Source of the DNA: Bacteroidia bacterium
Lineage (GTDB): Bacteria > Bacteroidota > Bacteroidia > Bacteroidales > SM23-62
Length of the DNA: 52,388 nucleotides
Assembly: GCA_041480755.1 (NCBI GenBank)
Contig: JBGPAO010000001.1
Coordinates: 1-52,388 of the forward strand
Direction of reading: 5' to 3'
The translations under genes and the position numbers were made by a program. The notes under the pieces are model-generated. The model searched no databases. It saw only the letters and a program-made list of their open reading frames with translations, and had not been told where the DNA came from. Below are positions 1 to 52,388 of the stretch, in pieces. How positions within the stretch are numbered: the first letter of the stretch is position 1; each line of letters opens with the position of its first letter.

Positions 1-103
1 TAAAAATAATTGATTTTTTTTACTTTTAATAAAAATTCCTGTCCATGTTAAACCATTTTCAGGTAATTCCGTATATTACAATGCTTTTTGTAAAAAAATA
101 ATT

Positions 104-1156
104 ATGAAAAGATTTTTTAATCTGGCATTATTGGTCTCATTCCTGCCTTTATTCATAAATGCGCAGGAACAACAAGGTTCAGGTGTACCCCTGAAGAATA
201 AGAATGAGGCAAAAGTTGCGTACAACAGGGGGATTGAAAGTATTAATGAGGAAAACTATTGGGTTGCATTGGAATATTTTTCAACAGCCCTTGATCTCAA
301 TCCGGAATTTGCTCCGGCATACCTGATGAGAGGAAAAACCAACCTTGAACTTCGGAAATTGCCTGAAGCCATACAGGATTTTACAATGGCGATAAAGCTG
401 GATATGAATCTCGGCGAGGCGCATTTCTACCGTGGTTATGCAAATTTGCGTGATGAGCCTGATCCGGCTGTTCTGGAGGATTTCGATCGTGCAATAGCTA
501 AAGGATTCAAAGAGTATTTTGTTTATTATTACCGAGGGCTGTATAAACTTATTTCAGGTGACTATACTGGCGCAATCATTGATTTTACCAGTGCAATTGA
601 ACTTAAGCAAAACTATGCCCTGGCTTATCATGATAGGGGGACCGCCAAACGTTTGCTCGGGGATTACCAGGGAGCTGTTTTTGAATACCGGCAAGCTGTT
701 AATTATAATCCTGATTTTCCGATAGCTTTCAATAATATGGGCAGTGTGAAAAAAATGCTTGGCGATTTCCAGGGAGCGATTGATGATTATACAGTTGCTG
801 TCAGACTTGATTCTAATTATTATATGGCTTATAATAACAGGGGCAGTGCAAAGTTCCAGCTTGGTGATTATGAGGGAGCACTGGCAGATTTCAGCAAAGT
901 GATCTCCATAAAGAGCAATTACAGCCCTGCACTGAATAATATGGGGGGGACACTTGCAAAACTTAATAAACTGGATGAATCCGCAATTACTTTTGACCAG
1001 GTAATATTGGATGACCAGTCGTTTGGTTATGCCTACCTGAACCGGGGATTTGTCAGGGAATTACTGGGAGACATTAATGGGGCATGCCAGGATTGGAAAA
1101 CAGCAGGTGATCTCGGAGTTACCGAAGCAGATCAATACATGAAAGAATGTAAATAA
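104..1156 (+). CDS. Secreted tetratricopeptide-repeat (TPR) protein
   Basis: 350-aa ORF with an N-terminal signal peptide (MKRFFNLALLVSFLPLFINAQ). It has many tandem 34-residue units with the recurring A-x-x-D-[FY]-x-x-A-[IL]-x-L-[DN]-P-[ND]-[FY]-x-x-A-Y-x-N-R-G pattern. The C-terminus carries a GAC-x-DW...C motif. Confidence 0.85.
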   Translation: MKRFFNLALLVSFLPLFINAQEQQGSGVPLKNKNEAKVAYNRGIESINEENYWVALEYFSTALDLNPEFAPAYLMRGKTNLELRKLPEAIQDFTMAIKLDMNLGEAHFYRGYANLRDEPDPAVLEDFDRAIAKGFKEYFVYYYRGLYKLISGDYTGAIIDFTSAIELKQNYALAYHDRGTAKRLLGDYQGAVFEYRQAVNYNPDFPIAFNNMGSVKKMLGDFQGAIDDYTVAVRLDSNYYMAYNNRGSAKFQLGDYEGALADFSKVISIKSNYSPALNNMGGTLAKLNKLDESAITFDQVILDDQSFGYAYLNRGFVRELLGDINGACQDWKTAGDLGVTEADQYMKECK

Positions 1157-1180
1157 AAACAGATAAAACTATATCTAAAA

Positions 1181-3256
1181 ATGAGGTCAATCATAAAGTC
1201 TTTAAAATTTGCTGCTCTTTTACTGCTGATACCGTTGATGACCTATTCCCAGCAGTATATAAAGGTGGTAAAAAGTGAGTTTAAAACAGAGAATGAGACT
1301 GGCCTGAAGGAGGCATGGAAAAGCATACAGGATGGTGATAAACTTTTTAAGGCAGGTCCCGGTACTTATCGTGAGGCCAGGCAGCATTACCTTTTTGCAA
1401 ATAAATATAACAGTGAAAATCCTGAACTTAACTATAAAATAGGGATATGTTACCTTTTTGCAGATGATAAGTATGAATCGATTAATTATCTAAGGAAAGC
1501 CTATATTGCTAACAACCAGATCAGCACTGATATCCATTATGTCCTTGCAAGAGCCTACCACCTGACACTGGAATTTGACAGGGCAATTGAAGAATATAAT
1601 AAACACCTTTCAACACTTTCTCCAAAGCTTTTTGCACGGGAATCTCCAGGGATTAAACGCATGATCCAGGAATGCGAGAACGGAAAAGCTATGGTTACAA
1701 AGCCTTTAAGGGTCATTATCAGTAACCTTGGAGAAAATATAAACAGTGATGCAGATGATTACAATTCAGTTTTTGCTTCAGGAGATTCAGTGATGTACTT
1801 CACATCCAGGAGGGTGCATGACGAAAAAGCCAGAAGGAGTGATTATGACAACAAGTATTATGAGGGTATTTATATGTCACTAAGAAAGGATACAGAATGG
1901 ACAAAAGCACGGAACCTGGGCAAAAAAGTTAATTTAAAAAATCATAATAATGCGGCACTTGCTGTAACTGGTTATGGAAGCCGGCTATACGTCTACAGAG
2001 GTCTTAAGGATGCGGGAAACATATATGAAAGCAAAATGAAAAAGGGTGCCTGGACTCCTCCAAAACCATTGAGCGGTCGTTTTAACACAAAATACCGCGA
2101 AACCAGCGTGAGTTTCAGTCCTGATCAGAAGGTTTTCTATTTTGTATCCTCAAATCCTAAAGTGTCTTTGGGAGGCAGGGATATTTTTTTCGCAACAAAA
2201 AATTCGCAGGGGAAATGGAATAAGCCTGTAAACATAGGAAGTAAGATTAATACACCTTTTGATGAGGAGTGTGTCAGTATCTCTCCTGATGGAAATACTT
2301 TATATTTCAGCTCAAGAGGCCATAATTCCATTGGAGGTTATGATGTATTCAGATCCGACAAGAATGATCTGGGGGAATGGTCACCTGCCGTAAACATCGG
2401 ATACCCGATAAATACACCTGATGATGATGTGTTTTATACTGTTACTCCGGTTGGTAAATACGCTTATTATTCTGCAAACAGGATGGGAACATTGGGAGGA
2501 CGTGATATTTTCAGGATTCTTTACCTGGGGGCTGAGAAAGAATTTATTATGACAACTGAGGATGTACTTATTGCAGGGATACTTGATACAACCAGGAGAG
2601 GATTCTTAACCTCTCCTGGAGTGATCACTATAGATACAACATTTATTTTGACAGGTAAGGTAATGGATGGCGTCTCCAAAGATGGAGTTATGGCCCAGAT
2701 TGAGTTCATAGACGTTGATCAGAGCAAGGTGGTTGCGACCACACTGAGTAATGATAGCGGATCATATACCGCCAGATTACCCGAAGGCAAAGCTTATGGC
2801 GTCGAAATCAATGCAAAGGGTTATCTTTTCTTCCTTGATATGGTCGATATTACCGGGGAACAACCTGAAGAACCAATCAGGCGGGATTTCAGCCTGGAAA
2901 AAGTTGAGGTCGGAACCAAGGTCGTGCTTGAAAATATCTTCTTTGAGACGAACAAGGCAACTTTGAAACCTGAGTCATATCCGCAGCTTGAACAGGTATT
3001 GAAATTCCTGGATAGTAATTCTACAGTAAGAATGGAAATCTCCGGGCATACTGATAATGTGGGTTCATTAAAACTTAATACCAACTTATCACAGGCTCGT
3101 GCAGAATCGGTTGTCAGATATCTTGTTGAAAGAGGAGTGGATCCGTCCAGGCTTGATTCTAAAGGATATGCTTTCTCACAGCCTGTGGCGCCAAATGACA
3201 CCCCGGAAGGAAGAGCTAAAAACCGCCGCGTTGAATTTAAGATCCTGAGTATGTAA
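1181..3256 (+). CDS. OmpA-family outer-membrane/peptidoglycan-associated protein with TPR, TolB-like beta-propeller repeats and a CarboxypepD_reg-like domain
   Basis: 691-aa ORF with a signal peptide. Repeated 'SPDG..LYF.S.R....GG.DIF' PD40-like units are present. The C-terminal OmpA_C motif is 'NIFFETNKATLKPESYPQLEQV...ISGHTDNVGS...NLSQARAESVVRYLVERGV...NRRVEFKI'. Confidence 0.85.
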   Translation: MRSIIKSLKFAALLLLIPLMTYSQQYIKVVKSEFKTENETGLKEAWKSIQDGDKLFKAGPGTYREARQHYLFANKYNSENPELNYKIGICYLFADDKYESINYLRKAYIANNQISTDIHYVLARAYHLTLEFDRAIEEYNKHLSTLSPKLFARESPGIKRMIQECENGKAMVTKPLRVIISNLGENINSDADDYNSVFASGDSVMYFTSRRVHDEKARRSDYDNKYYEGIYMSLRKDTEWTKARNLGKKVNLKNHNNAALAVTGYGSRLYVYRGLKDAGNIYESKMKKGAWTPPKPLSGRFNTKYRETSVSFSPDQKVFYFVSSNPKVSLGGRDIFFATKNSQGKWNKPVNIGSKINTPFDEECVSISPDGNTLYFSSRGHNSIGGYDVFRSDKNDLGEWSPAVNIGYPINTPDDDVFYTVTPVGKYAYYSANRMGTLGGRDIFRILYLGAEKEFIMTTEDVLIAGILDTTRRGFLTSPGVITIDTTFILTGKVMDGVSKDGVMAQIEFIDVDQSKVVATTLSNDSGSYTARLPEGKAYGVEINAKGYLFFLDMVDITGEQPEEPIRRDFSLEKVEVGTKVVLENIFFETNKATLKPESYPQLEQVLKFLDSNSTVRMEISGHTDNVGSLKLNTNLSQARAESVVRYLVERGVDPSRLDSKGYAFSQPVAPNDTPEGRAKNRRVEFKILSM

Positions 3257-3265
3257 TTTCCCATA

Positions 3266-4354
3266 ATGAAACAGACAGCGTTATTTGAAATTCATAAACA
3301 GGCAGGGGCTAAAATAATTCCATTTGCCGGATTCTATATGCCGGTTGAATACACTGGTATAATTGATGAACACCTGACCGTCAGAAATGCAGTAGGCGTT
3401 TTTGATGTATCGCATATGGGAGAGATATGGGTGACAGGCTCTTCTGCAGTTCAGTTTTTACAGAAAGTTACAACAAACGATATCAACACCTTATATGATG
3501 GCAGGGTTCAGTATTCATGTTTTCCAAACGGGAAAGGAGGTATTGTTGATGATCTGCTGGTTTACCGGATGAGTCGGGACAGGTACCTGCTGATTGTTAA
3601 TGCTGCCAATATTCAGAAAGACTGGGACTGGATCAATAGTCAGAATAAGGAAAGTGCGAAACTGGAGAATGCCTCAGATTCAATCTCACAGCTTGCGGTT
3701 CAGGGACCTGCAGCTATAAATACCTTACAGCCATTTACATCTGAAAATCTATCGGAAATTAAATATTATACTTTCCGCACAGCTGAATTTGCCGGTATAC
3801 CCGATGTAATAATCAGTGCAACAGGATATACAGGATCGGGAGGATTTGAGCTCTGTTTCCCAAACAGGTACGCTGAATCAGTCTGGAAAAAGGTCATGGA
3901 ATCAGGGATGGAATATGGTATCAAACCTATTGGCCTGGCAGCGAGAGATACATTGAGACTGGAAATGGGATATTGCCTTTATGGGAGTGATATTGATGAC
4001 ACCACTTCTCCGATTGAAGCAGGGCTTGGATGGATTACAAAATTTGCCGAGGGTAAGAATTTTATCGACAGGGAAATTCTTTTCAGGCAAAAACAGGAAG
4101 GCGTGACCAGGAAGCTGACAGGTTTCAGGATGATTGAAAGAGGAATACCAAGGCAGCATTATCCGATCGTTGATAGTAACGGAAACCGGATCGGTGAAGT
4201 CACATCCGGAACCATGTCTCCGGTAATTAATGCAGGAATCGGCATGGGATACATCAAGACATCAATGACAGTGCCTGGAACTGAAATCCTGATAGAAATC
4301 AGGAACAAAAAATTGAAAGCAGTTGTCGTCTCTCCACCATTCTATAAAAAATAA
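3266..4354 (+). CDS. gcvT: Glycine cleavage system aminomethyltransferase (T protein)
   Basis: 362-aa ORF. Typical GcvT motifs are '[26 protein letters not shown]', '[12 protein letters not shown]', 'LAVQGP', '[10 protein letters not shown]' and '[18 protein letters not shown]'. Confidence 0.95.
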
Positions 4355-5078
4355 CGAGCCTCAAAAGAAGATAGAGGTATGCTTTTCACCGGCTCTTTTC
4401 AGGGAATTTAAAAACCCTGAAGCAATAGCCGTTGTTGTTGATATCCTGCGTGCCACTTCGGCCATTGTTACAGCATTTATGAACGGTGTCAGCAGGATAA
4501 TCCCGGTTGAAACTCTTCAGGAAGCTGAGGAATACAAATTAAAAGGGTATCCTGTTGCTGCAGAAAGGGATGGACTTGTCCAGCCTTTTGCAGATTTCGG
4601 CAATTCCCCTTTTAATTTCACAAGGGAGAGGGTTTCCGGGCGTCAAATAGTATACAGTACGACGAATGGAACCCAGGCCATCCATGAAGCCAGGGACTGT
4701 GCCCGGATAGTTATTGGAGCTTATCTTAATTTCACTGCACTTGCAGACTGGTTAATCAACCAGAAAAGGGATATTATCATTCTATGTGCCGCATGGAAGA
4801 ATAAATTCAATCTTGAGGATACCTTATTTGCGGGAGCTCTGGCAGAGCGTATTTTGAAATGTCCTGATTATTATACCATTTGTGATTCAGCTCTCGCTTC
4901 AATTGATCTTTACTGCATGGCAAAGGAAGATCTTCTGAGTTATATTGATAAAGCCGCCCAAAGACATCGCCTGAAGAAAAATAAACTGGATGATGTTATT
5001 GAGTACTGTCATACATTTGACATGACGTCCCTGATCCCTGTATTTGAAAATGATTACCTCACAGTCCTCCATCCCTGA
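4323..5078 (+). CDS. 2-phosphosulfolactate phosphatase (ComB) family protein
   Basis: 251-aa ORF with ComB-like motifs '[10 protein letters not shown]', 'ERDG...FGNSP' and 'STTNGT'. The start is uncertain. The only in-frame canonical start is TTG at 4323, which overlaps gcvT by 32 nt. The conserved core begins near 'KIEVCFSP' (about 4368). Confidence 0.7.
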
Positions 5079-5166
5079 GATGTTGAAAGTTTTTAAGAAT
5101 TTATAAACACCTTGCTGAGAGATTGATATTTTTTCAGAATTTTACTGAACTTAAATATTATTAACC

Positions 5167-6237
5167 ATGAAGAAGCACAATTTTAATCCGGGACCTTCCG
5201 TACTTCCGCAATTTACATTGGAACAAACTGCAAAAGCAGTTCTTGATTTAGACGGTACAGGCCTTTCAATAATGTCAGTTTCCCATCGCGGCAAGGATTT
5301 TACCACAATTTTAAAAGATACCAATGACCTGCTGAAGGAATTGCTCTATATACCCGATGGATATAGCATTTTGTTCCTTGGCGGAGGCGCCAGCCTGCAA
5401 TTTTCAATGGTTCCATATAATTTGCTGAACCATAAAGCAGCATATCTTAATACTGGTTCATGGGCATCCAAAGCTATCAAGGAAGCTGAAATGTTTGGTG
5501 AGGTGGTTGTTGTAGCCTCTTCAAAAGATAAGAATTTCACTTATCTGCCTGAAAATTATTCTGTCCCCGGAGATGCCGATTATTTTCATATTACCACTAA
5601 TAATACAATATTCGGGACTGAAATAAAAACTGACCTGGATGTTGCGGTTCCTTTGGTCGCCGATATGTCGTCCGATATTCTCAGTCGTCCCGTAGATATC
5701 TCGAAATACAGCCTTATTTATGCGGGAGCGCAAAAGAACCTTGGTCCGGCTGGCGTAACGCTTGTTATTATTAAACCTGAAATTCTGGGGAAGGTAAGCC
5801 GTCCTATTCCATCCATGCTTAATTATAAAATTCATGTTGAAAATGAATCGCTTTATAATACACCTCCTGTTATTAATATATATTCGTGTCTGCAGACTCT
5901 TAAATGGCTGAAAAACCTTGGAGGATTGGAAGTGATGCAGAAGATGAATGAAGAAAAAGCCGGATTGCTTTATAATGAAATAGAAAGAAATAAGTTGTTT
6001 AAGGGAACGGTCACAAATCCGGCGCATCGTTCAATTATGAATGTCTGTTTTGTAATGAAGGATGAGTATAAAGAGCTTGAAACTGCCTTCCAGGAATTTG
6101 CATCCTCAAAAGGACTGGTTGGCGTTAAAGGACACCGTTCAGTAGGCGGATTCAGGGCTTCTATATACAATGCGATGCCGAAGGAAAGTGTTCTTGCACT
6201 TATAGAAGCCATGAAGGAATTTGAGAAGAAGAATTAA
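5167..6237 (+). CDS. serC: Phosphoserine aminotransferase
   Basis: 356-aa ORF. The N-terminus '[14 protein letters not shown]' and the segments 'SHRGKDF', 'GGGASLQF', '[13 protein letters not shown]' and '[17 protein letters not shown]' are hallmark SerC motifs. Confidence 0.95.
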
Positions 6238-6285
6238 TTGCGTATTTGACATTTCAATTAATAAATCGTTATTAAACTTAATATT

Positions 6286-7209
6286 ATGACCAAAGTATTA
6301 GTTGCCACTGAGAAACCATTTGCACCGGTTGCAGTTAAAAGCATAAGAAAGATAGTTGAAGATGCAGGATTTGAACTGGTCCTTTTTGAAAAGTATAAAG
6401 ATCCTTCTGAGCTGGTTAATGCCGTCGCAGAGGTTGATGCACTTATCATTCGCAGTGACATTGCCAGCCGGCAGGTAATTCAGAATGCGAAAAACCTCAG
6501 GATAATTGTCAGGGCCGGTGCAGGTTATGATAACATAGACCTTGCTGCTGCGACCGAGAAGGGCATCGTTGCCATGAATACTCCCGGACAGAATGCAAAT
6601 GCAGTTGCAGAACTTGCTGTAGGCATGATGATTTATGTTGCAAGGAACAATTTTAATGGATCTTCAGGAACTGAACTGTTGGATAAAAGTCTTGGGATTC
6701 ATGCATATGGTAATGTTGGAAAACGTGTGTCCAAAATTGCACAGGGTTTTGGTATGAAAGTATACGCATTCGATCCATTTATAAAGAAATCCGTTATAGA
6801 AAGAGATGGTATTATACCTGCGGATAACGTGAAAGACCTTTATTCAACCTGCCAGTACATATCACTTCACATACCGGCAGACAAGGAGACAATCAATTCA
6901 ATAAATTATGATTTAATGTCCAGGATGCCGGCCGGGGCAGTACTTGTCAATACGGCCCGTAAAGAGATTATTGATGAAGTATCTCTTTTAAAGATTATGG
7001 AGGAACGCAAAGATTTCAGGTATGCATCGGATATGATACCTGATTGTGCAGCTGAGTTTGAGCAGAAATATACAGGCAGGTTTTTCTTTACACCGAAAAA
7101 AATGGGAGCCCAGACTGAGGAAGCAAACATAAATGCTGGCGTTGCAGCTGCCCATCAGATAGTAAGGTTCTTCAAAACCGGGGACAAGACTTTCCAGGTT
7201 AACAAATAG
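6286..7209 (+). CDS. serA: D-3-phosphoglycerate dehydrogenase (short, D-isomer 2-hydroxyacid dehydrogenase family)
   Basis: 307-aa ORF with 'RAGAGYDNIDLAAATEKGI.VMNTPGQNANAVAE' and an NAD-binding 'GIHAYGNVGKRV'. It lies directly after serC, as in other Bacteroidota. Confidence 0.85.
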   Translation: MTKVLVATEKPFAPVAVKSIRKIVEDAGFELVLFEKYKDPSELVNAVAEVDALIIRSDIASRQVIQNAKNLRIIVRAGAGYDNIDLAAATEKGIVAMNTPGQNANAVAELAVGMMIYVARNNFNGSSGTELLDKSLGIHAYGNVGKRVSKIAQGFGMKVYAFDPFIKKSVIERDGIIPADNVKDLYSTCQYISLHIPADKETINSINYDLMSRMPAGAVLVNTARKEIIDEVSLLKIMEERKDFRYASDMIPDCAAEFEQKYTGRFFFTPKKMGAQTEEANINAGVAAAHQIVRFFKTGDKTFQVNK

Positions 7210-7218
7210 GCTCTTCCG

Positions 7219-8463
7219 ATGGCAATACTTAAACCATTCAGAGGGTACAGGCCGCTTAAAGAATATGCAAAACAGATTGCTTCAAGGCCTTACGATGTAT
7301 TGAGTTCGGAAGAAGCCAGAGTGGAAGCTCATGGAAATCCTTATTCATTTCTTCATGTGGTGAAACCCGAAATAGATCTGCCTGCAAACCTTGATCATTA
7401 CTCGCCGGAGGTTTATAAGAAAGGCAAAGATAATCTTGACAGGATGATCAGTACAGGCATTCTTGTCCAGGATAAAGAGGAATATTTGTATGTTTATGCG
7501 CAGACTATGTGGGGTAAAACCCAGTATGGACTTGTAGGATGTGCCGGTGTTTCAGATTATATAAACAATAATATCAGGCGGCATGAATTGACCCGTCCGG
7601 ATAAAGAAGAAGACAGGAAAAAGCATATCAGGATTACAGGTTTTAATGCAGAACCGGTTTTCTTTGCCTATCCCCCGCATAAGGAAATTGATGAACTTGT
7701 GAGGTCGGTAATTCAGAATGAACCTGATTATGATTTTGTTGCAGCTGATGATATCGGCCATCACTTCTGGATAATAAGAGATAGAAAAGTGGTAAAGAGG
7801 ATTGTCGATATATTTGCTTCGGATGTCCCGGCAACATATGTAGCAGATGGACATCACAGAACAGCTGCTGCAGCTCTTGTTGGTGATGAGAAAAAGCGTT
7901 TGAATCCAAACCATACCGGGAAGGAAGAATATAATTACTTTCTTGCTGTTCATTTCCCGGCAGATCAGCTGCGGATAATTGATTATAACCGTGTGGTTAA
8001 GGATCTAAATGGATTAAGCCCCGTGGAATTCCTTGAGAAGATAAAAAGGTCATTTGATGTTGAAGAAAAGGGCGAAAAAATATACAAGCCCTTCCGGATG
8101 TCAAATTTTTCAATGTATCTTGATAAGAAATGGTATTCACTGACAGCAAAACCAGAAAAGATTGATAATCGCGATCCGGTCAGTAAGCTCGATGTAACTT
8201 TGTTATCAAAACGGATACTGGAACCCGTGCTTAATATAACGGATCTGAGGAATTCAAAACGAATTGATTTTGTTGGTGGAATCCGGGGATTGGATGAATT
8301 AAAGAAAAGAGTCGACAGCGGAGAAATGAAGGTCGCGTTTGCACTTTATGCAGTTACAATGGATCAGCTTATGGAAATTGCCGATACCGGCAATATCATG
8401 CCTCCGAAGACAACATGGTTTGAACCTAAACTGCGCAGCGGACTTGTTCTTCATCAACTTTGA
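7219..8463 (+). CDS. DUF1015 domain-containing protein
   Basis: 414-aa ORF. The N-terminus 'MAILKPFRGYRP......IASRPYDVLSSEEAR' and the internal 'YVADGHHR' motif match my recollection of the DUF1015 family. The position after serA is a conserved Bacteroidota context. Confidence 0.75.
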   Translation: MAILKPFRGYRPLKEYAKQIASRPYDVLSSEEARVEAHGNPYSFLHVVKPEIDLPANLDHYSPEVYKKGKDNLDRMISTGILVQDKEEYLYVYAQTMWGKTQYGLVGCAGVSDYINNNIRRHELTRPDKEEDRKKHIRITGFNAEPVFFAYPPHKEIDELVRSVIQNEPDYDFVAADDIGHHFWIIRDRKVVKRIVDIFASDVPATYVADGHHRTAAAALVGDEKKRLNPNHTGKEEYNYFLAVHFPADQLRIIDYNRVVKDLNGLSPVEFLEKIKRSFDVEEKGEKIYKPFRMSNFSMYLDKKWYSLTAKPEKIDNRDPVSKLDVTLLSKRILEPVLNITDLRNSKRIDFVGGIRGLDELKKRVDSGEMKVAFALYAVTMDQLMEIADTGNIMPPKTTWFEPKLRSGLVLHQL

Positions 8464-8513
8464 GGCTATATTAGCCGGTTGTTATAGAACATGTAATCTT
8501 CCTGATACAGGAT

Positions 8514-9179
8514 ATGAACATTAGAGAAAATATAACCCGGCTTAAGAAAGAAATTCCGGACACTGTTATAATTGTTGCAGTTTCAAAAACAAAATCACCG
8601 TTACAAATCCTGGAAGCTTATAATACCGGTCACCGGATTTTCGGTGAAAACCGGGTTCAGGAACTGTCAGAAAAAGCCGAAATCCTGCCGAAAGATATTC
8701 AGTGGCATATGGTCGGGCATCTGCAGACCAATAAGGTAAAAAATATAATCACTTTTGTCAGCCTGATCCAGAGTATCGATAGTCTGAAATTACTTGGGGT
8801 AATCAATAATGAATCCTTGAAAATCAATAAAATTCAGGATTGCCTGTTCCAGATTCATATTGCCAGTGAAGAAACAAAATTCGGACTGTCTGAAGCTGAA
8901 CTGAAATCTTTATTAGGTTCACAGGAATTTGTACAATTACATAATGTAAGGATTGCAGGATTAATGGGGATGGCTACTTTTACAGACAATGAATCTGTAA
9001 TCAGGGAGGAGTTCAGGAACCTGGTCAGGATTTTTAAGGAGGTCAAAAATGAGTTTTTCTCCGGTAAGGATTATTTTAAAGAGTTATCTATGGGAATGTC
9101 AGGCGATTACAGGATTGCAATTGAAGAGGGTTCGACGATGATAAGGGTAGGCACGATAATCTTCAATGAACGGGACTAA
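8514..9179 (+). CDS. yggS: YggS-family pyridoxal-phosphate homeostasis protein
   Basis: 221-aa ORF with 'VAVSKTKS' (PLP lysine), 'FGENRVQE', 'WHMVGHLQTNKV' and 'LSMGMSGDY..AIEEGSTMIRVGT.IF'. Confidence 0.9.
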   Translation: MNIRENITRLKKEIPDTVIIVAVSKTKSPLQILEAYNTGHRIFGENRVQELSEKAEILPKDIQWHMVGHLQTNKVKNIITFVSLIQSIDSLKLLGVINNESLKINKIQDCLFQIHIASEETKFGLSEAELKSLLGSQEFVQLHNVRIAGLMGMATFTDNESVIREEFRNLVRIFKEVKNEFFSGKDYFKELSMGMSGDYRIAIEEGSTMIRVGTIIFNERD

Positions 9180-9228
9180 ACTTGAAATTTTGAAGAACTT
9201 AATCCTACGGTATAAACTCTAAACCTTG

Positions 9229-9246
9229 TCCCGATGAATATCGGGA
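9229..9246 (+). terminator. Possible stem-loop downstream of yggS (7-bp stem TCCCGAT/ATCGGGA, GAAT loop)
   Basis: The inverted repeat was read directly: 9229-9235 pairs with 9240-9246. No T-run follows, so it is not a canonical intrinsic terminator. Confidence 0.3.
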
Positions 9247-9332
9247 TCTAAACTGTCTAAACTGTAAACTGTAAACTGTAAACTTTGAACCCGGAACTAG
9301 GAACTCGGAACTAGGAACTCGGAACCCGGAAC
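9247..9332. repeat. Two abutting short tandem-repeat arrays: (TC)TAAACTG x5, then NNGGAAC x6
   Basis: Read directly. The first array is TCTAAACTG, TCTAAACTG, TAAACTG, TAAACTG, TAAACTT (9247-9285). The second is CCGGAAC, TAGGAAC, TCGGAAC, TAGGAAC, TCGGAAC, CCGGAAC (9291-9332). Extra degenerate TAAACT copies lie at 9213-9225. Confidence 0.9.
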
Positions 9333-9375
9333 GCAATATTTCGCGCCAGTCACTGAGACTATAAAACATTTAACT

Positions 9376-10353
9376 ATGATAGATTTAACGACCAAATATG
9401 CAGGGCTCACATTGAGAAATCCACTGATTGTAAGCAGCAGCGGCCTTACGGATAATCCTGATAAAATTAAAAAGCTGGAAAAAGCAGGAGCGGGAGCAGT
9501 AGTGCTGAAATCATTGTTCGAAGAACAGATTAAATATGAAGCAATTGATCTGACTGAACATACTGATTATCCGCAGGCTGAAGATTATCTTAATTATTAT
9601 GTAAAGAATAATTCTGTTGAACAGTATCTGAAACTGATTGAAGTAGCAAGAAAATCAGTAAGTATACCTGTAATTGCCAGTATTAATTGTGTTTCAAATA
9701 CTGAATGGATTGATTTTTCGCGGCAAATTGAGAAAGCAGGTGCCCATGCCCTTGAATTGAATGTTTATGTTCTTCCTCTCGAGAAAAACATCGCTGCCCG
9801 GACATATGAAGAAATTTATCTGAAACTGGCAGCCGATATAAGGAAACTAATTAAGATACCCATAATCTTTAAGCTGGGTCAAAATTTTACAAATCCGGTT
9901 AATCTTATTGATCAGCTTTATAACAGGGGAATCTCAGCAGTTGTTTTATTTAACCGTTTTTATTCCCCTGATATAAATATTGACGAACGCAAGGTAGTTT
10001 CATCTGAGGTTTTAAGTACACCTGAGGAAATCAGGAACTCACTAAGATGGGTAGCCATTGCATCTCATTTTGTGGAAAAAATTGATATTGCTGCTTCTAC
10101 CGGTATACACGATGGAAAAGCTGTCATTAAACAGCTGCTTGCCGGTGCTGCAGCTGTCCAGATTTGCTCGATCATATACAGGAAAGGTCTGGGTTGTATA
10201 AGTGAAATGCTCGCTGAGCTGGAGGAATGGATGACTAAAAATGGATTCTCAAGTCCTGATCAGTTCAGGGGAAATATGAATTATGGTAATATTAAGAATC
10301 CGGTTGTTTACGAACGTGCTCAGTTCATGAAGTATTTCTCTTCTCAGCATTAG
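9376..10353 (+). CDS. Dihydroorotate dehydrogenase-like (class-1 PyrD family TIM-barrel flavoprotein)
   Basis: 325-aa ORF. 'L.T.YAGL.LRNPL.VSSSGLT', 'PVIASIN' and 'ALELNVY' are typical of the DHOD-like family found in Bacteroidota and Chlorobi. Confidence 0.75.
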   Translation: MIDLTTKYAGLTLRNPLIVSSSGLTDNPDKIKKLEKAGAGAVVLKSLFEEQIKYEAIDLTEHTDYPQAEDYLNYYVKNNSVEQYLKLIEVARKSVSIPVIASINCVSNTEWIDFSRQIEKAGAHALELNVYVLPLEKNIAARTYEEIYLKLAADIRKLIKIPIIFKLGQNFTNPVNLIDQLYNRGISAVVLFNRFYSPDINIDERKVVSSEVLSTPEEIRNSLRWVAIASHFVEKIDIAASTGIHDGKAVIKQLLAGAAAVQICSIIYRKGLGCISEMLAELEEWMTKNGFSSPDQFRGNMNYGNIKNPVVYERAQFMKYFSSQH

Positions 10354-10362
10354 CACAAAAAA

Positions 10363-10932
10363 TTATCCGAGCATAATTTTAATCATTTCCCGGACAAGGG
10401 GAGCTTTTTCTTTACCGACTTTCTTAAGGCCTTCAGTAAGTTTTTTCCGGTATTCAGTCAGATCTTTGTCTTCAAGCAGGTGAAACGATTGCTCTATAAC
10501 TGAGAATGCTTCCAGCGCAGTTAAATAATCTTCTTCAAGGAGCAATCTGATAAAAATGTCCAGATTATTACTGTAATCAAGTCCCGATTGCCAGCATGCT
10601 GAGGTAATAATAACCCATTCAGGTTTATACTTTTTATTGTTTAGTGCTTCAATAATATGTGGTATTACAGCAGGATCATTTATATCGCTAAGAAACAGGG
10701 ATATTTCCCTCCTGGTATCTTCACTGCTGGTCCCATGAAGCAAGTTTATAATTTCAGGCAGATAGGCTGAAGCATGAACACTCTTACGTAAATGATTCAA
10801 AACAGGAATAACCATTCCTGGCTTGCCTGATCTGAGCCTTCTGATAATCTCGTTATTGAGTTTGCGCTGTTCCATTGTTTTTACTGCCGTCCGGTCCTTT
10901 TCTGCTGTCCATTCATTTACTATCGCTGGCAA
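10363..10932 (-). CDS. Hypothetical protein, HEAT-repeat-like
   Basis: 189-aa ORF, last gene of a tightly packed minus-strand trio. It has helical-repeat-like segments ('AVIPHIIEALNN', 'PEIINLLHG'). The start is ambiguous: 10932 overlaps the upstream gene by 13 nt, and the alternative is ATG at 10875. Confidence 0.5.
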   Translation of the reverse strand: MPAIVNEWTAEKDRTAVKTMEQRKLNNEIIRRLRSGKPGMVIPVLNHLRKSVHASAYLPEIINLLHGTSSEDTRREISLFLSDINDPAVIPHIIEALNNKKYKPEWVIITSACWQSGLDYSNNLDIFIRLLLEEDYLTALEAFSVIEQSFHLLEDKDLTEYRKKLTEGLKKVGKEKAPLVREMIKIMLG

Positions 10933-12122
10933 CGGTCATTCAGCATTTCGACAGCCTTTGAAGAACCCATGCGGGCAGCCTTTTCCCAGTCATTACATGC
11001 ACCTTTTTTATCATTGTACTGAAACCTTGCCAGGCCTCTATTCAGATACGTATCAGGATTTTTCGGATCCAGGTCAAGTGCCATTCCATAATCCTGAATG
11101 GCGAATTTATAGGTATTCGTTTTAAGATATGCATTGCCCCTGGCAGCAAAAAATTCAGCCTTTGACTGGTCGGCTGAGAGGCATTTATTATACCATTCCA
11201 ATGCTTTCAGGTAACTTCCCTGGTCATAATAAATCTGCCCTTTGAAAAACGCTGCCTGAATATCATCAGGGAAAAAAGTTATATAAAAAGTAATGTCATC
11301 CAGAGCCCTGTCAAAATTCGATGAAAGATCATAAAGATGGCTTCTTTCAACATACAGCGGAAAATTATCGGGTTCAAGATTAAGGGCTTTTATCAGGTCG
11401 CTTACTGCAAGGTCATATTTTTGGAGATTTGAATATGCTTTTGACCTGTTAATGTAATATTCAGGCTGCGTTCCGTTGATTTCAATTGCTCTCGTATAAG
11501 CTGTAACTGCTGAATTGAAGTTTTTCATATCCAGGAAAATTTTCCCGCGTGCTGCATTGATCTGGTGCCGTTGTGCATATTTTGACAGATTTTGATCAAT
11601 AAGGTCAAATGTTTCAATATATTCTTTTTCACCAGTCATGTAATTTATTTCTGCAAGAAGACTCTCGTACTCGTCATACCATTCCTTGCGCCATAAATCT
11701 CTCCAGGCACTTGTATTTTCAATTTTTATGAAATCAGGGTCAAGTTTAATTGTGCTTTCGGCTATTTTGTAATCAGATGATAAATTAGCCTTTAAAAAGA
11801 CTAATGCTGAATCATTCTCACCCGCCATGGCATATGATTTAGCCAGCCAGAAGCTGGCAGCATTTTTTTTCTTATTCTCAGCAAGAAGGAAATAATGAAT
11901 GGCTGAATGATAGTCCCGGACCTGATAATGGCACTGGCCAAGATTCATCAGAAGATCAGCACTGCCATTGCCTGATACTAACTCCGAAGTGAAAATTCCT
12001 ATGGCATCACTGTAACGCCCCTTATCCATTTCAGCTCTTCCGTAAAGGAATGGATCCTTAACCTGGGAAAACAAAGCTGACGAAAGGGAGCAAACAAATA
12101 ATATGGTATAAAAAAGTCTCAT
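10920..12122 (-). CDS. Secreted TPR-repeat protein
   Basis: The track ORF extends to 12326, but the plausible start is ATG at 12120-12122. That start gives the signal peptide MRLFYTILFVCSLSSALFSQ and lies 4 nt downstream of the upstream gene's stop. Multiple TPR units are present, and the C-terminal GAC-N-DW...C motif matches the ORF at 104-1156. Confidence 0.8.
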   Translation of the reverse strand: MRLFYTILFVCSLSSALFSQVKDPFLYGRAEMDKGRYSDAIGIFTSELVSGNGSADLLMNLGQCHYQVRDYHSAIHYFLLAENKKKNAASFWLAKSYAMAGENDSALVFLKANLSSDYKIAESTIKLDPDFIKIENTSAWRDLWRKEWYDEYESLLAEINYMTGEKEYIETFDLIDQNLSKYAQRHQINAARGKIFLDMKNFNSAVTAYTRAIEINGTQPEYYINRSKAYSNLQKYDLAVSDLIKALNLEPDNFPLYVERSHLYDLSSNFDRALDDITFYITFFPDDIQAAFFKGQIYYDQGSYLKALEWYNKCLSADQSKAEFFAARGNAYLKTNTYKFAIQDYGMALDLDPKNPDTYLNRGLARFQYNDKKGACNDWEKAARMGSSKAVEMLNDRCQR

Positions 12123-12126
12123 ATCC

Positions 12127-14760
12127 TTATTGGTCAATAGCCGGATTCTTGGCACCACGTTCGGTAAATACATAAACAAATCCGACAATATTTCTGACTT
12201 CAAGGCCGGTAAGCCTGTTCTCATAAACATCAGCAATGTAATAATAAACCCCGGGGGAAACGATATTGTTAGAATTATTCTGTTTTCCATCCCAGTTAAT
12301 ATCCGGATCATCAGTCTGGAAAACAAGGATTCCCCAGCGACTATATACCTTCATGTCAACCTTTTCCACAAATGAATGCCTTGTTGGCTTCCAGTAATCA
12401 TTATCCCCGTCTCCGTTCGGAGTAAATACATTGGGCAGTTCATAAGCTACACAATTATCCACACAAACGCGTTCTGAATACTCGCTTTCATTTGCAAAAG
12501 AATCAACTGCAGTAACAGCATAACAGCCGGCAAGCGATTCAGGGGGATAATGCAAAAATACCGTATCAGAAGGAGACAGAGTGCTATCAATCAGGTGTGG
12601 ATTTTCAGACAGCGTCGGCGAATAATAAATCCTGTACTTAATAACATCTTCTGCGCAATATGGATTTGGTATTGTCCATATTAATTCATTATACATACTG
12701 TCACAAAATGAAGTCACAGTCAATTGAGGGGGGCAGGGTGGTGTCCTGTCGATTGGAGTGGCGCATGCTATATGGGAATAATTAATACTCTTATAAATTT
12801 TCCCCTCTATAGGCCTCCATCCGTTACTTTTAACCTGGTAACAGTATTCCTGCCCATTCATAAGGCCTGAATCAACATACGTCTCATTAAATGTGATTCC
12901 AATTGAATCATATTCAACAGAATTTATCCTTTGCCTGTAAATCACATATTCAGTATTGATCCATGGAACATTCTTTCTAATATTGATTATGTTCCTGTTG
13001 TCCATTGCTGTTATTTCCAGGTATGTGGATGAAACAATTTCCTGACTGCCAATCAGGAAGCGGTTATCGGGCGGATCGTCATTATATAATTCGAGTTTGT
13101 ATGAATAGGGGTAGATAAGCGTATTCAATGGTGAATCAGTGTAAGTGGTATCATTCAGGTCACTGGTTTTAATCGATTGCTGTCCGATCAGATTTGTTCC
13201 CCATAAATCATCATATCTGTAAAGTATATATTCATATGGGCCGGTTGCTCCGATTGTATCCAGTCCCTGTGGTTTTGCCCATGCAAGGAATATAGCACCA
13301 TCCTGGGATGATTGGATAACGCTGGCATTTATCATTGCAGGAGTGCCGGGGATGAGAATAGCACATGCTTCTTCAGTTGGATAACCGGGTGTTGAGCCGG
13401 AATATATTCCAACCACCCTGTAGCAGTATTCTATTCCCTGGATAAGACCGTTCCCGTTATTATTATCTGTGAACAGCGTATCGTTTCTTCCGTTTGTTTC
13501 CCCAATCTTAAGGAAGCCGGCAGATGCAGGAACTCCTGCATCACATGAATCACCTACATAGTCTGATGGGCCTTCACGCCGGTAAATTTCATAACCTGTT
13601 ACGTTCTGGCAATTGCACGAATGCCAGCTCAGCCTGACTGAATTACTGGTGGGATTTGCCTGCAAAGCTTCAGGAGCAGGGCCGACAACCTTAATAAAGA
13701 AATTATCAATATCAACAAGGCTTATTTCAGGATTTTTATCTTCAGCCTTAATAATGACGGTATAGGGATAATATCTGACATGCCCGCAATTTGTGTTCCA
13801 TGCAAACCTGGATACTGAATAACCGTTTCCACTGGTTAACAATTCAAAGGTTGCCGGAGAGATCTCCTGCTCAAAAGGACCGCCTTTTGCTGTCTGAACT
13901 ATCTTATCACTGTCGCTGTCAAGACTGATAATGTCATATAATACAGTATCACCGGCTTCAACGCAAAAATCCCGGAAGGGGGAGTTTTCCGGCGGATTAT
14001 TAGATGTTCTGTATACCTGGATCTGCATATCACGATTTATGCTCCCGATCCTCACTTTTTTTCTCCATTCAATAATCTTAATGGCAATATTATAAATACC
14101 TGTATCAACGGGTGTATCCCATGTGAGATCACCGCTGACACTGTCAATAAAAAGTACATTGCTGGCCCGCGGCAAAGTATATCCTTCAATGGGTTGACCG
14201 TTTTCCCCGGTGCATGTGGTTAATTCATAGGATAAACTATCCCCGTCAGGATCATAAGCTGCAGGATTGTGGATAAATATATGCCCCAGTGCTGCTTTGT
14301 CGATCGGCGGATTCAGTAAAACTGGAGTGCTGTTCTTACCGATTGATGGATTTATTGTAATAGTAGTCTTTATAGAAAAAATTACATTTACAGAATTAGG
14401 GATATTCTGCACACCAAAATTCCTGTTCGGATCCTGAACCACAATGGTATATGTGCCCGGACCGGGAAAAGTATGTAAAGTCTTGTATGTATTATGATAA
14501 TAAAAATTTGGTAAAGTTACTTTTTGAATCCTTGGCGCGACGGAGACAGTATTATCACCCCATTGTACTTCGAGTTCACTGCGATCTGCCTGAGATAAGG
14601 TATATGTGAATGTGGCAATTGTAATCTGGTACGTATAATCGCTTATCTGGGTTAAAGTAATCTCACCAGCGCGATTATGCGTCGCCATTACCGGTAATAA
14701 TAAACCAGATAATAAAACTGATGTAAAAATTCTTTTTATATAATTCCCGGCTGTTATCAT
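12127..14760 (-). CDS. T9SS type-B (gliding-motility-associated) C-terminal-domain cargo protein with Ig/FN3-like repeats
   Basis: About 877 aa counted from ATG at 14758-14760; the track start at 14772 is TTG. It has a signal peptide. The C-terminal motif 'YELPNVFTPNGDGDNDYWKP...VYSRWGILVF...INWDGK...SPGVYYYI' is characteristic of the type-B T9SS sorting domain. The body is beta-rich and repetitive. Confidence 0.85.
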   Translation of the reverse strand: MITAGNYIKRIFTSVLLSGLLLPVMATHNRAGEITLTQISDYTYQITIATFTYTLSQADRSELEVQWGDNTVSVAPRIQKVTLPNFYYHNTYKTLHTFPGPGTYTIVVQDPNRNFGVQNIPNSVNVIFSIKTTITINPSIGKNSTPVLLNPPIDKAALGHIFIHNPAAYDPDGDSLSYELTTCTGENGQPIEGYTLPRASNVLFIDSVSGDLTWDTPVDTGIYNIAIKIIEWRKKVRIGSINRDMQIQVYRTSNNPPENSPFRDFCVEAGDTVLYDIISLDSDSDKIVQTAKGGPFEQEISPATFELLTSGNGYSVSRFAWNTNCGHVRYYPYTVIIKAEDKNPEISLVDIDNFFIKVVGPAPEALQANPTSNSVRLSWHSCNCQNVTGYEIYRREGPSDYVGDSCDAGVPASAGFLKIGETNGRNDTLFTDNNNGNGLIQGIEYCYRVVGIYSGSTPGYPTEEACAILIPGTPAMINASVIQSSQDGAIFLAWAKPQGLDTIGATGPYEYILYRYDDLWGTNLIGQQSIKTSDLNDTTYTDSPLNTLIYPYSYKLELYNDDPPDNRFLIGSQEIVSSTYLEITAMDNRNIINIRKNVPWINTEYVIYRQRINSVEYDSIGITFNETYVDSGLMNGQEYCYQVKSNGWRPIEGKIYKSINYSHIACATPIDRTPPCPPQLTVTSFCDSMYNELIWTIPNPYCAEDVIKYRIYYSPTLSENPHLIDSTLSPSDTVFLHYPPESLAGCYAVTAVDSFANESEYSERVCVDNCVAYELPNVFTPNGDGDNDYWKPTRHSFVEKVDMKVYSRWGILVFQTDDPDINWDGKQNNSNNIVSPGVYYYIADVYENRLTGLEVRNIVGFVYVFTERGAKNPAIDQ

Positions 14761-14831
14761 GTTTCTATTCAAGAAGCTATGATATAATTTATAATAGAAG
14801 CTGCTTCCGGTTCAGATCTGATTTCCTTCAT

Positions 14832-15323
14832 CTATTGAAGTATTAGCGTAATATCCCGGTTTTTATTGTTCAGACAATATCCGTTTTGCGTGTCAGACCA
14901 GCTGACAATAACCATGTTGGTTTGATCCTCATAGAAATCCATCGCCACTCCATCGGTGATGGAGACTTCCTGCATTTTCCCCGGCCAGATATTTTTATAA
15001 TTTAACCAGATTGCTTCTTCATTCATCTGGCAGCCGGCATATTCCCAATTGTCAATTTTCGTGCCATTTATACGCAATTCAAATGACTCAGCAATATATT
15101 TATGAATAGTTTCTGCTTTCTCGCCAGGATCAACCTTACTGGTTATGTCCAGGTCAACATTATATTTATCCATTATAATGCGTTCAAAGTCGTCCGAAAA
15201 CAGTTTGAAAACGATCTCAATTTTACCTGTTTCCGGAAAGAGGTCAACATTGAGAAGGGAAACATGAACAGGATGCAACCATGAAAATAATGTTATAACG
15301 ACCGCTAGCGCCATTGTCCCCAT
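14832..15323 (-). CDS. Hypothetical protein, DUF6702-like
   Basis: 'HPVHVSLLNVDLFPETGKIEIVFKLFSDDFE' resembles the N-terminal signature I recall for DUF6702 (H-x-x-YVS...F-x-DD-x-E). The track start at 15356 is TTG. In-frame ATGs at 15323 and 15314 give a hydrophobic N-terminus. Confidence 0.5.
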   Translation of the reverse strand: MGTMALAVVITLFSWLHPVHVSLLNVDLFPETGKIEIVFKLFSDDFERIIMDKYNVDLDITSKVDPGEKAETIHKYIAESFELRINGTKIDNWEYAGCQMNEEAIWLNYKNIWPGKMQEVSITDGVAMDFYEDQTNMVIVSWSDTQNGYCLNNKNRDITLILQ

Positions 15324-15388
15324 CAGAGATCTCCTCCACCTTGGTTGAACATACAAAATTACAATATTTTTAGTTTCTTTGTTTCATT

Positions 15389-16291
15389 GTGATAGACTGG
15401 AAAGAACATATATCAGGTTTCAAAACCTTCCTGAAGCTGGAAAAATCCTTATCAGAGAATTCAATAGAGGCATATATCAATGATGTATTGAAACTCTGTA
15501 CCTTCATTGAGATGAGGAATTTAAACCTTCCGCCCGCGAGCATTGAACTGTCACATTTAAAGGAATTTATACAGTGGTTTAATGAACTGGGATTGAGCGC
15601 AAGATCCCAGGCAAGAGTAATATCCGGGATCAGGGCTTTTTACAAATATCTCCTTCTTGAGGATATTATTGAGTCAGATCCCACAACACTGCTGGATTCC
15701 CCTAGAATAGGAAGGAAGCTCCCCGAAGTCCTTAGCGTGGAAGAGATAGATCTTTTGATAAGTCAGATTGATCTTAGTAAATCTGAAGGACAAAGAAACA
15801 AGGCAATTATCGAAGTTCTTTACAGCTGTGGACTGAGGGTTTCGGAACTTATAGGGTTGAAATTGTCAAATGTATACTATGACCAGGGTTTCATAAGGGT
15901 TATCGGAAAAGGAAATAAAGAAAGGCTTGTGCCGATCGGATCAAAAGCTATTCATGAGATTGAATTTTACTTTGCAGACAGGAATAAACTACCCGCAATT
16001 GCAAGGGAAAGCGAGGATATACTTTTTCTGAACAGGAGGGGACACAAACTGACACGTGTCATGATCTTTACAATAGTCAGAGACCTTGTTAAAAAATCAG
16101 GAATTAAAAAGAAAATCAGTCCACACACCTTCCGCCATTCCTTTGCCACTCATCTGATCGACGGAGGGGCTGATCTGAGGGCTGTACAGGAAATGCTGGG
16201 CCACGAATCCATCCTGACAACAGAAATTTACACCCATCTTGACCGGCAATATCTGCGGGATGCTATCATACGTTTCCATCCAAGGTCATAA
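15389..16291 (+). CDS. xerD: Site-specific tyrosine recombinase XerD
   Basis: 300-aa ORF with a GTG start. It has an N-terminal SAM-like domain, and the catalytic residues sit in 'LYSCGLRVSEL', 'HTFRHSFATHL...GADLRAVQEMLGH' and 'TEIYTH'. Confidence 0.85.
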   Translation: MIDWKEHISGFKTFLKLEKSLSENSIEAYINDVLKLCTFIEMRNLNLPPASIELSHLKEFIQWFNELGLSARSQARVISGIRAFYKYLLLEDIIESDPTTLLDSPRIGRKLPEVLSVEEIDLLISQIDLSKSEGQRNKAIIEVLYSCGLRVSELIGLKLSNVYYDQGFIRVIGKGNKERLVPIGSKAIHEIEFYFADRNKLPAIARESEDILFLNRRGHKLTRVMIFTIVRDLVKKSGIKKKISPHTFRHSFATHLIDGGADLRAVQEMLGHESILTTEIYTHLDRQYLRDAIIRFHPRS

Positions 16292-16317
16292 TTAAGAGCT
16301 AATTAATTTTTTTTAAA

Positions 16318-16325
16318 TACATTTG
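16318..16325 (+). promoter_or_regulatory. Candidate Bacteroidota -7 promoter box TACATTTG (TAnnTTTG) upstream of ppdK
   Basis: Exact match to the TAnnTTTG consensus, 47 nt upstream of the ppdK ATG. No clear -33 TTTG was seen. Confidence 0.35.
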
Positions 16326-16371
16326 TAGCTTCAAAAAAAAGTTAAAACAATAATATATAAACATTACTGAA

Positions 16372-19101
16372 ATGTCTGAATCAAAAAGAGTTTACAAATT
16401 CGGGAACAAGGCGGCTGAAGGCAAAGCTGATATGAAAAACCTGCTGGGTGGTAAAGGCGCGAACCTGGCTGAAATGAACCGCATTGGAGTGCCTGTTCCT
16501 CCTGGTTTTACGATTACAACAGAGGTCTGTACTGAATACAACCAGTTTGGCAAAGATAAAGTTATCAAATTAATAGCAGATGATGTTAAGGATGGTATCA
16601 CGAACATTGAAAAAATTATGAATTCAAAGTTCGGTGACAGCAAAAATCCATGCCTTGTTTCTGTCAGATCCGGAGCCCGGGCTTCCATGCCGGGAATGAT
16701 GGATACTATTCTGAATCTTGGTCTTAATGAGGAGGTAGTTGCCGGACTTGTCAAAAAGACCGGAAATGAACGTTTTGTATGGGATTCATATCGCCGTTTT
16801 ATTCAGATGTATGGTGATGTTGTGCTGGGTCTGAAACCGGCATCAAAAGAAGATGTTGATCCTTTCGAAGAAATTATAGATCATCTCAAGGAAGAAAAAA
16901 AAGTCGTTAATGATACTGATCTTGGAGTTGATGACCTGAAAGAGCTTGTTACACGTTTCAGGAAAGCCGTAAAAGGAAAGACAGGCAGGGACTTTCCTAA
17001 TGATCCATGGGAACAGCTCTGGGGTGCAATAATGGCAGTTTTCGACAGCTGGAATAATGACCGGGCCAATTTTTACAGGAAACTAAACAACATACCAGAG
17101 GAATGGGGCACTGCAGTTAATGTTCAGGCCATGGTATTCGGCAATATGGGCAATACATCCGGAACAGGCGTGGCGTTTACAAGAGATGCAGGTACCGGGG
17201 AAAACTTATTTAATGGTGAATATCTTCTCAATGCTCAGGGAGAGGATGTGGTTGCAGGTATCCGTACTCCCCAGCAGATCACCAAAGAAGGTTCTAAAAG
17301 ATGGGCTGTTCTTGCTAACGTTACTGAAGAAGAACGGAAAAGAAAATACCCGAGCCTGGAAGAAAATATGCCAGAAATTTATAAAGAGCTGGATGACATA
17401 CAGCAAAAACTGGAGGATCATTACAAAGATATGCAGGACCTGGAATTTACTATCCAGGAGGGTAAACTATGGCTTCTGCAGACCCGCAACGGGAAAAGAA
17501 CCGGGGCTGCAATGGTTAAGATATCAATGGATCTGGTGAGAGAAGGCAAGATCGATGAAAAAACTGCACTCCTTCGTAACGAACCGAATAAACTGGATGA
17601 ACTTCTGCATCCTGTTTTTGACAAAAATGCAATAAAGGAAGCCAAAGTACTTGCCAAAGGTTTGCCGGCCTCACCCGGAGCCGCAACCGGACAAATTGTA
17701 TTTTTTGCAGATGATGCAGAGGAATGGGCTGCAAAAGGTAAAAAGGTAGTTCTGGTGAGGATCGAAACATCACCTGAAGATCTCAGGGGAATGAATGTTG
17801 CCAGGGGGATATTGACTGCCAGGGGAGGTATGACATCTCATGCAGCTGTGGTTGCACGCGGAATGGGAAAATGCTGCGTATCAGGTGCTGGCTCTGTCAG
17901 GATAGATTATAAAACAAGGATAATGAATACTAGCGGAATATCTGTCAAGGAAGGTGATTGGATTTCGCTCAACGGAACAACCGGAGAAGTATATGCTGGC
18001 CAGATAGCCACTGTTGATCCTGACATGAGCGGAGACTTTGGTCAACTTATGGAACTGGCGGATAAATACACCCGTATGTATGTCAGGACAAATGCAGATA
18101 CACCTAAAGATGCGCGCGTCGCGAAAAATTTTGGTGCAAAAGGAATCGGGCTTTGCCGGACAGAACATATGTTCTTCGAAGGCGACCGTATTAAAGCTAT
18201 GAGGGAAATGATCCTGGCTGAAAATGAAACTGGCAGAAGAAAAGCACTGAAAAAGTTGCTTCCCATCCAGAGAGAGGATTTTGAAGGCATATTCGAAGCA
18301 ATGCATGATTTGCCGGTAACAGTCCGACTTCTGGATCCACCGTTACATGAATTTGTCCCACACGAAGAAGAAAACCAGCAGGAAATGGCTAAAGAAATGG
18401 GTATTACCAAGGAACAGATAAAGGCCAAAGTAGAGGATCTCCATGAATTCAACCCAATGCTTGGACACAGGGGCTGCCGGCTTGGTAACACTTATCCTGA
18501 AATATCCGAAATGCAGGCCAGAGCAATTATTGAGGCTGCGCTTAAACTAAAAAAGAAAGGTGTAAGAGCCATTCCTGAAATTATGGTTCCCCTGACAGGT
18601 TCACTCAAGGAATTTCAGATCCAGGAAGAAATAATCAGAGAGACAGCCGAAAAGGTGTTTGAGGAAATGAAAGACAGAATCGAATACCTTGTCGGTACAA
18701 TGATAGAAGTACCAAGAGCTGCACTGGTTGCTGATAAAATTGCTGAAAAAGCAGAATTCTTCTCATTTGGTACAAATGACCTTACGCAGATGACCTTCGG
18801 CTATTCAAGGGATGATTCCGGCAAATTCCTGCCTGTTTATATCGATAAAGGGATCCTGAAATACGATCCTTTCCAGATTCTTGACCAGGAAGGTGTAGGA
18901 CAGCTTGTTGAGCTTGGAACAAAAAGAGGAAGGACTACAAGACCAAAACTTAAAGTCGGTATCTGCGGTGAGCATGGAGGAGAACCATCATCTGTTGAAT
19001 TCTGTCACAGGGTGGGAATGGATTATGTAAGCTGTTCCCCATACAGGGTGCCAATAGCCAGACTGGCTGCAGCACAGGCAGCTATTAAGGATAAAAAATA
19101 A
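16372..19101 (+). CDS. ppdK: Pyruvate, phosphate dikinase
   Basis: 909-aa ORF with 'LLGGKGANLAEM', the catalytic-His region 'GGMTSHAAVVARGMG', and the C-terminal PEP-utilising TIM barrel segments 'GLCRTEHMF' and 'FSFGTNDLTQ'. Confidence 0.97.
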   Translation: MSESKRVYKFGNKAAEGKADMKNLLGGKGANLAEMNRIGVPVPPGFTITTEVCTEYNQFGKDKVIKLIADDVKDGITNIEKIMNSKFGDSKNPCLVSVRSGARASMPGMMDTILNLGLNEEVVAGLVKKTGNERFVWDSYRRFIQMYGDVVLGLKPASKEDVDPFEEIIDHLKEEKKVVNDTDLGVDDLKELVTRFRKAVKGKTGRDFPNDPWEQLWGAIMAVFDSWNNDRANFYRKLNNIPEEWGTAVNVQAMVFGNMGNTSGTGVAFTRDAGTGENLFNGEYLLNAQGEDVVAGIRTPQQITKEGSKRWAVLANVTEEERKRKYPSLEENMPEIYKELDDIQQKLEDHYKDMQDLEFTIQEGKLWLLQTRNGKRTGAAMVKISMDLVREGKIDEKTALLRNEPNKLDELLHPVFDKNAIKEAKVLAKGLPASPGAATGQIVFFADDAEEWAAKGKKVVLVRIETSPEDLRGMNVARGILTARGGMTSHAAVVARGMGKCCVSGAGSVRIDYKTRIMNTSGISVKEGDWISLNGTTGEVYAGQIATVDPDMSGDFGQLMELADKYTRMYVRTNADTPKDARVAKNFGAKGIGLCRTEHMFFEGDRIKAMREMILAENETGRRKALKKLLPIQREDFEGIFEAMHDLPVTVRLLDPPLHEFVPHEEENQQEMAKEMGITKEQIKAKVEDLHEFNPMLGHRGCRLGNTYPEISEMQARAIIEAALKLKKKGVRAIPEIMVPLTGSLKEFQIQEEIIRETAEKVFEEMKDRIEYLVGTMIEVPRAALVADKIAEKAEFFSFGTNDLTQMTFGYSRDDSGKFLPVYIDKGILKYDPFQILDQEGVGQLVELGTKRGRTTRPKLKVGICGEHGGEPSSVEFCHRVGMDYVSCSPYRVPIARLAAAQAAIKDKK

Positions 19102-19184
19102 AGGTTCCCGGGTTTTGTTTATTAATGTTTATAATTAGCCTCATATCAGGTTTATTGGAATTTCCGAATAATAATTGCATATAA

Positions 19185-20819
19185 ATGACCAAATCAGACA
19201 TTCGTAAAGATATTGGGCAATATGGTATTACTGATGTCAGGAAGATTTATCATAATCTTTCTTATGAGGAACTGTTCAGGCATGAAACAGATTCTTCACT
19301 GAAAGGTTTTGAGAGGGGTTTTGTTACTGAATCGGGTGCTGTGGCTGTCGATACCGGAATTTTTACGGGTCGATCACCTAAAGACAAGTACATCGTAAGT
19401 GAGGAGACATCGGAAAAATATATCTGGTGGAAAAATGAACAGAGGAAGGCCTCAGATAATAAACCTATTTCAGAGAAAGTCTGGAATGATTTAAAGAATC
19501 TGTCGGCCAGGCAATTGTCAGGTAAAAAGATCTATATTCAGGACGGATTTGCCGGCGCGAATGAAAACAATAGAATCAATATAAGGTTTATCACAGAAGT
19601 GGCATGGCAGGCCCATTTTATCAAAAACATGTTCATCCGGCCAACTGACGGGGAACTTAAACGTTTTAAGCCGGATTTTGTGATTTTAAATGCAGCAAAA
19701 ACCAAAGATTCAAACTGGAAAGAGCATGGACTGAACAGCGAAGTTTTTGTGGCTTTTAACCTGAAAGAGAGGATGGCCTGTATAGGAGGTACATGGTATG
19801 GCGGTGAGATGAAAAAAGGGATATTCTCGGTCATGAACTATTTTTTGCCGCTTAAGGGAATAGCTTCCATGCATTGCTCTGCAAATGTAGGTAACGACGG
19901 AAAAACAGCGATTTTTTTCGGATTGTCAGGGACAGGCAAGACTACATTGTCTGCTGATCCTAACCGTGCACTGGTAGGAGATGATGAGCATGGATGGGAT
20001 GATGACGGCATATTCAATTTTGAAGGTGGATGTTATGCGAAGTGCATAAACCTTAATCCTGCAAAAGAACCTGATATATTCAACGCTATCCGCAGGGATG
20101 CATTGCTTGAGAACCTGGTTTTTGATCCCGAAACAGGTAAAATAGATTATTGCGATGGTTCCAAAACAGAAAATACCCGCGTCTCTTATCCTATTTATCA
20201 TATCGACAATATTATTAAGCCCGTTTCCAAAAGCAGTCACGCGAAAAATGTAATTTTTCTGACAGCTGATGCTTTCGGGATATTGCCTCCGGTGTCAAAG
20301 CTGACCGCGGATCAGACCCGGTATCACTTCATTAGCGGTTATACTGCAAAAGTTGCCGGTACTGAGAGAGGGATTTGTGAACCACTGCCTTCATTCTCAG
20401 CATGTTTCGGAGCGGCTTTCCTGATGCTTGATCCGATTATTTATGCCAATGAACTCAAAGTTAAGATGGAGAAATACCATGCAGAGGGATGGCTTGTGAA
20501 TACTGGATGGGTAGGGGGTGCATATGGCAAAGGCGGTTACCGGATAGACCTTCCTGATACTAGGAAAATTATTGATGCCATACTTGGTGGCCAGCTGGAT
20601 AGCGTCGAATATGAACTGGTCCCCATATTTAACCTGAGGATCCCAAAAAGTGTTCCGGGAATAAACAATAACATACTGAATCCAAGAAACATCTGGAAAA
20701 ATCCTGAGGAATGGGATGAGGCTGCAAGAGCACTGGCTGTTAAATTCATTAAGAACTTCGAAAGTTTTGCTGATACTGAGGAAACAAGGAAGCTGCTGGC
20801 TTCAGGCCCCTGTGTATGA
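19185..20819 (+). CDS. pckA: Phosphoenolpyruvate carboxykinase (ATP)
   Basis: 544-aa ORF with '[10 protein letters not shown]', the kinase-1a motif '[13 protein letters not shown]' and 'LVGDDEHGW...[12 protein letters not shown]'. Confidence 0.97.
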
Positions 20820-20825
20820 ATTATC

Positions 20826-21605
20826 CTAGGTAAATTCCCGTTCCAGTATCCTGGTTAAATCCTTCAGATCAATATCCGAGTATATACTGCCGTGTTCCGC
20901 AAGACTGATTGAACCAGTTTCTTCCGAGACAATTATAACTATTGAATCTGTCTGTTCCGACATGCCCAGTCCGGCTTTATGCCGCAGACCAAAATTCGGG
21001 GGGAGATTTAGGTTTTCAGAAACCGGCAGGACACACCTTGCGGCAGCAATCCTGTCATTTATAATAATAACAGCACCATCGTGCAATGGGCTGTTTTTAC
21101 TAAAAATACTCTCAAGTAACCGACTGGAAGTATTTGCATCCACAATGTCACCTGTTTCTGCAAAAACTGATAATTCTGACTTTCTGCCCAAAACAATGAG
21201 AGCTCCCGTTTTGGATTTTGCCATGTTCATACTTGCCTTGATGATGGATTTTATTTTAATATTGGGCTGGCCTCCAAAAACAACAGGAAATACCTTTTCA
21301 AAGGTCAACCGGTTCCGGGTCAGATAACGGTTGCCTATGAAAATCAGGAACCTTCTGATCTCCTGCTGAAACACAACAATAAGCGCTATGACACCAACAC
21401 CAATAACCTGGCCAAGGATAGATCCCAGAAGCTGCATATTTAATGCTTTCACAATAATCCAGAGAAGGTATACCGAAAGGATACCGATAAAAATGTTCAT
21501 CGCAACAGTTCCCCGTATTAACAGGTACACCTGGAACATTATAAATGCCACCAGGAGTATATCAATTACATCCAGTATACGGATCTTTATGAAAAGTTCG
21601 GTCAT
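20826..21605 (-). CDS. cdaA: Diadenylate cyclase (c-di-AMP synthase), membrane-anchored
   Basis: 259-aa ORF with three N-terminal hydrophobic helices followed by a DAC domain carrying 'GALIV', 'LHDGAVII' and 'GLRHKAGLGMSE.TD...IVSEETG.ISL'. Confidence 0.9.
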   Translation of the reverse strand: MTELFIKIRILDVIDILLVAFIMFQVYLLIRGTVAMNIFIGILSVYLLWIIVKALNMQLLGSILGQVIGVGVIALIVVFQQEIRRFLIFIGNRYLTRNRLTFEKVFPVVFGGQPNIKIKSIIKASMNMAKSKTGALIVLGRKSELSVFAETGDIVDANTSSRLLESIFSKNSPLHDGAVIIINDRIAAARCVLPVSENLNLPPNFGLRHKAGLGMSEQTDSIVIIVSEETGSISLAEHGSIYSDIDLKDLTRILEREFT

Positions 21606-21623
21606 ATTGCAAATTTAGCAAAA

Positions 21624-22499
21624 TCAGCCTGAAATTCTCTGTATCTTCAATTTCTCCAGAAGAGTTACCGCCTGAACAGCTTCTTTCACATCATGCACCC
21701 TTATAATATCAGCACCATTTAATAATGCGACAGTATTCAGAACTGTCGTTCCGTTCAGGCTTACTGAAGAATCAACATTAAGTGTCCTGTATATCATTGA
21801 TTTCCTTGAAATGCCCACCATGACCGGCAATTCGAACATCCTGAAAGTGCCAAGCCGGTTCAGAAGGAAAAAATTCTGCTCGGTTGTTTTGGAAAATCCT
21901 AATCCCGGATCAATAATGATATCGATGATTCCCTTCGACTTTAATTTCTCCATCCTGGAGGAAAAATAATCGATCATCTCCGTCAGGATATCTTTATACT
22001 GGGTCTGGGTCTGCATAGTCAGGGGGGCGCCTTTCATATGCATAATAATGTAAGGTACATGTAAACATGCAATAGTCTCAAACATTTTTTTATCCATCTC
22101 ACCTCCTGAAATGTCATTGATGATATCCACTGAATAGTCCTTTACAACTAAACGGGCCACATTTGCCCGATAGGTATCCACAGAAATAACAGCTTCGGAA
22201 AAGCGATCACGCACAAGCTTAATTGCCGGGACTATCCTCATGATTTCTTCCTTTTCAGAAACAGGTTTGGATCCCGGACGTGTGGACATCCCACCTATAT
22301 CAATGATATCTGCTCCTTCATTAATCATACTGGTGATCTTTTCGAGTATCTTATCCTCAGTATCATATTTACCACCATCATAAAATGAATCCGGGGTAAC
22401 ATTCAGAATACCCATGATCTTAGGAACAGATAGGTCCAGCAGTTTACCGCCGCAGTTCAGGCTTCTTTTTTTTGAAAAAAATGTATCTTTAAAGAACAT
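21624..22499 (-). CDS. folP: Dihydropteroate synthase
   Basis: 291-aa ORF with 'IMGILNVTPDSFYDGG', 'GADIIDIGG.STRPG', 'ISVDT', 'INDISGG' and 'DPGLGF.KT'. Confidence 0.95.
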   Translation of the reverse strand: MFFKDTFFSKKRSLNCGGKLLDLSVPKIMGILNVTPDSFYDGGKYDTEDKILEKITSMINEGADIIDIGGMSTRPGSKPVSEKEEIMRIVPAIKLVRDRFSEAVISVDTYRANVARLVVKDYSVDIINDISGGEMDKKMFETIACLHVPYIIMHMKGAPLTMQTQTQYKDILTEMIDYFSSRMEKLKSKGIIDIIIDPGLGFSKTTEQNFFLLNRLGTFRMFELPVMVGISRKSMIYRTLNVDSSVSLNGTTVLNTVALLNGADIIRVHDVKEAVQAVTLLEKLKIQRISG

Positions 22500-22542
22500 T
22501 TAGTTTCAATTATTAATTTCAAAAATAATAAAATACCTGTAC

Positions 22543-23217
22543 ATGAAATTTATTGTTGTCGAAGGGCTTGACGGATCGGGTAAATCCACACAGATAGGAT
22601 TGTTACGGAAGTACCTTGATGATAAAAAAATAGGCTACAGGTATCTTCATTTTCCAAGATCAGATTCTCCCGTGTTCGGAAGTCTTATATCCATGTTCCT
22701 GAGAGGGGATCTGGGGAAACTTGGCGCTGTAAATCCATACCTGATCGCACTGATCTATGCAGGAGACAGGAATGATGCGAAAAATATAATTCATGGATGG
22801 CTGAGAGAAGGACATTATGTAATTGTCGACAGATACGTCAGTTCAAATATTGCATTTCAATGTGCCAAAATTCAGAAACCGGAAGATAAAGTGGAATTGA
22901 AAAAGTGGATACTGAACCTGGAATACGAATATTACAGGATACCCAGACCTGATATTGAACTTTTCCTGGATGTTCCGTTTAATTTCACTGAAAAAAAACT
23001 GAAAGATACGAGGAAGGGAGATGACAGAAGGTATCTCAACGGGCAGGCCGATATTCATGAACAAAACCTTGAATTTCAGAAAGAGGTCAGGAAAGTCTAC
23101 CTGGATCTGGCCGCAGAAGATCCGGGATTTTTCAGAATTGACTGCAGTGACAATAAAAAAGGGATCCTTGCTCCCGAAGATGTTTTCGGGAAGATATTGA
23201 AACAATTGGGTATTTAA
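22543..23217 (+). CDS. tmk: Thymidylate (dTMP) kinase family protein
   Basis: 224-aa ORF with the P-loop 'FIVVEGLDGSGKSTQ', a 'DRY..S..A.Q' motif and a LID-region basic cluster. Confidence 0.75.
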   Translation: MKFIVVEGLDGSGKSTQIGLLRKYLDDKKIGYRYLHFPRSDSPVFGSLISMFLRGDLGKLGAVNPYLIALIYAGDRNDAKNIIHGWLREGHYVIVDRYVSSNIAFQCAKIQKPEDKVELKKWILNLEYEYYRIPRPDIELFLDVPFNFTEKKLKDTRKGDDRRYLNGQADIHEQNLEFQKEVRKVYLDLAAEDPGFFRIDCSDNKKGILAPEDVFGKILKQLGI

Positions 23218-23219
23218 GG

Positions 23220-23227
23220 TAGTTTTG
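23220..23227 (+). promoter_or_regulatory. Candidate -7 promoter box TAGTTTTG upstream of the DoxX-like gene
   Basis: Exact TAnnTTTG match, 42 nt upstream of the ATG at 23269. Confidence 0.3.
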
Positions 23228-23268
23228 AAATTGAAACGCATTGTGTCATAAATGAGATATATGGACTA

Positions 23269-24498
23269 ATGAAAACTTTAATCAGTATCAGCCGGCTTAT
23301 TACCGGGGCAGTTTTTGTTTTTTCAGGTTTTGTAAAAGCGGTTGATCCGCTCGGATCGACTTATAAGTTCACAGATTATTTTGTTGCCTTTCATATTCAG
23401 TTCCTGGAGCCCATCGCTTTATCTCTGGCCGTGATACTGGCTTCAATTGAATTCCTGATCGGGATCTCAATGTTGATCGGGTACAGGTATAGAATTGCAT
23501 CATGGGGGCTTCTGATCTTTATGGTATTTTTCACAGTGCTTACTTTTATTCTTGCACTTACGAATCCCGTATCAGATTGCGGATGCTTCGGGGATGCCAT
23601 AATTTTAACCAACTGGCAAACATTTATTAAGAATCTGATTCTGCTTCCATTTGTTCTCCTGTTATTTATATTCAGGAAAAGGATCACTCCATCGTATCCG
23701 GCTGTCACAGAGTGGATTTGGCTCTCAGTTTTTGCCCTGTTGATAATTGCATTCCAGGTCAATGCGCTTCGCCATCTGCCCTTGCTGGATTTCAGACCTT
23801 ACAGTACAGGCACCAATATACCGGAAAAAATGGTCGTTCCTGAAGGAGTTCCAATTGATGAGTACAAAACATACCTTTATTATGAGAAAGACGGGCAAAC
23901 CAGGGAGTTTACAGAAGATAATTTTCCCTGGCAGGATTCAACATGGAAATTTATAGATAGCAGGCATATACTGGTTAAGAAAGGATATGAACCTCCGATT
24001 CATGATTTTATTGTTACTGATGAGAACGGATTTGATCAAACTGAATCATTACTTAAGGATCCTGGCTACAGCATGTTGCTGATTGCTTATGACCTTAAGG
24101 ATGCTGATGCTGATGGATTAAAAGTGGCAAATGAACTGGCATCTCTGTGTACAGATAATAATTGCTCATTCTACTGTCTCACAGCATCTTCCAGAAATGA
24201 AACCGAAGAAATAAAATCGGCGCTCAATCTGGATTTCAGTTTTTATACCACAGATGAAATAACTCTTAAAACAATAATAAGATCGAATCCCGGATTGGTT
24301 TTACTTAAGGAGGGAACCATCCTGTCCAAATGGCACTACAGGGATTATCCGGTTCTATTGACTGCCGGAACCAACTGGCTCGCATTCTCACTTGACCAGG
24401 CCAGGAGGGAAAATGAAAGAACAGTGATCCTTCTGAGTGCATTATTAGTGCTATTAATAGCAGCAATTATGAGGATTACTTATTCTGCGGACTTTTAA
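23269..24498 (+). CDS. DoxX-like / BT_3928-family integral membrane protein with a C-terminal thioredoxin-like soluble domain
   Basis: 409-aa ORF. The N-terminus 'RLITGAVFVFSGFVKAVDPLG..YKF.DYF' is followed by 4-5 hydrophobic helices containing 'SDCGCFGD', and there is a final C-terminal helix. It sits immediately upstream of tpiA, as in Bacteroides. Confidence 0.65.
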   Translation: MKTLISISRLITGAVFVFSGFVKAVDPLGSTYKFTDYFVAFHIQFLEPIALSLAVILASIEFLIGISMLIGYRYRIASWGLLIFMVFFTVLTFILALTNPVSDCGCFGDAIILTNWQTFIKNLILLPFVLLLFIFRKRITPSYPAVTEWIWLSVFALLIIAFQVNALRHLPLLDFRPYSTGTNIPEKMVVPEGVPIDEYKTYLYYEKDGQTREFTEDNFPWQDSTWKFIDSRHILVKKGYEPPIHDFIVTDENGFDQTESLLKDPGYSMLLIAYDLKDADADGLKVANELASLCTDNNCSFYCLTASSRNETEEIKSALNLDFSFYTTDEITLKTIIRSNPGLVLLKEGTILSKWHYRDYPVLLTAGTNWLAFSLDQARRENERTVILLSALLVLLIAAIMRITYSADF

Positions 24499-24527
24499 AC
24501 AGGAAATAATTTTAATAATTTATCATT

Positions 24528-25280
24528 ATGAGAAAAAAAATCGTAGCCGGAAACTGGAAAATGAATACCACTCTTGCCGAGGGAATTAAACTGGCAGAGG
24601 AGGTTGACAGCATGGTAGAAAAAAATCCGTCAAAAACAATTGTAATTGTGGCTCCTCCATTTATACACCTTGCTGAAGTCAGTAAGCTGCTGACAAAGGT
24701 TTTTTTGTCAGCGCAAAATTGTGCCTATGAATCCAGGGGAGCTTTTACCGGCGAAATATCAGTTGAAATGATTAAATCAACAGGAGCGAAGTATGTAATA
24801 ATAGGCCATTCTGAAAGACGAACTTATTTCCATGAAGATAACATGACGTTGTTAAAGAAGACAAAACTGGCTATCGATACAGATCTTATACCCATATTTT
24901 GCTGCGGTGAAAAGCTATCAGAAAGAGAGTCACGTGTTCATTTTGATACAGTGAAAAAACAATTGGATGAAACTGTTTTTACATTCGATAAAACTCAGTT
25001 CAGCAAACTGGTAATTGCATATGAGCCAGTCTGGGCAATCGGAACCGGAGTTAATGCAACGCCTGAACAGGCGCAGGAGATGCATAAGTTCATCCGCGAC
25101 CTGATTAAGAAAAAGTATGACACACAAACCGCTGAAGACACAACCATTTTGTACGGAGGAAGCTGCAAACCTTCAAATGCCTTGGATTTGTTTAAAAATC
25201 CTGATGTCGACGGCGGACTTATAGGGGGGGCGTCTCTGAATGCAAGTGATTTTATGGCTATTGTCCAATCTGTCCCATAA
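24528..25280 (+). CDS. tpiA: Triosephosphate isomerase
   Basis: 250-aa ORF with 'AGNWKMN', 'IIGHSERR', 'AYEPVWAIGTG' and 'ILYGGS...GGLIGGASL'. Confidence 0.97.
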   Translation: MRKKIVAGNWKMNTTLAEGIKLAEEVDSMVEKNPSKTIVIVAPPFIHLAEVSKLLTKVFLSAQNCAYESRGAFTGEISVEMIKSTGAKYVIIGHSERRTYFHEDNMTLLKKTKLAIDTDLIPIFCCGEKLSERESRVHFDTVKKQLDETVFTFDKTQFSKLVIAYEPVWAIGTGVNATPEQAQEMHKFIRDLIKKKYDTQTAEDTTILYGGSCKPSNALDLFKNPDVDGGLIGGASLNASDFMAIVQSVP

Positions 25281-25290
25281 AAAAAATACT

Positions 25291-27390
25291 ATGAAAAAAG
25301 GAATCTTGCTGGCAGCTTTAATTATACTCTCACTGCAGTATTTGTCCTCTCAGCAGATCTCATCCTTTTCTCCTGAACCGGAAAAGTACACCGATGAACT
25401 GACAGCGTTCATGGGATCGGTTTTGTCGGAAAGAGAAGAGATAATAATGGAAAACTATAGGGCAGCATGGGACAGTGGTTTGATATCTCCGGTTTCAAAA
25501 AATGAAATAATAATTTTGTCGAATAAGCTTTTAAGGAAGAATGCCCGTCCTAAGCCGCATTTTATGCTGTTTATAATGAATCAGGAGGCTTTTCTGAAAG
25601 GTTCTCTTGATGAAAGCAGCTATAATGCCTGGATGGAGGGACTTGATTTTCTTGCCGACTCAAGGAATAAGCAGGTTACCGATATTGAGACCTATCTGGA
25701 TATCACTAACAACCTGATCCGTAATAATATTATTTTTCAGTCTACCGGGACAAAATGGAAAGCTTCACAGCCTGATTTTTATTTTGAGTTTAAAGATTCT
25801 GTCAGAATCATTTTCGGACCGGTCACTTTAACCTGTATAGCGGTCCGTGACAGTATACAAATTTTTAACGCCAGAGGTATTTATACACCATATACCCAGA
25901 CATGGTATGGAAAAGGAGGCAGGGTTACCTGGGAAAGATCAGGCTATAGCAGTAATGAGGTTTACAGTGATCTTGCCAATTACCGGATAAATATGAGACT
26001 GTCAGATTATATTGCTGATTCCGTTAAATTTTACAACAAGGTTTACCTGAATTTCAGTATGCTTGGTAAGCTTGAGGATAAGGTCGAGCCAATCGGATCA
26101 CCTGATAAATCAAATTATCCGAGATTCGAATCTTATCAGACTAATTACAGGATTAATAACATCTATAAAAACGTAAATTTCCAGGGGGGATTGGATATGC
26201 TTGGCTCTAAACTGATTGGTTCCGGAACAAAAATTCAGAAAGCCAGGCTTCAGTTTTTTAAAGGCGATTCCCTTAAAATGGTCGCATTCTCAGAATATTT
26301 TGCATTTCAACCCGGGCGGCTTACAGGAGTAGGAGCCCAGGTAACAATTCCGATCGGGAAAGATTCAATTTTCCATCCATACCTTGGAATGAGCTATACA
26401 TCAAAAGACAATACTATTTCACTTAACAGGACAGAGGATTTTCAATCACAGTCACCATTTTATAATAATTATCATAAGGTTGAAATGAACTTTGATCAGT
26501 TGAGATGGAAGCTTGATGATAATTACATTCTGTTCAAAGGAAGGGAAGGAGCAGCTTCAAGCCTTGCTAATTTCCAGTCTGATAATTTGTTCGATGCAGG
26601 AGCATATGTTCATCTCCAGGGTATTGATGAAAGTAATCCTCTTGCACTATTGCGCAGATATTCAGAGGTTGCATTTTCTATTTCTTTCAGAGGTATCGAT
26701 TTTGCCAGGTTCATAAAAACACAGCATAACCAGGTTCAGCAGATGCTAAAACGGTTGTCCAATATGGGATTCTTAATCTATGATATTGAAGATGACATTG
26801 TTACGCTGCGTCAAAAACTTTATGACTGGGTTTATGCCAGTGTTGATTATATAGATTATGATGTGATTAACCTGGTTTCTGAAACCCAGTTACCTCTTGA
26901 GAATGGAAGGCTTGATCTCTCAACATATGATCTAACTATCAATGGCATACCGCTCATACGTCTGAGTAATGCACAGAATGTCGGGATTTATCCCCAGTAT
27001 TCAAAGATAATCCTTAAAAGAAACAGGAGTTTTCAGTTTGACGGTATCATCGACGCAGGCCTGTTTAACTTTCATGGTGAAAAATTCTTTTTTAACTATG
27101 ATAGTTTCCGGCTGGATTTGCAGGATATTGACAGCCTGAGTCTTAAGGTCAAGTCGGAAGATCTTGATTCATATGGCAGGGCTGCCTTGATGAATATAAC
27201 CAGTATTATAGAAGATATGACCGGAGAGCTGCTCATAGATAAGCCTGATAATAAATCAGGTCGGAAAGATTATCCTGAGTATCCAATCTTTACCAGCAGG
27301 GAAAACTCATTTGTCTATTATGATGACCCGGAAATTCAAAATGGTGTTTATAATAAGGACGATTTTTATTTTGTGATATACCCGTTTTAG
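25291..27390 (+). CDS. Large secreted hypothetical protein, N-terminal segment (ends at an in-frame TAG; see findings)
   Basis: The likely start is ATG at 25291, giving the signal peptide MKKGILLAALIILSLQYLSSQ. The track start at 25240 lies inside tpiA. This 699-codon ORF is terminated by TAG at 27388-27390. Confidence 0.7.
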   Translation: MKKGILLAALIILSLQYLSSQQISSFSPEPEKYTDELTAFMGSVLSEREEIIMENYRAAWDSGLISPVSKNEIIILSNKLLRKNARPKPHFMLFIMNQEAFLKGSLDESSYNAWMEGLDFLADSRNKQVTDIETYLDITNNLIRNNIIFQSTGTKWKASQPDFYFEFKDSVRIIFGPVTLTCIAVRDSIQIFNARGIYTPYTQTWYGKGGRVTWERSGYSSNEVYSDLANYRINMRLSDYIADSVKFYNKVYLNFSMLGKLEDKVEPIGSPDKSNYPRFESYQTNYRINNIYKNVNFQGGLDMLGSKLIGSGTKIQKARLQFFKGDSLKMVAFSEYFAFQPGRLTGVGAQVTIPIGKDSIFHPYLGMSYTSKDNTISLNRTEDFQSQSPFYNNYHKVEMNFDQLRWKLDDNYILFKGREGAASSLANFQSDNLFDAGAYVHLQGIDESNPLALLRRYSEVAFSISFRGIDFARFIKTQHNQVQQMLKRLSNMGFLIYDIEDDIVTLRQKLYDWVYASVDYIDYDVINLVSETQLPLENGRLDLSTYDLTINGIPLIRLSNAQNVGIYPQYSKIILKRNRSFQFDGIIDAGLFNFHGEKFFFNYDSFRLDLQDIDSLSLKVKSEDLDSYGRAALMNITSIIEDMTGELLIDKPDNKSGRKDYPEYPIFTSRENSFVYYDDPEIQNGVYNKDDFYFVIYPF

Positions 27391-27480
27391 TTTGACAGCC
27401 TTGATAATTTTTCCAAAACGGGATTAAAGCTTAACGGGCGCTTTGTATCAGCGAAGATTTTCCCGGATTTTGAACAGACT

Positions 27481-29775
27481 TTGCTTATCCAGGATGATAA
27501 ATCGCTGGGATTCAGGCATGTAACTGATACATCCGGGCTGGAATTGTATGGAGGTAAAGGCAGATATTTTGAGACCCTGAATATGAGTAATAAGGGACTT
27601 AAAGGCATAGGGAAATTTGAATATCTTACATCCCGGGGGAGTTCGCAGAGCCTGATGTTTCACCCCGATTCCATGTTTGGAACCTTAACCAATTTTGAGA
27701 TACAAAAACAGCTTGCGGGGATTCAATATCCTAAAGTAAACTCAACGAAGAATAATATTATTTTTTATCCTTACCTCGACCAGCTTTTGGTTTCAAAAGG
27801 CGCCGAACCGTTTACAATACTTAACGACAGCACATTTCTCGATGGGGAACTTATGCTTACGTCGACAGGACTTTCGGGTTCAGGGAAAATGGAATTGACT
27901 AATTCAATACTTGTTTCAGATAAATTCGATTATCAGTCCTATTCATTTAGTTCAGATACGGCGGATTTCAGGCTTAAATCACTGAATACAGACGGTTTTA
28001 CACTTGTAACTGATAATGTTAATGCCCATGTAGATTTTGAAAGCCGTTCAGGCCTTTTCCGGACCAACGAGGAATTCTCGCTGGTTGAATTCCCTGAAAA
28101 CAAATATATCAGTCGGTTGGACCTTTTTGTCTGGAATATGGATAAAACTGAACTGGAAATGAGGACCAGCTCGGGAAGTGAAGGACCTCCGGGAACTTAT
28201 CAGACACTTGATGGGGAAGAAGAACTGATTGGTCCACGGTATATTTCAGTCGATCGTGAGCAGGATTCATTGAGTTTCGTTTCACCCCGGGCGTTATATG
28301 ATTACAAAAAGAATATAATACGTGCGTCATATGTTACCTTTCTGAAGGTGGCTGACGTATATATCTATCCAAAAAATGGAGAAATTAATGTAAAACCCGA
28401 TGGATATATAGCAAAGCTGGAGGAAGCAAACATACTGGTTAACCGGCGATCAAAGCTGCATTCAATGTATGGCGCAACCGTAAATATCCTTGGTAAATTC
28501 AATTATAAAGGTACCGGGTATTATGATTACATTGATGAAACTGGTGAGAAGCAATCTATTTTCTTTGATGATATCCGGGTGGATGATTCCATCAATACGA
28601 TTGCTTCCGGATCGATCCCGGAAACCCAGAATTTCACCCTGAGTCCCTATTACGGATTTCAGGGAAAGGCAAAATTATTTGCTGAAAATCCTTTCCTGAC
28701 ATTTAACGGAGGTGCAAAACTTTTTCACGTATGTGAGAGTCTGTCAATAAATTATATCAAATTTGAAACTGAAATTAATCCGGCAGAAATTTATATACCC
28801 GTCCCCGCCCAGCCATTGGATATAAACATGAATTATCTGTATTCAGGGATTTTTATTACGGGGGATTCATCACATATTTATGCTGCATTTTTCAATCCAA
28901 GAAAACTGCCCTCTGACAAATTTATTATTACAGCTAATGGTTTCCTGTATTATGACAAGAAAAGTGAAGAATACAGGATCTCAAGTAAGGAAAAACTGGC
29001 TGACCCCAGGTTACCTGGCAACTGGCTCATTCTGAATCCCAATACATGTGTTGAATATGGTGAAGGGGATATTGATCTGGGAATCAGGTTAGGACAGACC
29101 GTCCTTTCTTCATTTGGAGATGTCAGAAATGAAATAAATACCGGGAACACCACTTTGGGTACTATGATCAGTATGGATTTTCTAATGTCTGATGAGGCAT
29201 TCCAGGTAATGTCACATGACATTGACAGCCTCCAGGGACTGGAAGCATTCAATCTGACAGATGAAAAATATAATAAAAGGATATCTGATATTATCGGGAA
29301 AGACCGGAATGAGATTCTTCAGGCAGAGCTCGGACTTTATGGAGTATACCAGAATATACCAAAAGAACTGGTGCATACAATTTTCTTTACAAAGGTGGAC
29401 TTCGTCTGGAACCAGGATACCAGGTCATACAGGTCAACCGGAAAAATAGGCATTGGAAGCATTAATGGGAAGCAAATACACAAAATGGTAGACGGATATA
29501 TGGAATTATCTAAACGAAGGAGCGGTGATTTATTTGATGTATACCTTCAACTTGACCGTGATCTGTGGTACTATTTTGGTTATACAAGGGGAGTAATGCA
29601 TGTACTTTCGTCCAACCGTAACTTTAATCTCATAGTCGGTGATCTTAAAACAAAGCAGAGGCAGTTAAAAACCAAGCGCAATGAAGAACCTTATATCTTT
29701 ATTGTGACAACGGGCCGTAAGAAAGAGATGTTCCTGAGAGGATTCCTGGAAGGGGATGTCGAGATTATTGAATAA
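27481..29775 (+). CDS. Large hypothetical protein, C-terminal segment (same frame as 25291-27390; the frame is open from 27391)
   Basis: 764-aa track ORF starting at TTG 27481. The same reading frame is already open from 27391, directly after the TAG. The first ATG is only 34 codons further in, and there is no signal peptide. This is consistent with a continuation of the upstream ORF. Confidence 0.6.
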   Translation: MLIQDDKSLGFRHVTDTSGLELYGGKGRYFETLNMSNKGLKGIGKFEYLTSRGSSQSLMFHPDSMFGTLTNFEIQKQLAGIQYPKVNSTKNNIIFYPYLDQLLVSKGAEPFTILNDSTFLDGELMLTSTGLSGSGKMELTNSILVSDKFDYQSYSFSSDTADFRLKSLNTDGFTLVTDNVNAHVDFESRSGLFRTNEEFSLVEFPENKYISRLDLFVWNMDKTELEMRTSSGSEGPPGTYQTLDGEEELIGPRYISVDREQDSLSFVSPRALYDYKKNIIRASYVTFLKVADVYIYPKNGEINVKPDGYIAKLEEANILVNRRSKLHSMYGATVNILGKFNYKGTGYYDYIDETGEKQSIFFDDIRVDDSINTIASGSIPETQNFTLSPYYGFQGKAKLFAENPFLTFNGGAKLFHVCESLSINYIKFETEINPAEIYIPVPAQPLDINMNYLYSGIFITGDSSHIYAAFFNPRKLPSDKFIITANGFLYYDKKSEEYRISSKEKLADPRLPGNWLILNPNTCVEYGEGDIDLGIRLGQTVLSSFGDVRNEINTGNTTLGTMISMDFLMSDEAFQVMSHDIDSLQGLEAFNLTDEKYNKRISDIIGKDRNEILQAELGLYGVYQNIPKELVHTIFFTKVDFVWNQDTRSYRSTGKIGIGSINGKQIHKMVDGYMELSKRRSGDLFDVYLQLDRDLWYYFGYTRGVMHVLSSNRNFNLIVGDLKTKQRQLKTKRNEEPYIFIVTTGRKKEMFLRGFLEGDVEIIE

Positions 29776-29792
29776 TTTATTGAATACAAGAC

Positions 29793-30497
29793 ATGAACTT
29801 ATTCTTCTGCCCTGACTTATCCGGTCCTGAAATTACACTGCCTGAAGAGGAATCAAAACACTGTATCCGGGTTTTAAGGCTAAGAAAGGATGACTCAATA
29901 TACCTGACAAACGGGAAAGGATTATTATGCCGGGCCGTTTTACAGGATCCTGATTTGAAAAAAACAAGGGTCAGGATAGTTGAGACCATAGCCGGTTACA
30001 GGAAGAGGAATCATTGGCTTCATATTGCTATCGCTCCTACAAAGAATTCTGAACGTTTTGATTGGTTTCTTGAAAAAGCGACTGAGATAGGTATTGACGA
30101 AATAACTCCACTGGTTTGTTCGAGATCGGAGCGGGAAACAATTAATACCAAAAGGGCAGAACGTATTCTCATTTCGGGAATGAAACAATCGCAAAGGGCT
30201 TATATTCCTGTTCTGAATTCAGCCTGTCTGTTTAAGGATATTTTCACTGGTAATTCTGCAAAATCAAGGATAATCACACATTGTAATACAAGGGATCTTC
30301 CTCTGATAAATGAAAAACTTGCAAATGGATCACCGGTGCTCGTGCTTATAGGGCCGGAAGGGGATTTTACCACGGATGAGGTTGAAATGGCCTTGATCCA
30401 TGGATTTGCTGAAGCAAGTATTGGGCCATTTATTTACCGCACTGAAACCGCAGGTATTATGGCCTGTCACGCATTTAATTTATATTTCAGACAATAA
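29793..30497 (+). CDS. rsmE: 16S rRNA (uracil1498-N3)-methyltransferase
   Basis: 234-aa ORF with 'EESKH..RVLRL', 'KSERFDW.LEKATEIG' and 'LIGPEGDFT..E', typical of RsmE/SPOUT enzymes. Confidence 0.85.
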   Translation: MNLFFCPDLSGPEITLPEEESKHCIRVLRLRKDDSIYLTNGKGLLCRAVLQDPDLKKTRVRIVETIAGYRKRNHWLHIAIAPTKNSERFDWFLEKATEIGIDEITPLVCSRSERETINTKRAERILISGMKQSQRAYIPVLNSACLFKDIFTGNSAKSRIITHCNTRDLPLINEKLANGSPVLVLIGPEGDFTTDEVEMALIHGFAEASIGPFIYRTETAGIMACHAFNLYFRQ

Positions 30498-30500
30498 AAA

Positions 30501-30529
30501 AAGCTGTTTGATCTATAGCCAAACAGCTT
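30501..30529. terminator. Stem-loop between convergent genes (10-bp stem AAGCTGTTTG/CAAACAGCTT, 9-nt loop)
   Basis: Read directly. An A7 run on the plus strand at 30496-30502 gives a T-run for the minus-strand transcript (the sigma / small-ORF unit). The T-tract for the plus strand is weaker. Confidence 0.7.
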
Positions 30530-30554
30530 CTTAAACAATCAGTTCAGAGAATGT

Positions 30555-30749
30555 TCAAAGCTGACAAGTCTGGTTGATAATTCGTCTGACAAGCTTTTGA
30601 TCTGCCTCAATCAGCAAATCATCTAAAAACTGCCAGACATCACTGTAATCACATTCTTCTTTACGCGTTAAGGCATCTACGTCAATTAACTCTTCGTTTT
30701 CTTCATCCAGATTGTCACAAATGTAGAGCAAAGTAGAAATTTTCACCAT
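30555..30749 (-). CDS. Small acidic hypothetical protein (64 aa from ATG at 30749)
   Basis: The ORF is co-oriented with the ECF sigma gene, 92 nt downstream of it, and is followed by the terminator at 30501-30529. It has no recognisable motif and no TM segment. Whether it is coding remains unproven. Confidence 0.35.
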   Translation of the reverse strand: MVKISTLLYICDNLDEENEELIDVDALTRKEECDYSDVWQFLDDLLIEADQKLVRRIINQTCQL

Positions 30750-30841
30750 AGGCAATTGAAAATCTCATTCAATTTAAAATATAACGCTGGATATTATTAA
30801 AAAAGTATAGTATTAACGAGATTTTCTTAAATATATCGCAA

Positions 30842-31429
30842 CTAGTTGATAGTCAGTATTATATTTTTTTCTTTAATAATTTTACGCAGGTTTATAAGCG
30901 CATATCTCATACGACCCAGAGCTGTATTTATGCTGACGTTGGTTTGTTCTGCAATTTCCTTAAAGCTCAGGCCGCCGTAATGCCTTAGCAGGATCACCTG
31001 TTTCTGATCATCAGGCAGCTCATCTATAAGAGACCTGACATCATTGGTAATCTGTTCCTTGATAATAAAATCCTCAACATTTCCATCAGAAAACTTTCGG
31101 GTGTTGAAAATATCCGCTTCATAATCTTTCTTGGAAAGTGTGTTGATCTGCTTTTCCTTGCGGAAATGATCAATGATAAGATTATGAGCGATACGTATAA
31201 CCCAGGACAAAAACTTCCCATCATCCCTGTATTTTCCTTCATGCAGGGATTTGATGACTTTTATGAATGTGTCCTGAAAAATGTCCTCAGCAAGCTGCTG
31301 ATTCCGAACTGTAAGAATGATATAGGTATAAACCTTATTCTTGTGTCTATTGATCAGGGTTTCGATACTGGAATTATCACCACCCAGAAATTTCTGAACA
31401 AGTTCCTGATCTGTTTGATTCTGCTTCAT
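30842..31429 (-). CDS. RNA polymerase sigma-70 family factor, ECF subfamily
   Basis: 195-aa ORF. Region 2 is 'AEDIFQDTFIKV........F..W...IAHN..IDHFRK'. Region 4 is 'LPDDQKQVILLRHYGGLSFKEIAEQTNVSINTALGRMRYA'. Confidence 0.9.
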   Translation of the reverse strand: MKQNQTDQELVQKFLGGDNSSIETLINRHKNKVYTYIILTVRNQQLAEDIFQDTFIKVIKSLHEGKYRDDGKFLSWVIRIAHNLIIDHFRKEKQINTLSKKDYEADIFNTRKFSDGNVEDFIIKEQITNDVRSLIDELPDDQKQVILLRHYGGLSFKEIAEQTNVSINTALGRMRYALINLRKIIKEKNIILTIN

Positions 31430-31549
31430 GGATACTACCTCCTTCTTTGGTTAGAATTAGGTAGAAATGGTTAATAGGCAATCCTCCTGTTTTAATAATT
31501 TAACAACTGCTTATACGAAAAACTCAAAAATAAGTTTTACAAAAATAAT

Positions 31550-31557
31550 TACTTTTG
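31550..31557 (+). promoter_or_regulatory. Candidate -7 promoter box TACTTTTG upstream of uvrA
   Basis: Exact TAnnTTTG match, 45 nt upstream of the preferred uvrA ATG (31602). Confidence 0.3.
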
Positions 31558-31601
31558 GGATTCAAAATAAACTTCAGTTAATACTTTTTTATGCAATTTT
31601 C

Positions 31602-34412
31602 ATGCCATCAGGGGATAAAAATATAAAAAAAAATATATATATAAAAGGGGCTAAGGTACATAATCTTAAAAACATAGATGTGCTTATCCCCAGGAATAAG
31701 CTCATAGTAATTACCGGATTGTCAGGGTCAGGCAAATCTTCCCTTGCATTTGATACATTATATGCCGAGGGACAAAGACGCTATGTGGAAAGCCTTTCAG
31801 CTTATGCCCGTCAGTTCCTGGGCAGAATGAATAAACCTGAGGTTGAATATATAAAGGGAATCCCACCTGCCATTGCTATTGAGCAGAAAGTAAATACCCG
31901 GAATCCAAGGTCAACTGTCGGGACATCTACTGAGATTTATGATTATCTGAAGCTATTGTATGCAAGAATTGGAATAACATATTCTCCGGTTTCCGGGAAA
32001 CGGGTAAAAAAGCATACAGTGACTGATGTAGTTAATTATATTGGCTCTCTTGGAGAAGGCTCACAAGTAATAATTCTTGCCCCGTATACTTTTCATGAAG
32101 GACGAAATGTGAAAGAGGAGCTTGAATTTTTATTAAAACAAGGTATTACCAGGATCGAATTGAATGGAGAAATATTCAGGATTGATAACCTTACAGTTGA
32201 TAATGAGGTTATTAAGGCAGGAGATAGAATTAATATGGTCATTGATCGTACAATTGTTCAACCGGATGAAGATTCATTATCACGGATCGGTGATTCAGTT
32301 CAAACCGCTTTTGGACTGGGGAAAGGAGAATGCATTGTAAAAATACCTGATAAACCGGATGAATGTGGCTGTTCATTCTCGGACAGATTTGAAGCTGACG
32401 GGATTAAATTTGAAGAACCTGATGTTCATATGTTCAGTTTTAATAATCCCCTTGGCGCGTGTCCGCTATGTGAAGGTTACGGTAAGATAATCGGGATCGA
32501 TGAAGATCTGGTAATACCCAATAAAAGTCTTTCGCTATACGAAGACGCAGTTGTCTGCTGGAAGGGTGATAAAATGAAAAAATGGAAAGAAAGACTTATC
32601 AATACAGCAGATAGGTTTGAATTCCCTATACATAAGCCTTATTATCTTTTATCACCTGAACAAAAGCAATTACTCTGGGAGGGTGACAGGCATTTTAAAG
32701 GAATAAATGCATTTTTTAACTATCTGGAAGAAAAGAAATATAAAATACAGTACAGGGTAATGTTGTCAAGGTACAGAGGTAAAACAGATTGTCCCCGGTG
32801 TAATGGAACGCGTCTGAAAACTGAGGCCTCGTATGTCTTGATCCAGAAAAAGCCGATACAGGAACTTATAATGATACCGGTCAGTGAACTTTTTGAATTC
32901 ATTACAAATCTGAAGTTGAATGATTATGAACAGAATGTGGCAGGAAGGATTCTTCTTGAATTGAAAAACAGGCTTGGATACCTGGTTAATGTCGGACTTG
33001 GCTACCTTACATTGAACAGGCTTTCATCAACGCTTTCAGGTGGGGAATCACAGAGAATTAACCTTGCAACCTCTCTGGGAAGTAATCTCGTAGGTTCAAT
33101 GTATATTCTTGATGAACCCAGTATCGGATTACATACAAGGGATACGCATATGCTCATCGATGTCCTGAGGAAACTCCAGAAACTTGGCAATACTGTAATG
33201 GTAGTTGAACATGATGAGGAGATTATACGGTCGGCAGATGAAATAATTGATATTGGCCCCTTTGCCGGTAATGCAGGGGGACAGGTTGTTTTCCAGGGAA
33301 GGCCTGAGGATATAATAAGATCAGATCAAAGTCTGACTGCAAAGTATCTCACAGGTGAAGAAAAAATCCCTGTTCCACAGATGAGGCGTAAGTGGAACAA
33401 TTGGATCAGGATCAAAGGAGCACGTGAAAATAACCTGAAGGGCATTGATGTCAGATTCCCGCTGAATGTAATAACAGTCGTTACCGGTGTCAGCGGTTCC
33501 GGTAAATCATCACTGGTAAAAAATATTCTTTTTCCTGTACTGAATAAAAGATTTAATGGAACGGGTGATAAATCCGGGAAACATGATCTGGTTGACGGCG
33601 ATCTTCATCTGCTCTCTAGCGCTGAAATGATTGATCAGAATCCAATAGGCAAATCATCCAGGTCCAATCCGGTCACTTATATGAAGGCTTACGATGAAAT
33701 CCGGAAATTATATTCAGACCAGCCGGTTGCTATGATCAATGGATATAAAGCCTCCCACTTTTCTTTTAATATTGACGGTGGCAGATGCGAAGAGTGTCAG
33801 GGAGAGGGAATAATTAAGGTTGAAATGCAGTTCATGGCAGACATAAGCCTGGTTTGTGAAAGCTGTAAGGGAAAAAGATTTAAGGATGAAATTCTTGAAG
33901 TAAGGTACAAGGGAAAAAATATTCATGATCTTCTGGAAACGAGTGTGGATGAAGCAATGGATTTTTTCAGCGGAACAAAAAGCGGTCCTGAAAAAAGGAT
34001 TATTGACAGATTGAAACCACTGGCTGATGTCGGATTAGGTTATGTTAAACTGGGACAGCCTTCCAGTACATTAAGCGGGGGAGAAAGCCAGCGTGTCAAG
34101 CTTGCTTCTTACCTTGTAAAAGAACAATCGCCCAAACCAACCCTTTTTATTTTTGATGAACCGACAACAGGTCTTCATTTTCATGACATCCGCCGGTTGC
34201 TTGATGCCTTTAATGCATTGATTGAAAAAGGCCACAGTGTTCTGATCATTGAACATAATCTTGAAATTATCAAATCAGCCGACTGGATCATTGATCTTGG
34301 GCCGGAAGGCGGTAATGAGGGAGGCAGGATTGTTTTTGAAGGAACTCCTGAGGAAATCATACGAGAAAAAAAATCCTATACAGGCAAATTCCTGGCTAAA
34401 AAACTTAAGTAA
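31602..34412 (+). CDS. uvrA: Excinuclease ABC subunit A
   Basis: The track ORF begins at 31467, but the conserved UvrA N-terminus '[46 protein letters not shown]' follows the ATG at 31602. Two ABC modules are present, each with 'LSGGE.QR' and a Walker B motif. Zinc-finger Cys clusters are also present. Confidence 0.97.
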
Positions 34413-34417
34413 AGTGA

Positions 34418-35245
34418 TCAATTCTTTTGTCCGAACACTTTCGTAAGTATTTTGCCGACAGTCTCAGATGCCCACGCCCAGGGATCACGACGAATTTTAA
34501 TTTCTTCTTCACCCACTTTTAAAAACAGACCATCAAGGGCTTTGCCTACAGTGTACTCACCAATATCAGTGTTTACAGGTTTGAGATTATCAAAAATATC
34601 AAGCGGTGAATTAGCAGCCTGGTTATAATATGAAGTAAGAGTATTCCAGGCATCATTTGCAGAAAAACCCAGTACAGAGATATCTTTATCCAGAGCAACA
34701 TCAATATACGGACTGAAAGCTGCTACCAGTGCGTCATAGGTGGTGGACCGCAGAAATGCAGTAGCAGCAGTCGAATCAAATCCTGTTTCTTTTTTATTGG
34801 AGGCCGGATTAATCCCATTCAGTATATCCCATGCATCAGAGATAGTTAATGAGGTTATAGCATCTCTGAAGATTGGGCCTGCATCACTCGCAGCATCTTC
34901 AGCGGCGCGATTAATGGCTAATACAACCTCATCAAGCTTTTCTTCAATTAAGTCAGTCAGTCCAAGTGTTGAAAATATTGGATTGTCAAGATTATCAATT
35001 ATGACATTGGCTTCCTGAGGAAGTAAAATTTTCAAAAGTGGATCGCCGTAATAACCATCTTCAGCAGAAGTTTTTACGACAGAAGTATCAGTGCCTACAA
35101 TAAGCGCCGTCTTAAGGCCTTCAATAACCTCTTCGGTAGTAAGTTCATTTCCATCTGTTTGCAGAAATTCACATGAATTAAAAGAAACTGAAATAAGTAT
35201 CCACGATATAATAATAAGTTTTTTCATGTTAATATTAATAATCAT
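34418..35245 (-). CDS. DUF4197 domain-containing lipoprotein
   Basis: 'MKKLIIISWILISVSFNSC' is a lipoprotein-type signal; it starts from the internal ATG at 35227, and the track start is 35245. 'EEVIEGLKTAL.VGT...V...S..DGY.GDPLLKILLP' matches the DUF4197 signature as I recall it. Confidence 0.65.
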   Translation of the reverse strand: MIININMKKLIIISWILISVSFNSCEFLQTDGNELTTEEVIEGLKTALIVGTDTSVVKTSAEDGYYGDPLLKILLPQEANVIIDNLDNPIFSTLGLTDLIEEKLDEVVLAINRAAEDAASDAGPIFRDAITSLTISDAWDILNGINPASNKKETGFDSTAATAFLRSTTYDALVAAFSPYIDVALDKDISVLGFSANDAWNTLTSYYNQAANSPLDIFDNLKPVNTDIGEYTVGKALDGLFLKVGEEEIKIRRDPWAWASETVGKILTKVFGQKN

Positions 35246-35259
35246 TAAATATTATGGAT

Positions 35260-35291
35260 AAAAAAAAAGCCTATGATAACATAGGCTTTTT
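35260..35291. terminator. Bidirectional intrinsic terminator (stem GCCTATG/CATAGGC, ATAA loop, flanked by an A-run and a T-run)
   Basis: Read directly: an A-run at 35260-35268, a stem pairing 35269-35275 with 35280-35286, and a T-run at 35287-35291. It sits between the 145-aa gene and the DUF4197 gene. Confidence 0.75.
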
Positions 35292-35306
35292 GATATTAAA
35301 TCAATT

Positions 35307-35744
35307 TTACTTTTCTTTAAAGCCGAACATAATTGCGACACATCCGCTGGGTATATCTCCAGGTACCCCTTCTACAGCCGGGACCTTTATCGTTATTTTT
35401 AATTGCTGGCTGGCCTCAAGCTTGAAGTCCCAGACACGGGAATATTCCATTGATTTGTTGGTATACAATACATTCCGGTCGGCATCAATAATCTTAAACT
35501 CGATATCACCCAGGTTATCGGTTCCGCAAACGGATATACGGTAATCAGTTGCAGAATAGAACGTTTTGTACAACTCAGCTTCCTCTCCAACGGTAAGAAT
35601 TGCTGCATGATAGTTCCCATCATGAATATAAGGAGAAAGCTCTACTTTACAGATCTTTTTGGCAAATCCCTTACATTGAGCATTTACTCCAAGAGGAATA
35701 ATTACCAAAATGGCTATGGCAACTAATTGAAAAATCTTTTTCAT
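35307..35744 (-). CDS. Small secreted hypothetical protein (Cys-containing, beta-rich)
   Basis: 145-aa ORF with the signal peptide MKKIFQLVAIAILVIIPLGVNAQ. It lies 12 nt downstream of the lipoprotein gene and is followed by a clean terminator. I recognise no family. Confidence 0.6.
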   Translation of the reverse strand: MKKIFQLVAIAILVIIPLGVNAQCKGFAKKICKVELSPYIHDGNYHAAILTVGEEAELYKTFYSATDYRISVCGTDNLGDIEFKIIDADRNVLYTNKSMEYSRVWDFKLEASQQLKITIKVPAVEGVPGDIPSGCVAIMFGFKEK

Positions 35745-35756
35745 AGAACAGTTGTT

Positions 35757-36680
35757 TTAAGAAATGAAGTTTTGTCTCAGCGCACTAACTTTTTCAGACA
35801 GTTCACGGAAAATATCCTGTGTTATATTGACCCGGGTTTCTGATTTCAGGATGGTAACATTTGATTCCTCATCGGGAACAACGGTTATCTTTGATGAAGT
35901 GATTGTGATTTTATCGAATGTGACTTTAAGGTCATTAATTTCTTTTATCAATTCAGCAACATCAGGATTATCTTTATTATCATCCAGTAATTTAAGGACA
36001 ATGTCAAATGAAAGTTTCTGATCAACAATTCTGCCGACAAGCTTATTGTCTTTAATTGGCGCATCACCGACAAGACTTGTTGCGATGTATAAACCTTCAA
36101 TCCAGCCACCCACCAGGACAATTGATGCAAGAGCAGGGCGTGCAGATTCGGTCAGAGTGGAGCTTGAGTTCATAAATGTTTCTGAAATAATATCCATAAT
36201 CACATCGCGATTATTTATATTTTCCTCAAGCCTTTCAATGGTATTATTATCAATAGCGTCAAGAATTCCAAGCCCATTGGCCATCAGTTTGGCTGCATTC
36301 ATATAATCAATTGAAGTCTGCGTCTGGTCAAAAAGACTGGCAAAACTGAGATCTGTTGTATAAATTCCAAGATTCAGAGCCCGGGTCTTGTTTGTAGTAT
36401 ATTTTGATGCATTTGATATTGGATTCAACAGCTCTTCATTATATGTTGCACCTGCATTTTTTATCAACATTGCAGTCTCCAAAGGTGAAGGAAGAGAGTA
36501 GAAAATTTGCTTTGCCTGGCCGACATCATCGAGAAGACCTTCACTGATTTCGGTTGAATCCAGTCCAAAGTTTTCACCGGTGCTCTTTTTTTTGTTTGAT
36601 GCACAACCTGAAAACATCACTGCTATTAAAAATAAGCCAGCTATGGTAACAGGCAATGACAGGAAGATTTTCTTGCCCAT
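35757..36680 (-). CDS. Hypothetical lipoprotein
   Basis: 307-aa ORF with a lipobox-like 'LIAVMFSGCAS' after a hydrophobic N-terminus. The body is helical-looking. I recognise no family. Confidence 0.6.
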   Translation of the reverse strand: MGKKIFLSLPVTIAGLFLIAVMFSGCASNKKKSTGENFGLDSTEISEGLLDDVGQAKQIFYSLPSPLETAMLIKNAGATYNEELLNPISNASKYTTNKTRALNLGIYTTDLSFASLFDQTQTSIDYMNAAKLMANGLGILDAIDNNTIERLEENINNRDVIMDIISETFMNSSSTLTESARPALASIVLVGGWIEGLYIATSLVGDAPIKDNKLVGRIVDQKLSFDIVLKLLDDNKDNPDVAELIKEINDLKVTFDKITITSSKITVVPDEESNVTILKSETRVNITQDIFRELSEKVSALRQNFIS

Positions 36681-36814
36681 GGTTTGAAGGTTTTGATGAA
36701 CTATATAATGTTATTAATCAGTAGTAAAATTAACACTTTTTTTTAAAAAACAAAATTGAAGAAAGAAATCGCATCCTCATAATTATCTGACAGGCAATAA
36801 ATTATTAAAAATGA

Positions 36815-39022
36815 TCAGTGAATTATTATTCTTGAGGGGCTTTCAGGTACTATATTGCCTATTATCACTGCGTTATTTACACCGTGTTTCTTGAGGTCAT
36901 TAAGAAAAGATTTGCTTGCATATTCAGGTACAGAAAAAAGCAGGCCACCAGATGTCTGGGCGTCACAGAATATTAACCTGTAATCCTCACTAATACCAGG
37001 TTCCCATTTGATAGATGCATCATAATATTCCCTGTTTCTTTTTGTTCCGCCGGGAATTAAACCCAATCTGAGTAAATCAAAGGTTCCGCTAATAATGGGA
37101 ACCTGTTTATAATTTATTATTGCAGATACTTTGCTGGCAGAGATCATTTCTGTCAGATGCCCGGCAAGTCCGAATCCCGTTATATCAGTGCAGGCGTTGA
37201 CCGGGTATTCATATGCCACTTCCGATGCAGTTTTATTCAATTGTTTCATTAAAGCCACAGTATCATGGATTACCTGGTCAGTTACCTGGCCTTTTTTTAT
37301 GCCGGTAGTGATTATCCCTGTTCCTATCGGTTTTGTCAATATTAAAACATCACCAGGTCTGGCATTGCTGTTGGAGAGAATTTTTGCCGGATGGGCAGTT
37401 CCCGTAACTGACATTCCGAAAATCGGTTCGGTATTTTCAATAGTATGACCGCCGAGGATATATATGCCAGCTTCAGATGCAACTGAACTGGCTCCTTTTA
37501 TAATGGATTCAAGAATTTCCCCGGGAAGTCTGCTGATGGGGAATCCTGCTATATTAAGTGCAAAGAGAGGTTTCCCGCCCATTGCGTAGATATCACTCAG
37601 TGCATTTGATGCGGCAATAGCACCGAAATCGTAGGGATCATCAACAACAGGTGTAAAAAAGTCAACTGTCTGGATTAATGCAGTTTCATCATTGATTTTA
37701 TAAACAGCTGCATCATCTGCATTTCTCGCATCGATTATTACTCTTGGATCATTCGTAAGCGGAATCTCTTTGATTATCTTCTCAAGAAATTCAGGTCCAA
37801 CCTTGCAGGCACAACCCAGACCATGAGTAAATTCTGTGAGCCTGATCCTTGATGCCATTTTTCTGTCAGGTTTTTTACCGGGGGACGATGATATATCCAG
37901 TACCGTACGGATAATTATATCAGCACTTTGTTCTATTTCTTCAGTTGTAGTAAATTTTCCTGTTGAAAACCTGACAGCTCCTATGGCATTATCTGTTGAG
38001 ATCCCCATTGCCTGAAGAACATGAGATATGGAGTGTTTGTCACTGTGGCAGGCAGCACCGGCAGACGCCGCGATCCCGGGCATGGAAGACAGTAATAATC
38101 CGGCATCGATCCCCGGAAAAGCTAAATTCAGAGTATTTGGCAGACAGTTCACAGGATCACCGATGCGCACAACATACTTCACCGCAGAGTTGATTTTATC
38201 ATACAAAAGATCCCGGGTGGCTTTGAATTGGAGAGAGTTTTTCCCAAGATCTCTTTTAGCTATTTCACATGCCTTTCCCAACCCGGCTATTTCCATTACA
38301 TTCTCGGTGCCTGCTCTCCGGTTCCCTTCATGATCTGCTCCATGCATTAGTTTGACTGGCATAATACCGGATCTGATATACAGAGCGCCAATCCCTTTTG
38401 GTCCGTAAAGTTTATGTCCGGCCAGGGAAAGCAGGTCAACACCCAGTTGTCTGATATCAACTTCTATTTTGCCGACTGATTGTGCTGCATCTGTATGAAA
38501 AATTATCCCATTTGATTTTGCAATTTCAGCAATTTCAGCAACATGTTGAATAGTCCCTGTTTCATTGTTTGCATGCATTACAGAGATCAGGATAGTATCT
38601 TTCCTGATTGACTCCCTGAGAATTGATATATCAATAATTCCTGATTGATTAACAGGTATATAGGTTACCAGGAAACCCTTACTCTCAAGATAAGCACAGA
38701 CTTCGAGAACAGCCGGATGTTCAATGGCAGAAGTAATTATGTGTCTGCCTTTATCATGAAATTTTTCTGCAATCCCTTTTATTGCAAAGTTGTTTGATTC
38801 AGTTCCGCCGCTTGTAAATACTATTTCCTCAGGCAGACAATTTAAAAGTAAAGCAACGTTGTTCCTTGCAGATTCAACGGCTTTTTTTGCTTCAAATCCG
38901 AATGAGTGGGAACTGGATGGATTGCCAAAATTTTCAGTAAGGAATGGCCTCATTGCTTCAGCAACCTCCGGATCAACGGGAGTTGTAGCATTATAATCAA
39001 GATAGATGGATTTAACCTGCAT
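36815..39022 (-). CDS. selD: Fusion protein: NifS/IscS-like cysteine desulfurase (or selenocysteine lyase) at the N-terminus and selenide, water dikinase (SelD) at the C-terminus
   Basis: 735-aa uninterrupted ORF. The N-terminal half has 'YLDYNATTP', 'FGNPSS.H', 'FTSGGTESNN', the PLP-Lys segment 'SLAGHKLYGPKG' and the active-site loop 'SAGAACHS'. The C-terminal half begins 'RIRLTEFTHGLGCACKVGP' (SelD Cys/Lys motif, encoded at 37802-37849). It continues with 'DDAAVY', 'TVDFFTP.VDDPY.FG.IAA.NALSDI.AMGG.P' and 'DAQTSGGLL'. Confidence 0.9.
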   Translation of the reverse strand: MQVKSIYLDYNATTPVDPEVAEAMRPFLTENFGNPSSSHSFGFEAKKAVESARNNVALLLNCLPEEIVFTSGGTESNNFAIKGIAEKFHDKGRHIITSAIEHPAVLEVCAYLESKGFLVTYIPVNQSGIIDISILRESIRKDTILISVMHANNETGTIQHVAEIAEIAKSNGIIFHTDAAQSVGKIEVDIRQLGVDLLSLAGHKLYGPKGIGALYIRSGIMPVKLMHGADHEGNRRAGTENVMEIAGLGKACEIAKRDLGKNSLQFKATRDLLYDKINSAVKYVVRIGDPVNCLPNTLNLAFPGIDAGLLLSSMPGIAASAGAACHSDKHSISHVLQAMGISTDNAIGAVRFSTGKFTTTEEIEQSADIIIRTVLDISSSPGKKPDRKMASRIRLTEFTHGLGCACKVGPEFLEKIIKEIPLTNDPRVIIDARNADDAAVYKINDETALIQTVDFFTPVVDDPYDFGAIAASNALSDIYAMGGKPLFALNIAGFPISRLPGEILESIIKGASSVASEAGIYILGGHTIENTEPIFGMSVTGTAHPAKILSNSNARPGDVLILTKPIGTGIITTGIKKGQVTDQVIHDTVALMKQLNKTASEVAYEYPVNACTDITGFGLAGHLTEMISASKVSAIINYKQVPIISGTFDLLRLGLIPGGTKRNREYYDASIKWEPGISEDYRLIFCDAQTSGGLLFSVPEYASKSFLNDLKKHGVNNAVIIGNIVPESPSRIIIH

Positions 39023-39061
39023 TGGATGCTATTGGAGTGATCTTCTCCTTCAGCTGAAAAT

Positions 39062-39943
39062 TCAGTCTGTCAGATAGGCTTCATATCTGTAATCAATCTC
39101 ATTAGTCCAGCCGATCAGATATTTAGTGTAGCTGCTTATTTCAAGGGACCAGATATTTTTTCCATATGGATCCCGCATGATTTCATCCGGGAATTCAGAT
39201 TCAAGGAATTTAATCTTTTTGTCATTCTGCCTGTATATGGTTCTGTACATATCTGCAGCTCCATAAAGATGTAAAAGATTATGGGCTATTTCGGAAGGAT
39301 ACTTATAGCTTACAATTGCAAATTCGACATCTTGAGTGCTCATAGTATTCATGGCAACGGAAATGTCGGTCTTATAGTAATTATTTACCATAAATAAAAG
39401 AGCAACACTTTCAACATTGTTCTCATCCCTGAGATAGGCTACCAGTCTTTCTTTATTCCTTGGATTCTGGATTTCGGGCAGGCCTTCTTTTTCCTTTATG
39501 GGAAGGGAATTTCCGGCTATCTTGGCAATTCCGTCTGCCCAGGTATTAATTAATACGGTTCCCTTTTTCATATTCGGGACAGAAATGGATTCACTTACTG
39601 TTCCCGCAGGGAGATTTTTTGTGATCGTTGTAAACTCTTCCCCGATGTAAAAATCAGAAATGATATTCAGGACGATATTATTTTTTTTAGCCTGAGTATC
39701 CAGCCAGTTTATTGCGACTCTGACTGAATCGATGGTGGACTGAATATCAAATTCAGTCCATGGTGATGTCGTCCTGTTATCAATGAAAATGAAATAAATT
39801 AAGGCATCGCCCCTGAGATCCTTACAGACATTCTTTAACCTTGCATCACGATAATCTGTTTTCTTCAGAGAATATCCGGAAGGAAGAAGAGAAAATAATA
39901 TGATAACTGCTATGGAAATTAGATTTTTCATAAGTGTGTTCAA
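39062..39943 (-). CDS. Secreted hypothetical protein with an HNxxH...GAADMY motif
   Basis: 293-aa ORF with an N-terminal signal or anchor (ISIAVIILFSLLPSG). It lies between nth and the nifS-selD fusion, with 12-nt and 39-nt gaps. I cannot assign a family with confidence. Confidence 0.55.
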   Translation of the reverse strand: MNTLMKNLISIAVIILFSLLPSGYSLKKTDYRDARLKNVCKDLRGDALIYFIFIDNRTTSPWTEFDIQSTIDSVRVAINWLDTQAKKNNIVLNIISDFYIGEEFTTITKNLPAGTVSESISVPNMKKGTVLINTWADGIAKIAGNSLPIKEKEGLPEIQNPRNKERLVAYLRDENNVESVALLFMVNNYYKTDISVAMNTMSTQDVEFAIVSYKYPSEIAHNLLHLYGAADMYRTIYRQNDKKIKFLESEFPDEIMRDPYGKNIWSLEISSYTKYLIGWTNEIDYRYEAYLTD

Positions 39944-39955
39944 AATTAACGTTTT

Positions 39956-40612
39956 TCAGGCAGTTTTTATTTTAGAATTATAGTATTTACATATTCCTCT
40001 CACTCCACAATCCGTGCATTTTGGATTTCTGGCGGTGCATATATACCTGCCATGGAGGATCAGCCAGTGATGAGCTTTGCTTATTATTTCCTTTGGAAAA
40101 TTTTGTGTCAGCTGTTTTTCTGCCTGCAGCGGTGTCCTGGCTTTAGATGTAAGACCAATACGCTGAGATACCCTGAAAACATGTGTGTCAACCGGCATAA
40201 CAGGCATCCTGTAAATTACCGATGCTATCACATTAGCTGATTTTCTGCCAACGCCTGGTAATTTCTGCAGAAGTTCTACATCTGCAGGTATTTTATTGTT
40301 AAACTCATTAACAAGTGTTCTGGCCATACCAATAAGATGCTTTGCTTTGTTGTTAGGGTATGAACAACTTTTAATAAGCTCGTACACCTGCTCAGCGGTA
40401 GATGATGCAAGTAATTCTGCTGCAGGAAACCGTTTAAAAAAATCCGGGGTAATCATATTTACCCTTTTATCAGTGCATTGGGCGGATAATATCACGGCAA
40501 CAATTAATTCATACGGATCAGTATATTCAAGTTCCGTTTCAGGTTCGGGCATTACCTCCTGAAAATATTTTACCAGGGTTTTAAACCTTTCTTTTTTTGT
40601 AATTCCTTTCAT
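39956..40612 (-). CDS. nth: Endonuclease III (DNA-(apurinic or apyrimidinic site) lyase)
   Basis: 218-aa ORF with the HhH-GPD segment 'LPGVGRKSANVI', the catalytic 'PVDTHV.RV' and the C-terminal 4Fe-4S cluster 'C.ARNPKC..C.....C'. Confidence 0.95.
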   Translation of the reverse strand: MKGITKKERFKTLVKYFQEVMPEPETELEYTDPYELIVAVILSAQCTDKRVNMITPDFFKRFPAAELLASSTAEQVYELIKSCSYPNNKAKHLIGMARTLVNEFNNKIPADVELLQKLPGVGRKSANVIASVIYRMPVMPVDTHVFRVSQRIGLTSKARTPLQAEKQLTQNFPKEIISKAHHWLILHGRYICTARNPKCTDCGVRGICKYYNSKIKTA

Positions 40613-40680
40613 TTTATCAGAAAAATCATGTATTTAGTTTTAAATTATTGCTTATTCTTGCTAATAATAAAAAGAATGAT

Positions 40681-40688
40681 TAGGTTTG
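40681..40688 (+). promoter_or_regulatory. Candidate -7 promoter box TAGGTTTG for the aromatic-operon leader transcript
   Basis: Exact TAnnTTTG match, 26 nt upstream of the leader-peptide ATG (40714). Confidence 0.4.
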
Positions 40689-40713
40689 TACCGATTTTGA
40701 AAACAGACTGAAA

Positions 40714-40812
40714 ATGACAGTCAAAATTAATGATTTATTAACGGGTTACTTTTATTTCTTCTTTTATTATTTCTTTCAGGTTACTGAAGGCCCGGGCAAG
40801 AAATATAAATGA
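40714..40812 (+). CDS. Phe/Tyr-rich leader peptide (32 aa): MTVKINDLLTGYFYFFFYYFFQVTEGPGKKYK
   Basis: Translated by hand from ATG 40714 to TGA 40810-40812. Codons 12-21 (40747-40776) are ten consecutive Tyr/Phe codons. The ORF lies between a promoter-like box and a terminator hairpin, directly upstream of pheA. Confidence 0.75.
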   Translation: MTVKINDLLTGYFYFFFYYFFQVTEGPGKKYK

Positions 40813-40833
40813 TGCAAACAAAACATTAATAGA

Positions 40834-40864
40834 ATCCCGGGCAGAAAGCCCGGGATTTTTTTTT
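40834..40864 (+). terminator. Attenuator terminator: 9-bp stem ATCCCGGGC/GCCCGGGAT, 5-nt loop, followed by a T-run
   Basis: Read directly: 40834-40842 pairs with 40848-40856, and Ts run to 40864. It lies 21 nt before the pheA ATG. An upstream GGCCCGGGC (40789-40797) can pair with either arm. Confidence 0.8.
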
Positions 40865-40885
40865 ATAAACTAAACACAGCGAACA

Positions 40886-41725
40886 ATGCCAAAAAAAATA
40901 GTTATACAGGGCGGGTATGGAGCATTTCACGAAATTGCAGCTAACTACTATTTCGAAGGTGAGGAAATCGAAATTATGCCAAGGCTTACCTTTAAGGATA
41001 TGATGAAATCCCTTAAAAAGAATAATGCTGATTATGGTATTATGGCTATTGAAAACTCTCTGGCAGGCAGTATTCTGCCAAATTACAGTCTTCTGCAGGA
41101 TTCAAACATGAGAATCATCGGGGAAATATACCTCAGGATTGAACAAAACCTTGTAGTATTACCCGGACAGAAGATAGATCAGATCCATGAAGTCTATTCT
41201 CATCCCATGGCCATACTCCAGTGTCAGGACTTTTTTGATAGTTATCCGCATATTAGGCTCATCGAAAGTCCGGATACCGCATTAAGCGCAAAGGATATCA
41301 GGGATAATGAACTTAAAGGTACAGGAGCGATTGCCAGCAGACAGGCTGCTGAGAAATATAAGCTGGAAATAATCGCTGCCGGAATTGAAACCAACAAAAA
41401 GAATTATACAAGATTTCTTATTATAGTTGAGAATAATCACAATAATAAAGAAATCCTCCCGGTAAATAAAGCATCCATTCATTTTGCGCTTGCCCATAAA
41501 ATAGGAAGTCTTTCAAAGATCCTTTCAATTTTATCATATTATGAAATTAACCTGACTAAGATTCAGTCAATACCAATTATAGGAAAAGACTGGGAATACC
41601 AGTTTTATATTGATGTTGAAATAGAGGATTACTCACTTTATCAGAAATCCCTTGAAGCAGTTAAACCATTTACAAGTAATCTCGGTATTCTGGGTGAATA
41701 TCAGAAGGGGAGGTCAATACTTTGA
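40886..41725 (+). CDS. pheA: Prephenate dehydratase
   Basis: 279-aa ORF with 'IQGGYGAFHE', 'ENSLAGSI', 'SHP.A..QC' and 'NYTRF' followed by a C-terminal ACT domain ('KIGSL..IL'). Confidence 0.92.
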   Translation: MPKKIVIQGGYGAFHEIAANYYFEGEEIEIMPRLTFKDMMKSLKKNNADYGIMAIENSLAGSILPNYSLLQDSNMRIIGEIYLRIEQNLVVLPGQKIDQIHEVYSHPMAILQCQDFFDSYPHIRLIESPDTALSAKDIRDNELKGTGAIASRQAAEKYKLEIIAAGIETNKKNYTRFLIIVENNHNNKEILPVNKASIHFALAHKIGSLSKILSILSYYEINLTKIQSIPIIGKDWEYQFYIDVEIEDYSLYQKSLEAVKPFTSNLGILGEYQKGRSIL

Positions 41726-41726
41726 A

Positions 41727-41764
41727 GAAATGACTAAAATTTGAAATTTGAAATGACTAAAATT
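41727..41764 (+). repeat. 15-nt direct repeat GAAATGACTAAAATT x2 (41727-41741 and 41750-41764) in the pheA-aroG spacer
   Basis: Read directly. The two copies are perfect and offset by 23 nt. Confidence 0.85.
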
Positions 41765-41837
41765 AAACACTCAAATAATTTAAGAGGAGACATCGATTTT
41801 AAGACGTTTTTAGGTTCTTTTTAAAATATCATAGAAA

Positions 41838-42941
41838 ATGAGCATCAAACTGGATATTGAACCATTTGTCGTTGGCGGGATCAAACTTGAAAGGCCGTTC
41901 ATCATCGCGGGTCCCTGCAGTGCCGAAACCGAAGAGCAGGTCATGTCAACAGCAAAACAGATTGCGGGACTGGGAATCAGGGTTTTCAGAGCAGGTATAT
42001 GGAAGCCAAGAACCCGTCCTAATGCATTTGAGGGCGTCGGATCAAAAGGATTAGCATGGCTGAAAAAAGTCAAGGAGGAAACCGGGATGCTTACAGCTGT
42101 CGAAGTAGCAAATGTTAAACACGTTTACGAAGCACTAAAATTTGGGGTGGATATTTTCTGGATTGGTGCCCGGACAACTGCGAATCCTTTTGCAGTTCAG
42201 GAAATAGCAGATACACTGCAGGGTATAGATATCCCTGTCCTTGTTAAAAATCCGGTTAATCCTGATATTGATCTATGGATTGGAGCTATGGAGCGGCTTA
42301 ACCAGGCCGGAATTAAGAAACTGGCCGCAATACACAGGGGCTTTTCAACTTTCGAGAAATCAGGATTCAGAAATAATCCTCAGTGGCAGATCCCAATCGA
42401 GATTAAAAGACGGATACCTGAATTACCTGTAATAACTGATCCAAGCCATATCTGCGGCAACAGGGAGGGATTATTTGAAGTATCACAGGAAGCCATGGAC
42501 CTCAATTTTGAGGGGCTGATGATTGAATCCCACATCGATCCGGATAATGCATTAAGTGATCCCCAACAGCAGGTGACTCCTGAAGAGTTAAAAAAACTTC
42601 TGGACAAACTGGTGATCAGGGATCCTCATATTGAAAATGGCATTTTACTGACAATTGGGGAGCTCAGGGCACAAATTGATGGCCTCGATGACAAAATAAT
42701 TGATATTTTTGAGAAGAGGATGCTGGTCTCTGAAGAAATCGGCCGGTATAAAAAGGAACATAATATATCAATCTTTCAATCGCAACGGTGGGATTCCATA
42801 TTGAATAAGCGCCTGCAGATGGGAGCTGATAAAGGTTTAAGCAGCGATTTTATTCAGACGGTTTTCACAGCCATTCATGAGGAATCAATTAGTCACCAGA
42901 ATAAGATAATGAACCTGGGTAAGGAAACGGAAAGTGATTAA
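41838..42941 (+). CDS. aroG: Bifunctional 3-deoxy-7-phosphoheptulonate (DAHP) synthase type I-beta / chorismate mutase (C-terminal CM)
   Basis: 367-aa ORF. The KDSA-like DAHPS core has 'IAGPCS.E', 'R.G.WKPRT.P..F.G', 'W.GAR' and 'DPSH..G'. The C-terminal roughly 90 aa ('LR..ID.LD..I...F..RM..S..IG..K') form an AroQ-type chorismate mutase. Confidence 0.88.
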   Translation: MSIKLDIEPFVVGGIKLERPFIIAGPCSAETEEQVMSTAKQIAGLGIRVFRAGIWKPRTRPNAFEGVGSKGLAWLKKVKEETGMLTAVEVANVKHVYEALKFGVDIFWIGARTTANPFAVQEIADTLQGIDIPVLVKNPVNPDIDLWIGAMERLNQAGIKKLAAIHRGFSTFEKSGFRNNPQWQIPIEIKRRIPELPVITDPSHICGNREGLFEVSQEAMDLNFEGLMIESHIDPDNALSDPQQQVTPEELKKLLDKLVIRDPHIENGILLTIGELRAQIDGLDDKIIDIFEKRMLVSEEIGRYKKEHNISIFQSQRWDSILNKRLQMGADKGLSSDFIQTVFTAIHEESISHQNKIMNLGKETESD

Positions 42942-42960
42942 TACTTAAATTGAATAATTA

Positions 42961-44001
42961 TTGAGGACAATCGATTTAAATACCGGAACAGGTCATTGCA
43001 GCATAATTACGGGAGGCAATCTGGCAGATTTACCTGCACGGATAGCTGATTGCCGGATAGCGGTGATTACAGATAAGAATGTAAGCCGTTATTACAGGGA
43101 TTTTTTCCCGGCAGGGCTGGTTGCTGAGATTGAACCAGGAGAACAGAGCAAGAACCTGGAGACGGTTCATTCAATTTATGAACAATTGGTTGATGCTGAA
43201 ATTGACAGAAAAGATTTTATCCTTGGAATAGGAGGGGGAGTAGTATGTGACCTGGCAGGTTTCGTTGCGTCCACTTACCTGAGAGGAATGCGGTTTGGAT
43301 TTGTTGCATCCTCCCTGCTTGCCCAGGTGGATGCAGCTATTGGGGGTAAAAATGGAGTTGATTTTAAAAACTTTAAAAATATAATAGGTGTCATCAGACA
43401 GCCTGAATTTGTAATATGTGATCCGGAAATGCTGAAAACACTTAACAGGAAAGAATTCATAGGGGGATTGGCTGAAGTTATTAAATATGGTGCGATTATG
43501 GATAGGGGACTCTTTGAATATTGCGAAAACCGCTCTAAGGAGATACTTGAAATGGATCCTGGAGTGATTGATGAGATTGTTTATATGTCTGCAGGTAATA
43601 AAGTCAAACTCGTTGAAATTGATGAATTTGAGAAAGGAGAAAGGACAAAATTAAATTTTGGTCATACCTTTGCACATGCACTTGAGAAAATATCCGGAAT
43701 TACTCATGGGGAAGCAGTTGCCATTGGGATGAATATTGCCGGGACTATCTCTGTCAGTGAAGGTCTCCTTCCTGAACAGACAGCAATACGCCTGAAATCA
43801 TTAATTCAGAACCTGGGACTTCCTGTTTCACTGGATGCCGATCCAGACGGACTTTTTCAGGCAATCAGGAAAGACAAAAAGAAGAGGGGAGAGGTTATCG
43901 GGCTTGTGCTTCTTGAGGATTTAGGCAAATCTGTAATTAAGTATATGGAACTGGACAGGTTAAAATTTATTCTGAATGATTTGCATCTGCATAGCAAATA
44001 A
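42961..44001 (+). CDS. aroB: 3-dehydroquinate synthase
   Basis: 346-aa ORF with a TTG start. It contains 'GGGVV.DLAGF.ASTYLRG', 'LLAQVDA.IGGK.G', 'EV.KYG' and 'LNFGHT.AHA.E'. Confidence 0.9.
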   Translation: MRTIDLNTGTGHCSIITGGNLADLPARIADCRIAVITDKNVSRYYRDFFPAGLVAEIEPGEQSKNLETVHSIYEQLVDAEIDRKDFILGIGGGVVCDLAGFVASTYLRGMRFGFVASSLLAQVDAAIGGKNGVDFKNFKNIIGVIRQPEFVICDPEMLKTLNRKEFIGGLAEVIKYGAIMDRGLFEYCENRSKEILEMDPGVIDEIVYMSAGNKVKLVEIDEFEKGERTKLNFGHTFAHALEKISGITHGEAVAIGMNIAGTISVSEGLLPEQTAIRLKSLIQNLGLPVSLDADPDGLFQAIRKDKKKRGEVIGLVLLEDLGKSVIKYMELDRLKFILNDLHLHSK

Positions 44002-44617
44002 AAATTATGATCAGTGCAGGCGAATTCTGAATCGCGAGGAATTAGCCGAACTCAGGCTTGATCTGCTGGATCTGACTAAAATTCAGGTTAAGCGGCTTTT
44101 CAGTATACCGGCAGGAACAATTGCAACCTGCCGTGAAGGAAAGTTTTCAGATAGTGAACGTATGGACTTGCTTAAAACCGCAATCTTTAGCGGAGCAAAA
44201 TATATTGATATTGAGCTTGAAATGCCCATCGGGATGAGGGAAACACTCATTAAACTGGCGAAAGAACATAGATGTAAAGTGATAATCTCATACCATAATT
44301 TTGATCTGACACCGCCTATCCCGGAACTGAGGTCGATAATAAAAATATGCAGGGAAGCCGGTGCTGAAATTGTTAAAATTGCGTGCCAGGTGGTTAATCC
44401 TGATGATTCGGCAAATCTGATGTCTCTTTATACACTTGAGAAGAATATCATTTCTTTTGGAATGGGAATCGATGGTCTTATTACAAGATTAGCAGCCCCG
44501 CTACTTGGCGCAGAATTTACTTATGCGGCTGCAGATAAAAACAGTAAAACCGGCCCCGGGCAGGTTACCGGTAAAGAAATGAAGTCTTTTTACAGGATAT
44601 TGGGTTATTCGAAATAG
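43976..44617 (+). CDS. aroD: Type I 3-dehydroquinate dehydratase
   Basis: 213-aa ORF overlapping the aroB end by 26 nt. It contains 'AELRLD', 'YIDIEL', 'IISYHNF..TP' and 'VKIA' (Schiff-base Lys region). Confidence 0.8.
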   Translation: MICICIANKNYDQCRRILNREELAELRLDLLDLTKIQVKRLFSIPAGTIATCREGKFSDSERMDLLKTAIFSGAKYIDIELEMPIGMRETLIKLAKEHRCKVIISYHNFDLTPPIPELRSIIKICREAGAEIVKIACQVVNPDDSANLMSLYTLEKNIISFGMGIDGLITRLAAPLLGAEFTYAAADKNSKTGPGQVTGKEMKSFYRILGYSK

Positions 44618-44679
44618 TTTAAAATGACTTCCGGGAAACTGAAGATTCTGTTGTCAGATTATATTATATAAACATTAAA

Positions 44680-45672
44680 ATGAACAGTTTTGGCAGAATA
44701 TTCCGTGTAACCATCTTCGGGGAATCGCATGGTCCTGCTATAGGAATTGCAGTGGATGGTTGTCCCGCCGGGATCCCTCTGACAGAGGAACATTTCGCCG
44801 AGGATTTCATGCGCAGGAAGAGCGGAAGTCCGGGTACAACTCCGCGAAAGGAAGAAGATGTACCTGAGATCATTAGTGGTGTTTTTAGCGGGTACACTAC
44901 AGGTGCAACGCTTACAGTCATGGTCAGAAACAGAAATGTCAGGTCATCAGACTACGAATCATCGAAGGAAATTCCGCGGCCTGGTCACGCTGATTTTGTT
45001 GCGCTGAAAAAATATGGAGGATTTGCAGATTACCGGGGTGGAGGTCATTTCTCAGGAAGACTTACAACATCTCTGGTAGCTGCAGGTGTCATCGCAAAAA
45101 AAATTATACGTCCTATTCTGTGTGATGCAAAACTTGTTGAAGCCGGAGGATCAAACGATATTGAATCAGCAGTGAACAAAGCCATGGAAGAGAAAGATTC
45201 TATTGGAGGGATTGTGGAATGCAGGATAACAAATGTGCCGGCAGGACTGGGGGAACCTTTTTTCGATTCGGTGGAATCGCTGGTAAGCCATATGATTTTT
45301 TCAATACCTGCAATCAAAGGAATTGAATTCGGATCAGGCTTTAATTCTGCAAAAATGAAAGGGAGTAAACATAATGATAAAATAATCAGCATTAATGGAA
45401 AGACCGGGACTAACTATTCAGGTGGGATAAATGGCGGCATATCAAACGGTAATGAAATAGTTTTTCGTGTTGCGGTAAAACCTACCTCAAGTATCCCGCA
45501 GGACCAGAAAACTTTAAATTTTAAGACAGGCAAATTAGTTGATCTCAGGATTAAAGGCAGGCATGATACATGTATTGCCCTGAGGGTTCCTGTTGTGACA
45601 GAGGCAGCTGCAGCAATTGTACTGGCGGACTTAATGATGCTTGAACAGAAAATTAACAGAATCAATAAATGA
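44680..45672 (+). CDS. aroC: Chorismate synthase
   Basis: 330-aa ORF with 'FGESHG...G...DG.PAG', 'RPGHAD' and 'GGG..SGR.T', and a C-terminal 'RHD.C' region. Confidence 0.93.
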   Translation: MNSFGRIFRVTIFGESHGPAIGIAVDGCPAGIPLTEEHFAEDFMRRKSGSPGTTPRKEEDVPEIISGVFSGYTTGATLTVMVRNRNVRSSDYESSKEIPRPGHADFVALKKYGGFADYRGGGHFSGRLTTSLVAAGVIAKKIIRPILCDAKLVEAGGSNDIESAVNKAMEEKDSIGGIVECRITNVPAGLGEPFFDSVESLVSHMIFSIPAIKGIEFGSGFNSAKMKGSKHNDKIISINGKTGTNYSGGINGGISNGNEIVFRVAVKPTSSIPQDQKTLNFKTGKLVDLRIKGRHDTCIALRVPVVTEAAAAIVLADLMMLEQKINRINK

Positions 45673-45676
45673 AATA

Positions 45677-46456
45677 ATGAAAATTGCAATAATGGGAGCA
45701 GGCAAGATGGGCTCATGGCTTGTGGAAGCACTTTGCCTGGATTATGATGTTGGGGTTTACGATAAAGAGAAGCAAAAGCTGAAATACTTTTTTAATTCTC
45801 ACAAATTCCTGTCTTATGAAGAGATCGGGGTGTTCAATCCTGATTTATTGATAAATGCTGTGACACTTAATAGCACTGTTCAAGTGTTCCGGGAGATACA
45901 GCCATTTTTGAACACAAATTGTATTCTGGCCGATATCACTTCAGTTAAGAATGGCCTCTTTTTGTATTATAAAGAAAGCGGGAAGAGATTTGTTTCGACA
46001 CATCCAATGTTCGGCCCGACATTTGGCAACATTAAGGATCTTAGTACGGAAAATGCAATCATAATAAAGGAATCGGATGAGGAAGGGAAACAGTTTTTCA
46101 GGAAATTTTACAAATCCCTGAAACTAAACATTTACGAATATTCTTTCGAGGAACATGACCAGACTATCGCATATTCCTTATCAATTCCATTCTCATCTTC
46201 ACTTGTATTTGCGGCCTGCATGAAGAAGCAGGAAGCTCCCGGAACCACTTTCAGAAAGCACCTTGAGGTAGCCAGGGGTGTTCTTTCTGAAGATGATTAC
46301 CTCCTGTCAGAAATTCTTTTCAGTCCTTACACAGCGGAGCAGGTGAAAAAAATCAATGCTAAACTTGATTCGCTTATAGAGATAATTACGAACAAGGACT
46401 TCGAGAAGCTGAAACAGTTTTTTGACGGACTCAGGAAAAATATAGAATTGACTTAG
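45677..46456 (+). CDS. tyrA: Prephenate dehydrogenase
   Basis: The preferred start is ATG at 45677, giving the Rossmann N-terminus 'MKIAIMGAGKMGSW', 4 nt after the aroC stop. The track start at 45641 overlaps aroC. It contains 'D..SVK' and 'HPMFGP'. Confidence 0.85.
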   Translation: MKIAIMGAGKMGSWLVEALCLDYDVGVYDKEKQKLKYFFNSHKFLSYEEIGVFNPDLLINAVTLNSTVQVFREIQPFLNTNCILADITSVKNGLFLYYKESGKRFVSTHPMFGPTFGNIKDLSTENAIIIKESDEEGKQFFRKFYKSLKLNIYEYSFEEHDQTIAYSLSIPFSSSLVFAACMKKQEAPGTTFRKHLEVARGVLSEDDYLLSEILFSPYTAEQVKKINAKLDSLIEIITNKDFEKLKQFFDGLRKNIELT

Positions 46457-46498
46457 ATTGTTATTCAGACTGTTTTTCTGGATTTTTTACGTAGAAGA

Positions 46499-47845
46499 TT
46501 AAATAACTGATTTGATCATAAGAATCTGCTTCGTCCACGGACTGATTTTATATCTCTCATCTATTCTCTGGTTGATCACCCACACAATATCTTCATTATT
46601 AAGTAATAGCCACTGGTTTTCTTTATCAACAATGGATATTTTCTGGTCAACCAGGAAATCACTGAGTTTTTTCCTGTGTTTCATTCCAAACGGACGAAAG
46701 TAATCACCGCTTTGCCATTTCCTTATCAGAAGAGGGAATGTAAGAAGATCGTAATCGAGACTGGCAATATTTGGTTCTGAAGGGATATGGAAGCCCGGTG
46801 TGTTTTCAACAACAATAAATTCAAGATGAAGAGGTTCGAAAATCCTGTCAGTTCCTTCAGGTATATAAAACTTGCGGTATTCTTCATCTCCGATTGGAGT
46901 AATTATCATCTCTGACCTGTCTTTGACCAGACGATGGGTGGTTGAAAAAAATTGTTTTCCTGATGTTGCATTGACAGATTCGTCGATATCAGCAATTTGT
47001 TTAGGTGAAAAATGATATTCAGACAAAAATTCAAAAAGATAAGTTTTACGCAGAGGAAGTTCCCTGAGTCTGTCCAGGGAAATTGAAATGATATCATCCT
47101 TTTCTTTTATAATTTCATTTCGCCTGAGATTAATCTCATCAGTATAGATTGACTCAGCATCTCTCAGTTTTTGAATAGTCTCCATCAGGGTATTCCTGAA
47201 GGATGGATTGATTGCTTCAAATAATGGAAGAATCTTATGCCTGATTTTGTTACGTATATATTTTTCAGAAGCATTTGATGAATCTTCACGGTGTGATATT
47301 GAGAATTCATTTGCATATGTCTCAATCATACTCCGGGGAGCAAATAATAAAGGACGGATTATTCTGCCTGAAATGACTTTAATTCCGGTCAGACCATGAA
47401 TGCCTGAACCGCGTGAAAGGTTAATAAAGAAAGTCTCAAGGACATCATCCTGGTTATGGGCAGTGGCAATAAGGTTGAATGACTGCGCTTTGCGTATTTT
47501 ATCGAACCAGTCATACCTGAGTTTCCTGGCTGCCATTTGGATAGAAATGCCCTGGTCTTCAGCATATTCCTCAGTATCAAATCGCTTATAGAAAAACCTG
47601 ATGCCATACTGGTATGCCAGCTGGCGTACAAAATCTTCATCTTCATCTGATTCAGCACCGCGAAGGCCAAAATTACAATGGGCTATTCCGCAATTATAAC
47701 CTGCTTTAATAAACAGATCCAACATTACCACTGAATCAATACCTCCGCTTACAGTCAGAAGAATTTTATCAGATTTCCTGATAAGATGGTTTTCCCTGAT
47801 AAAGGACCGGAACTGGTCAAGCATTATATTCAGTTTATTGAACAA
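46499..47845 (-). CDS. tilS: tRNA(Ile)-lysidine synthetase
   Basis: 448-aa ORF with the PP-loop 'LTVSGGIDSVVM', 'IATAHN.DD..ET' and a C-terminal TilS substrate domain. Confidence 0.92.
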   Translation of the reverse strand: MFNKLNIMLDQFRSFIRENHLIRKSDKILLTVSGGIDSVVMLDLFIKAGYNCGIAHCNFGLRGAESDEDEDFVRQLAYQYGIRFFYKRFDTEEYAEDQGISIQMAARKLRYDWFDKIRKAQSFNLIATAHNQDDVLETFFINLSRGSGIHGLTGIKVISGRIIRPLLFAPRSMIETYANEFSISHREDSSNASEKYIRNKIRHKILPLFEAINPSFRNTLMETIQKLRDAESIYTDEINLRRNEIIKEKDDIISISLDRLRELPLRKTYLFEFLSEYHFSPKQIADIDESVNATSGKQFFSTTHRLVKDRSEMIITPIGDEEYRKFYIPEGTDRIFEPLHLEFIVVENTPGFHIPSEPNIASLDYDLLTFPLLIRKWQSGDYFRPFGMKHRKKLSDFLVDQKISIVDKENQWLLLNNEDIVWVINQRIDERYKISPWTKQILMIKSVI

Positions 47846-47906
47846 ATTTCTGAAAATGTAATCAGAAAAAAAAGTAAATCTGATAAATCATCAGGAGGTT
47901 AAAAGA

Positions 47907-49868
47907 TCATTCAAAACCTATTACATCGGGTTTGGATACATAAAAATCCTTAGGATTTAGTTTTTGTTCTCCCGAGAAGTCAAAAGCAAACGGGAATGTT
48001 TCGTCTGGTAAAGATGGATAATATCCCAGCCGTAATTGAATTGTCTCAATTGTGAGCCGTTCATTTTTTATCCGGATTCCGAAACCGATGCCAGAATGTA
48101 GCTGGCTTAGCAGAAGAGGTTCTGAAGATGAGATAAGTCCAAAATCGGCGAAGCCAAAGAATACAAACCTGAATCCATAGAAATAATAAGGAGAGAATAC
48201 AGCGATCTCGCAACTGGCTGTAGCTCTTTTTTTACCCCTGGCGAGTTCGTTTGTATATCCACGAATACCTTTGTCATTTTCAATGTAAATATATTCATCA
48301 ACAAACCTCTGGACACCTTTGATGTATTCAAAATTTACGAACTGCCTGATCTTGAACCTGTTGATAATAAAGAGGTTTGTGAAATAATTTGATTTAACGT
48401 GTATTACAGCCTGATCAGGTGATTTCAGAGAATTTGCAAAACCTCCCAGCTCGCCATTTGCATAAATGTACCCCAGGTTGCCAATCAGGCCTCCCCATGC
48501 CAGTCCGGTTCCCATATAAAACCTTCTGTTAAATTCCCCGAATTCTGGCCCGAATGTTATATTCAGCTGAAAACCATTAGGAATATCCTCCGTACGCCCA
48601 AAATTATAGATCAGGTTACTCCTGAAGAATTTCTGGCTTGTTATTGAAAAACTGCTGAGCCATAAAGTCTTATTATGATAATCATAAAATGTGTTATCTG
48701 TTACGTTGTCGGGGCGTTTATAAAAATATTTTGATTGAACCCTGCTGGCGATAACAAAATTTATCCTTTCAGTTGAATAGGTTCTGGAAGAGGTAAGTGA
48801 GAAAGACCGGCCAGCCCACAGATCAAACAGATTGTAATTAATTCTGGTGGGGACGATAAGGGTATCTCCATAATTTATATTAGAATTCCTTGCGGTATGC
48901 TCATATTGAATTGCTCCGGCATATTTAGTATCTGGTGTGATGAAAGGCCTGTCAAATAAAAATTCAAAAGTTTCTTTATCAAATATCTGGGCATACCTTA
49001 TTTTACTATCGATAAAGGTGCCACCCAAATTATTGATGATATAAAATATTTCCTTGCCGTACCAGGGATCTTTTGAGCCGTTCCAGTGAAAGCTTGCATG
49101 CAGCTCCTGCCCTAAACCTGCGAGGTTATTTTCAAATATTTTAACACTGCCTGCATCCCAGTCACTAACCTCGCCGCCAACCCCGATTGAGAACGCATCT
49201 TTCGTAAGGACCAGGACATCAACAGAATCCTGATTCCGGGGGTCATCAATAATAAATATCCTGGCATCTTCTATAAAGGATAAATGCCGGATAATTCTCT
49301 CATTGTCAGAAAGAACAGAAGGATCAATCCTGTCACCTTCAGAAAAAAGAATATAATTTGAGATTATTTTTTCACGGGTATTAAGGTGCATTTTATTACC
49401 GGCTTTTTCAAGGGCACTTCTGGCTATCCTGGTGGTATCAAAAATTGTTGGTCCAAATGGTGTAAGCCGCTGGATTTTTATATTTCTTATAACTTTTCCC
49501 TCAGATTTGACAAAGGGAGAAATACTATGCGATGTCTGAAGAGTATCACTGATCGTCTTTTTTTTGGGCGCGGTGACAACTATATTATGAAGTCTTTCTG
49601 TCCATTTATGTTGAGATGCACGCACCTCAAGGGAATCGAAGAACGTATCCGTTTGTGTTTTCCGGTCTATCCTCAGCTGGTATTCTGTTCCATAAGGAAC
49701 AATAAAGACTGTATCTCTGACAATCTCATATTTTTCCGTTCCTATAATAAGAACAGACCCCCGTGATAAAAAGAGGGTATCAGATTTGCTGTTCGTACTA
49801 TCCTGTGACCGGACTGAAATTGAGAAAACCAGCAGCAATGCAGTAATATATAGAAGGCGCTGTTCCAA
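47907..49868 (-). CDS. Putative Omp85/BamA-family outer-membrane protein (POTRA-like region plus beta-barrel)
   Basis: 653-aa ORF with the signal peptide MEQRLLYITALLLVFSISVRSQ. It has a POTRA-like segment ('IRNIKIQRL.....I......L.EGD.ID...L..NERI.R.L.FI.DA.I'). The C-terminal half is rich in alternating aromatic/Gly beta-strand patterns. The assignment is by pattern only. Confidence 0.5.
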   Translation of the reverse strand: MEQRLLYITALLLVFSISVRSQDSTNSKSDTLFLSRGSVLIIGTEKYEIVRDTVFIVPYGTEYQLRIDRKTQTDTFFDSLEVRASQHKWTERLHNIVVTAPKKKTISDTLQTSHSISPFVKSEGKVIRNIKIQRLTPFGPTIFDTTRIARSALEKAGNKMHLNTREKIISNYILFSEGDRIDPSVLSDNERIIRHLSFIEDARIFIIDDPRNQDSVDVLVLTKDAFSIGVGGEVSDWDAGSVKIFENNLAGLGQELHASFHWNGSKDPWYGKEIFYIINNLGGTFIDSKIRYAQIFDKETFEFLFDRPFITPDTKYAGAIQYEHTARNSNINYGDTLIVPTRINYNLFDLWAGRSFSLTSSRTYSTERINFVIASRVQSKYFYKRPDNVTDNTFYDYHNKTLWLSSFSITSQKFFRSNLIYNFGRTEDIPNGFQLNITFGPEFGEFNRRFYMGTGLAWGGLIGNLGYIYANGELGGFANSLKSPDQAVIHVKSNYFTNLFIINRFKIRQFVNFEYIKGVQRFVDEYIYIENDKGIRGYTNELARGKKRATASCEIAVFSPYYFYGFRFVFFGFADFGLISSSEPLLLSQLHSGIGFGIRIKNERLTIETIQLRLGYYPSLPDETFPFAFDFSGEQKLNPKDFYVSKPDVIGFE

Positions 49869-49950
49869 ATGATAAAATAGTTATAGAATAGAATTCCAGG
49901 CAGCCCTCAGATAAGCTTTAACCACATTAATATACGGTTTATTCACAGAA

Positions 49951-50649
49951 TTATTTTGAATATGCGCTGACGTCATCAGAATTGAAGCGGAATCCCAGCC
50001 TTTTGCCCGTTTTCATAAGGGAGAACTGAATGCGCTGGCTGATTTGTTCAACATTAATAATTTTGACTGCGTCGTAAGGCGGGACCAGCAGGTCAAACTC
50101 GAGGCTGTAATTAATGGCCAGGTTTGCTATATCTTCAAGTGTTTTCTTATCGAGCATCACCTTGCCGAAATTATTGTAGAAAAACCCAAGCTGTCTTTTA
50201 CCTTCTACAAAATAATACATTTCTTTATTTATAAAAATTCTTCCGATCAGGTAACCAAGGTCGTCCCACCTGTTATATTTAAATGAATCTGCAAGGAAAT
50301 TATAAATATTAATTATCCCGCAATATGATGCCATCCTGTCGGCCTGTATATATGAAGTTTTCCATACCCCATGTTCCCGGTCGAATTCGAAGATATTTGA
50401 ATGCATTCCGAATATCAGAAGATCGCCTGCAATCTTCAGCTGAGCGCTGAAAATTCCATTATCCTTGTATTCAAGCAGGATACGGCTATCCACATCAGTT
50501 ACCTGTCCGTTATAATAATCGGCCAGTTCACTTAAAACTTCCTTAAGAGTACCAAATGCCTGCAAAGTATTGTCATATACTTTCTGCTTCAGGGTAGATT
50601 TACCCTTTATGGTATCAATAATTGTCTGTTTAACATTTTGGCTTTCCAT
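49951..50649 (-). CDS. Conserved-looking hypothetical cytoplasmic protein
   Basis: 232 aa from ATG at 50647-50649. The track start at 50670 is TTG and overlaps the proS stop. It has no signal peptide and no motif I recognise. Confidence 0.55.
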   Translation of the reverse strand: MESQNVKQTIIDTIKGKSTLKQKVYDNTLQAFGTLKEVLSELADYYNGQVTDVDSRILLEYKDNGIFSAQLKIAGDLLIFGMHSNIFEFDREHGVWKTSYIQADRMASYCGIINIYNFLADSFKYNRWDDLGYLIGRIFINKEMYYFVEGKRQLGFFYNNFGKVMLDKKTLEDIANLAINYSLEFDLLVPPYDAVKIINVEQISQRIQFSLMKTGKRLGFRFNSDDVSAYSK

Positions 50650-50666
50650 AGTTATTCGGTCAGTGG

Positions 50667-52142
50667 TCAATATGCTTTAGCAAAAAGAACTCTTTGATCG
50701 GAAGGCTTTCCGGTATAAATACATTTTCCTTTTTCCGGATCCGGATCAAGAGGGATACAACGAATTGTAGCTTTGGTCTCTTCCTTAATCTTGTTTTCTG
50801 TTTCAGTCGTTCCGTCCCAGTGTGCCATTACAAACCCTCCGCGGTTCGTGATAATATCTTTAAATTCCTGGTAATCATCTGTTCTGAAAGTATTCTGGTT
50901 TCGGAATTCCAGTGCCTTCCTGAACAGAGAATTCTGGATATCATCAAGCAGCTCCTTAATCCTGCCGACAATATTTTCCTGAGGTGCCGACCACTTTTCA
51001 AGTGTATCCCTCCGGGCAATCTCAACAGTATGATTTATAATATCGCGGGGCCCGATAGCAAGTCTTACAGGAACACCTTTCAGTTCGTAATCGGTAAATT
51101 TCCAGCCGGGCTTATGAGTATCCCGGTCATCATATTTCACGGATATTTGATTCTCTTCAAGTGTTTTTTTAATGTCCAGAGCAATCTTGCTTATTTGCTC
51201 CAGTTCATCCTGGTTTTTATAAATAGGGATAATAACAACCTGAAGAGGTGCCAGCCGGGGCGGAATGACCAGTCCGTTATCATCAGAGTGTCCCATTATT
51301 AAAGCTCCCATCAGCCGGGTTGAAACTCCCCATGAAGTAGCCCATACCCAGTCAAGCTTTCCGTCCTGGTTCGTAAACTGGACATCAAATGCCTTAGCAA
51401 AATTTTGTCCCAGGAAATGCGAAGTTCCTGACTGAAGTGCCTTACCATCCTGCATCATTGCTTCGATTGCATATGTATCAATGGCCCCGGCAAATCTTTC
51501 ATTTTCCGTTTTTCGACCTTTTATAACCGGCAGACACAACCAGTTTTCGGCAAAATCAGCGTATATATCGATGATCTTCAACGTCTCTTCAATGGCTTCT
51601 TCCCTGGTTGCATGAGCGGTGTGACCTTCCTGCCAGAGAAACTCTGTAGTCCTGAGAAATAATCGTGTACGCATTTCCCATCTTACGACATTTGCCCACT
51701 GATTTATAAGGATCGGCAGGTCGCGATAAGAATGGATCCAGTTTTTATAACTGTTCCAGATAATAGTTTCTGAAGTTGGCCTGATAATAAGCTCTTCTTC
51801 AAGTTTTGCTGTTTCATCGACAACAACACCGCCTGTGATTTTGTCAGTTTTAAGACGATAGTGGGTGACTACTGCGCATTCTTTTGCAAAACCTTCAACA
51901 TGACTGGCTTCACGGCTGAAAAATGATTTTGGAATCAAAAGAGGGAAATAGGCATTGGAGTGCCCGGTAGCTTTAAACATCCTGTCGAGTGCCGATTGTA
52001 TCTTTTCCCATATAGCATATCCGGTTGGCTTAATGACCATGCATCCTCTTACAACTGAATTTTCGGCAAGATCGGCTTTTATCACCAGATCATTATACCA
52101 TTGAGCATAATCTTCAGCCCTGGTGGTGAGTTCTTTTGGCAT
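50667..52142 (-). CDS. proS: Proline--tRNA ligase (archaeal/eukaryote-like type)
   Basis: 491-aa ORF with class-II motifs ('FRDE.RPR'-like '[27 protein letters not shown]' and 'GTSH.LG.NF'). It has a C-terminal Zn-binding-like domain ending '..FAKAY'. Confidence 0.95.
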
Positions 52143-52388
52143 TGTATTCCTGTTAAATTCCTGAGATCAGGGTAAACTGCAAAATAAGCAAATAAATATT
52201 AATACCTGATAAATGCGAATCTTAACAATCCGTCGTTTTTATTTATCATCATTTCTTCGTAATATAGTAGCAATATTAATCAGGAATTATATGTTAAATT
52301 TTAAATTCCCGGATTAATTTTAAAGTGTTTGGTACGGAATTTGCATTTTACTCGATAGATAATTTAAAAATACCGGGAGGTCGAAAAA

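Follow-up and report, generated by a model that had tools for sequence, protein, structure and literature searches.

We report a short region upstream of pheA in an uncultured member of the Bacteroidales that very probably acts as a classical ribosome-mediated leader-peptide attenuator and would control a six-gene operon running from pheA to tyrA. The element lies within a contiguous stretch of 52,388 nucleotides, referred to here as the window, and was put forward as an attenuator in a first-pass annotation of this DNA; the conservation of its aromatic codon run, the terminators, the covariation of the pairing segments and the predicted ribosome geometry in related loci all now back that reading. 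Features that mark leaders of the trpL, pheL and hisL type are present, namely a cluster of codons for the regulating amino acids, an intrinsic terminator and, as computed, a mutually exclusive antiterminator. The window element would in this sense be a conventional attenuator, and the concept of attenuation is unchanged by it.

The first gene under the proposed control, pheA, occupies positions 40886..41725 of the forward strand and encodes a prephenate dehydratase with an ACT domain (PF00800, E = 1.7e-55); its best NCBIfam match is also to prephenate dehydratase, at 195.5 bits against a curated cut-off of 219 for that model. It is followed on the same strand by a DAHP synthase/chorismate mutase (DAHPS-CM) fusion (41838-42941), aroB (42961-44001), a type I aroD (43976-44617), aroC (44680-45672) and a tyrA-type prephenate dehydrogenase (45641-46456), all of which were assigned from Pfam and NCBIfam and have approximate start codons, and a convergent tilS follows tyrA. 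These matches confirm the earlier suggestion that pheA and tyrA share an operon, and relatives whose contigs extend far enough show the same order of pheA, DAHPS-CM, aroB, aroD, aroC and tyrA. On the other side of the element, nth (HhH-GPD and EndIII Fe-S domains; 39956-40612, reverse strand) is divergent from pheA, and the gap of 273 nt between the two genes contains the whole leader element. The homologues of PheA place the window among uncultured Bacteroidales.

Within this gap lies an open reading frame of 32 codons plus a UGA stop (40714..40812, forward strand), which starts with ATG and encodes MTVKINDLLTGYFYFFFYYFFQVTEGPGKKYK, a peptide that on translation is identical to the one first described. 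Codons 12-21 (40747..40776, forward strand) are ten consecutive Tyr/Phe codons, six for Phe and four for Tyr, again as originally read, and represent the proposed site of ribosome stalling. It might be argued that such an ORF has arisen by chance in AT-rich intergenic DNA, next to a terminator of the ordinary or bidirectional kind, and has no regulatory role, given that T-rich sequence easily codes for Phe and Tyr and that the sub-threshold Rfam matches to the region, described below, are mostly driven by the terminator. Against this, the F/Y count in any ORF after shuffling the gap 5000 times did not exceed 7 per 10 residues, and the 10/10 of the window was never reached. The window and 80 related loci (~700 kb) were surveyed on both strands for short ORFs of 8-60 aa; of the 14,517 counted, only 68 have at least seven F/Y in ten residues, and 64 of these lie at most 460 nt upstream of pheA and on the same strand, so that F/Y-rich ORFs are essentially confined to this position. 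The ORF is moreover kept in ~150 loci, three of the RNA segments associated with it covary and, because nth is divergent, there is no forward-strand gene upstream that needs the terminator or that the terminator could end. A chance origin is, on these comparative data, effectively refuted, and we hold it to be exceedingly improbable. A scan of the window for other leader-like ORFs, with runs of His, Trp, Thr, Leu or Ile/Val codons, returned nothing convincing.

Upstream of the leader ORF, the -7 box TAGGTTTG (40681..40688, forward strand) conforms to TAnnTTTG, which we take to be the promoter consensus of the Bacteroidota. The box noted in the first-pass annotation is present, separated from the ATG by 25 nt, and the sequence TTAG[GT]TTTG is invariant across the nine closest relatives, which vary in the spacer that follows the stop codon and downstream of the T-run. 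In 51 of 132 elements the 80 nt that precede the leader ATG contain an exact TAnnTTTG, against 6 of 132 on the opposite strand, and the distance from the end of the box to the ATG is 12-40 nt, mostly 18-26. The 5' UTRs of Bacteroides are short, with a modal length of 23 nt (PMC7366714), and the spacing between box and ATG in the leaders fits this observation.

The comparison drew upon two sets of loci, 80 species-representative loci from GTDB, whose PheA proteins are 67-91% identical to that of the window, and 80 metagenome contigs. An ORF with an F/Y run (6-10 F/Y per 10 residues) was found in all 76 GTDB loci with enough DNA upstream, and was not seen in three of the four with too little. 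Among the metagenome contigs, 74 of 80 carry an ATG-started ORF of this kind, the other six being cut short upstream or lacking a clear leader, so that pheA is preceded by a short F/Y-run ORF in a total of ~150 related Bacteroidales loci. The alignment of relatives called for at the outset has thus revealed a conserved leader, and the pattern that was named as counter-evidence, a hairpin retained in relatives that have lost the ORF and its run, was not encountered in the GTDB set, all 76 of these loci keeping the run. From the end of the leader ORF to pheA there are 46-300 nt across the loci, and the leader peptides are 13-35 aa long, with a median of 19.

The aromatic run is the sole part of the peptide to be conserved family-wide, the remainder differing between subfamilies, as diverged examples such as …GYFYFFFYYFFQVTEGPGKKYK, MNAGLFAYFYFFFFWVHAGPGSL, MAFRSSAYFFYFFTCR and …NFFGFWFYFFYSLKCFRD illustrate. 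Phe and Tyr are mixed in every run (F 584, Y 352 and W 34 in 121 distinct peptides), and Trp lies in or adjoins the run in 38 of the 121. These properties bear upon a further possibility, that the product of the ORF is itself functional, as a small hydrophobic or aromatic peptide such as a membrane micropeptide or a ligand-sensing arrest peptide resembling TnaC, and that the hairpin merely ends the transcript. The start codon with its A/T-rich context and the strong nucleotide-level conservation of the N-terminal codons in the closest subfamily would suit such a peptide, but Phe and Tyr swap freely at each position of the run, the length varies across the family with the aromatic run alone retained, and the conserved C-terminal motif that an arrest peptide needs was not seen. 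Furthermore, the element always lies directly 5' of pheA, with no promoter evident between the terminator and that gene. We consider a functional peptide very unlikely. A run that is kept while the remaining peptide changes is, as judged from these alignments, the signature of a regulatory leader and not of a functional peptide.

The terminator consists of a 5' arm, AGAAUCCCGGGC (40831..40842), and a 3' arm, GCCCGGGAUUUU (40848..40859), followed by a U-run (T9, 40856..40864), all on the forward strand; the arms come from hairpin prediction, with the former also recovered in nascent folds and the latter also supported by covariation. The 9-bp core of the stem (40834-40842 with 40848-40856, enclosing a loop of 5 nt), the T-run to 40864 and the 21 nt between the end of the U-run and the pheA ATG are all as originally described, and A-U and G-U pairs at the base lengthen the stem to 12 bp (40831-40842 with 40848-40859), with an energy of ~ -21 kcal/mol. 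It is the sole strong intrinsic terminator on the forward strand between 40600 and 47000. The 171-nt leader as a whole folds at -45.1 kcal/mol (z = -5.8 relative to dinucleotide shuffles, 0/200). In all 77 elements scanned from the GTDB set (the window and 76 loci), leader and pheA are separated by a GC-rich hairpin that has a CCC/GGG core and is followed by a T-run, at a distance of 16-50 nt from pheA in most loci.

The 5' strand of the antiterminator, GCCCGGG (40790..40796, forward strand), was identified from nascent folds and covariation and lies inside the leader ORF, within codons 26-28 (GGC CCG GGC, GGCCCGGGC, at 40789-40797). The seven consecutive G:C pairs with the 5' arm of the terminator that were claimed for it are found, and can be refined to 40790-40796 with 40836-40842. 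In nearly all loci a complement of the terminator 5' arm, 6-10 nt in length, begins 8-17 nt past the last aromatic codon, and in most, relative to where the leader stop codon ends, the antiterminator starts at ~ -24 to +7 nt.

The analysis of covariation used alignment A2, in which 123 distinct elements each contribute three in-register blocks of 13 nt, for the antiterminator, the 5' arm and the 3' arm. The terminator is paired in 87% of cells, and its covariation score is 0.44, the shuffled value being 0.20, with 0 of 500 shuffles as high; the antiterminator is paired in 74% of cells and scores 0.281 against 0.153, again with 0 of 500 as high, and in both cases the statistic ignores phylogeny. 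The covarying stems that the first-pass annotation proposed to look for are therefore to be seen, with the antiterminator strand varying in step with the terminator 5' arm. Every register obtained by sliding the antiterminator scores below that chosen, and its most variable pair (columns 4/23) occurs as GC 42, AU 18, UA 13 and CG 10. Since the register had been picked by best complementarity, the same search was repeated against the arms of other loci, and the number of contiguous antiterminator pairs was 7.33 for the cognate arm as compared to 5.93 +/- 0.12 for re-optimised non-cognate arms. Dinucleotide-shuffle tests of the antiterminator at single loci are individually weak (62% at p <= 0.05) and were for this reason replaced by the covariation and non-cognate controls. 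A change in all three segments at once separates the subfamily of the window (GCCCGGG/CCCGGGC/GCCCGGG) from its neighbour (GACCGGG/CCCGGTC/GACCGGG). Within the closest subfamily no compensatory changes were found among the nine close relatives, and in one element (L083) the antiterminator strand has a G-to-A change that is not compensated.

Immediately before the run, a putative protector, CGGGUU (segment 1; 40741..40746, forward strand), is predicted from RNAalifold and duplex energies to pair with 40789-40794 whenever the run is free of ribosomes. In the nine close relatives RNAalifold pairs an invariant CGGG just 5' of the run with CCCG of the antiterminator strand, and the duplex in the window (CGGGUU with GGCCCG) is only 4-6 bp long, at -9.7 kcal/mol. 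Family-wide, the protector is the zone that a stalled ribosome would cover, and its pairing has a cognate mean of -8.08 kcal/mol versus -6.10 +/- 0.18 kcal/mol for non-cognate partners, a moderate signal, with 35% of loci at p <= 0.05. Given the complementarity of this segment to the antiterminator strand, the design appears to be the classical one of four segments (protector, antiterminator strand and the two terminator arms as segments 1 to 4), with the protector, short in the window, as its weakest-supported part.

Other local pairings are of less consequence. A small hairpin predicted by folding, CUUUCAG-GUUA-CUGAAGG (40773..40790, forward strand), adjoins the antiterminator strand and is retained in nine close relatives with one-sided changes only. 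A hairpin at 40706-40722, which encloses the start codon of the leader, is not preserved among close relatives and was put down to chance, and a long-range pairing of 40726-40732 with 40824-40830, which appears in the minimum-energy fold of the window, is not conserved either because the spacer is variable.

We modelled the switch by folding the nascent transcript with a ribosome placed upon it. When the ribosome sits at any of codons 12-21 of the window leader and transcription has gone no further than the 5' arm and loop, the helix 40790-40796/40836-40842, 7 bp long and all G:C, is part of the minimum-energy fold. Across the 123 elements the antiterminator is formed in 85% with the ribosome in the middle of the run, in 71% with it at the last aromatic codon, in 0% with it at the stop codon and in 53% with no ribosome. 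The geometry initially envisaged, in which the strand is free when the ribosome stalls on the run and covered when it reaches the stop, thus holds family-wide in these nascent-transcript folds. The antiterminator strand of the window is 13-22 nt upstream of the stop, and with a conservative footprint (-12 nt) for a ribosome at that stop a 5-bp antiterminator remnant is still possible. Folding of the full transcript with the ribosome stalled always leaves the terminator in the minimum-energy structure of the window, and the same is true of 83% of elements. The comparison of terminator and antiterminator energies that had been recommended likewise comes out in favour of the terminator (~ -21 kcal/mol) in the full-length window leader. 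A purely thermodynamic switch was accordingly rejected, as equilibrium folds of full-length leaders favour the terminator; because the terminator wins at equilibrium, antitermination must, on the evidence of these models, be kinetic and not thermodynamic.

In the mechanism that we propose, transcription would start a few nucleotides past the TAGGTTTG box and the 32-codon leader would be translated as RNA polymerase moves on. With charged tRNA-Phe and tRNA-Tyr plentiful, the ribosome would cross the ten F/Y codons and cover 40790-40796 as it nears the UGA; the 12-bp terminator (40831-40859, with U9) would then form and stop transcription before pheA. Were either charged tRNA to be scarce, the ribosome would be expected to stall in 40747-40776, masking the protector (40741-40746) and leaving GCCCGGG free to pair with 40836-40842 as the latter emerges and before the 3' arm has been made, a kinetic competition that would result in read-through. 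Without translation, pairing of the protector with segment 2 should favour termination. The physiological response to Phe and Tyr belongs to this model and is to be understood as predicted.

The same switch could in principle be operated by a factor acting in trans, be it an RNA-binding protein like TRAP or PyrR, a tRNA in its uncharged form or a small ligand, with the F/Y ORF being incidental. Alternative pairings alone do not reveal what selects between them, and the antiterminator forms without a ribosome in the 53% of elements noted above. The in-frame Phe/Tyr run with its start and stop is, however, the one feature found in every element while the flanks vary, and the antiterminator lies at a fixed distance from both the run and the stop codon. 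Run and terminator are separated by only ~40-55 nt of RNA, no unpaired binding motif is conserved, and neither a T-box nor a riboswitch nor any other Rfam match was obtained upstream of the terminator. We judge this alternative very unlikely, and retain ribosome-mediated attenuation as the preferred reading.

At gathering thresholds, Rfam gave no match in the window or in 20 relatives. Membership of an existing family by way of MicC, Phe_leader or Leu_leader was rejected, the matches from a permissive scan being sub-threshold and driven by the terminator. For 40560-40960, 30 matches were listed at E <= 10, and the Bacteroid-trp family (RF01692) is not among them; it has no gathering-level match either.

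The most familiar system for comparison is pheL-pheA of E. coli, with which the window element has in common a Phe-rich leader ORF, an intrinsic terminator immediately 5' of pheA and what appears to be the same four-segment logic. E. coli pheL senses Phe only, with 7 Phe in 15 codons, and the E. coli leader controls one bifunctional gene; in the window, Phe and Tyr are mixed, the antiterminator strand lies within the leader coding region, unlike in pheL, and the operon comprises the common pathway, chorismate mutase, pheA and tyrA. The corresponding Rfam family (RF01859, Phe_leader) is the best sub-threshold match of leader type, at 27.6 bits (E = 0.013) against a threshold of 55 bits, and its alignment to the window is of low confidence outside the terminator; with a score so far under the gathering threshold, there is no detectable homology.

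Leaders that respond to several amino acids are also familiar from E. coli, in thrL (Thr+Ile) and ilvL (Ile/Leu/Val), where, as in the window, one leader mixes codons for several end products of its operon. Those leaders differ in their amino acids, operons and phylum, and have no sequence relationship to the present element. The first-pass annotation had stressed both the dual sensor and the rarity of such attenuators in the phylum; the mixed F/Y run is real, but leaders for multiple amino acids were already known and leader-peptide attenuation is not new to the Bacteroidota (PMC9723704; RF01692).

The closest precedent is the pheA leader of Flavobacterium psychrophilum (THC0290_N_0195), annotated as a leader-peptide attenuator by Guérin et al. 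(2021, ISME Commun, PMC9723704, Table S7, Appendix D9), who mapped a TSS and a 5' segment of 171 nt and observed read-through in minimal medium. They noted its conservation in other Flavobacteriaceae and the lack of an Rfam match (PMC9723704). It shares with the window element the phylum, the position upstream of pheA, a mixed aromatic run (MNTNNTFYSNNSFYFYWNIGRDCYMVI), the lack of an Rfam match and a terminator in which a CCC/GGG core precedes a long U-run. It differs in belonging to the Flavobacteriia and not the Bacteroidia, in preceding a pheA-aspC3 operon as compared to the six genes from pheA to tyrA, and in having a shorter and interrupted run (FYFYW) as opposed to ten consecutive F/Y codons; it is also backed by a transcriptome, whereas the window element is known here from sequence alone. 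The antiterminator, covariation and phylogenetic spread were not described by Guérin et al. for F. psychrophilum, and when we applied the same analysis to the published sequence we found an antiterminator strand, AGGGATTG, 9 nt past the run, that pairs with CAATCCC of the terminator. The F. psychrophilum and Bacteroidales leaders have the same architecture, and common descent cannot be proved because the elements are so short.

A second precedent is the Bacteroid-trp leader (RF01692), a motif of the leader-peptide type in the Bacteroidetes (Weinberg et al. 2010, PMC2864571). It likewise represents cis-regulation of an aromatic (Trp) operon by a leader peptide in the same phylum, and differs in its Trp codons, in preceding the trp operon and in forming a separate RNA family. 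What Ryan et al. (2020) mention for B. thetaiotaomicron is limited to sORFs of a generic kind that resemble leader peptides, and our search of the literature on Phe/Tyr leaders in the Bacteroidota found nothing specific beyond Guérin et al.

These comparisons raise the question of whether the leaders form a single uncurated family across the phylum, from Bacteroidia to Flavobacteriia, that senses Phe and Tyr, with Trp in addition in about one third, that is apparently the principal transcriptional control of a super-operon for the shikimate pathway and both terminal branches, and that has tandem units in about a quarter of lineages; we regard this proposition as evenly balanced. Regulation of amino-acid biosynthesis in the Bacteroidota is poorly charted. 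These bacteria have unusual promoters and largely lack initiation led by Shine-Dalgarno sequences, and an attenuator in the phylum would imply tight coupling of transcription and translation. The value of the present work lies in annotation, in breadth and in a testable model, and the family is worth curating. The set of ~150 members and the three-way covariation between the protector/antiterminator, the terminator 5' arm and the 3' arm provide a basis for a curated RNA family; the same set serves the annotation of an overlooked small ORF and could be used to predict how aromatic amino-acid synthesis is tuned in gut and sediment Bacteroidales.

Tandem duplication of leader-terminator units is frequent in the relatives, the window having a single unit. 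Such tandem units, if true, would sharpen the response.

Two complete leader units, each comprising an ORF with a run of Phe/Tyr codons and a terminator, lie in tandem 5' of pheA in approximately 30 of 131 related Bacteroidales loci. Some of the triple units that were counted are artefacts arising from long hairpins of the protector (segment 1, the proposed partner of the antiterminator strand). The tandem arrangement is found upstream of pheA at L012:3760-4000 and also in L003-L006, L009, L091-L098, L010, L013, L023, L026 and L027, and in L030, L032-L034, L053, L089, L095, L099, L101, L117 and L122. In one example MKKIFEYNYFYFN, with its own terminator, is followed by MNLNVFTYYFFYFFWIRSGPGSM, again with its own terminator. 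Only one unit is present in the window and in the subfamily closest to it. A sharper response would be expected from tandem leader units.

In the published 437 nt of the ilvE 5' region of Flavobacterium psychrophilum (PMC9723704, Table S7), leader-like units are also repeated (ATGACAACAAATACAATTATTATTAT…) and each is followed by its own terminator hairpin, which suggests that tandem leader attenuators in Bacteroidota serve branched-chain amino acids too.

Trp lies within or adjoining the aromatic run in 38 of the 121 distinct leader peptides from the related loci (L001-L160), as in FFFFW, FGFWFYFFY and FWYFFYFYFF, and the published F. psychrophilum leader likewise contains it (FYFYW; PMC9723704). 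Such runs suggest that in some members of the family sensing extends to all three aromatic amino acids. The leader of the window has no Trp.

The N-terminal codons of the window leader, AAAATTAATGATTT.TT.ACGGGTT (40723-40746), are near-invariant at the nucleotide level across the nine closest relatives, in which the flanking spacers vary. Within this stretch a role is proposed for the CGGG only, as the protector. The leader AUG falls within the loop of a 5-bp hairpin, GACUG…CAGUC (40706-40722), which is not conserved across these nine relatives and is probably a product of chance.

Elsewhere in the window, the sole other short ORF with at least seven Phe/Tyr in 10 residues (31608-31661, minus strand) adjoins no aromatic-pathway gene and is probably a chance product of T-rich sequence. 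A 735-aa ORF (36815-39022, minus strand) fuses a class-V aminotransferase domain, resembling cysteine desulfurase/selenocysteine lyase, to AIR-synthase-related N and C domains that are selenophosphate synthetase/ThiL-like.
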